A stretch of DNA of 64,000 nt from the NCBI GenBank assembly GCA_964016885.1, contig OZ024743.1, positions 93,744,001-93,808,000 on the forward strand, given 5' to 3'. The position numbers and the translations under genes are program-made. Of the stretch, positions 1 to 64,000 are shown in pieces. A model generated the notes under the pieces. That model was not told where the DNA came from. It saw nothing but the letters and a program-made list of their open reading frames with translations, and made no database searches. This DNA is from Eledone cirrhosa (taxonomy: Eukaryota). Position 1 is the stretch's first letter, and each line of letters opens with the position of its first letter.

Positions 1-299
1 ATTCCTTACTACTTATTTTGCTACGAGGTATCTTATTTTGCAAGGTACTATTTTTCCCCTGAGTTTGTGATTTCAGAGAAAGGTAAGAAATTCTTCATAT
101 TTTGCATCTTTTATATTTTGACTTTGCAGTTTCAATTGTCTATCCACTCAAAATATTACAACAGCTAACAGTGAAATATAGAATTTATAAAAAAAAAAGA
201 AGCTTTTTTGACTGAGCTCAAATGTTTTTTTTTTATTTCAAAAATATATAATTTGAAATAACTTGCTTTTGTTTTGGACTGAAACTTTTTTGTATTTAA

Positions 300-466
300 T
301 TCGTACGAGTATTTTTTAAAGAATCTAAGATAACTTGATTTGGCCCAGTAATCTACTGATATCAAAATCAGTAGTATATTGAAAAATGGAAAAATAGGGT
401 AGAGGGCGTTTCGTGATTTCGAGGGGCAAAAGGGGGCATTTGGCCAAAATGGGTTGAGAACCTTTG
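300..466 (+). mobile_element. Right end of a hAT element (left boundary uncertain)
   Basis: Ends GGGTTGAGAACCTTTG, the inverse of the terminus at 475, with an 8-bp spacer TTCTACAG between them. Confidence 0.7.
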
Positions 467-527
467 TTCTACAGCAAAGGTTCTCAACGGGGAGCATATG
501 CACCCCCAGGGGGCATTTCGGAAATCC

Positions 528-600
528 AGGGGGGCGTTTGGGAGCAAGGGGACATTAGGGGGGCGTTTGGGAGCAAGGGGACATTAGGGGGCGTTTGGAG
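528..600 (+). repeat. ~28-30 bp G-rich subterminal tandem repeat
   Basis: GGGGGCGTTTGGGAGCAAGGGGACATTA, about 2.5 copies. Confidence 0.85.
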
Positions 601-967
601 CTTTGGAGTGCACTAGAAGGCTCTTTACTTTGGTAAGTTTTATAAGCCATATTTGTATGTCTTTTAGACAGCCAGTGTGAATGCATTTGAATGAGCATGC
701 AGACAGCATAACTATGGTCTGACTGCAGCTATGAGCAGGTGTGCGGGCGTGTTTAGACATTAACCGGCAATTGAGATCCTAACAATGGAAAAACCCACAG
801 TCAACTGGGTCAAGGACACTTCAATCGCAGCCAGTTAGAATCTTATCTTTCCTTCATCGAAATTATTGACTCAACGTAACGAGTTAACACTATGTAGATC
901 TATTTTATTTCCTATTGTATAAATAATATTACAAATAAAAAAAAGAAAAAAAACACAGAAGCGGGTA

Positions 968-1320
968 GCACACACATCTAGGACCACATACAACACATAA
1001 TCAGATAAAACACACATCTAGGGCCACATACAACACATAAGCAGGTAATACACACATCTAGGACTACATACAACACACAGGCAAGTAATACATACATTTA
1101 GGACCACATACAACACATAAGCAGGTAATACAAACATCTAGGACCACATACAACACTTAATCAGGTTATACAAACATCTAGGACCACATACAACACATAA
1201 TCAGGTAATACATACATCTCGGACCACATGCAATACATAATCAGGTAATACATACATCTAGGACTACCTACAACACACAGGCAGGTAATAAATACATCTA
1301 GGACCAAATACAACACACAT
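968..1320 (+). repeat. 40-bp minisatellite, ~9 copies
   Basis: Unit close to CACACATCTAGGACCACATACAACACATAAGCAGGTAATA at exact 40-bp period. Confidence 0.95.
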
Positions 1321-1321
1321 T

Positions 1322-2385
1322 GTATCATGTGCTACGGACGACGCTAGAACAATGGTCAGCCAACATAAGGGTTTCGTCACTCTTCTGAAGAGAGAAAATC
1401 TATCTGTATTTGTTGTTCATTGTGTCATTCATCAAGAACACTTGGTTGTGAAGAAACTCAGCAAGCCACTGAGCAAGTCCTTGCAGGTGGCCCTTGATGT
1501 CATCAATTTTATCAAACGGCATTCCCTCAATGAACGAATTTTCCGACAACTGTGCCAAGATAATGACGAAGAATTCGTCAAGTTGCTCCTTCATACTGAT
1601 GTGAGGTGGCTTTCAAAGGGCAACTGCCTTACTCACTTCTTTGAACTGTTCGACTCTTATCATTGAGTTTCTGCGAGGACGCAACACAGAACTGTACAAG
1701 AAAACCCTCGATGTGAGGCAAAACTGCGCCTACCTCACCGACATCGTCAACAAATGCAATAGCGTCGTTTTGGCTTTGCAGAGGAAGAAGATCACCTTGC
1801 TTAAAGCAACGAATGCTGTGAAAACATTCCTGGCCAAATTGAATGTCATCGAAAGGAATCTTTGTTGACGGGAATTCTATAATTTTCCTAGTGTCGCCAA
1901 TGTTCAAAACATTGTAAGCGATGACCAACTCCAAATGTATACCGCTCACCTCCGTGCGCTACAAGACAACATGAGAGAATGGTTTGTCGACCTTTTGACG
2001 ATGGACATCCCAATGTGGGTAGCAGATCCCTTCACAGCTAACGTCGATGATTTGGACGTTATATTTCAGGAAGAATTCATTGAACTTCAAGCAGATGACA
2101 TGATCAAAATTAGATTTCCCAAAATAGGTGAACCCCTTTTTTGGATGCAAGAGGAAATTCAGCGTCGATTTCCACACCTACATGCAGAGGCTAAGAGATT
2201 TGCTCTGCCTTTTCCAAGCTCATACTTAGTCAAGAGGAGGTTTGGTGCTGTTTCCAGACTGCTCAGTAAGGCTCACAACCGCTACAATGTAATTACATGT
2301 GGAGATCTCCGGCTACATCTTACGAAAAATCCAGCCTGACGTCAAAGAGTTAGCTAGACTCCATAAAGTTCAAGGGTCCCATTGA
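1322..2385 (+). pseudogene. hAT transposase remnant, C-terminal half, frameshifted
   Basis: Motifs HCVIHQEHL, LLHTDVRWLSKG, FPSSYLV and GDLRL spread over ORFs 1352-1666, 1641-1868 and 1935-2339. Confidence 0.92.
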
Positions 2386-3281
2386 AATGAGGTCAAAGTT
2401 AAAGTAAGTTGATTTATCAGAAAACTTAGATATGCTATTGTTACAAAGCAAACTAACAATTTTTTATATTTGTAGTTGCAGTCTGACTGGACTGGAAACC
2501 ATCTACTACAATTCACTTACTCATTTGTTGTATATATTTTACCACTTACTAATAAATATACCCTCCCGCGTGGTCATGAAAAACCCTCTTCCGTGGTCTC
2601 TAAGCTCACAAAGCAGAGGGGACATCAAGTTAGATATCATGTGTATGTGTTTATGTATGTGGGGGTGTTTGAGTGTGTATATGTGAATGTATGTGCTTGT
2701 GTGTGTATGTGTTTGAGTAAGTGAGTATGTGTGTGTATGTGTGTGTCTATGTTTGTGTATAAACTATTTGGGGTGGGATCCACTTAATGTACTTTATGTA
2801 CTTTAAACATAGAAAAATCCTTTGTTTAAATATGAACAGTCAAGGGCAAAATGTGGCTCACAAGACGATGTGTTCAGTTGGCTTTCTGAATGGCTTACTT
2901 AATCTTAAAATTGCCTTGAATATTTTTAATAGTGTAGCCTGCCTTATGATGAGGCACATTGTATGCGGCCTACTGCTAGAAAAAAGGTTGTCCATGCTTG
3001 ATGTAGAATAGAAGTGTTTGTTTCAATCATGTTAATATGTGCTGTGTCCCCTATGTACCAATCTTATACCTTAATCCTGTTTTCCTGCACTTGTGTTCAT
3101 TTCTCACTTTATCTCTTGGTATTAGAAGGGCACCCAGCTATAGAAACCAAGCCAAAATACAGATCAGTCTGAGCATGTTGGTCTTCGGATCTCACTTGTC
3201 TCATAGCGTGATAACCTGTCTAACCTATGCAAGCATGGAAAAATGGACGTTAAACATTGACGATGGTGATGATTATACATA

Positions 3282-3358
3282 CAGGGTGTCCCCAAAAAAT
3301 ATATACACACTTTGATTAGAATGCTGTTGAAGTGTATATACATTTTTAGGACACCCTG
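3282..3358. mobile_element. Tiny Tc1/mariner-type MITE
   Basis: TA|CAGGGTGTCC...GGACACCCTG; near-palindromic along its whole length. Confidence 0.75.
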
Positions 3359-3534
3359 AATATATACAAAGATTAAATACAGTCCTATACGAGCAAGACA
3401 CGATCACCCGATCAATCTTGCCTCAAGTGGGATATTTCCTGTCTAACTCATGCTAGCGTGAAAGATAGACGTTAAAGGATGATGATGATAATGATGATGA
3501 TGATATATATATATATGTGTATATATATACGAAG

Positions 3535-3572
<38 letters not shown>

Positions 3573-4050
3573 TCACACACTATAGTGGTCATGTAGGTGT
3601 CGTGACAAAAACGAGTGCCCAGTCCACACTGTAAAGTGGTCGTTGTAGGCAACATGGCAAAAAGCACCCAGCACACACTGTAAATGTGGTTGGCGTTAGG
3701 AGGGGTATCCAGCCGTAGAAACCAAGCCAAAATTAGTTCTGTGTGAGCGAATCACGGTCCCTCGACCTGATCCCTCACAAACAGACAGCCTGTCCTACCC
3801 ATGCTAGCATGTGGAATATGGATGTTAAACGATGATGATGATATATATATACATATATATAAATATAGTGTAGGAGGTGAATTTTATTGTAGTACAATAA
3901 AGCAATGCAGATATCGGATAAGAAGCACTCTACAATTTGTAGGACTGGAGTATACATAATATATAAGAACAAAAGATGGTTAAAAGAGTATGTTGATTTA
4001 AAACTGAACTATCCACAAGTGTTTTTTAACCTTCATATCATGTCTTCCTG

Positions 4051-4117
4051 TTTTATCTGATGAAAACACAAATATTATTGCATGATGATATTTGTTTTTG
4101 AAATGCGCATAATAAAA
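4051..4117 (+). ncRNA. Minimal type I hammerhead ribozyme
   Basis: TTTTAT-CTGATGA-stem II (AAACACAAATATTA/TGATATTTGTTTTT)-GAAA-TGCGCA (palindromic stem III)-TA-ATAAAA. Confidence 0.8.
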
Positions 4118-4362
4118 TACATGGAACTCTTTTAACCATCTTTTGTTCTTATATATTATATATAAATATATATATATAGATATACATACACACATAAAGA
4201 TTAATAAACAGAGATATCAACTTAGTTTTGACTAAACAAGATGATGGGAAGTTCAATGTATTGTTATAATTATTATCATGCAGATCAAATAACTCTATTA
4301 TTTTTTTTATTACTTTCTGTATTTAAATATTTTAAATAGGTTTTTTAAAAGTATATTGTACA

Positions 4363-4429
4363 AAATAGAAAATTCGATTCAGGGACAGCCTGCTAACACC
4401 AGGCTGTCCCTGAATCGAATTTTCTATTT
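4363..4429. repeat. Perfect hairpin, 30-bp arms and 7-nt loop
   Basis: AAATAGAAAATTCGATTCAGGGACAGCCTG-ctaacac-exact reverse complement. Confidence 0.95.
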
Positions 4430-4906
4430 CTATCTTCTATTTTTTCTATCTCCTATCTTCTATTCTATGTCTGAGTTCAACATAATCCTGTTGCCATAAT
4501 TCTGCAAATAACACCTCATGAAATCACCTAGACTTGCATCATAATCATATAATAGAGATAGGACATTCAAATATTTATACTGCTTTCGCGGAATTAAAAT
4601 GCTAAAGTAAATTTTCTGAACTTCTTTTGTTGTATTAATGAATACTTTACTCTATTCCTGCACCAACCACTGGATACCACATCTACGATGCATGATTTGT
4701 ATAACGTTGAGTGCTGTAACTAATTTGTTGCATCATCGTTTACCAACCCAAACCACTAGTTCTACCCATTGGTAAACAGCCTAACATAAATTATATATAT
4801 GTATATATATATATATAAACTATAATAAAGGAAGGTCTGCGGGACTGCGTACGGTTTTTTTGTTTTTTTATCCCGTTAGTAAAATAAGTTGGATTACTTT
4901 GAATAA

Positions 4907-5094
4907 ATAATTGTTTCTACTTTAGGCACAAGGCCAGCAATTACCCAGTGCATTACTGGTACTTTATTTTATCGATCCCGTAAGGATGAAAGGCAAAGTT
5001 AACCTCGGCGGGATTTGAACTCAGAATTGCAAGGGCCGTAACTATGCGTCAAAACATGGCGTCCGACTCTCTACCGATACTGCCAATCCCGCCT
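4907..5094 (-). mobile_element. tRNA-derived SINE, family A
   Basis: A/B-box-like head (TGGCAGTATCGGTAG...GAGTTCAAATCC) and body GCCTTTCATCCTT..GGGTCGATAAAATAAAGTACC. About 10 copies in the window. Confidence 0.85.
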
Positions 5095-5603
5095 TTTACT
5101 TACTTTGAATAAATAATGAATGAATATTACATAATTTATCTACTAAATTTCGTAAACAAAAATAATTTCGTAAAAATAAATAATTTAAAATTGACTTTTC
5201 AAAGTTGCACTTCCTGTATATCGCTGCCACCACCACCACCACTTCAACTACCATATATATATAGAAAGAGAGAGTGTGTGGGGTCAACACTTCCGGTGGT
5301 GATCACTTAAATAAACATACTAATTTTCTCCTAATACAGTTTATATATAACTAGCAGCTGAGCCCGGCTGCACCCGGGGCCACTTTTTATTAAGTTAATA
5401 ATTTGAAAAATATTATTGAAAGTTTATTATAAAGAAGCAGTTTCAGGGAAAAAAATGGAAATATGCACTTGGGGCTGGACGGCGTACAATGAGAAGTGGA
5501 GCGACGTGAAAAGCGTTGTTTATTAACAGCGAAATAACAATGTCGATTATATGCAATTTGAAAAATACTACTTACTGTTAGTGGTGGTTAACATGTATCA
5601 TTA

Positions 5604-6566
5604 TCTATAAAAGGCAGATTGTTGTTGTTGTGTGTGTGTGTGCATGTTCCTTGTTTATACATTTGCACAATTTCAAACCGATTCGACTCAATGTCTGTAA
5701 GAATGTTGTAAATGGTCTAACTTAGGTCAACAGCTATTTATTTCATTCACACTTACCCACAATTACGGAAATAATCGATAAAACTAAATACATGACGCTT
5801 TACCCCTCTAATACAATCATATTACCTCTATCTACTCCCTTTAAACTTTAAGAGAGAGAGAGAATGAGAGGGAGAGAGAGGGAACGTTTGTTTTTGAGTG
5901 TGGAACAGTCAAACATTTATTTACTTCAATGACAAAGAGAACTTATTACATTTCATACGAAACAACAATTATTCAAAAGCAACAGATAAATTTATTCAAC
6001 AACAAAAAAATAGCGATAAATCTTTTTTAAAACATCTATCAACGAACGTGGAAGAAAGAAGTATCAGTTCATTTACTACACAATAATATCCTCTATGAGG
6101 TCACTAAACCTGCTAGAAACAGCAGCTAACTCTCCCCCATATCACACCACTCCCTACTGTCTTAAATTTAGAAAACATATCCTCTATGAGGTCACTAAAC
6201 CTGCTAGAAACAGCAGCTAACTCTCCCCCATATAACACCCTTCCCTACTGTCTTAAATTTAGAAAACACACATTAGACAACCATGCAGAACAACTCCATC
6301 GCAGCTCTGTTCTTCGGCTGGCATCGTCTACGCGCGTGTTGCGCAAGTACTGTGAAACAATAAATTTCAACACTTCTTTGCACAGAGATAACATCCATAG
6401 GCGAAACTAAAATTGTCACTGTTGACGCAGCTCCTTCTTCGGCAGTGCAGGTTTGCAATTTATTCACCCAGTGCCTGGCAGACAAAAAAGTGCTGCCATA
6501 AAATGGGTGGTGCAACCTAACTTTGGTAACTTACTGACCCCGAGCAACGCCGGGCTTTAATGCTAG
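5604..6566 (+). mobile_element. Nested Helitron-like element
   Basis: Starts TCTATAAAAGG...(GT)n...AACCGATT; ends CCCGAGCAACGCCGGG hairpin then CTAG|T. Confidence 0.65.
6086..6270 (+). repeat. ~91-bp tandem duplication
   Basis: ATATCCTCTATGAGGTCACTAAACCTGCTAGAAACAGCAGC...AAATTTAGAAAAC occurs twice. Confidence 0.9.
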
Positions 6567-6617
6567 TTAGAATTAAAATAAAATCACGCGTCCCTTCTTC
6601 GCAATTTAAGGGTTTGA

Positions 6618-7190
6618 CGATACTTGGTTTTAGTGTCCTAAATTATCATCATCGACAGTCAATTATCAGCTCCACCCACTACACGATACGTCACGACACG
6701 TCATCAGCTGTTGCTGCGGCTTGATTTTTACATGTTCATTTTCTTACATGCTTCATTTTTACACGTAAAAACATTGAATTTTTAGAATAAATATTTATTA
6801 AAATATTAACAGAGAAAATTAGATTTTTTATTTATTTTTTTAACAAAATAAATATTTATTTACAGTTTTTCACAGAAAAACTATGCTTCATTTTTAAATG
6901 AATATTTATTTACAGTTTTTAAGTTTTTAACCTAAACACTATGCTTCATTTTTACATGAATATTTATTTACAGTTTTTTTACAGAAAAAAAATGCTGCGA
7001 AATACATTTTTTTTTTTAACAGATTTACAGTTTTTAATAACAAAAAAAAAAATTCTTTAAACAAAATATTGTTGCGATATACAGTTTAAAATTTTTTCGA
7101 AACATTTACCTTCGTGACGTATCGTGCAGTGGGTGGAGCTAATAATTGAATGTCGATGATGATAATTTAGGACACTAAAACCAAGTATCG
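6618..7190. mobile_element. Fold-back/MITE with ~78-bp inverted arms
   Basis: CGATACTTGGTTTTAGTGTCCTAAATTATCATCATCGAC...ACGATACGTCACGA is mirrored at ~7113-7190; AT-rich internal repeats. Confidence 0.8.
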
Positions 7191-7974
7191 CCGAGGGTTT
7201 TATTTCTTTTGATGGAAAACAGTGACCGTACTGCAGAATCGATTTCATAAAACGGTACTGTATGATCGTTAAATGTAGAAGGATGATGAAATTGTAAATA
7301 AGACAAAAGTATTAGAACAGGAGGGAAATAACTCACCGAACGCGATAGTTTTGGGGCCCCAGGGACCACATTTTTCAAGTTAGAGATTTGAAACCTCGTC
7401 TATTTGCTTCCCTGGCACTTTTTACATTGGTGTGTAAATTTTCATGTCAGTCCGACCACGTCTACTACCATTTAACCGTGGTTCATCATCCTCTTGGCTG
7501 TAAAGTGTGTGCCATTGCATAGAAGTAGAGGGTCCACGTTTCTCAAAAGGATGATGGGAGTTCAAATTTTTTATAGATAATTGTATATAAATGTGTGTGT
7601 GTGTGTAAGAGTGTGAGCGTCCGAATCGTGTGTTTAATTCTCTGTGTATCTGATTAAGTATTTACATGAAGATGTGTGTGTATGTAACTTACTGAGGCAT
7701 AAAGTACGTAACGAACACAAACACATGCACACTCACAGACACAGACACACTCAAATGTGACATCATCATCGTGTTATAAAATATGTTATAAATAGTAGAT
7801 TATTTTAGATAAAGTGTTATATTGTTTTAACCCAAATGGATGTTGTCACTCCTGGGGTCTAATACTATTACCTTGTATAATTTGATTTGATTTAGTCAAG
7901 CTGTTTGGGAATGCATAAGGAACAGACAGACAGAGAGACAAAAAATGTTATATATATATAGAGAGAGATTTCTA

Positions 7975-8960
7975 GTTGCCTCTTTCTTTCCCCTCAAGTT
8001 ATTCAAATAGCATCTTCTGGTTGTTCTCAAACATGTGGTTTTGTCAATACTAGCTAAATCTGCTCTCATATCTTTTAGTTTTTGCACTTTTGGCTATGAC
8101 ACATTGCTTTAGTTCCTCTATTATAATATTTAGCCCTTTACTTTTTTTATTGTATTTCCTTGTCTATCAATCCATAGTATCTATCTTTTGTAATGTTCTA
8201 TTTAATAAAGACTCAAGTTTCCTGATGTCTTTTGTTATTTCCTTGCTTTGACCTTGCTTTCAACCGCTTCTTTCACCAAGGTTCTGTTTTTTCTCATCTG
8301 TTTTCCTTTGTTTCGATAACAGGCGATTTTTTTACATTTGCATCTGCTTTAAAGATATTACATTGCTGAAGATGCTTCACCTGAAGGTATGGATGGGACA
8401 ACCCTGCTTACCTTAGCTGTTGTATCTTTTAACTTTTTCTATCTACAAATCTTAGATTCATAAGTTTCCCACTATCATTATTCATTTCATCCACCATTAA
8501 ATTCAGAATATCAACAAAATCTTGCCCTAGCCCATCAGCATTCATTTTCTCAATGGCTGTGTCTTTACTTCAGATGCTATTGATCTCAATGATTAGATCA
8601 TTGTCTTCGTCGGTTACTTCCTCAGCTCTCATAACCACTTCATCCTCATTTTCTCCAGGCTCATTTGCCTGATCCACTCCACTTTCCATTTCCAGCTTAA
8701 CCTTTCTACTCACTTCCTCCAATTCCATCCATTAGTTCTTATTACACGAGCCTGGCCCACTATTTTTTGTTCACCTAATTTAAATCAATATCATTCCAGG
8801 TTTTATGCATCTTATGGCCCTTCTTAGTGGGGTCACTTTTCAGATAACATTTCATAACAGCTTTATTCACTTCCTTCACCCACTTGATTCTAGCCTCATT
8901 CTTTCTCCTTCTTCTAATACCAGCAGTATTTGGATGACAGCCAAATCCTCGCTGTTGGAC
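7975..8960 (-). mobile_element. Decayed R4/Dong-like non-LTR retrotransposon, N-terminal region
   Basis: RIKWVKEVNKAVMKCYLKSDPTKKG..MHKTW resembles the recalled R4-clade N-terminal motif. Confidence 0.55.
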
Positions 8961-10413
8961 CAGGGAGCTCATTATCATCATTTATATGGAAGAAACTATG
9001 AACCCTGAAGTAGCCCATTTAATGTTTTGAAGCTGCAAAGTAAGAACGGCACCCCCAGATAACCAATATGAGATGTTTAGGTTGAGTTACAACATTCAAT
9101 CATTCTTCTAGCAATGGCTATACCACCTTTTTAATAGTGAATGCCATCAGCTTGGTTTCTTCATTATGCATATTCAATTTACTGAGTTATTAAAGTTGTC
9201 ATTGTTCTTGTTGTTAAGTATTCTTTATCCAACTTACACAGTACAGGCATTCAACCAAAAGTCAGTTTAACTGTGATTCTAGCCAAGAGCATGTTTTATG
9301 CTGTTGTTGTTGTTGTTTTCTTGTGGTTAGTTTGTTAGATATTTAAAAGTTTGACAACTCTGCTTGGTAATGCTTTACTTCTAAGTTAACTAATTCAGGT
9401 TGATTAACATTTATTTACCTTTGTTTTTTTGGAATGGTGTGGATGGCTGAGCCAGTAAAATACTGTGCATGGATGCATGGGCCTATAACTCCTGGTGGAG
9501 TTGTAGGGACACCATATTGACATGTGGCATTTCTAGGGTATTTTAAAATCTAGTGAAGCCCAATCCTCTCCAGGTTTGAGAACAGCAGATTTCTTCCAGA
9601 GAAGGATAGAGAGAATGAGAGAATGGAAGTGAGAAAGAGATATAGAGGAAGAAGCAACCCAGTACTTGACTCGTACTTTTGCTATCAACCTCAAATGGAT
9701 GAAAGGCAAAGTAGACCTTAGCAGGATTTGAACTCATAGAGCTGAGAGCTGGAATGAATACCATTCTATCTGATGTTTTAATGACTGCTAATTCTCCACC
9801 TTATATTGTGATACAATCTGTAAAAAGTGATTTAAGTGGAGGGATTTCTTGTCTATTGATAATTTTTCAAAGTGTTTTAGTTCAATTTAATGAAATCTAT
9901 ATATAGGTTTTTGTGGTACAAAGGGGGAAAACATTCACCTACTTTGCAAGATGTTTCACTGGTTTATCTTCTCCAGAATGCAATATATCAGTTATCCGTA
10001 AGTGCCCAGCCTAACTCGACACTATCACCAGAAAATATCCCCATGTGTCCGTCCCCTACGCATGGAGCAAAAAACCACAACCTTCTTCTTCAATATTCAT
10101 TGACTCGAAGAGGGCAAAAAAAAAAGCTAGTGATGCTGCTCCTGCTTCCTGCCTCCCGTTCCATGATGTATAGTGCCCAGCTACATCTGGGAAAGCTCCT
10201 CCCCCCAGGTTCATCACGTCACTAGCCCTTATACTTCTGGCAAGGTTTCAGCTCCATTCAATTTTGTTTAAACTATAGAATGGGAAAACAATTTCTGAAA
10301 GTATTCAATGTCTTCATATGAAGATGTCCACACTAAATTTGATAGTGTACACTTGCTTTCCCTATTTAATTTCTAACTGAAGATAACACCCACATCACCT
10401 TTTAAACATTCAC

Positions 10414-10735
10414 TTCTTCTTATTCTTCTTCTTCTAATCTGACCCTATGCTCGTGGGTCATGGGGGCAGAGTCCTCAAACACTCCTGCCAGAAGGTCCTG
10501 TTAGAAGCAACCATCTCCAACTGATCTGGCTGGATACCCAAGCATTACCAGCCAAGCTCATGGATGTTATCCAACCATCTTGCTTGGAGTCTACCCTGGG
10601 TCTCCTGCCGGTTGGTTTTGCCCATAGAATCTGTCCAGCGATTCATTCCTCAGACATTCTAACCACATACCCAGAGTATTGGAGTTGTGATCTCTCAATT
10701 CGGAGAGGTAGCAACTCTACCTGAAGTGACTCTTA
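10414..10735 (-). mobile_element. 3' end of a second RTE-like LINE family with (GAA)n tail
   Basis: Minus strand encodes decayed RTE C-terminal motifs followed by a GAA tail. Related plus-strand copy at ~32330-32577. Confidence 0.65.
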
Positions 10736-11470
10736 TCCCTCCTCACCAGACTAGGGTCTGTGGGGGAGCCAGTTTAGTTGCAAACTACTTGACCATGAAG
10801 CATGTACTGGGTTACATGGTATCAGTAGCAGGCAGAAGCCTGGCCTGACCTGATTGATTATTGAACTGTAAATCATCAAAATCTAAAGGATAATTGGAGA
10901 TTTCAATTTCAGTAATTCAAAGGAAGTTACACTGTAGAAGTTCCCTGTTACCTCATAAACTAAGCCTATGTTAAAAATATTCGTCTCTCTTGAATAGTAC
11001 TGGTGAATTATTCTTCTCCATGATATTTATTTAAAACAAGCAACGCTCCAGAAAAGAAATGGTTATACAATCAGTTTACAAACACTCAGCGAATACTCTA
11101 AACTCAACATACGTAACCAGACTACAACAGCCACCAAATGAGTAAGACAGACATTATCAAACTGCAGCTATCATATTATGTAGTTTCTATATAATAAAAC
11201 CAAAGCTATCATTATTTGCAGCGACTACAACCCCATTTCATAATAAGCCATACTCCATCTCTTCCCGTTGTCTCTGAATTTTAAACCCTCAAACTATTAT
11301 CCACCTCAATGCACATCAAGAAGTCTAGTTCATACAAAACAACCTAAAACCCCAAAAATAATTATCAAGAAAGCATCCAAGCCATTAAAGAAATAAATGA
11401 AATGAATCTAAATACATCAAAAAGCAACACAAAGACATAAATCTCAATGTCATTATTTACATACAAATAA

Positions 11471-11657
11471 GGCGGATTGGCAGTATCGGTAGAGAGTAGG
11501 ACACTATGCTTTGCAGCATAGTTACGGCCCTTTATGGTCTGAGTTCAAATCCCGCCGAGGTTAACTTTGCCTTTCATCCTTACAGGGTCGATAAAATAAA
11601 GTACCAGTAATGTACTGGGATAATTGCTGGCCTTGTGCCAAAAAGTAGAAACAATTA
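11471..11657 (+). mobile_element. tRNA-derived SINE, family A
   Basis: Full head and body. Other copies at ~9660-9800(-), 20845-20970(-), 24208-24380(+), 29905-30110(-), 30293-30513(-), 30850-31050(-), 32715-32925(+) and 49522-49700(+). Confidence 0.85.
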
Positions 11658-11931
11658 TTTACATACAAATAAACGTAATATAATATACACACACGAATGC
11701 AAAACATAATTAAGGATAATCCATATATACACAAACCTGCATGTATAAATAAGAACAATTACACAAACAATGATTCGCAGAATTATTTAACAAAACCTGC
11801 TTATTTATTTGTGACAGTCTCTTAAGAAAGTGTTTATATAACTTTTTAGACATTTACTTGTATTTGAAATATGACCTTATCTATTCCTACAGCAAACGTC
11901 CTTGCTCCTCTGAACTTGCTGACTATCTAAA

Positions 11932-12466
11932 CCAATAGTTCCCAACGTGGGGCACGCACCTCATAGGGGGGGGGGGGGGGGGACAATTTGAATATTTAAC
12001 CCTTTAGCATTTACATTACTCTATATTTACTATTATATTTTCATGGTAAAGGCTTTATCTCACATAATGTCTCACATATCAAATCTATGAGATTTTGATA
12101 TTATTTATTTTGAGAACAATATCTTAACATCAGTATAAGTGGCCAGTTATGGCCGGTTTGAACAGAAAAAGGTGGGAGAATTCTGGCTGGATACAGCCAG
12201 TTTAAATGTTAATGGGTTAAGAGGGGCAATTTGAAAATGATGTTAATGAGAACAAACTTCAGGTTTTACCTTGTTACTTTTACACAAGGCAACTTTGGTA
12301 CACATTAATGTCTCACCTGTCTCACCTCCTCTACACATGTTATTGAACATGTGGCACCACCTATATGCCAATTTGTTTAGACTTTACAGTTAATCATCAC
12401 TTGTTTTCATAATAATTTTTGAGATGATGAGGTAGGGCATGGTGCACAAAAATTTGGGAACCCCTA
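11932..12466 (+). mobile_element. hAT-type MITE containing a TTAA-flanked MITE (~11996-12220)
   Basis: Termini CAATAGTTCCCAAC/TTTGGGAACCCCT. The copy at ~20202-20586 lacks the insert at its TTAA. Confidence 0.7.
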
Positions 12467-12723
12467 ATCTAAACCCACTCATTTTCCACCATCTTTCTCT
12501 TTCTCTCGTAATCCCATTTATGTTTCACTCCTTAATTTTTTTCCCAATCCTACTTGCCTAAACCTCTAAACTGCAACTATTTAGAATCCTTTTTTTATTC
12601 ATGTTTCACATCCAACCACTAACTTAAGGTGGAATCTGTTGCTCCATTTAACAGCACCATCTTGTCTTTAAATGCTTCTAGCAGAATTTGCTCTACTGCA
12701 AGCATTCAGTCTACATATCTGAT

Positions 12724-13090
12724 TACTCTCAGGGCTCAAATAATTGCACCACCTTATCCCTTACTGCTTATTAATATTTCAGAATCCCCCTACTGCCCGC
12801 TTCATTAAACTTTTCAAATCCATCTCCGGCAAAATTTTATTTTAAGTGGTAGCATTCCTGCAACAATAAATTTTCTTCAGACATTAAAAAACATTATACA
12901 TGACAAAAAAACTACATTACTAGAAATCCCATACGTTATAAAATAATTAGGATGGGTTGGGGTCTCAATATGTAAACTAAACAACTAATTCTGGTTTTTA
13001 AAAAATCAACAGAAACAACCTAGAAAAATTACCGATCCTCCCACTCCACTTATTCCAACCCACTCCCTTATTTTGGGGGACCCAAAAGTA
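12724..13090 (+). mobile_element. TA-flanked MITE family
   Basis: Termini TACTCTC..CAAATAA/TTATTTTGGG.GACCCAAAAGTA; body shared with ~19673-20065 and ~27138-27460. Confidence 0.7.
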
Positions 13091-13325
13091 GAGGATAACT
13101 TCATCTCATCAGTTGCATATATTCTGAAAAAATAAAAAGAGGATCATTTGTGTCGCCTTTCTCCCAATGATCTGTGCTGGACTTACCTATAAGTTAAATA
13201 AGCTAGAGTTTAGAGCCACACACCCTCAGAGGGAAAAGGCTCATTTTAATATATATTTTATTTTATCATTAGTTTTTAGTTTTTTACACTAAATCATCAA
13301 AAATTATATGTATATATATATATAT

Positions 13326-14696
13326 ATCATCATCATCATCATCATTTTACGTCCGCTTTTCCCTGCTTGCAAGGGTTGGACGGGTCCTATTCAGCACAGC
13401 ATCTTCACACCCGTCACGGTCCTTCATCATCTCCAGTTTCAGCGATCTGAGGTCTGCTCTCACCACCTCCGCCCATGTTTTTCGTGGTCTACCTCTACTG
13501 CGTCTTCTCTCCACTGGGACTTCCTGGCACTTCTTCACCCAGCAGTCATCCTCCATGTGCATCACATGTCCATACCATCTCAGCCTTCTCTCCTGCACAC
13601 CACAACTTATCCCTCTTATACACAGTTTCTTTCTCAACTCGTCTATGCTTGGTCGTTCACGCACATTGACATTGCACATCCAACGGAACATACTTGCTTT
13701 ATTTCTCTCCAGCTGTCGCATATCTTCTGCAGTTGCTGCCCATGTCTCACTACTATGCAGCATCATGCATCTCACACAGGTATCATATAATCGTCCTTTC
13801 ATATGCAGGGAGAAACCTTTCTTTGTCAACAGAGGGGGCAGCTCCCTAAACTTCTTCCAACCCGTCCTTATTCTAGATACTATGGCCTTGGAACACCCCC
13901 CTCCCATGCTAATCTGATCACCTAGGTACCGGAAGCTATCAACCACTTCTATAGAACCCACCTGCATTGGAAAAATAAGTCTATCACAGCGATTACTACT
14001 GCCAACTTTCCCTGTACATCTACTACATACGTAGTTCTCCCTACCTGTTAGTTTGCCTGCTATCCCACTACATCTCTTGTGTACCCAAGATCTGCATTGC
14101 ATACATTTTATGGAATTTATGCCAGTTCCTTTCCTACATATCAAACATGGCCATTTCCCTGATGGAATCAGAGTATTGTCCTCTCTTCTACTTATCAACA
14201 CCTTTGTTTTAGCTATGTTCACTCTCAGGCCTCTTGATTCCAACTGCTGTTTCCATAGCCAGAATTTATTCTCTAGCTCCTTTACTGATTCTGCTATAAG
14301 AACCAGATCATCAGCATAAAGAAGTTCCCATGGGCATCCAGTCTTAAACTCCTCTGTTATGGCTTGGAGGACTATAATGAACAAGAGTGGGCTGAGGACA
14401 GAACCTTGATGTACACCTACTTGTATCTGCAATTCCTCACTAAACTCCATTCCTACCCTCACTTTACTGACAGCACCCCTGTACATAGCTTGCACTGTCA
14501 TCACAAGCCATTCCTCTACCCCTAGTTTCCTTAGAGACCACCAGATGACAGATCAGGGTACCCTATCAAAGGCCTTCTCTATGTCAACAAAAGCTTAGTA
14601 TAGTGGCTTATTCTTCTCTAAGAACCTCTCTTGTAGTTGCCTCACTATGAAGAGGGCATCTGTTGTACTTTTCCCAGGCACAAAACCAAACTGCAT
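13326..14696 (-). mobile_element. RTE-clade LINE, 5'-truncated, with (GAT)n tail
   Basis: ORF 13347-14504 has RT motifs GVHQGSVLSPLLF, LLYADD, FRYLG and RLRWYGHV, plus an inserted PHD-like C4HC3 segment. Confidence 0.95.
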
Positions 14697-14699
14697 ATA

Positions 14700-14975
14700 T
14701 ATATTGTTATATTTAGGGAGGGTCATATTGTTATAATATTGTCAGAAATAATAATGGTTTCTTTATTGGCACACTCACTGTTTGGTTTGGATTAGTTTTC
14801 GCTTCTGTGTATTTTATATCCCTATAGTTAATTTATCTGACATTTAATGTTTATCAATGATTGACCAACGATTAAAAATACAGATATAAATATATATATA
14901 TATAGTCTATCAAAGTTCTTTCGTCACACATCAGTGACATCATCAGTGGTACTATTATGTTTCCTCCCATTGTAT
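14700..14975 (+). repeat. ~270-bp direct repeat flanking the Penelope fragment (second copy ~16620-16885)
   Basis: Shared GAGGGTCATA..GTTATAATATTG...GTCTATCAAAGTTCTTTC...GGTACTATTATGTTTCCTCC. Partial inverted copies at ~16905-16959 and ~17260-17400. Confidence 0.9.
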
Positions 14976-15284
14976 TGTAATGTCTATGTTATTTTTATTT
15001 AGTTCATTTATTTATTCTTGTCTCTGTTTGCGTTTGCGTGTGTGTTTTCTGTTTGGTGTGTGTGTTCATGTTTGAGACTATGTGTGTTTTTATTCTATCT
15101 TTGTTCACTAGTGTGTGTTTATGTGTGTTTGTTGTTATTGTACTTGTGTATATTTATTTATTTATATTTACCTTAGGTCAGTATTGTGTGTTTGGGTATG
15201 GTTGTTGTTATTCTATTCATTTTTTCTGTTCAACTTTGGTTTTCTTAGTTCTATTTCAATTGCTTCTCTAAAATCTGTAGGAGG

Positions 15285-16195
15285 GTGACACACACATTTA
15301 GACCCTTCCATAAACTAAATGAAAAACTTAATTACATACACAAGGACTCATGCCACCCACCTACAGTTTTTAGAAACTTTGTGAATAATATTGGTACGAG
15401 AATCTCTAACCCTCTCCTCTAATAAAACAACCTTTGACAGAACGGCACCCTACTACAACGCGGTGTTACCTAACAGCAGCTTACTCCCCTGCTAACACCA
15501 ACAGCAATAGGAAAATAAATCATGCTAATAGAAAAGCAATTTAGTTCTCCTCCCCCACCCCCTCTTCTCAGTCAACGTTAAAACTAATGTAGGAAATAAT
15601 TTGTTCACTCTCTTAGATAGACACTTCCCCATAGGTCACAAATACTGCTCCATCTTTAACAGACAGGGTGAAACTAGGATACTCCTGTGCTAAGAATATA
15701 GAGGCCCACATCACCAACAGCCCTAAGAGCAACACCCCACCAGGATGCTCTTGTTGAAAGCATGAAGCTTATCCCCTTCAAAAACAATGCAACACACCCA
15801 CTGTAATTTATGAAGCTGTGTTCACTTCTAACCGTCCAAATCAACAACAAGAGGTTAAATCCTATGTAGGTATAGTGGAGGGCTGGTTTAAGGAATGCTT
15901 CCTGAACCATGAGTCAACCTTTAGATATCCAGACAAACGATTGTCCACGAAACTCACAAGCCACATATGGTCCCTCAAGGACACAGGTGTAGATTACTCC
16001 ATCCACTGGAAACCTATTACTAAGTCTAAGCCATACGCAAGGGGGAATCCGTCTTGTGGGCTATGCATTGAAGAAAGGATCAATATCCTGAGAGGATTAC
16101 ATAATAGTAATTGCCCAAATTCAAGGAATGAACTTTTCTCACGTTGTCTACATGTCTGGAAACACCTATTCCATAATTACAAAGCTCCAGATTGA
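15285..16195 (+). mobile_element. Penelope-like element (Naiad-type) 3' fragment with GIY-YIG endonuclease
   Basis: VIYEAV...YVGI...FLNH...LTSHIWSLK...CGLCIEE...NSRNELFSRCLH, preceded in frame by a decayed CxC-x5-C-x5-C linker (CSC*KHEA[Y]PLQKQC). Confidence 0.85.
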
Positions 16196-17402
16196 CTAAC
16201 ATCAACAATCTATAATAATCTGAATAGCCTGAATAATTTATTTCGGGCATCCACAATTATCTCCCTTACATCGATCTATTGTGCACATGCGTATTTGTAC
16301 AGTTGTTTTATCCTTTTCCATACAACTTCATTTAGACCGTGCTGGGGATCTGAATAAGGTGAAACATTTGTTCTTGGTATGGTGAACTAACCGTTGTGGA
16401 ACTACTTCCACCTAACTCGTCCCATGGACTGAGTGCTCTACTACTACAGATATAACCCTCCAGTGTTCTACTATTATATATATATATATATTAATTAAAA
16501 GTTAATTAGTCCCTAATACTTAAACATCTCAATGAGTGAATAAAATATATAGATAATAAATCACTCATATATATATATTTGTTTTGCAAGGTTTTTGATA
16601 TGAAATCGTGTGTCGAAACAAATATTGTTATACTTGAGGAGGGTCATATAGTTATAATATTGCCAGAAATAATAACAGAACACACTCACTGTTTGGTTTG
16701 GTTTGGTTTTCACTTCTGTATCTTTTATATCTCCATAGTTAATTTATTTGGCAATCAATGTTTATCATTGATTGACCAGCGGTTAAAAAATACAGATATA
16801 AATATATATATATAGTCTATCAAAGTTCTTTCATCACAAATCTGCGACATCATCAGTGGTACTATTATGTTTCCTCCAATTGTATTTCCTCCCGTTGTAT
16901 TTCCAATGGGAGGAAACATAATAGTACCACAGATGTGCGACGAAAGAACTTTGATAGACATCATATATATATTTCAGGAATTCTGGCTTTCACTTAATAA
17001 TACTTGCGAAACAGATTTAAGTCCGTCTGGGTATCAAAGGCTATTGCCCGATATAGGTTTGTTATTTTTATTGATTTATTACTTTAAATCGAGTCAGGCA
17101 AACCATATTGTTTTAAATTAGCATTTTTTCAACCTAGCTAACTTGGTCATTTGCAATTGGAACACATGTATACTTGTATCTGTGTTCATCCCTCTCATAT
17201 ATCCAATTATATTACACGGCTCGGAAAGATTCCCTTCTTTGAGCTATTTAATTGTAAAAGACATTGATTGCCAAATAAATTAACTATGGAGATATAAAAG
17301 ATACAGAAGCGAAAACCAAACCAAACCAAACAGTGAGTGTGTTCTGTTATTATTTCTGGCAATATTATAACTATATTACCCTCCTCAAGTATAACAATAT
17401 AT

Positions 17403-17748
17403 ATCATCATCATCATCATCATCATTTTACGTCCGCTTTTCCCTGCTTGCAAGGGTGGGACGGGAACTGATTCTGGCTTGATTTCTACAGCTAGATGCCC
17501 TTCCTAACACCAACCTCATTTACAGTGAGTGCTGGGTGCTTTTTTGCCGTGGCACCTCCATGACCACTTTGCAGGGGAATGATATGGACCCCAGTCCCTA
17601 TCATCTCATTTCTACAGCTGAGTAAACTGGAGCAATGTGAAATAAAGTGTCTTGCTCAAGGAAACAACACATCACCCGGTCTGAGAATTGAACTCACAAC
17701 CTTTCGATTGCAAGACCAATGCTCTAACCACTAAGCCATGTGCCTCAT
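17403..17748 (-). mobile_element. tRNA-derived SINE, family B, with RTE-LINE 3' tail
   Basis: Near-identical inverse of 52587-52920. Confidence 0.9.
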
Positions 17749-17993
17749 AGACAGAGCCTGACTTTCATTAACCGATGCCCTAAGCTATACGACATTCAGG
17801 TAAAAAAAATTCTAAATAATTATATATATGGTTATTATTTTTTATATTAATATTAATGATAAAGAAATATGAATATATATATATATATATTCATATTTCT
17901 TTATCATTAATATTAATATAAAAAATAATAACCATATATAATTATTTAGAATTTTTTTTTACCTGAATGTCGTATAGTCAGGCCCTGTCTATG
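17746..17993. repeat. ~250-bp fold-back palindrome centred on (TA)n
   Basis: CTATACGACATTCAGGTAAAA...GAATATATA is mirrored to ...CCTGAATGTCGTATAG; the left arm has an extra ~21 nt. Confidence 0.93.
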
Positions 17994-18877
17994 ATTAAGT
18001 GGCTAAAAAAGCTTGAAAGAATTCAAATTGAACACTGAATGTATTAAGTTCAGCCCTATATCTAGAAAGACCAATCTTACTCAGGCTCTTAACATATATA
18101 CAAATCTAAATTGGGTACAGTAAGGCATTCAGTCTAATGCATTCAAATTTCTAGAAAATGATAATTAAGAATTATGTTTGCTTCCATGATAAGATATAAA
18201 TTATGATGTTACGGTCTTGTAGCTCAGTCAATCTAACCTTGAACAAAAACAACTTAAAACATATGAACCAACAATACTCAATGTTATAATAAAAACAATC
18301 CCATACAACAACTTTAGTCACAGCAAGAGCTGAGGAAAGAGGCATTTATCTGGTATGATATCAACTTTGAATTGTTACATAAGCATAGTATCGTATACCA
18401 ATGTGACATGATTGAAATTACTTCCAACAATAATAAGATGAATGTAAAATTGCTTTACAATTATTGTATGGCTAAACTGTTTGTTTTTTTTAATAATTCA
18501 GACTGTGATTAGGTGGATGGTTTCTAAATGATATAAAGCAAGACATTTTAGTACACTTGCTGGTCTGCATAAATACACTTGTCTAATATATATCCAGGGA
18601 GTGTAACGTGAAGTTACTGTAGGTTCACCCAGGTGAGCACTTGATGTTAAGGTTCACACCTGTAGCAAGGTGTAGAGCTAAACAGAGTGAAAATATAATA
18701 CAAGGACGATTTGTTAAACTTTCATTACGTTTATTGATTGGTGACGCGCGTTTCACTATTGATCAGCTCAAGGTTCAATCTATGTCGATCTGGCCCGACT
18801 CTGGAATCAAAAGCTCATCGGACTTCTCATATATATGCTATATATATATGCTATATATATATGCTATATATATATAT

Positions 18878-19672
18878 ATGGCATAAATTCTATAAAATGC
18901 ACACAATGCAGATCCTGGGTACACAAGAGATGTAGTGGGATAGCAGGCAAACTAACAGGTAGGGAGAAATATGTATGCAGTAGATGTACAGGGAAATTAG
19001 ACAGTAGAAGTCGCATTGATAGACACATTTTTCAAATGCAGGAGGGCACTATAGAAGTGGTGGATAGCTTCCGGTACCTAGGAGATCAATTAGCATGGGA
19101 GGGGGTGTTCCGAGGCCATAGTATCTAGAATAAGGACGGGTTGGAAGAAGTTTAGGGAGCTGCTTCCTCTGCTGACAAACAAGGGTTTCTCGCTGCATAC
19201 AAAAGGCCGGTTATATGATGCCTGTGTGAGGAGCGCGATGCTGCATGGTAGTGAGACTTGGGTAGCAATGGATATGCGATGGCTGGAGAGAAATGAGGCA
19301 AGCATGCTCCGTTGGATGTGCAGTGTAAATGTGCGTGAACGACCCAGCATAAATGTGTTCAGAGAGAAACTGTGTCTGAAAGGGATAGAATGTAGTGTGT
19401 GAGAGAGGAGACTGCAGTGGTATGGACATGTGATGCACATGGAGGATGACCAATGGGTGAAGAAGTGCCAGGAAATGCCAGTTGAAGGAAGACGTGGTAG
19501 AGGTAGACCACGAAAAACATAGGCGGAGGTGGTGAGAACAGACCTCAGATTGCTGAAGCTCACGGTGGAGATGACGAAGGACCGTGACAAGTGGAGAGAT
19601 GCTGTGCTGAATAAGACCCATCCCACCCTTGCAAGCAGGGAAAAGTGGACGTAAAATGATGATGATGATGAT
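18878..19672 (+). mobile_element. RTE LINE 3' part with (GAT)n tail
   Basis: Same family as 13326-14696 in the opposite orientation; contains frameshifts and stops. Confidence 0.93.
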
Positions 19673-20587
19673 GTAGCATTCCTACGACAATAAATTTTCT
19701 TTAGACATTAAAAAACATTATACATGACCAAAAAAAAAGATACATTACTAAAAATTCCATACTTTATAAAATAAATTAGGATGGGTTGGGGTCTCAATAT
19801 GTAAACTAAATGAATAATTCTGGTTTTTAAAAAAATTGACGGTGACAACCTATTAAAATTACCAATTCTCCCCACCGCCTTATTTTAACCCCACACTTAT
19901 TCCAACAATCCACTTATTCCACACACCCCACCCCAAAACCCCCCACTTATTCTACCACCACCACCACACTTATTCCACCCCACCCCCACTTATTCCACCC
20001 CACCACTCACTTATTCCACCCCACCCATCACTTGTTCCACCCCCTATTATTTGGGACTTGAAAGTAACCTAACAAAAACGTGAGATACTTCCCCAGCTCT
20101 AGAGATATACAACATATAACTCTAAATATTTGTTGTGGTAAATAAATCCCTATCTCATTAAATGTTTGACATTATGTTTCATTAATTGTCACTAAATAAG
20201 GCAGTGATTCCCACCCACAGGGGAAAATTAGAATATTTAAGAGAGGTAATTTGAAAATGATGTTAATAAGAACAAACCACAGGTTTTACCTTATTACTTT
20301 TATATCAAGGCATCTTTGGTACAAGTTACTGTTGGAAACTCCTGTCTCACTTTCTCCACACATGTTATTGTGCATCTAGATTTAACTTTATTATATACTT
20401 TTACAAAACTGAATTTGTTTTCTTATCAAAGGAACTCAACGAATGGAGAGATGCCGTGCTTAGGAGGACCCATCCAACTCATGCAAGCCTGGAAAAATGG
20501 ACATAAAAATGATGATGAAAGGTGGGTATAACAATTTTTGAGATGTTGAGGTGGAGCATGGTGCAAAAAAAGTTGGGAACCACTGAA

Positions 20588-20803
20588 ATAAGGTAATGGC
20601 TGTATTTTTTTTTTTAAATCCTCTATTTTAATTAATTAATGAAGAATTTTGACGGATTTACTAAAACTATTAATTATTTCATTAGGAAGATACTAAACTA
20701 ATGTAAGGTTCTTATATAAAATTAAATTGGAAATCTTTAAAATGGGTGGTTTATTTCATAGAACCAGAGCTGGTTTTGGCTGGATTGGTGACTAAAGGGA
20801 TAA
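20588..20803 (-). mobile_element. TTAA-type (piggyBac-like) MITE
   Basis: Inverse homolog of ~41660-41889. Confidence 0.6.
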
Positions 20804-21133
20804 GGACATCACAAATGTACATATGTCAACATACAAGCAAAATAATAATTGTTTCTATTTTTAGGCACAAGGCCAGCAATTACCCAGTACATTACTGGTA
20901 CTTTATTTTATCGACCCCGTAAGGATGACAGGCAAAGTTAACCTCGGCGGGATTTGAACTCAGATCATAAAGACAAGCAAAATAATAATATAAATAAATC
21001 ACAAAATCAAATACATTGGTCCAAGTTTGTATCCTTTTTCACATCTCAAAAGTAGTTTTAGTTTTTTAATATAAACGATTTGCGACAAAGCACCATCTGA
21101 GGATCAAAACTACAAAGTATTTGAGATTTGATA

Positions 21134-22396
21134 TGACGGTGGGCTGAAAAATTCATAGGCTGACTATGAAGGAGTAATGTTAGAGCTGTGAAATCTTGTA
21201 TGCACTAATTTTAACTCTTCTTATTAATAACTACATTGTTTCTTTCCAGGTAAACTGACACCTGATTGTTCAAAGATGACTTCAAAAGTAACTAGTAGCA
21301 GCTTCTCTTGAAAATGGACAAAATTTGGCATTGTGGTGTTATCTGCAGAAAAAGGATTAAGCCCCCAAGCTCATTCATGCTGACATGATTGCTACATTAG
21401 GGGTGACATTCCAGCTTCATCAACTGTGCAAAAATGGGCAGCTGAATTTAGCAGGGGAAGGGAGAGTTTTGAAGATGACACAAGGTCTGGACGTCCTGCA
21501 ACTGCCACCACCAAGGAAAACATTGATCATGTTCACCACATGGTGTTAGATGACAGGTGATTGATTATTAGCATGTCCTGTGAGACAGTTGAGAATATTC
21601 TGCACAATGAACTTGGCATGAGGAAGGTTTCTGCTCAGTGAGTGCCATGTCTTCTGACACCTGATCAAAAGCACTCCTGGTTGATCAAATCACGGGAAAA
21701 GCTGACATTGTATGAGGCAGATCCACATGGTTTCCTTGAATGTTTCCTTACCCAGGATGAGTGTTGGGTTCATCACTTTGAGCCAGAGACAAAGAGACAA
21801 TCCATGCAGTGGAAACATCCTTCCTCATCTGCTTCAAAGAAGGCCAAGGTCGTTTCATCTGCTGGGAAGATGATGGACTCAGTTTTTTTTTATGCAAAAG
21901 GTATTGTGTTTATTGACTATCTTCAAAAGGGCCACACCATCAATGGAGAGTACTATGCCAACTTCCTGGGGCAGTTACAAAAGGCTATCAAGACCAAACG
22001 CTCCGGAAAACAAACAAAAGGGGTCTTGTTTCATCAGGACAATGCTCCAGCACACAAATCCTTGGTTTCAATGGCAGCTGTGCATGACTGTGGCTTTGAA
22101 CTGGTTGACCACCTTCCCAATTCTCCTGATTTGACCCCCATCTGACTATCATCTGTTCCCCAACATGAAAAACACTCGGCTGGCAACCAGTATCTCAGTG
22201 ATGACGTCATATCTGTTGTTGATGACTTTTTTAACCAACAGGATCAAAGCATCTTCACCAATGGGACCCAAGCACTGCAACACTGATGGAAGAAGTATGT
22301 GGACTGCATGAAGCACTATGTTGATAAATAAACCTCATTTGGTCACATTCCATGAGGGTGTCTTGGTCAGCTTAACAACTTTTCAGCAAACCCTCG
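21134..22396 (+). mobile_element. Mariner (D,D34D) transposon, full length, decayed
   Basis: TA TSD; TIRs TGACGGTGGGCTGAAAAATT/AACTTTTCAGCAAACCCTCG; motifs TQDECW, HQDNAPAH and SPDLTP; several stops. Confidence 0.93.
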
Positions 22397-22604
22397 TAAA
22401 TTTCTATTTGAAAGTCAGAGCTATTTCGATCATGTCTTTTCTTATCACATCGGCCATCTCTTGAAAAACTGGTTTGAATCCGACTCTGTTTACTCACACA
22501 AGTGTCACCATTTTCAAGAATATAAACATTGTTTATATTGAAGTAAATAAAATGCAATATCAAATATGTCAATGCATGAGACAGCAGTTTTTCCTTTTCA
22601 AATA

Positions 22605-24490
22605 TTTGTATAGAGAGGTGGTTAGAGTAAGTAACAGAATTATCAAGCTTAGAATATCTATAGGAAATAGACTGGGGACAAATACATCTACCCACGTTCT
22701 ACAGGCAGGACTGGATAAAGAACAAAAGAATAGATTCTCTGAGAAACTTTTACAGACAACTTCGGGTAGTGATGAAAGAAACCTCATCGTCTTGGCAGGC
22801 AACTTCAATGGACATGTGGGACAGTACCAGGATGGATTCAGTGGAGTTCATGGTGACTATGGTTATGGCTCAAGAAATGTAGAGGGACTGGGACTCCTGA
22901 AATTCTGTGATTCAAATGAACTAACCATTTGCAACACAAATTTCAGGAAACCTACTAATCATCTAATCCCATATCAATCAGGTGAGCACACAAGCCAAAT
23001 TGATTACTTACTTGTAAGACAATGAGAATAAATGGACTGCTGGGGAAAAATGCTCTGCCCAACATAAGTTAGTTAAATGACAAGAGGGAGGAGAAGTTAG
23101 ATGCATTTGACATAGAAAACAATTAAAAGTTCCTATGAAGCAACCAGCCAGAGTCTACTGTGGCTAGAATAAAGCACCAGCTGGACAAAGAGTGACCTCG
23201 TGGTGGAACAGTACAGTGGTTAGAATCATTAAAGTCAAGAGATAGGCCAGTAGTGACTGGAAAAATAGAGGCAACAAAGACCAATACCAAGTAACTAAAA
23301 AAGAAGCTAAATGACAGGTATACATAGCACACAAAGCAGCTGAAAGCAGGAAATTTGCCAATGTCTTACAACATAAGAATCAGAGACATGAGATGTTTTG
23401 CATTGCAACGCAGTGTGTCAGTGTAAATCTGAATGTTGTTGGGGAAAAGTGTGTTCGAAATGATACCTGTGCACTTAACATCATTGATACTGAAAAGAAA
23501 AAGGCCTGGAAATGCTACTATGAGAGGCTGGTGAATGTGAAGAATATGAGGAAGAGTGACTACCCCCAGCTGACCCAAGATAGGGACCAGCTATCAAAAT
23601 TGACAATTATAGGGTCAAAAAAGTAATCACTAAACTAAAAGTCTAAAGTCTGCCTCAAGCCAGGGGACTCATCAGGCCAGTGATTATCTTGATTTCATGG
23701 CGTGAAATGACTGAGAGTACAAGACTCTCCCCTGGACAGAATGCTAGTCCATCGCAGGGTTAAACCCCCCAGCTATTACTGGTACTCATTTCATTTTTAG
23801 CTGAGTATACTGGATTAACATGAAATGAAGTGTTTTGCTAAAGAACACAATACACAACCCAGCCCAGGAATCGAACTATAACATTATGATTGTAAGTCCA
23901 ACACCCTTACCACTAGGCCATCCGCCTCCACAGAAAAGAAAAAAGCCTGGGACTGCTACTATGAGAGGCTGGTGAATGTGAAGAATGTGAGGAAGTGACT
24001 ACTCCCAGCTGATTCAACAGAAGTATCAACTATCGAAGTTGACAGTTATATGGACCAAAGAAGCAATCAAGGAGATGAAAAATGGTAAAGCTGCTGCACC
24101 ATCAGAGATAGTCGTTGAAATGCTCAAAGAACCTGGAGAAGTAAGTCACCCACAATCAATCTGGCAATACAGGACAGGGTCATACCCAATGACACATTAG
24201 GATATTCATCGGTAGAGAGTCGAACGCCATGCTTTCCAGCATAGTTACATCCCTTTACGATCTGAGTTCAAATCCCGCAGAGGTTGACTTTGCCTTTCAT
24301 CCTTACGGGGTCCATAAAATAAAGTACCAGTAATGCACTGGGTAATTGCTGGCCTTGTGCCTAAAGTAGAAACAATTATTTGCTACAAGGGAAAAAGGGA
24401 TACTCTGGAAAGGAGCAGCTACAGAAACATAAAACAGAAACTAGTTATGAAAGTGGCAGAAAGCACTCTAACAAATTAATTAGGTAAAGG
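22605..24490 (+). mobile_element. Old RTE LINE (AP-endonuclease region), interrupted by SINEs
   Basis: LAGNFNGHVG, GYGSRNVEG, ICNTNFRKP and SQIDYLL; SINE inserts at ~23650-23930(-) and ~24208-24380(+). Confidence 0.85.
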
Positions 24491-26174
24491 GTCAAATTTG
24501 AGAACCTCTGATCTAGTTGTTGGCAATGAAACGCCTTCCCTATTAGATCCTGGTTTGGTGAGAAGGGTAAGTGGAAACCCAGTGACAAAAAAACAAGATC
24601 TGTTAAAAGGGTGCATGAACTCCTTAGAGTCAACGGCCATCCACCCTAACTATGGGTTAAATAGTCTCACCAACCCACAATTGGCCAAGCATGGTGAATA
24701 CAGCTACACTCCAAACAAAAGGCAGCAGGCGTCAACTGGAGATGGATTCCTCCAACAAGCGTGAGAAGGCTCTGGATTGGAATATTATGCAATAATAACA
24801 TGTCTAATTGATGTATTTGTCCAAGAGTGTTAAATGACAGATTTTGTAGAATGCCAGTTTAAATAGTGCTTTTGAGTTAAGTCAGATTTTTGGCTTTTTT
24901 TAATCAAATCTTACCATCACAGTCTTATCAGCCCTCTAAACGTGATGTATACCAGTCATAAACTGGAGTCGATTAAATGGATTTATCCCTTTCTCTAGAA
25001 ATATTGGTCCTACACTAATGCAAGTTATTGATACTTATATTGATTATTGTTATGAATAGTGGTTAATAAAAGGGTAAATCTAAACAAGCTAAAACAATAA
25101 TTAAATCTCTCTTCCTGGTTCTAGCTATTTTGTTTCCTTAACACTACGATTGTTCTTTAGAAAAGCACAAACATTTACACAATCAATAATTCAATCAATA
25201 ATTTTACGGATGAGTCTTTAGACCATCTGTAAAATTATTGATTCTTCACTTAGCTCATCATATAAATTAATTATTTTGGTTTTCTTTTTTATATTGAGTC
25301 TTTGAACATTCAGTCGTGTGTATTAATAGTTGGAACAAGAGATTTTATCAATAATCCACAACTCGAAGAGAAAAAAAAATATGGCTTCTTAACATTTGAA
25401 ATAACTCTTTCTATGTTTGACAAGAATTATCTCCCTTTGTTCATAAATTTCTTATATTTTATAATTTTTTTTTTTTTTGTAGTTACTACTTTATTTTTCC
25501 TCCCTTTTATTCCGTGCCTGTAGGAAATCTTGGGAATATGGAATTGCTGTTTGTGAAGCTAGAAAATATTTTCAAAGATTAAAGAAATTAGGGAAATTAG
25601 TGTTGACTTAATATTTTCTTTCGTTTTGATTCTATATTTTCATGTGAAATATTTATGTAATTAAGTAATAGAGATGTATGTGTGTTGAATTTTGATAGTT
25701 ATGATATTTGCGTTTGTAATTTTAAGCTATCTATATTGTAAGCATATTTGTTTGGGAAAAAATGTGAACTTTGCTATTATGTAATTTCATGTATATCGTT
25801 TATTTAGCCAGCCAGTCTGAGGAAGGAGCCCCCACAAGGTAGGATGGCTGTTGCAGCATGTGTCGCTGGTCATTGTCTACAGAAATGCCTTTGCCATTTT
25901 GTCCACGGGGTGCAGCCGAAACACCACTCTGACCTAGGTGTTGAGTCTATCACCTTCTCTCTTTCCTCTTTCTTTCTTCCTTTGTCTAGTAGTCTTTCAT
26001 CTTCCCCTCTTTTTCCTTTCATTAATGGCATTTATAGTCCTTTCCAATATTACTTTCTTTTTGTGTATGTTTAACTTTCGATATAATAAACAAAATGTGT
26101 TGATTACTTGCTTCAGATTATTTTTAAAAAAAAGGGGGGGGGGTATAATTTGGTGTCTTGATTTAAGCTAATAC

Positions 26175-26947
26175 ATATGCAGATCTTGGGTACACAAGAG
26201 GTGTAGTGGGATAGCAGGCAAACTAACAGAAAAGGAAAACCTCATATGTAGTGGATGTTCAGGGAAAATTGATAGTAGAAGTGTCAGTGATAGGCACATT
26301 TTTCAAATGCAGGTAAGATCTATAGAGGTGGTTGATAGCTTCCGATACCTAGGTGATCATATTAGCAAGCGAGGAGGATGCTCTGAGGTCATAATATCTA
26401 GAATAAGGACAGGATGGAAGGAGTTTAGGGAGCTGCTTCCTCTGTTGACAACAAAGTGTTTCTCCCTATGAACGAAAGGTCGATTGAATGGTGCCTGTGT
26501 AAGATGCACGATGCTGCATGGTAGTGATACATGGGCAGCAATTGTGGAGTATATGCGTAGCCTGGAGAGAAATGAAGCAAGCATGCTCTGATGGATGTGC
26601 AATGTGAATGTGCGTGAACTACCAAGCGTGAACGAGTTGAGAATGAAACTATGTATAAGAGGAATGAACTGTAGTGTGCAGGAGAGAAGACAGCATTGGT
26701 ATGGCCATGTGATGCACATGGAAGATGACCACTGGGTGAAGAAGTGCCAAGAAATCCCAGTGGAAGGAAGACACAGTAGAGGAAGACCAAAAAAAACATG
26801 GGCGGAGGTGGGGAGAGCTGACCTCAGATCACTGAAGCTCACAGAGAAGATGACAAAGGACTATGACGAATGGAGAGATGCTGTGCTGAAGAGGACCCGC
26901 CCCACCCTTGCAAGCAAGGAAAAGCAGACATTAAATGATGATGATGA
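26175..26947 (+). mobile_element. RTE LINE 3' part with (GAT)n tail
   Basis: ORF 26595-27002 contains WYGHVMHM...RGRPKKTW. Confidence 0.93.
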
Positions 26948-27561
26948 TATATCATATATTTCACAAATACTTGTGGAAAATACCAGAACCTTCCTCCAAT
27001 AATTGATTCAAAGGGAATTTACTCAATTCCAGCAGTTTCATTTGAAATGAAAAAGAAAAAGAAAAGAAAACTCTTTCTCTCTCTCATTGTGAAAAAACAT
27101 AACCCAACTAGAGTTTCTCCATTCCATGTAAATTAGCTACTCTCGGTGTTCAAAACTCCAGCCCCTTCTTTTATTCCACCCCCAGCGCCCATTTATTAAA
27201 TTTTGCTAATCTATCTCCAGCAGGATTTTATTTTAAGTGGTAGCATTCCTGCGACAATTAATTTTTTTTAGACATTAAAAAACATTATACATGACAAAAA
27301 AAACATTACTAGAAATCCCATGCATTATAAAATAAATAGGATGAGTTGGGAGGTCTCAATATGTAAACTAAGCGACTAATTCTGGTTTTTAAAAATATCA
27401 ACAGAAACAACCTAAAAAAATTACCCAATACCCTCCCCTCCTTTTATTTGGGACCAGATAATAGTTTGAGAAATAAGTGAGCTTTAAAAGTTCAAACACC
27501 AAGCAAGCAATTTAAAGCAAAAATACAATTAATATTTTGTAAGTACTTGAATAGTCTAGTG

Positions 27562-29780
27562 CAGGGTATCCCAACCTGGGCGATATCGCCCACCGGTGGG
27601 CGACAAAGGATTTTCGGTAATTAAGTATGTTATTGGTGATATAATGGCCGGTATGCTGTAACCACAGAGCTCGGGTTCGCTCTTCCCTAGTCTAGACTAA
27701 GGAAGTAGTATCCAGCTGTATGACTGTAATTCATCTGTTTTCAACTGATTCATGTCTAGCAGTTTACGGCTGCCCAACAGTTCACATGGGCAGCTCGCAT
27801 TGGACACATACACATCCGTGTTCATCGGTAAGCTAAAACAGGTGATGACGCAAGACCAACGGCAATTACCCATGTGTCTTCTATGCCAGCAAACTTTGAG
27901 CAATGAAGCCATGAAACTTGAAATATCATTTTGATTCCAAGCATTTTGACAAAAAAGACAAACCGTTGTCATATTTTTGGCAACTTAAGGCCTCTTTCGA
28001 AAAGCGGAAAACACTGAACACAATGTTTAGGGAAGCAACTGTACAGGAAAATGATGGTATGATTGCGTTGTACTATATTGCATTACTGGTCGCAAAGACC
28101 GGGAAGTCCCACACTATAGGAGAAACATTGCTCCGACCTGTCATTGAAGAAGTTCTATCGACTGTAATGCACTTCTCATGCATTACAGTCGATAGAACTT
28201 CAACTCATTCAAATTCTCCAGTGTTCTGAATTTTCTATACAAGTGGCTGAGTCAACCGGTATAGACAACCAATGTTTGATGATGGTTTATGTTCGATATT
28301 TCAAGGAATACCTTCAACCTTGTGAGGAAATGCTGTTCACAGAGAACTTGCTGCTTGACTCAAAAGGTACATCTATTTTCGATGTGCTTAAGCGTTTCCT
28401 TTCTGAACATCATATTCCACTGACCAATATTATTGCCTGTGCATCTGATAGGGCCCCTTCCATGGTTGGAAGATACAGAGGTTTTTCATCTCTCCTAAAG
28501 CGTGAAATTTCTCAACAGATTTTAACAGTTCATTGTGTGATACACCGACAACATTTGGTGGCAAAAAATATCAATGGTCAGTTGAATGATGCGTTGCAGT
28601 TGGTTATCAAGACTGTGAATAAACTGAAATCAAATTCCTTGTTCCTTGTCTGATTGAATTTTCCGTCAACTGTGTCTCGATAATGATGATGACTTTGTTA
28701 GGCTTTTGTACCATACTGAAGTACAATGGCTGTCAAAGGGCAACTGTGTTGTTCGCTTTGTTGAACTGTTTTGTGTGATCATATCTTTCTTTAAAAGTAC
28801 TCCTCTGTCGGCTTCATTGATTGCTGCAAAGCGCGATATTTTTTTTCTGAGCGATATATTCACTAAACTTAATGATTTGATTAAGTTGTTGCAAGGAAAG
28901 CAAAAAACTCTTGTCGACTGTAAATCATTTATCACCGCCTTCATTTCGAAATTGGTCCTGTATAAAATAAACATTTCCAAACGTCAATTGCATCAGTTTC
29001 CACAACTGGATTCTTTGAAAGATGAATTGGTTGACGAGGATTGTTACCTATTGCGACTATCTACAATCATTGCATGATGACATGGTGGACCGATTTCAAG
29101 ATGTTATTACATTGAATATTCCAAATCGGTATAGCAATCCATTTGAAGTCCAAGCAGTCTATTGCGAGGACGACGTTCAGGAGGAACTAATTGAATTGCA
29201 AAATGATAATGAGTCCACAATGCGATATCGGCTTCGATGCAAAGAAGGCTTGTGGTATCATTAAAGTATATTGAATTCTTACCCCAACCTATGGAAGCAT
29301 TTGAAATTAATTTTGCTTGCCTTCCCAACGTCGTACTTGGTCGGATCTGGTTTCAGTCACATTGGTACTTTACTTTCTAAAAGCAGAAGTGGACTGGATG
29401 TAGCCAAACGAGGAGACTTGCGATTAAAATTGACAAGTTTGCAACCAAATGTGTCTGCACTAGCTGCATCGCATCAGCCTCAAGGATCACGCTGAAAACT
29501 AAACATGGTGAGTTTGTTAAACATTTAATACATGTATCATTTTTTAAATTTTGTTTCATTGAGAAACATTTAGCAATCAAAAAGTTCATTCTTCTGAATA
29601 ACATTTCAACTCCAAATGCCGATTTTGCAATATTTCATCTCAATAAATATTTCATTTTTTAAGCAACCGTTCTGAATAATGCTTTATTTTTTCATCCTTA
29701 AAATTACTGCACTGGTGGGCGATGGGAATTTTTGCATGTGGAAAAGTGGGCGATAATGACAAAAAGGTTCGGAACCCCTG
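27562..29780 (+). mobile_element. hAT (Buster/Charlie) transposon with both ends and a decayed transposase
   Basis: 8-bp TSD GTCTAGTG on both sides; TIR CAGGGTATCCCAACCT/AGGTTCGGAACCCCTG; BED-finger remnant, HCVIHRQHL, WLSKG and FPTSYLV. Confidence 0.96.
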
Positions 29781-31646
29781 GTCTAGTGTATTAAATTACC
29801 CACTCGTATGAAAATGACTACTTGCATATTAGACATAATAGGACAACAAATTTCAATAGTTGTTAAACTATATTAGTAACATCAAAATATGTACAAGTAA
29901 GTAAATATTTAGGCCCAAAGCCAACAATTTGGTGGGGAGGGGAAAGTCGATTAACTCATTCACCAGTGTGTTACTGGTACTTTATTTCATCGACCGTGTA
30001 AGTATGAAAGGCAAAGTTAACCTCGGCAGGATATGAAGTCAGAATGTAAAGGGATGTAACTATATTCTGCAAAGTATGTTGTCCAACGCTCCACCGATAC
30101 TGTCAATCTATTTACCTCCTTGATCTAGAAATAATAATATTGGGTTATATTTTGAGCAAACTCGTTTGGCAAACATGTGGTGTCACATTTCATCTCATTG
30201 TGTTAACATTTTACAGATCAACATCCACACGTCGTATGAATGCCATAGTTTTACCTAAAAAATGAGCCAACAAACTCACAAAACATAATAATAACAGTTT
30301 CTACTTTAGGCACAAGGCCAGCAATTTTTGGAGGGAGGGGGGGGGGCGATTAAATCGACCCCAGTGCATTACTGGTGCTTTATTTTATTGACCCTGTAAA
30401 GATGAAAGGTAAAGTTAACCTCGGCGGGATTTAAACTCAGACCATAAAGGGCCGTAACTCTATGCTGCAAAGCATGGCCCCTGCTGCTCTACCCATTCTG
30501 TCAATTCACTGCCCTAGAATTTGTACATAGAATAATGTACAAATGTCAGGAAAGTGAACAGTGTATGAGTCATGATATACATGTGTGTGTATGGAGAGGG
30601 AAATACCAAGTGTAGTGTTGGCAAATTTCGGAAAGCATGGAATGTTTGAAGGTAGTTTGTTCCATGCTTCAGCAATTCCGAGCATAAAAAAATGTTTCCG
30701 AAAATCATGGGAGCTGTGCTGTTTTCTGATTTTGTAAACATGTCAGAAACTTCCCACTTTATGTCTTAACAACAATATGCAGGGTATAATGCCTATGTTA
30801 TTATTTTCGTAGCAAAACTAATTATGCCTTATGTATATTAATTTGTTGATTTCTAATTTAGGTGCAAAGGGTAGAGCAAAGTTGATTAAATCAACTCAGG
30901 TACTTGACTGGTACTTTATTTTATCGACCCTGGAAGGATGAAAGGCAAAGTTGACCTCAGTGGGATTTGAACTCAGAATGTAAGAGCCAGAACAAATACT
31001 ACAATGGCATTTTATCTGATGCTCTACCAATTCCACTGACCCACCACCCTTAAGTATATTAATATATTACAAACATTAGATAAGTTTTCAATTCCTGTAC
31101 ATACATTTACACCTCTCTAAGACAATATCACTGTCTCGAGACCTTTGGCGCAACGCAGTAATACAGAAGACCCACCTTCCTAACGTACCAAGTTAAGCTA
31201 CAGTCAGTAGGCACCTTTTAACCAAATATACACCCCAACCCACTACCCCTACTCCATCATCCCACTCCTACCAACACCACCCTTTCTCTATAAAGTTATG
31301 TTGGTACCACAGAACATCTATTCCACACTATAAAGTGGTTGTGTAGGTGTCACAACAAAAAGCACCCAGTTCACATTGTATAGTGGTCATTTTGGTGCCA
31401 CGATAAAAATGTTGAACAATGAAAACAAAAGGTGAAATTTAGTGCTTAATCAGTTCATTCTTTTGATAGTGGTGGTGGTGATAATGATGATCTACTTTTT
31501 CAATACTTTATAAATGTGTTTGATAAGTATTTATTACATTAATTGAAAAAGATCAAACCAGTTCAACCTCAAATTCAAGTTGTCAAACAAATCATGAATC
31601 TTGCAATCTAACATAGAACTATGTAAAAATTGTTTTGTTTTTTAAT

Positions 31647-32093
31647 TTGACATACTGGTCTTGGTTAAATTTCTAAGAGACTAATACTCAGATATTCCAA
31701 TGGTACATTTAATATAATAGATATTTATTTGACATACTGGTCTCGGTTAAATTTCTAAGAGACTAATACTCAGATATTCCAATGGTACATTTAACTCTTT
31801 AGCACTCACATCACTCTACATATATTATTGCATTTTCACAGAAAGGGCTTTATCTTACATAATTATCTCACATAATATCAAATCTACGAGATTTTGATAT
31901 TATTTATTGTGAGAACAATACCTTAAAGTTGGTATGAGCAGCCACTTACAACGGGTTTGAACAGAAAGAAGTGAGAGAATTTGGATATGGCCGGTTTAAA
32001 TGCTAAAGGGTTAATATAATAGATGTTTATTTGGCATACTGGTCTTGGTTAAATTTCTAAGAGATTAATACTTCAGATATTCCAATTGTACAT
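31647..32093 (+). repeat. Three ~81-bp tandem copies, the second split by a TTAA MITE (31791-32014)
   Basis: TTTGACATACTGGTCT.GGTTAAATTTCTAAGAG x3; MITE TTAA|CTCTTTAGCA...TGCTAAAGGG|TTAA. Confidence 0.88.
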
Positions 32094-33133
32094 AAATGTT
32101 TATTTTTAGCAAAATTTGATGACAACTTTTCATCTGAAATCGTTCATAACGAAAAAAAAAAATATACATTACAACAATGTTATGATTACACTTCTAGAAA
32201 ATACTATTGATCTTAAGAAGAAAAAAAATAGTTAAAATTCAACATGCAATCCATTGATCTAAGTGTCAGAACAATAAATTAGAGAAGAGTTAGAATATTG
32301 ATTTTATATGAGCACGTTGAAAGACTATGGGAATGTGGTTGATTGTCTTAGGAAAGAATCGCTGAACAAATTTTACAGGCAAAACCAACTGGCAGGAGAC
32401 CCAGGGATAGACCCCTGAGTAAGATGGTCAAATAACATCCATGAGCTCAGCTGGTCTCATTTGGGGATCCAGCTGGATCAGTTTGAAATGGTTGCTTCTG
32501 ACAGGACACATTAGCAGAAGTGTTTGAGCATTGTGCCCCCACGACTCTCAGGAATAAGTGGACAAAGAAGAAGAAGACTGACAAAATTTAAGAAAATCAA
32601 TGGGTTGGGTAAGGCTTTTGGCATTTAGGACTATTTAAAAGGTTAGTTTTATATTAAGGAACTTTACACATTCAGGAAGAGTAAAGTAAAAACTATCCTC
32701 ATTATTTGCTTGGGGACTGGCAGTATCGGTAGAGCGTCGGACAATATGCTTTTCGGCATATAGTTACGGCCCTTTACATTCTCATTTCAAATTCCGGTGA
32801 GGTTAACTTTGCCTTTCATCCTTGTGGGTCAATAAAATAAAGTACGAGTAACAAACTGGAGTTGATTTAATTGACTTCCACCTCCCCCTAAAATTGATGG
32901 CCTTGTGCCTAAATCAAAAACCATTATTTGCTTAATTCAATTATTTCAAGTTCCCATTTTCTATTGGAAACTCTAATGTCCCTTTCTTTGTTACAATGCT
33001 TTCATGAGACAAACTAAGTTTGTAGGGTTTAATTGAAACCCTTTGGTTCTTCCACATGTAAAATTTCAAATGCTAAAAGCAAATCTTGAATTGAAATAGT
33101 TAATGAACTTCTTTTAAAACCTCTGATTATTCC

Positions 33134-33168
<35 letters not shown>

Positions 33169-33175
33169 TATCATC

Positions 33176-33207
<32 letters not shown>

Positions 33208-33489
33208 CATTGTTTAACATCTATCTTCCACGTTAGCATGGGTTAGATGGGTTTGTCCTATTTAGAGGCAAGTTGGGTCGGGTGACTGTGTCTCGCTCAT
33301 ATAGGAAAGTTTCTGGCTGGTTTTCTACAGCTGGATGCCCTTACTAATGTCACCCACATTTACAGTGTCTGTTGGGTGCCTTTTGCCGTGTCTTTTACAC
33401 AACCACTTTACAATGTGGGCTGGGTGCTTTTTGTCGTGACACCTACATGACTACTTTATAGTTTGGGCTGGATGTTTTGTTGTACCAAC

Positions 33490-33533
<44 letters not shown>

Positions 33534-33668
33534 TATATATCATGATAATGATATATATATATATATACTAGCTGGTCCGGCTAGGTATACCTGCCCCACC
33601 ACTCCACTGCAAAGATACCACACACCCTCCCGTGTCACATTGTCCTTCCAACTTTCACTCTCTCTCTA

Positions 33669-33727
<59 letters not shown>

Positions 33728-33770
33728 TAATTCAAAATATTAACAAAATAGATATTCTTGTGATCAAGTA

Positions 33771-33837
33771 TATTTTATTATACATATTTCAGAGGTACTG
33801 AGTTAAGTTCAACAGTACGTCCTCATCAGATAAAATA
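33771..33837 (-). ncRNA. Minimal type I hammerhead ribozyme (left arm)
   Basis: Exact inverse of 34254-34320. Confidence 0.8.
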
Positions 33838-34253
33838 AGATGATGCATGACATACCCTGACATATTAGATGGTTAAGATTTAGTCATGGTAGTGAGTAAT
33901 ATATGACAAAACTCAATATTTAATATTTATATACCTTAATATTGAGAACATGAGAAAAATATATAATACATACAATAGAGAGGGTGTGTGTAATACAGCT
34001 TAAATGAATACATGGCATCAATATAACTTTAAAAAATTTCTTTAACTTCAAATTTTTTTAACAGTTATATTGATGCCATGTATTCATTTAAGCTGTATTA
34101 CACACACCCTCTCTATTGTATGTATTATATATTTTTCTCATGTTCTCAATATTAAGGTATATAAATATTAAATATTGAGTTTTGTCATATATTACTCACT
34201 ACCATGACTAAATCTTAACCATCTACTATGTCAGGGTATGTCATGCATCATCT

Positions 34254-34320
34254 TATTTTATCTGATGAGGACGTACTGTTGAACTTAACTCAGTACCTCT
34301 GAAATATGTATAATAAAATA
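34254..34320 (+). ncRNA. Minimal type I hammerhead ribozyme (right arm)
   Basis: TATTTTAT-CTGATGA-GGACGTACTG/12-nt loop/CAGTACCTCT-GAAA-TATGTA-TA-ATAAAATA. Confidence 0.8.
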
Positions 34321-34605
34321 TAATTGATCACAAGAATATCTATTTTGTTAATATTTTGAATTAATATTAATAACTATTGGTAGAAAACCCGCCACAACTG
34401 TAGAAAACCCGCCAGACAGTCCTATGCGAGCAAGACAACCACTCTTGCCTCAAGTGGGAAAACCCCCGTCCAAACCCATGCAAGCGTGGAACACGGACTC
34501 TAAACCTGATGATGATGATGAACTCTGGAAAACCATTACTGTTGAGTGCTTCCAATCTATTGTAAAACTCATTCTTTGATTCATTGAACCTTGTTTAACT
34601 TTTAA

Positions 34606-34661
<56 letters not shown>

Positions 34662-34694
34662 TGAAGGGAGATACAGAAACTAAAACTGTTGTCA

Positions 34695-35015
34695 TATAGA
34701 GAGCGAAGAGCGACAGAGAGAGTAAAGCAGATAAATTATAGAGAGGGGGAAAGAAGGAGAGAGAGAGAGAGACAACGCTCAACTTTATAATATTTGAGAG
34801 TGAAGAGCGACAGAGAGAGTAAAGCAGTTAAATTATAGAGAGGGGGAACGATCTATTATAGAGAGAGGGAACAGCGACAGAGAGACAACGCTCAACTTTA
34901 TAATATTTGAGAGTGAAGAGCGACAGAGAGAGTAAAGCAGTTAAATTATAGAGAGGAGGAATGATCTATTAGAGAGAGGGAAGAGCGATGGAGAGAGTAA
35001 AGCTAACAAACTATA
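34695..35015 (+). repeat. Purine-rich ~114-bp tandem repeat
   Basis: GAGAGACAACGCTCAACTTTATAATATTTGAGAGTGAAGAGCGACAGAGAGAGTAAAGCAG repeated about 2.5 times. Confidence 0.85.
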
Positions 35016-35458
35016 GGGAGGTGTGTAGGATACATACATAATACACACGACACTTAGCTTTATAATTGTGGGTATGGTGTGGTGTGCGGTGGCCGGAGGC
35101 TGGGGAGTGCTCGACTGGAAGAGTGCTTGACCGGAAGGGTGCTTGACCGGAAGGGCCAGGAGGTCTGCCTCTCTCTAGGGTGGTCAGCGAACGTGGTGGA
35201 CGTCAGTCTTGGAGCTCCCAGTTAACGAGTTGGATTGTACGCACGTGGGAGAGGAGAAACCAGCCATTGGATTAGCGGTGCCAGCGAAAGCGGTAAGTGA
35301 AGTAGCTTCTTCTAACCACAAGCTATTTCGGCACTGGAAACTGAGATCTGATTGATCAAAAAAAAAAAAAAGAAAGAACTTTCTCGAAAACAAAGCTACT
35401 AGAAAAACAAAGAGGAGTCTGTTGTTTTTTATTACTTACCGCAAGACAAAATTAGGAT

Positions 35459-36210
35459 ATGGCGACGAGATTACAAATGAGCGGAGAAGCGATTAGAGCA
35501 TTTACCGGTGAAGGCGATGTTGTCGCTTTGCTGCGAAAAGTCTGGCTGGTCGCAAGCTTACAGAAGATAGATGTGGATGGCCTCATGGCACTATACCTCG
35601 AGGGGGATGCGTTGGCACTCTTCCTAGAGATGGATGAACACAACCAAAGGGATGTGAGAGGCGTATGATGGAAGCGTTCGCGGAAGGACTTTTAGCCGCT
35701 TTTGCTAAGCTGGCAAGGATTAGATGGAACGGTGAACGCGTTGACATTTTCGCAGCGGAAATACGGCGATTGGCCATGTTGGCTGGATATCAGGTGGAAT
35801 GCGAACGCACGGTGCGGTTGGCATTCATAAATGGATTTCCAGACGACATAGCGGTGAAACTGCAGCAAGTCCCGGGTTACAAGGAAATGGAGATGTGTGC
35901 ACTGGTGGAGCAAGTCCGCATCATAGCAGAAGATGCCAAGAAGAGTGTCGCGGCGATAGCAATGACAGAGGCTCAAGGCAGCCGGCAGCGAAATGGTGAA
36001 AGGGAGGCAACCATGGCACACAGTCGCCCGCGAACGTTTAGAGGTTGCTGTTTTAGGTGCCAGGGCCCGCACATGGCGAGAGACTGTAGAGAGTCAAGGC
36101 CGGACAAAATATGCTACCAGTGTAAGCGACCAGGCCACATCGCTACTAGCTGCTACCAGGGAAACGATCCAAGGGGAACTACTGTGTCGGTAGTTGCCTC
36201 TTACGAGTAG
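35459..36210 (+). pseudogene. gag with two CCHC knuckles (one frameshift)
   Basis: CFRCQGPHMARDC and CYQCKRPGHIATSC. Confidence 0.88.
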
Positions 36211-38880
36211 AGGCGCTGCCCGTGGTGAAAGTTTTCGTGAGGGGAAAGCCACAGCGAGCCCTCGTGGACACGGGCTGTACGACGACACTGGTGACCGCGG
36301 GGGTGGCGCAGAGGTGGAGAGGGAAGAGCAGCGTAAGGGCAGTCGACGGCAGTAAAATTGAATGCCGAGGTCGCAGCGAGATGGAGATGGCGGTACGGGG
36401 AAAGAAAATAAGGCTTTCTGCCATCATAGTCGACAACGTGGTGGATGGGATCGGCGTAGTTATGGGCGTGGACGCAATTGGCCGTCTAGGAGGCGTCACA
36501 GTGAACAATGTCGGTGTGTCGTTTGGTGGTGCCGCATCGGTATGCGCTGTGAGTGCACGACAGGAGAACCAGAAGGCCCACGAGGAAAAATACCCCGCTT
36601 ACACTGTACAGGACAAAGACTTCAAGGCCATGTTCGATGGGCAGCGATGGGTTGTTGAGTGGTACTGGAAGGGAGAACCACCAACACTGAAGACCCAAGT
36701 GGGCTGCTATCAACACACATTGAAGGGAGACATTAGGAGCGAGTTCAAGCGAGAGGTAGAGAGATGGATTGAGGAGGGCATACTGCTTCCTTGGAAAGAG
36801 GAGGTGAAATGCGGAGTATTGCTGTTAATGGTGGTGGCGCAACCCACGAAGAACAAGGTGAGGCCAGTACTGGACTTTCGGGAGCTGAACGAGCACGTGC
36901 CATGCCACACGGGTGGCGAGGTCACCGATGTCTGTGGGGAAACCCTGCGTGAGTGGAGACGCATGACGGGGGCTTCTGCAATCGTCGATCTAAAGTCGGC
37001 ATACTTACAATTACACATAGCTGAGAAGCTCTGGCAGTATCAGCTGGTCAGATATAAGAGCCGGACATATTGCCTGACCAGGCTCGGTTTCGGGCTGAGC
37101 TCTGCACCGAAGATCATGGCGGCGGTCCTCAAGACCATTCTGGGAAAGGCCGACAAGATGAAGAGGGCCACTAATTCCTACATTGACGACATCCTAGTGG
37201 ATGAGTCTGTAGTGTCGGCGGCGGAGGTCACGAGCCATTTACAGGGGTATGGACTGGCTGCGAAGCCGTCAGAAGCGTTGGAGGGAGGAGCCACGCTGGG
37301 ACTTAGGCTACGGCGAGACACGATGGGCGTGTTAGTATTCCAAAGGGGAAATGAAGTTCCAGAACTGGGCCCAAGTATGAGTAGGCGGGTCACTACCCAA
37401 TTGCTGGGTGGCTCCGGACGGCATGCAGCTATGTTAAGAGATGAGCAGGAGGGGTGACTTGGAGTGACAGAGTGGGAGAGAGGACAGTGGCTAGGATGCA
37501 GGAGATTGTGGAGAGGGTGAAGGCCGACCACCCAGTGCGAGGATGCTGGTATGTTCCCAAATCGCAGAGCGGGACCGTATGGTGCGATGCCAGCAGCATA
37601 GTGTTGGGTGTCACGTTGGAGATAGGAGGTGTTGAGGTCGAGGATGCAGCCTGGCTTAGGAAGAAGGATGATTGCAATCACATCAATGTGGCCAAACTGG
37701 ACGCGGTGTGAACCTTGCCCTGAGGTGGGGACTGCGCACCATCGAGATACGCACCGACTCGGCTAGTGTACTCGGATGGGTGAAATCAGTGCTCACCAGT
37801 GAGAAGAGAGTGCGAACATGAGGGGCGACGGAGATGCTGATAAAGCGCCACCTGAGAACTTTAGGAGAGCTGGACACCAAGTTCGACCTGAGGCTGAGCG
37901 TAGTTTTCGTGCCCTCAGAGAAAAATAGGGCGGACGTTTTAACCAGGGTGAAGAAAGCCTGGATGGAAGCGCCGGAGGATGTAGAAGAGGAGATAGCTGC
38001 CGTGTGTCGGCTGACCGAGTCGGATCTGAAAGGGTTGCATGACATGCACCACATGGGAGTGGATAGGAGCCTGTTCCTTGCCAGGAGAATCGACTTGGAT
38101 GTTAACAGAGACAGTGTTCAAAGGGTGGTTAGAGGCTGCATCTGATGTCAGTCCATTGATCCTGCCCCGGGTGTGCATGAAACGAGAAGCCTCCCGGTGG
38201 ATCGTGACTGGAAGCGATTGGCGGTGGATGTAACGCACTACCGACAGGGAACGTACCTCTCAATGGTCGACTGTGGACCGGGATGGAGGGAGATGAAGAC
38301 TGGAACGGCCGAGGAAATAATGCGGGTGTTGAGAGAGGTGTTCTTGGAGCGGGGCCCTGTGGACGAACTGCTGATGGACAACAGCGCAGCGTTCCACTCG
38401 GAGGCGCTGAGAGAGATGCTCGATGGATGGAAGGTGGACCGTTTCTTCAGATCAGTGCACAGGCTGAGCGGGAATGGAATCGTGGAGCGACACCACCGGA
38501 CGATCAAAGCAATGGCGGAGTGGGGCCACATCTCACCAATGGAGGCAGTGTTCTGGTACAACATGTCTCCTCGGGTGGGACAGGTTGAGGAATCGGTGCC
38601 ACACAGAGCAGTATTCAGATACGAGTGACGGCACCCGTGCATGCCACCACAATGGCCAGTGGGGAGAGAGAATGCATTCGTGCAGGTGGGCGAAGAAGTC
38701 CGGGTTAAGCCCCCAGATGCACGTTGCACATCTCAATGGGGAAGGGGAACGGTGACGGCTGTAAATTCCTAGAACAATGTGTCCGTGGACGGAGTACCAC
38801 GTCATGTCCTGGATGCCCGTAGAATCACTGTGTCAACGGACTCCGAGGAAGAGGAAACCCAAAGTGCTGCCCCAAAGTGC
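36162..38880 (+). pseudogene. pol (protease, RT, RNase H, integrase), disrupted
   Basis: ALVDTGC; VDLKSAYLQ, RLGFGL and YIDDI; WCDAS and HINVAKLDAV; LHDMHHMG, AVDVT, LMDNS and GNGIVER. Confidence 0.92.
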
Positions 38881-40252
38881 TGCCCCAACACTGCGGAGAT
38901 CGCAAAGAAGTCGTAAACCACCAACCTGGACAGCAGACTTTCATATGCAGAAGGACAAGGGGGAAATTGATCCTTGAGATCAGGGGGGCATGTGGGTATG
39001 GTGTGGTGTGCAGTCACCGGAGGCTGGGGAGTGCTCGGCCGGAAGAGTGCTTGACCGGAAGGGCCAAGAGGTCTGCCTCTCTCTAGGGTGGTCAGCGAAT
39101 GTGGTGGACGTCAGTCTTGAAGCTCCCAGTTAACGAGTTGGATTGCACGCACTTGGGAGAGGAGAAACCAGCCATTGGATTAGCGGTGCCAGCGAAAGCG
39201 GTAAGTGATGTAGCTTTTTCTAACCACAATAATATTATAGATATATTTGTGTGTCTATACATATATCATCATCACCACCATTTTAAACTATTCTCTACGC
39301 TAGCATAGGTTAGATGAGTTGTCCTGTTGTGGGCAATGCAGGTCAGGTGACCATGTCTTGCACATACAGGACTGATTCTGGCTTGGTTTCTACAATTGGA
39401 TGCCCTTCCTAACGCCAACCTCATTTACAGTGTGAACTGAGTGCTTTTTGTCGTGACACCTACACAACCACTTTACAGTGTGGGCTGGGCACTTTTTGCC
39501 GTGTCACCATCACCACCACTTTACAGTGTGGGGCTCTCCTCATGGGAGTGTATGGGAGGTGGGTTGGGGCATACTGTATATATGCTTCAATTTGTGTCGG
39601 TGGGAAGTCAGGTCTTCTGTATTACTGCGTATCGCCAGAGATCTCGGTGCTGTGTCATTGCCTTTGAGAGGTGTAATTGGGCAAGGTCGGCTTTTATCAC
39701 CTCATGTTTCTAAAAAGTCTAAAGTCTGTCTCAAGCCCGAAGGAGGCTCTCAGGCTAGTGCTTATCCCAGTTGCTGTGGTATGAAATGACTGAGAGTACA
39801 ACACTAACCCATAGACAGGTCACTAGACTATTGCAGGTACTCATATTGCTGGTAGTTATTTTCAGTTGAGTATACCAGGCAACATGAAATGAAGTGTTTT
39901 GCTCAAGAACAGTCCAAGAATGAAACCCATGACATTATGATCATAAGTCCAACACCCTTACCACTAGGCCACACATTTCATGTTTCAGGCTATCAGAATT
40001 ACAGATATCATTTTATCCTATGCAGCTGCTGTGCCATGTTTTATTTCACAGTAAAAACTTTTGATTTTATATTTAAACTTTCACTTCCTTATCTGCTAGT
40101 TGCATATTTATTGATGTTTTTGCAATAATCCATTTCAACAGATCAATATTTAGATAACTAGCTGAAAATTAAATTTGAATTTAGTTATATTTAGTCTTTT
40201 TTGTGCACAAGCCTTCTGATATAGAATATGTATAGAATAGCCCTGGATTGTA

Positions 40253-40585
40253 AAGGCACATGGCTTAGTGGTTAGAGTGTTGGGTTTACAATTGTGAGGT
40301 TGTGAGTTTGATTCTTGGACCAGTCTTTGCATAGTGTCCTTGAGCAAGACACTTTATTTCATGTTGCTCCAGTTTATTCAGCTGTAGAAATGAGTTGCAA
40401 TGTCACAGGTACCAAGCTGTACTAGCCATTGCCTTTCACTTGGACAACCTCAATGATGTGGAGAGGGAAGGCATGGGCAACTACTGGTCTTCCACAACCA
40501 ACCTTGCCCAGACTTCTGCCTTGCGGGGGAACTTTCTAAGTGCAAATCCCATGGTTATTTGTGACCAAAGGAGGTCTTTACCTAG
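40253..40585 (+). mobile_element. tRNA-derived SINE with family B-type head
   Basis: GGCACATGGCTTAGTGGTTAGAG...GAGTTTGATTC...CCTTGAGCAAGACACTTTA. Related minus-strand copy at ~39740-39980. Confidence 0.8.
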
Positions 40586-41659
40586 AGCTTGATTTCAAAG
40601 AGTTACTACTCAATTTTTCTCCTCCATGCTTGGTGGGTGGCAGTGGAATACTGTTAGCTGAGAAATAGGTGTAAAAAGTAATTGAGGTAGTCAGGATGTG
40701 TAATAAATAGGATAATTAAACTTAAGCTAGCTATGGGCAATACATCAGCTACTATAATCTCAGCATACACTCCAGAAACTGGACTTGCAGACAATCAGAA
40801 GGATAACTTCTATTAAGTCATCTTACAGACTACTTCAGTGTCAAATGACAATGACCTCATTATCATGGCTGGTGACTTCAATGGCTATGTTTTGAAACAC
40901 AGTGATGAATTTCCTGATGTGCATGGAGGCTATGGCTTTGGCTATGGTACAAGAAATGAAGAGGGAGGCTAGATTCTGGAATTCTGTGTCATATACAATC
41001 TAATATTTGCAACATAAACTTCAGGAAACCAGCCAGCCACCTGATTTCTTACCAATCAGGGGAACTTACAAGCCAAATTGACTACATCCTCACCAGAAAA
41101 TGGGATAGGTGTATGGGAATAAATACTAAGTACCTCTCTGGGGAAGAATGTACCTCCCAACACAAATTAGTTATCAGTGACCTTAGGATAATGGCTAGAC
41201 GAACTTGGAGGCAGCAACCTATCTGCAGAAGGACATGAAAGCAAAACGTACCTTCAGCTGGTTACAAATTCAGAGAAATCCTACTTGATGCATGCAACAA
41301 TAAAGAAGTAGTGTTGGAGAACTATAGCATAGAGGAAAATTGGTAATTTCTACAAGACAACCTGCTGATGGTTACAGACCAGGTCTGTGGTTGTAGTAGG
41401 GTCCCAGTGGTGGGATGATAGCATAGATAGAGTCATAACAGCAAAGGGACAGACCTGTAAAAATGGGGGTCACAGAGAGCAACACCAAATCACTCATAGA
41501 GAGCTTAGGAGACAAGTATATTTAACAAGGAAAGAAGCAGAAAAGAAGTTTGTACTTGTTTTTCATCATGAGGTTCAGAGACATGAAGTATTCTGGATTG
41601 TGAGATAGTATATTAGAAAAACCGATATGTGTTTGGAGAAAAGTGTGCCAAAAATGCTA

Positions 41660-42025
41660 TTAACCCTTTAGTTGCCAAAACTGGCCAAAACTGTCTCTGG
41701 TTTTGTCAAATAAAACCACCTAGTTTAAAGGTTTCCAATTTAAATAAAAAATCTTCCAACATAATTTTATATAAGAGCCTACTATCTTAGTAATGAAAAA
41801 ATTAATAGTTTTAGTAAATCCCTAAAAATTCTTAATTAATTAATTAAAATAGAGGGGTTTTAAAAAAAATATAGCCATGAAAGGGTTAACCCTTTAGCAT
41901 TTACATTAATCCATATATACTATTGTATTTTCATGGTAAAGGCTTTATCCCATAATAATCTCACATAATATTGAATTCATGAGATTTTGATATTGTTTAT
42001 TTTGAGAACAATACCTTAACATTAG
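41660..42025 (+). mobile_element. Two abutting TTAA-flanked MITEs sharing one TTAA (second truncated)
   Basis: TTAACCCTTTAGTTG...AAAGGGTTAA then CCCTTTAGCATTTAC. Confidence 0.75.
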
Positions 42026-42029
42026 CTGC

Positions 42030-45000
42030 ACAGTCTGCCGAGAAATGATTTAGGCTCTGGTCAATTTGGAGCATATCGGGGATGGCACTCCATCTAACCT
42101 CTTACGTTGAATGAAAGACCTAACAGAAGGGTCTGTAGCGGAAACCCGCGATGTTGAAGCAGTTGTTTTTCTCGCGTCTACCGACCAACGTCCAAGTAAT
42201 TTTGGCGCCCATTAGGGATACATGCACTGTCGACCAACTTGCCACCTCTGCGGACAAGGTTTTTGAGGTCACGGGCGCTGGAGGCAGCGAGGCCCTTGCC
42301 ACTGTTTCTCACCCAGCTCAGGCCACATCTGGCCATGCCACCTGTGCAGCAACTCATACAGACAGCGCAGCTATAATGGCTATGCAGAAAGCCATTCAGG
42401 AACTCACTCTGGAGCTACAGAAACTGAAGGCCTCTAGTGGTGCTCGTTTGTGCTCATGCAGCCACGGTAGATCTTACTCTTTTAGACGCCACTCCAGGTC
42501 ACCAGCTTCATCTTTATGCTGGTACCACGAGCGTTTTGCCGAGAACACAAACCATTGTGTGCAATCTTGTTCGTTTCTGAAGTCAGGAAATATTAGAGAG
42601 GTGCGCTGACGGTGGCAGCTAACCTCAGAATAAAGCCACCAAACGGACCTTAGGTCCAGAAGAGGCTTCCTCGTGGATACAGGAGCCTCCTGTAGTATTT
42701 AGCCGGTCCATTGCCTAAAAGATACCCCCGTGGAGTCATCCATTACTCTGCAGGCCGTTAACCACTCCCCTATAAAGATGGACAAATTTCGCTTCCTCTC
42801 AAATTCCAAAATCTTCATAGGGATTTTAAATGGATTTTTACGGTCGCTGACTTGCCATACCCAATCTTAGGAGCAGATTTCCTCCACAATTTCTCCTTGA
42901 CTGTGGATGTCCGAGGCCAACGTCTGGTGGATGACATCACCAGTTTTTCAATTCGTGGCCAAAAAGCCAATGCTTCAACAGTCAGCCCAATATTCTTCAT
43001 CGCTGCCACTGGAGACGCCTACCATTCGTTATTAGGTTCGTTCCTGGAGCTCACCGATGGAAATTTTCGAGTTACTAAGCCAACTCACTCAACCGAACAT
43101 TTTATTTCCACAACCGGTGCTCCAGTATTTTCACGTCCAAATAAAGGCAGCACGGTCGGAGTTCGACCATATGCTGCAGCTGGGCATTATTCGCCCATCT
43201 ACGAGTCCTTGGGCTTCACCATTACATATGGTGCCCAAGACTTCTGGCGACTGGAGACCCACTGGCGATTATAGGAGGTTAAACGCTATGACCGTCTCGG
43301 ATAGATATCCGATTCCCCATCTCCAGGATTTCGCATCTTCATTGCAGGGTAGTAAGATTTTCTCCAAACTCGATTTAGTGCGAGCTTACCACCAAATTCC
43401 GGCCAGCAAGGAAGACATCCCGAAAACAGCTATTACGACTCCTTTCGGATCCTTCGAATTTTTTACCATGCCGGGACGTAGGAATGCCGCTAGCACTTTT
43501 CAGCGGTTCATAGACAAAGTCACTCGTGGTCTGGCCTTCGTTTATGCATATATAGATGATCTTCTCGTTGCTCGTCCCTCTCCAGAAGAGCATATGTGTC
43601 ACCTGAACCTTTTATTTCACCGACTCCAGGATTACCGTGTTTGAGTGAATCCCGCAAAGTGTGTTTTCGGATCCGCTTCACTGAATTTTTTTGGCCACCT
43701 CATCAACGCAGAGAGTGTCCACCCCCTTCCTCAGCGAGTTAAAGCTATACAGGATCTATCTCCACCTACCACACTTCACCAGTTGCGTCACTTCTTAGGC
43801 CTAATCAATTTTTATAGACGTTTCGTTCCTCAATGTTCAAAATTATTATCTTCCCTTACCGAGATTTTGAAAAATCGTCGTAAGAAGAATGAAGATATTT
43901 CCTTGACACAAAGACAACTCAAAGATTTCCAGACTGCCAAGACAGCACTTGCTAATTCATCTTTGCTAGCCCACCCAGTACCAGAGGCCAAGCTTTCTCT
44001 TTGTGTTGATGCATCTGATACCGCTGTGGGAGCAGTTTTACAACAGTATAACGCTGGAAACCAACAACCTTTGGCATTTTTCTCCAGGAAGCTGAAACCA
44101 GCAGAAACTCGTTACAGCACGTTTGGTCCGGAGTTATTAGCCATATATCAGTCGTTGAAACATTTTTCTCATATTCTTGAGGGAAGAACTTTTACGGTTT
44201 TCACTGACCACAAACCTCTGACCTTCGCTTTGAGGGCTAAAGCCGACAAATATTCACCCAGAGAGACAAGGCACCTTGATTACATTTCGTAGTTTACAAA
44301 TGATATACAGCACATTGCTGGTTCACTAAACACAGCTGCAGACGCCTTGTCACGCTTGCCAATCAGCTCGATTTCATCATCCCAGGAGATAGATTTAACT
44401 CGTTTGGCAGCAGACCAACCTGCACTTGAATCGTTGGACACTTCATCACCCGAGTTTGCGACTTCCAACTTGAAATATCTGCCCTTGTCGACTACCGACA
44501 GGCAGATCCTCTGCGACATATCTACGGATTCACCACGACCTTATTTTCCCGAGACTCACCGTCGAATTGTGTTCCTTGCTTTGCACAGCATTTCTCACCC
44601 AGGATCTTCACCCACAGTAAAGCTCATAACGGCTAGATTTTTCTGACCAAATATGAGGCGAGAAATTACTGCCTGGTGCCGTTCCTGCACACAGTGTCAG
44701 AGATCTAAAGTCCACAGATACATCCGAACTCCACTAGGTACTTTCAGTACTCCGGATGCTCGTTTTCAACACAACCACATCGATATCATTGGACCTTGGT
44801 CATTCAGTAGTGGATATTCTTACCTTTTGACCTGCATCGATCGTTTTTCGTGATGGCCTGAAGCCATCCTCTTGACGGACATTACCGCTGAGACTATAGC
44901 GCATGCCCTGGTTTCAGGGTGGATTGCCCGCTATACCGTGCCTACCACAATTACCACAGACCGTGGTAGACAATTTGAATCTCATCTCTTCTCAGAGCTG

Positions 45001-46410
45001 ACAAAAATCATTGGTGCTCAACGAATCCGCACCACAGCTTATCATCCTGCTTCGAACGGAATGGTGGAACGTTTTCACCGCCAATTAAAGGCCACTCTTC
45101 GCGCCTACCTAGACTCTTTACATTGGAGTGAGTACCTTCCTATTGTGTTATTAGGAATTTGGTCATCAATAAAGCAGGACCTTGGGTTCTCCCTGGCCAA
45201 ATTACTGTATGGTGCTCCTCTACCGTTGCCTGGACAAATGCTTGCTGCTGTTGATCTTGCTTTTCAGGATCCTCTTTCCTATGTATCTCGTTTACGTTCC
45301 TATTTTCAGGACCTACCACCTATGAATACTAGAAACAAACAGTTAAAACTGCAGTCCCGAGGGATATTGCCTCGTGGACACATGTCTTCGTCAGAAACGA
45401 CACCGTTACTCCACCCCTCACACAGCCGTACTCTGGACCCTACCGTGTATTATCACACACTGACAAACATTTCACTGTAGACATTAAGGGATCCAGAGAG
45501 ACAATTTCGGTGGATAGAGTAAAAAGGGCATACACTGACGCTCATACACCTGAGCCACAAATACCCCAATCCTTCTCTATTGTGCATACAACTGCTCCTT
45601 CTTCCCCACTTCACCTACATACAAGACCACGACCCGTTCCGGTCAAAGAGTCCACTGGCCCATAAAACTCTGTCAGACATTTTTTATATGAACTGGCCAC
45701 TGGAGCCTTTTGTTTTTCTTTTTCATTGTATTATGTATGCATGTACTTTTTGATTTTTTGTTACTGTTTCATACCTTTGCTTGGAACCCATTCTTGGGGG
45801 TTCGCTACAATTACCTATCGACTGGAGGAGGGTATTGTAGTGACCCCTAGTGGTGGAATCCAGAACTCATAGGAGTTACATCCCTTTGGGATGGTAGTGA
45901 CCTCTAGTGTCACCTACAAGAGGTAATCAGAGTTACGCCCCTTGGGGACTGTAGTGACTCCTTGTGTAAACAACAGAAGTAAATGGAGTTATGTCCCCAT
46001 GGGGACTATATATTGAGACTGCCAAAAAGCTCTTTCTCTCTTCTCGACGCAGCGGCCTTGGAGAACGGGCGACTTCGCCCACGCCACTCCAACGCTCTCT
46101 TTCGCTCCTTCACTCTGATTAGCGATGTAGCAGCCCTGGAGAACGGAGCCGATTTCACCCACGACACGTGTGGAGGCAAATACCAAACTACTCCAGTGAA
46201 CATGTTAAGAGCCTTCTCTCTCCAAGAACAAACTCCAGCACATACTTTGGTCTCAATCACTCAGCTACCTGAAACATCAACAACCTCTGTATCTCCGGTA
46301 ACTTATATATTGTTCTCTTTTGACTTCCTCGAAGTAAACCTATCTACAAACAAAGAAAATCAGCCTTTCATGTTATTTCTAAAACTGTAATAAATATATA
46401 TATAACTTCA
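42030..46410 (+). mobile_element. Ty3/Gypsy element (CsRN1-like), 5' end deleted, 3' LTR ~45836-46410
   Basis: gag CWYH.RF...C; PR LVDTGA; [14 protein letters not shown] and YIDD; RH VDASD and TDHKPL; IN TTDRG.QF and NGMVERFHR; polypurine tract GGAGGAGGG then TGTAG. Confidence 0.93.
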
Positions 46411-47489
46411 ATCATCTAAAAAAGCATTTGCCCAGACTGATGCAGAAAAGAAAGAGAGATAGAAGTCCTATAGTGAGAGATTGTTGAATAAAGAGAATGA
46501 ATGGGACAGTGAGGACCAATCACATGTAGACCCAACTGAGAGACCAGCTATGAAAGTTGACAGCAGTGTGTTAGACAAAGCGACTAAGGGTATGAAGGTA
46601 AGGATGGCAGCTAGACCACCCAGTATAATTGCTGAGAAGCTAAAAACATACATCATGATAAGTTACGAGCCAGTTAGGTGCATAATTTAATCAAGTAGTA
46701 CAGGAGGGTATCATATCCAGTTACTGGTGCAGTAATATCATCGTAAATTGCTACTAGAGAGAAGTAGCTACAAAGTCAACTAGAATCAAGCTAGGTGAGA
46801 TGCAATTTGGCTTTATGCCATTGGAGATACTTCAAATGTCCTTTTCTCTGCAGAAGTACTTAGCTAAGAAAAAGTCTCTGTACCTAGTATTCATTGATCT
46901 AGAGAAGGCCTATAGCAATGTATCTCATTCTGTAATCTGCTGAGTGCTTAGGAAGCTAAGTGTAGACGAATGGCTTGTGAGGTCCATACAATGCATGCAT
47001 GGAGGCACAACTAGTAAAGTGAGAGCTGGCAATGAGTACAGTAATGAATTTGAAGTGTAGAAGGGGGTCTGCCAGAGCTCAGTCCTCAGTGTACTTCTGT
47101 TCATCCTTGCTCTTGAGACCATAATAAACGAGTTTAAGACTCATTGTCCATAGAAGCCCTTGTATGCTGATAATCTACTCCTTATAACTGAATCCATGAA
47201 AGAGTTAGTAGTGAAATTCCAGACATGGAAGAAAAATCTAGAATCAAAAAGCCTAAACGTAAACTTGGTAAAAACTAAAGACTTGATAAGTAGAAAAGAA
47301 AACAGGATTCTGATACCATCTGGGAAATGGCCTTGTTTGGTATGCCAAAAAGGGATGGGCAGAAACTCCATAAGGTGCACCCAATGTAATCTATGAATGC
47401 ACGAGAGATGCAGTGAGGTTACAGATAAACTAACAGAGAAGATAGACTTTGTATTCAATGAATGTGAAGGAGAAAGAAACACTCTAGAG

Positions 47490-48019
47490 TAGGGATCCCC
47501 AAACTGTGGCCCTAGAGCTGCATGCGGCTCTTAAGGATGTTCAGTGTAGCCCTCGGAACAAGATAAGAATTATGCTCTTATCCAGCAGATTGCAGGTACC
47601 CAGCAACTGCATGATAGAATTTTTTGCTGTTTCAAATATTTGAACCAATTTTTATATACATTCAAACCTCTTTGCAAAGTAGTAGTAGTAGTAGTAATTG
47701 AAATAATCTATATTATAAAAAGAAATCTGTTTCTCTGTCTCTCTGTCTGTCCGTCACACTTCATATGTATATATATGTGTGCGCGTGTGTACGGAAAAAT
47801 TCAACATATAGGCAATGTGACTTCAAGAAAGGACAAAAAAACGTGTGTGTGTCTGTATTTTTTCATGCCCTTCAACATATAGATAATGCAACAGACTTCA
47901 AAAGAATTTCTTGGTAAAAATGTGTCTAATGAGTTTTAATTGAAAAACGTGAACTGTCTTTGATAGTATGGATAATTCTAATATGTGGCCCTTTCGTGCA
48001 AAAAGGTAGGGGACCTCTG
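47490..48019 (+). mobile_element. hAT MITE
   Basis: 8-bp TSD CTCTAGAG on both sides; TIR TAGGGATCCCCAAAC/GGTAGGGGACCTCTG. Confidence 0.9.
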
Positions 48020-50127
48020 CTCTAGAGTATATGTGAAATATATTCCCTTAAGTGTCTGGGAAGCTCTGTAGTGGTTGTGGAAACTTTTGTTACCTATGGG
48101 ACCTAATCAGCAGTTGAGGAGGTTGCTCTGAATGTGTAGTAGCCAGAGTAAGAATAGGCTGGAAGAAACTCAGAGATCTAGTACTATAGCTAACAAATAC
48201 AGGATTCCCTTCAGTGTGAAAAGTAGACTGTGTGATGACTGCATGTGGACTGCAATGCTACATGACAGCAAGACATGGGCCTTGATTGCAGAAGATCTTT
48301 GAAGACTGGAATGAAATAAGGCTAATATGCCCTGGTGGATGTGTAATCTTAGTGTGTATGAATATGGCAGTGTAAGTGAACTGAAAGAAAATCTTGGCTT
48401 AAGAGGAATCCAATGTAGTGTGGAAGGAAGGAGACTGCATTGGTATAGACATATTATTCATATGGAAGATAACAGTTGTATAAAGAAGTGCAGAGAAATC
48501 TCAGTGGTTGGGACTCCTGGAAGACATAGGATGAAGTAGTGAAGATCAACCATAGGAAACTGAATCACAAAGGATTGGTGATATACAATACTGAAGAAGA
48601 CTTGCCTACCAGTATAAAAATGTGACCCGATCCATTCACGCCCACCCCCTCCACTACCACTCATTAATTAAAATCATCACAGTACACCCACTCCAAATCC
48701 AACTCTATTCAAGTTCACACCATTCTCCTCATAAATCTTAACATTCCAGAATTCATAACTATTGGGAATCACCACTCTGCCACTCATCAATATCAAATTC
48801 CATCACACTTGTCATATACCTATTACACACTTTCTTATCCCACCTCTATCTGCCAAGCACCCATGGCATTATACTTGTTATTCCCCTATTATTCATCCTC
48901 ACCCCCATCCTGTAGAGAAGGTGCTTCAGTTGAATAACTGACCAACAACCTCCCTAGTGCTGGTGCCATGATAAAACACACCCAATATACTTTGTAAAGT
49001 AGCTTTCAGCTATAGAAAACCTTGCCAAAATGGGTTGAGAGGACTCATCAGTCATGATACAGCAATCACTCTACATGGAGCTGGTTCCACAAAAGAATGC
49101 ATCCAGTACACACAGTGATGTGGTTGGTAATTGGAAGGACATCTAGCTATAGAAAATATGTCAAAGAGTTGAGAAGACTGTTCGGTTGTATCAAGGGCAC
49201 AACAACCTCTCTATTGTTGGTGACACTATAAAATGCATTCAGTAAACTCTTAAAGTTGTTGGTGATAGAAAGAGCATCCAACTAGAGAAAACTGACAAAA
49301 CAAAATGATGAGAGGGCCCTTCAATTGTGTGAAAGACATGACAACCTTTCTAATGCTGGTGCCATGATAAAATGGGATATAAGCAAGATGCAACCCCCAG
49401 GCCATTTGAGAGATCAGTAACTAAAATTAAGTACAGACTCAGTCTGTAACATCTTGTCTAACCCTTGTTAGCAGGCAAAACAGACATTAAATTATGATTA
49501 TATATACATAATCATTATTTTTGCAGTATCGGTAGAGGGTCAGATGCCATGCTTTGACGCATAGAGTTACGGCACTTGCCATTCTGAGTTCAAATCCCGC
49601 CGAGGTTAACTTTGCCTTTCATCCTTACGGCGTTGATAAAATAAAGTACCAGTAATACACTGGGTAATTGCTGGCCTTGTGCCGAAAGTAGAAACAATTA
49701 TTTTTGTATCTATCCTTTGTGATCCTGTCTCTATTTTGTATTCCTGAAGAAGGGCTAAAGCTGATACGTTGAACTTTCTTTCCCGCATTCCATATGAAGC
49801 ATGAGATTAATAAGACTTTTTGTACCTCTGTTTTGTCATTTCCTTGAACTATATATATATATATCATCCTCATCATCCTTGTCATTGTAACGTCCGCTTT
49901 CCCTGCTAGCAAGGGTTGGACATATCCATATAGATCAAGTCAGTACTGAAGTGGAGCCGCTGATCTCCCAGGCAGGCCAGGGACCTGTGCACTTATGTAT
50001 GGTCTCACATTACATCAAGTGCTCAGGAGAGGTTGTCATACATTTGACACAACTGAGGGTCTTCCCAACCCTTTGTTTGGCAAGATTTCTATGGCTAGAT
50101 GCCCTTCCTATCACCAACCACTTTAAA

Positions 50128-50167
<40 letters not shown>

Positions 50168-50529
50168 TCATCATCATTTAACGTCCATTTTCCATGCTAG
50201 CATGGGTTAGACGGGTTGCCCTGTTGTGAGACAAGCCAGGTCTGATGACCATGACTTGCTCATACAGGACTGGTTGTGGCTTGGTTTCTACGGCAGAATG
50301 CCCTTCATAACACCAACCACATTTACAGTGTGGGCTGGGCACGTTTTGCATGTCACCATCACAACCATTTTACAGTGTAGGCTGTAGGCTTCACTGGATG
50401 AATAATTCAGCTTTTCCTCATAGGAGATGTATTTGAATGGGTGTGGTGTTGTGGTACATAATATATATATGCCTCAGCTTCAGCCTGTGCCCATGGGAAG
50501 TCAGGTTTACTGTGTTACTGCATAGCACC

Positions 50530-51890
50530 AGGCATGCAAGGTCAGTTTGTATCACCTCATCCCAAGTCTTCCTGGGTCTCTCCACTCCATGGGTTCCAAT
50601 GATTTTGAGCGCTCTGCACTTTTTTATACAGCTGCGATTCTTCATACGCATCACATGTCCATATAAACGCAATCTCCTCTCCTGCACACTGTATCTGATT
50701 CCTCTTATGCCTAGTTTCTTTCTCAGTACGTTTATGGTTTGCCATTTGTGTATATTAATATTACACATCCATCAGAGCATGCAAGCTTCATTTCTTTCTA
50801 ATCTACGTAAGTCTTCCACACAGATTGCCCAGGTCTCACTAACATGCAACATTGCTGTCCATATGCATGCATCATTCAGTCTACCTTTCATTTTGAGGAA
50901 AAAGCCTTTTGTAGCTAGCAGTGGTAAGCAGCTCTCTGAACTTCTTCCATCCCGTTCTTACTCTGGCTACTGTACTTTCAGAACACCCACCTCCATTGCT
51001 AATTTGGTCATCCAGGTAGCAGAAGCTGTCTACTGTTTCTACCAAGCCTTCCCAGAATTTGATAGTGTTTGTTTCCTGTGGTCATTTGCTGTTTACTGCC
51101 CTGGTGCAACCAATACATGTAAAGCTTACATTCTTAGCTAAACTTCCAGAGATCCCACATCTCTAGTATACCCATGGTTTGCATTTGGAGCAGAGGATGG
51201 AGTTTCTATCTACATCTTTCCTACACACTGAGCAAGTCCATTTTCCTGAGGGGATAAATGTCTGTTTTCTCTTCTACTTTCTAGGACCTTAGTCTTTGTC
51301 AGGTTGACTTTAAGACCCTTTTTTCTAGGCCCTACTTCCATGTTTGAAATTTCTTCTCTAGTTCTGCTATGAGTGTGAGATCATTGCGTACAGGAGTTCC
51401 CACGGGTAGCCGGTCTTAAACTCCTCTGTACTCTAAATTCCTCACTATAGTCATTGTTAATCCTAACTTTGATGACTGCTTCCCTATACATGGCCTGTAC
51501 AGCCTTCACAAGCCACTTGTCTACTCCTAGCTTTTTAAGAGCCCACCAGATTATGGCATGGGGCACTCTGTTGAAAGCTTTTTGCAGATCGACAAATGCC
51601 AGGTAGAGTGGCTTACTTTTAGCTAGGTACTTTTCCTGTAACTGCTTCACCAGGAAGAGAGCATCTGTGGTGCTTTTGCCTGGTACTAATCCAAACTGCA
51701 TCTCATCTAGATTTACCAGGTTTCTAATAAGCTGTGTTATAATTCTTTCTGTTACTTTCAAGACCTGGTCCAGCTTGATGCCTCTATAGTTTCCTCTGCC
51801 TAGTGCATCCTCTTTACCCTTGTAGCAGTTGACAATCATGCTGTTGTGCCAACCATTCGGTATGACACCCTCTAGTATTACTTGGTTTAC
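50530..51890 (-). mobile_element. RTE LINE RT region, decayed
   Basis: NYRGIKL, QFG.VPGKSTTDA, AFVDLQKAF and RLRLYGHV. Confidence 0.9.
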
Positions 51891-52586
51891 ATATAAATAT
51901 ATATGGTGGCTGCCAACTCGTTTTCGAGTACGGCCACTACTTTATATCCATGTAGGAGAACCCCTACCGATGCGCTGAACGAGTGTGACTTTTTAGTCCA
52001 GCCAGCAACTTGAAAACTCTGGTACAAACACTACACTTGTGACAATTATTGACACATAGTGCTGGGCCCATGGTACCATGTGACGACGTGCAGAGAGATC
52101 TCCAGATATAAAGCAATGCCTGTGCTGTGAAGCTTTTATAGTGAGCAAAAGCACTGCACAAAGCCAGTCCCACTCTCTTAACCAAGATGATATTTACCAA
52201 AAAGAAGAACAAGTCAACATCATTGGAAACCATCAGGGTTGCAGGTGTTATATCAGAGTTTTCCTTCTCCTAGAATTCTGCCTTGACAAAGGCTAAGGGG
52301 TCATCTCTCCCGGTGATTTTGGATGGCCATTGACTCTTAAGAGCTCCTTTGCCCTTTGACAGGTTTTGTTTTTAGTCCTGCAGGATGTCCAAAGTCACCC
52401 TCCTCACCAAGAAACCTTGGTGGGGTTGCCAGTTTAGTCGCGCAACGACCCGACCATGGTACAGGTTGTACTGGGATACATTTTACCAGTAGCACCAACT
52501 AAATATATATATATTTATATATACACACACACGTATATACATACATATATATATATATATACATACATACATACATATATATATAT

Positions 52587-52920
52587 GGAGGCACATGGCT
52601 TAGTGGTTAGAGCATTGGCCTTGCAATCAAAAGGTTGTGAGTTCAATTCTCAGACCGGCTGATGTGTTGTTTCCTTGAGCAAGACACTTTATTTCATATT
52701 GCTCCAGTTTACTCAGCTGTAGAAATGAGATGATAGGGACTGGGGTCCATATCACTCCACTGCAAAGTGGTTGTGGAGGTGCAAAAAAAGCACCCAGCAC
52801 TCACTGTAAATGAGGTTGGTGTTAGGAAGGGCATCCAGCTGTAGAAATCAAGCCAGAATCAGTTCCCGTCCCACCCTTGCAAGCAGGGAAAAAGCGGACG
52901 TAAAATGGAATGATGATGAT
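52587..52920 (+). mobile_element. tRNA-derived SINE, family B, with RTE-LINE 3' tail
   Basis: A box TGGCTTAGTGG, B box GAGTTCAATTC; tail CCCTTGCAAGCAGGGAAAA..GGACGTAAAATG(GAT)n matches the RTE 3' end. Confidence 0.92.
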
Positions 52921-53639
52921 ATATATATACTCGTGAGTTTTCAACCTAATGAGGGTAGGATTTATAACCATTTTAGAACTCGATGTAGTGTTGATGTGAA
53001 TAATACATCACGGGTAGACACCAGAATAGATGAGCTGATGGTATGGATTTACTTAATTGCCATCGATCAGACTGTACATCGATAATGTTGCTCTCCAAAA
53101 CGATCGTAAATTTTTTTTAGTTTTTTAAAAATAAATTCGTAATCTTTCTCTCTCTCTCTATATATATATGAGTTTATATATATATATATACCTATTTATA
53201 TGTGTGTGTATTTATATATATGTATATAAATAGGTATATATAAATGTTTCTCAGCATAGGAACAACAATCTGGTTAGAACCGGTATAAAAGGATGTATGT
53301 ATCTATCTATCTATCTATCTATCTATATTATATAAATATATTTACACAAACATGTTCGCGTGTGAATATTGAAGCGGTAATTTCCGTCACCAATAACAGG
53401 ATATAATTTCATATTTGCAACACATAGAATTTTATTTCTTTAGAAATTACAAAAAATGGAAAGAACAAATGTATTCGAAGAAAGTAAAAAACAAGGAATC
53501 ACTAGCTGACAAGGATGAAGGCCGATATAAGCTATCATCTAATTGGATAATTCAAAACGAAATTTTCTATGCAAAATTGAGCAATTTTATCTTGCAACTT
53601 TTAAAGAATATTATTTTAATTGTAATTAACTATTGATTG

Positions 53640-53993
53640 AAAAAATATTACACTAAATAAAACAAGTGGAATTCTTAATTTATTTTCGTGTAGTAAATAA
53701 GTTGAGTGATCGTTGAAATTCCATCGTTTACGATCAACTAATAAAAAATCACGTTGTAACTGTTTTTCGGTCACTTCGGTTAATTCCGTAACTAGACTCG
53801 TTAAATTTTACAACAATTATTTCAGTATAATTTATTTTCTAATGAATTATTTCAAGTTTCTTTTTACGTAATCTGAAAATCATTCAAATATATTTCGTAA
53901 AATTATATTGTTAATTTATATTCTTGTCCTCGCCCGACGTTGATTACTCGTTCCTTTTCGTTGGATGCTAGTTCAAAGTGTGAGCAGTGAAAC
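53640..53993 (+). promoter_or_regulatory. Probable promoter/5' UTR of the transportin gene
   Basis: Repeat-free, locally CpG-richer sequence immediately upstream of the ATG. No transcription start can be assigned. Confidence 0.45.
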
Positions 53994-54092
53994 ATGGCGT
54001 GGTCTCCAGAAGAAAATGGACTGCGTCAAATTCTACAATTATTAAAAGAATCTCAATCTCCTGATACAGCTGCACAGCGAGCCGTTCAACAA
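53994..54092 (+). CDS. TNPO1: Transportin-1 / karyopherin-beta2, first coding exon
   Basis: Translates to [33 protein letters not shown], matching the recalled transportin N-terminus ([24 protein letters not shown]). Kozak-like AACATGG; ends at donor GTATCCTT. Not in the ORF track because it is short. Confidence 0.95.
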
Positions 54093-54391
54093 GTATCCTT
54101 TTAATCATTACCTTTGGTATAATTAATTTTATAACAAATCTTTAATTTATATTTCTCTATCATTTATATGAGGAGTGGAAAAGGGAGTAAATTGTTACCC
54201 CACGTGTTTTTAAAGGATTTAAGTTTTATACATTATTTAGATTGCTCGTCTTTGTTAAATCTACCCCAAGATTTATTTTGTAACTCTAAAAACCTTTAAT
54301 TTTATGTAATTTTCCCCCCGCCTCCATTGAAGTCTTTTATTCTAAGCGTCTATCAAGCAATGTGGCTTATGCCCTTAACAGCTGTTCACAG
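54093..54391 (+). other. U12-type GT-AG intron (299 nt)
   Basis: 5' site GTATCCTTT; branch site CCTTAAC at 54373-54379, about 12 nt before CAG; no polypyrimidine tract. Confidence 0.92.
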
Positions 54392-54467
54392 AAACTTGAG
54401 GAATTGAATACCTACCCTGACTTCAACAATTACCTCATTTTTGTGCTGACTAAATTAAAATCTGAAG
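54392..54467 (+). CDS. TNPO1: Transportin-1, second coding exon (76 nt)
   Basis: After CACAG it reads [25 protein letters not shown], in frame with exon 1, and ends at a canonical G|GTAAG donor. Confidence 0.95.
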
Positions 54468-55483
54468 GTAAGACTAGTTTTTAACCTTGCCTCCATCTTC
54501 TCGACCTCATGTCATGTTTCGTCGTTCAAAAATTCTTGTGATCTCCAGCAGCGAGTGAGTGAAAGAATAGGATTTAGTACGAAGGAAAATGTTTCAATTA
54601 GGATTTTCCCCAATAAATAAATCGAGGAAAGATTCTGAACTCATTTACCCTACATATTACTCCAATTAAATAGATACGTGTGTATATATAGATTTACTTA
54701 TATAATGAATATATCTTAGATTACTTTTTTGATGATTGAGTTCTTAATTGAGTTTGTGAATACACTTGTTTCCACGATTAAACGCATCCATATATATTCG
54801 TTAAATCTTAAATAAATCACCCTTACGTGTCAACCACTTATCATTACTTGCCGGTTTTGTTCACAGTGCATCTTTATTAGTTAAATAAGCTATCATTACA
54901 TTTCGCCCTTCACCGATTGCTATTACTAAATATATTTGCGCTTTATATATATATAGGTGTATACGATAAAGTTTAATCTCAATCTATTTAGACTAGATAG
55001 AATAGGCTTTGAGAGAGATAAAAAAAAATGATAAAGATAATGGAAAGAACCATAAATCTCAAATGACGCAGTAACAATATGTAATCTATTGTCACCCTTG
55101 GAGTGTTGCTTTTTTTCAGTTTACATGAACATGGATGAACCAATTGTCTGTGCTACATACATGCATTCATAAAAACAGATCATTTCCTCTCCCATTACAT
55201 AGTTTTCGTAATAACTAATCAATTTATCGATCTGTAAATTTTCTCCATGTTTGTGTTCATGTATTTTCCCGTGTCTCTTTCTAATCTATTTATTTCCGTT
55301 TGAGAATTTTTTTTTTCTTCTGTTCGTGTCTAAAAATAACACGAATATTTATTTTAATGGATGCAACCAAGGAGGGGCGAGTTGTCCAAATCCTACAAGT
55401 CGATGTTAATTATATGCGTAGAGATAGTGAAATTACTTCCGTGATGGTTGCCAATAGTTACTTCCCCATTTCTCTATAGACAC

Positions 55484-55484
55484 T

Positions 55485-55515
<31 letters not shown>

Positions 55516-55580
55516 TATATTCAGCGAGAATCGCATTTCGGCGGGTAGAAAAAGCGAAACGTAACGTAAATTCCGAGTCA

Positions 55581-55617
<37 letters not shown>

Positions 55618-58600
55618 TGTGTCTGTATAGATATGTGATATGTATGTGTATGTATAGATATGTGATATATAGTGTGTGCGTGTGTGTGTGTATGTATAGA
55701 TATATATAGTGTGTGTATGTATAGATATAGTGTGTGTGTATGTATAGATATATATAGTGTCTGTATGTATAGATATAGTGTGTGTGTATGTATAGATATA
55801 TATAGTGTGTGTGTGTGTATGTATAGATATATATAGTGTGTGTGTGTGTATGTATAGATATATAGTGTGTGCGTGTGTATGTATATATATATAGTGTGTG
55901 TGAATGTATAGATATTGTGTGAATGTATAGATATAGTGTGTGTATGTATAGATATAGTGTGTGTATCTAGAGATATAGTGTGTGTGTATGTATAGATATA
56001 GTGTGTGTGTATGTATAGATATAGTGTGTGTGTATCTAGAGATATAGTGTGTGTGTATGTATAGATATAGTGTGTGTGTGTGTATGTATAGATATATATA
56101 TAGTGTGTGTGTATGTATAGATATGTATAGATATATATAGTTTGTGTGTATGGATAGATATATATAGCGTGTGTATGGATAGATATATATAGCGTGTGTA
56201 TGGATAGATATATATAGCGTGTGTATGGATAGATATATATAGCGTGTGTATGGATAGATATATATAGCGTGTGTATGGATAGATATATATAGCGTGTGTA
56301 TGTATAGATATATATAGTGTGCGTATGTATAGATATATATAGTGTGCGTATGTATAGATATATATAGTGTGCGTATGTATAGATATATATAGTGTGCGTA
56401 TGTATAGATATATATAGCGTGTGTATGTATAGATATATATAGTGTGTGTGTGTGTATGTATAGATATATATAGTGTGTGTGTGTATGTATAGATATATAT
56501 AGTGTGTGTGTGTATGTATAGATATATATAGTGTGTGTGTGTATGTATAGATATATATAGTGTGTGTGTGTGTGTGTATGTATAGATATATATAGTGTGT
56601 GTGTGTGTGTGTATGTATAGATATATATAGTGTGTGTGTATGTATAGATATATATAGTGTGTATGTATAGATGTATAGTGTGTGTGTATGTATAGATAAA
56701 TGTATAGTGTGTGTGTATGTATAGATGTATAGTGTGTGTGTATGTATAGATAAATGTATAGTGTGTGTGTATGTATAGATAGATGTATAGTGTGTGTATG
56801 TATAGATATATATATAGTGTGTGTGTTTGTGTATGTATAGATATGTGATATGTATATATATATATAGTGTATGTATATATATATATATAGTGTATGTATA
56901 TATATATATAGTGTATGTATATATATAGTGTATGTATATATATATATAGTGTATGTATATATATATATAGTGTATGTATATATATATATAGTGTATGTAT
57001 ATATATATATAGTGTATGTATATATATATATAGTGTATGTATATATATATATATGTGTATGTATATATATATATATATATAGTGTATGTATATATATATA
57101 TATATAGTGTATGTATATATATATATATATAGTGTATGTATATATATATATATATAGTGTATGTATATATATATATATAGTGTATGTATATATATATAGT
57201 GTATGTATATATATATATATATAGTGTATGTATATATATATATATAGTGTATGTGTATATATATATATATAGTGTATGTGTATATATATATATATAGTGT
57301 ATGTATATATATATATATAGTGTATGTATATATATAGTGTATGTATATATATAGTGTATGTATATATATAGTGTATGTGTATATATAGATATATATATAG
57401 TGTATGTATATATATAGTGTATGTATGTATATATATAGTGTATGTATGTATATATATATAGTGTATGTATGTATATATATATAGTGTATGTATGTATATA
57501 TATATAGTGTATGTATATATATATATATATAGTGTATGTATATATATATATATATAGTGTATGTATATATATATATATATAGTGTATGTATATATATATA
57601 TATATAGTGTATGTATGTATATATATATATAGTGTATGTATGTATATATAGAGTGTATGTGTATATATATATATATATATACTCTTTTACTCTTTTACCT
57701 GTTTCAGCCATCCGGCTGAGGCCATGCTGGGGCACATAGTGTATATTTATATATAAAGTATGTATATATATATATAGTATGTATGTATGTATATATATAT
57801 ATAGTGTGTGTATATATATAGTGTGTATGTATGTGTGTGTATATATATAGTGTGTATGTATGTATATGTATATATAGTGTGTATGTATGTATATGTATAT
57901 ATAGTGTGTATGTATGTATATGTATATATAGTGTGTATGTATATGTATATATAGTGTGTATGTATATGTATATATAGTGTGTATGTATATGTATATATAG
58001 TGTGTATGTATATGTATATATAGTGTGTATGTATATGTATATATAGTGTGTATGTATATGTATATATAGTGTGTATGTATATGTATATATAGTGTGTATG
58101 TATATGTATATATAGTGTGTATGTATATGTATATATAGTGTGTATGTATATGTATATATAGTGTGTATGTATATGTATATATAGTGTGTATGTATATGTA
58201 TATATATAGTGTATGTATATGTATATATAGTGTATGTATATGTATATATAGTGTATGTATATGTATATATAGTGTATGTATATGTATATATAGTGTATGT
58301 ATATGTATATATAGTGTATGTATATGTATATATAGTGTATGTATATGTATATATAGTGTATGTATATGTATATATAGTGTATGTATATGTATATATAGTG
58401 TATGTATATATATAGTATGTATATATATAGTATATGAATATATATATAGTATATGTATATATATAGTATATGTATATATATATATATATAGTATATATAT
58501 ATATATAGTATATGTATATATATATAGTATATATATATATATATAGTATATGTATATGTATATATATATATAGTATATGTATATATATATAGTATATGTA

Positions 58601-58839
58601 TATAGTATATGTATATATATATAGTATATGTATATATATATAGTATATGTATATATAGTATATGTATATATATATAGTATATGTATATATATATAGTATA
58701 TATATATAGTATATGTATATGTATGTATGTATATGTATATATATATATATATATAGTATATGTATATATATGTATATATATGTATATGTATATGTATATA
58801 TATATATATATAGTATATGTATATATATGTATATATATG

Positions 58840-58870
<31 letters not shown>

Positions 58871-58889
58871 AGTATATGTATATATATGT

Positions 58890-58923
<34 letters not shown>

Positions 58924-61900
58924 AGTATATGTATATGTATATATATATATGTATATGTATATATATATATGTATATGTATATATGTATATATATATATGT
59001 ATATGTATATATATATATGTATATGTATATATGTATATATATATATGTATATGTATATATATGTATAGTATATGTATATGTATATATATATATAGTATAT
59101 GTATATATATATATAGTATATGTATATGTATATATATATATAGTATATGTATATATATATATAGTATATGTATATATATATATAGTATATGTATATGTAT
59201 ATATATATATAGTATATGTATATGTATATATATATATAGTATATGTATATGTATATATATATATAGTATATGTATATGTATATATATATATAGTATATGT
59301 ATATGTATATATATGTATATGTATATGTATATATATATATAGTATATGTATATGTATATATATATATAGTATATGTATATGTATATATATATAGTATATG
59401 TATATATATATAGTATATGTATATATATATAGTATATGTATATATATATAGTATATGTATATAGTATATGTATGTATATATGTATATGTATGTATATGTA
59501 TATATATATATAGTATATGTATATATATATAGTATATGTATATATATATAGTATATGTATATATGTATATGTATATAGTATATGTATATATATATATAGT
59601 ATATATATAGTATATGTGTATATATATATAGTATATATATATAGTATATGTATATATATATAGTATATGTATATATATATAGTATATGTATATATATATA
59701 GTATATGTATATATATATATAGTATATGTATATATATATATATAGTATATGTATATGTATATATATATATAGTATATGTATATGTATATATATATAGTAT
59801 ATGTATATATATATATAGTATATGTATATGTATATATATATATAGTATATGTATATGTATATATATATAGTATATGTATATATATATATAGTATATGTAT
59901 ATGTATATATATATAGTATATGTATATATATATATAGTATATGTATATGTATATATATATAGTATATGTATATATATATATAGTATATGTATATGTATAT
60001 ATATATATAGTATATGTATATGTATATATATATAGTATATGTATATATATATATAGTATATGTATATGTATATATATATATAGTATATGTATATGTATAT
60101 ATATATATAGTATATGTATATGTATATATATATATAGTATATGTATATATATATATAGTATATGTATATATATATATAGTATATGTATATATATATATAG
60201 TATATATATATATATATAGTATATATATATATATAGTATATATATATATATAGTATATATATATATATATAGTATATATATATATATAGTATATATATAT
60301 ATATAGTATATATATATATAGTATATGTATATATATATATAGTATATGTATATATATATATAGTGTATGTATATATATAGTATATGTATGTATATATATA
60401 GTATATGTATGTATATATATAGTATATGTATGTATATATATAGTATATGTATGTATATATATAGTATATGTATGTATATATATAGTATATGTATGTATAT
60501 ATATAGTATATGTATGTATATATATAGTATATGTATGTATATATATAGTATATGTATGTATATATATAGTATATGTATGTATATATAGTATATGTATGTA
60601 TATATATAGTATATGTATGTATGTATATATATAGTATATGTATGTATGTATATATAGTATATGTATGTATGTATATATATAGTATATGTATATATATATA
60701 TAGTATATGTATATATATATATAGTATATGTATATATATATTTATAGTATATGTATATATATATATATAGTATATGTATATATATATATATAGTATATGT
60801 ATATATATATATATAGTATATGTATATATATATATATAGTATATGTATATATATATATAGTATATGTATATATATATATAGTATATGTATATATATATAT
60901 AGTATATGTATATATATATATAGTATATGTATATATATATATAGTATATGTATATATATATAGTATATGTATATATATATAGTATGTATATATATATAGT
61001 ATATATATATATATAGTATATATATATATAGTATATGTATATATATATAGTATATGTATATATATATTGTATATATATATATAGTATATGTATATATATA
61101 TAGTGTATATATATATAGTATATATATATATATATATATATAGTATATATATATATATATATAGTATATATATATATATATAGTATATATATATATATAT
61201 AGTATATATATATATATATAGTATATATATATATATATAGTATATATATATATATATAGTATATATATATATATATAGTATATATATATATATAGTATAT
61301 ATATATATATATAGTATATATATATATATATAGTATATATATATATATATAGTATATATATATATATAGTATATGTATATATATATATAGTATATGTATA
61401 TATATATATAGTATATGTATATATATATATAGTATATATATATATATAGTATATGTATATATATATAGTATATGTATATATATATATAGTATATGTATAT
61501 ATATATATATAGTATATGTATATATATATATATAGTATATGTATATATATATATATAGTATATGTATATATATATATATAGTATATGTATATATATATAT
61601 ATAGTATATGTATATATATATATATAGTATATGTATATATATATATATAGTATATGTATATATATATATATAGTATATGTATATATATATATATAGTATA
61701 TGTATATATATATATATAGTATATGTATATATATATATATAGTATATGTGTATATATATATATAGTATATGTGTATATATATATATAGTATATGTGTATA
61801 TATATATATAGTATATGTATATATATATATAGTATATGTATATATATATATATAGTATATGTATATATATATATATAGTATATGTATATATATATATATA

Positions 61901-62549
61901 GTATATGTATATATATATATATATATAGTATATGTATATATATATATATAGTATATGTATATATATATATATAGTATATGTATATATATATATATAGTAT
62001 ATGTATGTATATATATATAGTATATGTATGTATATATATATAGTATATGTATGTATATATATATAGTATATGTATATATATATAGTATATGTATATATAG
62101 AGTATATGTATATATAGAGTATATGTATATATAGAGTATATGTATATATAGAGTATATGTATATATAGAGTATATGTATATATAGAGTATATGTATATAT
62201 ATGTAAGTATATATATATATATATATATATATGTAAGTATATATATATATATATGTATGTATGTATGTATGTATATATGTATGTATGTATGTATGTATAT
62301 ATGTATGTATGTATGTATATATATATGTATGTATGTATGTATATATATATGTATGTATGTATGTATATGTATGTATGTATGTATGTATATATATATATGT
62401 ATGTATGTATATATATATATGTATGTATGTATATATGTATATATATATATATGTATGTATGTATATATGTATATATATATATATGTATATATGTATATAT
62501 ATATATATGTATGTATGTATATATGTATATATATATATATGTATGTATG

Positions 62550-62583
<34 letters not shown>

Positions 62584-62897
62584 TATATATATGTATGTAT
62601 GTATGTATATATATATGTATGTATGTATGTATGTATATATATATGTATGTATGTATATATGTATATATATATATATGTATGTATATATGTATATATATAT
62701 ATATGTATGTATGTATATATGTATATATATATATATGTATGTATGTATATATGTATATATATATATATGTATGTATGTATATATGTATATATGTATATAT
62801 GTATATATATATATATGTATGTATGTATATATGTATATATATATATATGTATGTATGTATATATGTATATATATATATATGTATGTATGTATATATG

Positions 62898-62928
<31 letters not shown>

Positions 62929-62987
62929 GTATGTATGTATATATATATATATGTATGTATGTATATATGTATATATATGTATATATG

Positions 62988-63022
<35 letters not shown>

Positions 63023-63027
63023 ATATG

Positions 63028-63100
<73 letters not shown>

Positions 63101-63105
63101 ATATG

Positions 63106-63138
<33 letters not shown>

Positions 63139-63263
63139 ATATGTATATATATATATATGTATGTATGTATATATGTATATATATATATATGTATGTATGT
63201 ATATATGTATATATATATATATGTATGTATGTATATATGTATATATATATATATGTATGTATG

Positions 63264-63297
<34 letters not shown>

Positions 63298-63891
63298 TAT
63301 ATATATGTATGTATGTATATATGTATATATATATATATGTATGTATGTATATATGTATATATATATATATGTATGTATGTATATATGTATATATATATAT
63401 ATGTATGTATGTATATATGTATATATATATATATGTATGTATGTATATATGTATATATATATATATGTATGTATGTATATATGTATATATATATATATGT
63501 ATGTATGTATATATGTATATATATATATATGTATGTATGTATATATGTATATATATATATATGTATGTATGTATATATGTATATATATATATATGTATGT
63601 ATGTATATATGTATATATATATATATGTATGTATGTATATATGTATATATATATATATGTATGTATGTATATATGTATATATATATATATGTATGTATGT
63701 ATATATGTATATATATATATATGTATGTATGTATATATGTATATATATATATATGTATGTATGTATATATGTATATATATATATATGTATGTATGTATAT
63801 ATGTATATATATATATATGTATATATGTATATATATATATATGTATGTATGTATATATGTATATATATATATATGTATGTATGTATATATG

Positions 63892-63956
<65 letters not shown>

Positions 63957-64000
63957 ATATGTATATATATATATAATATATGTATGTATGTATATATGTA
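55484..64000. repeat. Giant compound (TA)/(TG)/(AG) microsatellite-minisatellite in transportin intron 2
   Basis: >8 kb of drifting units such as GTATGTATAGATATATATAGTGT, AGTATATGTATATATATAT and GTATGTATGTATATAT; runs off the window end. Confidence 0.97.

What the first reader, a model, noticed from the sequence alone, without database searches (positions are those of the whole stretch)
3958..4157. Second, unrelated hammerhead framed by inverted repeats
Seen: a hammerhead at 4051-4117 with a perfect TGCGCA stem III and the same TTTTAT/ATAAAA stem I and AUA site as the 34 kb motif, but a different, still base-paired stem II. It lies between 32-bp inverted repeats (3958-3989 and 4126-4157) next to (TA)n. 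Inference: different sequence with the same structure acts as natural covariation evidence and suggests a group of tiny ribozyme-bearing Penelope-derived elements.
Basis: partly seen in the sequence, partly recalled or inferred. Interest (0 to 1): 0.72.

Follow-up and report, generated by a model that had tools for sequence, protein, structure and literature searches.

The report
Penelope retrotransposon stub with hammerhead
This is a short, likely dead, back-to-back end-piece of a very abundant Penelope-like jumping gene that carries a predicted self-cutting RNA (hammerhead) motif; it is a known kind of debris, but the fixed start and end points of its copies likely record how the element's RNA is copied into DNA.

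Summary
The hammerhead motif and inverted repeats are real (3 descriptor hits in the window, 0 in 200 shuffles; 35,209 exact hits genome-wide, 0 for the reversed control). The insertion is 3870-4159, not 3958-4157: a forward end-repeat (pLTR) stub joined head to head to an inverted stub with an ~86-nt tail; the 34-bp inverted repeat is just where the two stubs overlap. Longer copies run into an intact 798-aa RT + endonuclease ORF with the published Hydra-clade Penelope motifs. The 34 kb hammerhead is not unrelated: it belongs to a sister family (ORF pieces 45-59% identical; same 8-bp stem I; stem II keeps 3 bp + a C.Y mismatch in 60/60 variants). Covariation is real, but comes from common descent. 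The stubs are likely insertion by-products, not a tiny self-propagating element. Copies end at two fixed sites (52/55), used one per arm in 22/28 pairs, and 23/55 start at one base; 0/30 ORF-leading copies start there. Cleavage was not tested. Known architecture (Craig 2021, Cervera 2014, Frangieh 2024). This scan has reported the same reading many times on other DNA of this genome.

The parts
3870..3989 (-). Inverted, 5'-truncated arm: 3' end of the pLTR plus tail (reference +75..+195, counted from the first base of the hammerhead)
   Evidence: 97% identical over 124 nt to the pLTR/5'UTR of ORF-bearing copy L074
3870..3955 (-). ~86-nt 'tail' between the two fixed 3' end sites; in ORF-bearing copies it is the leader that follows the 5' pLTR
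   Evidence: L064/L065/L074 run from tail into 5'UTR and ATG; 212 exact tail-to-leader junctions genome-wide
3925..3951 (-). Small hairpin (ACTC...GAGTGC) just behind end site 1; a similar motif lies behind end site 2 in full-length copies
   Evidence: fold; motif shared by three families; role inferred
3989..4159 (+). Forward pLTR stub (reference -63..+108), starting at the family's fixed 5' point
   Evidence: 95% identical over 177 nt to L074; fixed start
3956..3989 (.). Left copy of the 34-bp perfect inverted repeat (overlap of the two arms)
4126..4159 (.). Right copy of the 34-bp perfect inverted repeat
4049..4119 (+). Predicted type I hammerhead: 8-bp stem I (4049-4056/4112-4119), core CUGAUGA 4057-4063, stem II 4064-4079/4084-4099 with C.U mismatch at pair 4, GAAA 4100-4103, palindrome AUGCGCAU 4103-4110, predicted cut after A4111
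   Evidence: activity untested
3857..3867 (+). Candidate target-site duplication, left (interrupted TA tract)
   Evidence: same 11-14 nt on both flanks; weak: 4/16 same-locus vs 23/240 cross-locus matches
4160..4170 (+). Candidate target-site duplication, right
   Evidence: weak
33714..34377 (.). Sister-family fold-back (323-nt arms) with hammerheads at 33773-33835 (-) and 34256-34318 (+)
   Evidence: its family leads into a related ORF in L100

Best explanation
The stretch 3870-4159 is a two-armed, head-to-head stub of the end repeat (pLTR) of a Hydra-clade Penelope-like retroelement in a TA tract, carrying that element's predicted type I hammerhead, and it likely arose when the element's reverse transcriptase copied the first 170-260 nt of one RNA twice. 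Shown: family membership, the link to an intact RT-endonuclease ORF, two fixed 3' end sites (+108..113 and +195), one fixed 5' point (-64), conserved and covarying hammerhead structure shared with sister families. Inferred: the endonuclease nicks both strands of (TA)n; each nick primes internal reverse transcription, one at each end site (each ~7-9 nt before a small hairpin); the cDNAs run to the RNA's 5' end (likely a transcription start at -64) or stop earlier, and anneal by 1-4 nt microhomology. Inferred: the hammerhead works as a dimer through its 8-nt palindrome and was not cut in the RNA that gave this copy, since the stub spans the cut site.
For: 40 scored of 183 candidates match at 89-100%; 19,808 exact family-A hammerhead heads. 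L032: (TA)n-inverted tailed arm-ORF-3'UTR-pLTR-(TA)n. L074: intact 798-aa ORF between two hammerhead pLTRs with RWIA, DKT, YRDD, CxCx5C, CxxC, CxH, the Hydra diagnostics of Craig 2021; 37 homologues at E<=6.5e-64 keep them; shares motifs by eye with Hydra-1_Obim. 3' ends: 28 site 1, 24 site 2, 3 other of 55 arms; 22 of 28 paired loci use one site per arm; 23 of 55 arms start at -64+-3. Genome-wide only 5,653 of 13,471 copies continue 6 nt upstream of that point. Contig joints from many left-arm points to 3989 (run X1 may be the source sample). Literature: inverted truncated copy + one-sided tail (PMC8557442, PMC3846280), tail = span between two RT starts, both strands nicked and extended, uncut RNA is the main substrate (PMC11167929), dimeric HHRs (PMC4209133).
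Against: No RNA data: start site, expression and cleavage untested. Pfam and PDB gave no hit for the ORF, so RT/EN identity rests on motifs and homologues (one has precomputed PF00078, not reproduced). No tree was built. 6 of 28 paired loci break the one-site-per-arm rule. 0 of 30 ORF-leading copies start at -64, which a simple 'one transcript from -64' model does not predict. Pair 10.1-11.1 is A-U, not the usual G-C, and the read-through fold-back masks stem I. The site-2 hairpin has a mismatch in this family.
Confidence: 0.85

Rival explanations
1. The stub is a non-autonomous mini-element (retrozyme- or SINE-like) transcribed from its own promoter and copied in trans.
For: Stubs outnumber leader-to-ORF copies about 90-fold (19,808 vs 212 exact patterns); fixed 5' end; L002 has the same junction as the window; pLTRs can act in trans (PMC3846280 passage).
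Against: Inverted-arm starts vary widely (+46 to +165, -65 to -11); repeated junctions sit at GT/GTAT microhomologies and carry different subfamily variants in both arms; no tandem monomer arrays as in retrozymes were seen in the loci read; stubs lack the sequence behind site 2.
Confidence: 0.08
2. The inverted arm comes from fold-back/self-priming of a single cDNA or antisense template, and -64 is an RT stall site, not the RNA start.
For: Self-priming was proposed for Penelope palindromes (PMC3846280 discussion passage); 0/30 ORF-leading copies end at -64.
Against: The two arms end at different fixed sites (22/28), including arms longer than their partner could template; here the left arm holds 86 nt of tail absent from the right arm and lacks the junction palindrome; 16 ORF-leading and 23 other arms pass -64 without stopping.
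Confidence: 0.12
3. It is a MITE (DNA transposon) with terminal inverted repeats and TA target, and the hammerhead is chance.
For: Short, AT-rich, inverted repeats, TA flanks.
Against: Repeat length is not fixed, is not terminal (86 nt lie outside), copies run into an RT ORF, and the motif has 0 chance hits.
Confidence: 0.01

Closest known systems
Hydra clade of C-terminal EN+ Penelope-like elements, incl. Hydra-1_Obim (Craig et al. 2021, PMC8557442; read: passages, Hydra section passages, supplement File S1/S2 part 2 and search hits)
   Same: RW[K/I/R], DKT, CxCx5C linker, CxxC and CxH around E/N, (TA)n targets, hammerhead in pLTR, inverted truncated copy and one-sided tail.
   Different: Unit about 3.9 kb (published mostly <3 kb); tail ~86 nt (30-40 typical); hammerhead has 8-bp U-A stem I, long stem II with a conserved C.Y mismatch, A-U/G.U at 10.1-11.1 and an 8-nt palindrome, unlike the 20 Hydra rows of File S2; this family's strings were not found in that supplement.
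Minimal/dimeric type I hammerheads of metazoan PLEs (Cervera & de la Pena 2014, PMC4209133; read: parts 1-2 of 4)
   Same: In pLTRs, palindromic stem III, long stem II, many families per genome, opposite-strand pairs 100-700 bp apart.
   Different: No extra nucleotide between 9 and 10.1, no conserved G10.1-C11.1; at least 35,209 motifs versus the ~9,000 they cite for Xenopus tropicalis (different descriptors).
PAc Poseidon in vitro mechanism (Frangieh et al. 2024, PMC11167929; read: parts 1-2 of 4)
   Same: Two internal RT starts downstream of the hammerhead define the tail; AT-rich nicks on both strands; uncut RNA inserted.
   Different: Other clade; they saw no strand difference in start site, while here each insertion mostly uses one site per arm; here the starts lie in a non-coding leader, not in the ORF.
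Animal non-LTR retrozymes (bioRxiv 10.64898/2026.07.22.740005; read: part 1 of 5)
   Same: Non-coding, type I hammerhead, PLE-derived.
   Different: Retrozymes are head-to-tail tandem repeats; this is a head-to-head two-arm stub.

Membership tests
Hydra-clade PLE | Single ORF, RT with C-terminal GIY-YIG-type EN | tested here: met
   798-aa ORF, YRDD and YFGST motifs, 37 homologues (47, 51); no Pfam/PDB hit (26, 43, 44)
Hydra-clade PLE | RWK-like motif, DKT, CxCx5C linker, CxxC/CxH | tested here: met
   RWIA 37, DKT 123, CNCPVKNKC 657, CNLC 757, CLH 785
Hydra-clade PLE | Insertion in (TA)n | tested here: met
   flanks
Hydra-clade PLE | Phylogenetic placement of RT | not tested
   no tree; only motif likeness by eye to Hydra-1_Obim
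EN+ PLE insertion | Partial-tandem pLTRs, adjacent inverted truncated copy, one-sided tail | tested here: met
   L065, L074 (tandem), L032 and window (inverted, tail)
Type I hammerhead | CUGANGA/GAAA core, NUH site, stems I-III with covariation | tested here: met
   98.8% cells paired, 7 pairs change on both sides, slid controls 34-61%; stem II 293/300; stem I partly fixed by the search pattern
Type I hammerhead | G10.1-C11.1 closing pair | tested here: not met
   A-U 35, G.U 24, G-C 1 of 60
Type I hammerhead | Self-cleavage | not testable with these tools
   needs assay
Non-LTR retrozyme | Head-to-tail tandem units each with a hammerhead | tested here: not met
   window and loci show head-to-head arms or ORF-flanking pLTRs
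MITE | Fixed terminal inverted repeats | tested here: not met
   repeat length varies, 86 nt lie outside it

The most novel reading that the evidence does not exclude
The ~20,000 stubs are a fossil record of the Penelope replication cycle in vivo: a dimeric RT primes both target strands at two hairpin-marked sites on one RNA that begins at -64, and the hammerhead cuts only RNAs that hold two ribozyme copies, so one-ribozyme stubs keep the uncut -64 end (23/55) while ORF-bearing copies never start there (0/30) and instead pile up at or just after the cut site (8/30 at +61..+102, one exact). The invariant C.Y mismatch in stem II would mark a new tertiary or protein contact.
Probability: 0.3. Interest if true: 0.62.

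Novelty: new member of a known kind. Interest (0 to 1): 0.3.

Why it matters
As an object it is ordinary retroelement debris. Its value is as a data set: what hammerheads do in Penelope elements and how the inverted/tail structures form are open questions (PMC8557442, PMC11167929), and this family offers an intact ORF, exact predicted RT start sites, a predicted RNA start and a hammerhead variant with natural covariation, so these can be tested directly.

Tried and rejected
Rfam at gathering threshold found no hammerhead in the window. Pfam and PDB sequence search did not name the ORF. RNA runs: no RNA holder listed; no inference drawn. Look-up of earlier findings by sequence was blank. GTATGT as a splice donor: considered, dropped for this family because many copies read ATATGT. 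Neptune clade: first guess, dropped for Hydra on motifs. MITE and retrozyme rejected (membership table). TSD test inconclusive: 4/16 vs 23/240 (14 of 30 loci left out for lacking both ends). The best-hit loci L001-L030 are biased to the query's own start, so 5'-end counts use L140-L179 instead. Paper searches showed no paper on this family; subscription journals and Repbase/Dfam were not searchable, so it may already be catalogued.

Full report
Observation. The window reads TTTTAT-CTGATGA-36 nt-GAAA-TGCGCA-TA-ATAAAA at 4051-4117. The 36-nt stem II is a strong hairpin (z -4.4), though the whole motif is not more stable than shuffles (z -0.8). A type I descriptor gives 3 hits in the window and none in 200 shuffles. 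Rfam does not detect it. The perfect inverted repeat is 34 bp, 3956-3989 / 4126-4159.

What the element is. A DNA search scored 40 of 183 candidates, at 89-100% identity on many contigs; 19,808 exact heads of this hammerhead family exist. Several copies continue upstream into a 3'UTR and an ORF. L032 shows (TA)n, an inverted tailed arm, a truncated RT-EN ORF, 3'UTR, hammerhead pLTR, (TA)n. L065 and L074 are partial tandems: pLTR with hammerhead, tail, leader, ATG, ORF, second pLTR; L074 has an open 798-aa frame. It carries RWIA, DKT, YRDD, CxCx5C, YFGST, CxxC and CxH, the features Craig et al. give for the Hydra clade (PMC8557442, passages), conserved in the 14 of 37 homologues I aligned and visible by eye in Hydra-1_Obim. 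Pfam and PDB gave no name and no tree was built. The only named homologue is from an argonaut, so the host is likely an octopod (inference).

Anatomy of this copy. Against L074, 3989-4159 is the forward pLTR (-63..+108, 95%) and 3870-3989 is an inverted piece (+75..+195, 97%). The 'framing' repeat is the overlap of these arms, and 86 nt of tail lie outside it. The arms meet at a 1-2 nt GT overlap. A 11-14 nt interrupted TA tract on both flanks may be a target duplication, but the test is weak (4/16 vs 23/240). This layout, an inverted truncated copy with a one-sided tail, is the textbook PLE insertion (PMC8557442; PMC3846280 passages), and opposite-strand hammerhead pairs were noted in PMC4209133.

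Related, not unrelated. The 34 kb family (L100) and a third family (L083) lead into ORFs 45-60% identical in pieces to this one and align through the leader. Among 60 distinct motifs collected without any stem II or III constraint, stem II pairs 1-3 and 5-6 are paired in 293/300 cells (slid controls 50-69%), and pair 4 is unpaired in 60/60, nearly always C.C or C.U. On 28 hand-picked diverse rows, 98.8% of cells pair and 7 pairs change on both sides; relatedness inflates such counts and stem I was partly fixed by the pattern. Stem III is an 8-nt palindrome that covaries (AUGCGCAU, AUAUAUAU, AUAUGUAU); closing it in a monomer costs energy while the dimer is stable, as expected for dimeric PLE hammerheads (PMC4209133). 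The usual G10.1-C11.1 pair is present in 1/60, and the 20 Hydra rows in File S2 of PMC8557442 look different, so this is a structural variant whose activity is untested.

How it likely formed. In 55 arms from 40 stretches picked by position from the list, 28 end at site 1, 24 at site 2, 3 elsewhere; 23 start at -64+-3, 23 further upstream, 9 inside. By locus, 22 of 28 pairs use one site per arm (17/23 junction-adjacent, 5/5 longer). Genome-wide 5,653 of 13,471 copies continue 6 nt past the fixed start (mutation lowers this figure somewhat). Contigs of run X1 show many left-arm points joined to 3989 (possibly the source sample). Each end site lies about 7-9 nt before a small RCTC...GAGYRC hairpin motif in three families (lead from earlier notes; imperfect at site 2 here). 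Frangieh et al. showed for another clade that the tail is the span between two internal RT starts, that both strands are nicked and extended, and that uncut RNA is the main substrate. I infer twin internal priming near the 5' end of an RNA starting at -64. Against a simple version: of 30 copies whose tail runs on into the leader (first 30 of 212), none starts at -64; 13 run beyond -300, and 8 start at +61..+102, one exactly at the predicted cut. That window was chosen after looking, some loci are two halves of one insertion, and a circular or read-through template would also explain the lack of -64 ends.

Verdict. Real, correctly linked to Penelope elements, but a new member of a known kind: a stub of a Hydra-clade PLE. 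Four paper searches showed no paper on this family; Repbase/Dfam and bioRxiv supplements could not be checked. The scan's own notes give the same reading for many other loci of this genome; I had the Hydra/pLTR/tail/fixed-start reading before opening them, and took the twin-hairpin and cut-site leads from them.

Noticed in passing
window 14903-14946 (-), 16813-16856 (-), 15743-16174 (+): A different hammerhead-like motif (CTGATGAT GTCAC..GTGAC GAAAGAACTTT) twice, near a degenerate PLE-type endonuclease remnant (~31% to the L074 ORF): probably another Penelope family.
   Followed up: partly
window 48988-49051 (-) and 26886-26933 (+): Further core-like matches (CTGANGA...GAAA) that fail the stem I/II filter; probably chance or decayed.
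   Followed up: no
window 4363-4429: Perfect 30-bp hairpin with 7-nt loop.
   Followed up: no
window ~56000-64000: Long (TA)/(GTAT)-type microsatellite array with no C on the + strand (GC skew 1.0).
   Followed up: no
window 17681-17738 (-): Weak tRNA match, likely the head of a tRNA-derived SINE (similar sequence in L003, L056 flanks).
   Followed up: no
window ~34378-34505: The tail of the 34 kb element is interrupted by a ~125-nt insertion of another repeat.
   Followed up: no
L004 563-624 and 1815-1875; L046/L047; L082: Stubs of different sister families often sit within a few hundred bases of each other, consistent with repeated insertion into the same TA tracts.
   Followed up: no
L074 ORF residues ~590-655: Asparagine/serine/threonine-rich insert between RT thumb and EN linker, absent from the aligned homologues; recalls the N-rich inserts of rotifer Penelopes (PMC3846280 passage).
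   Followed up: no
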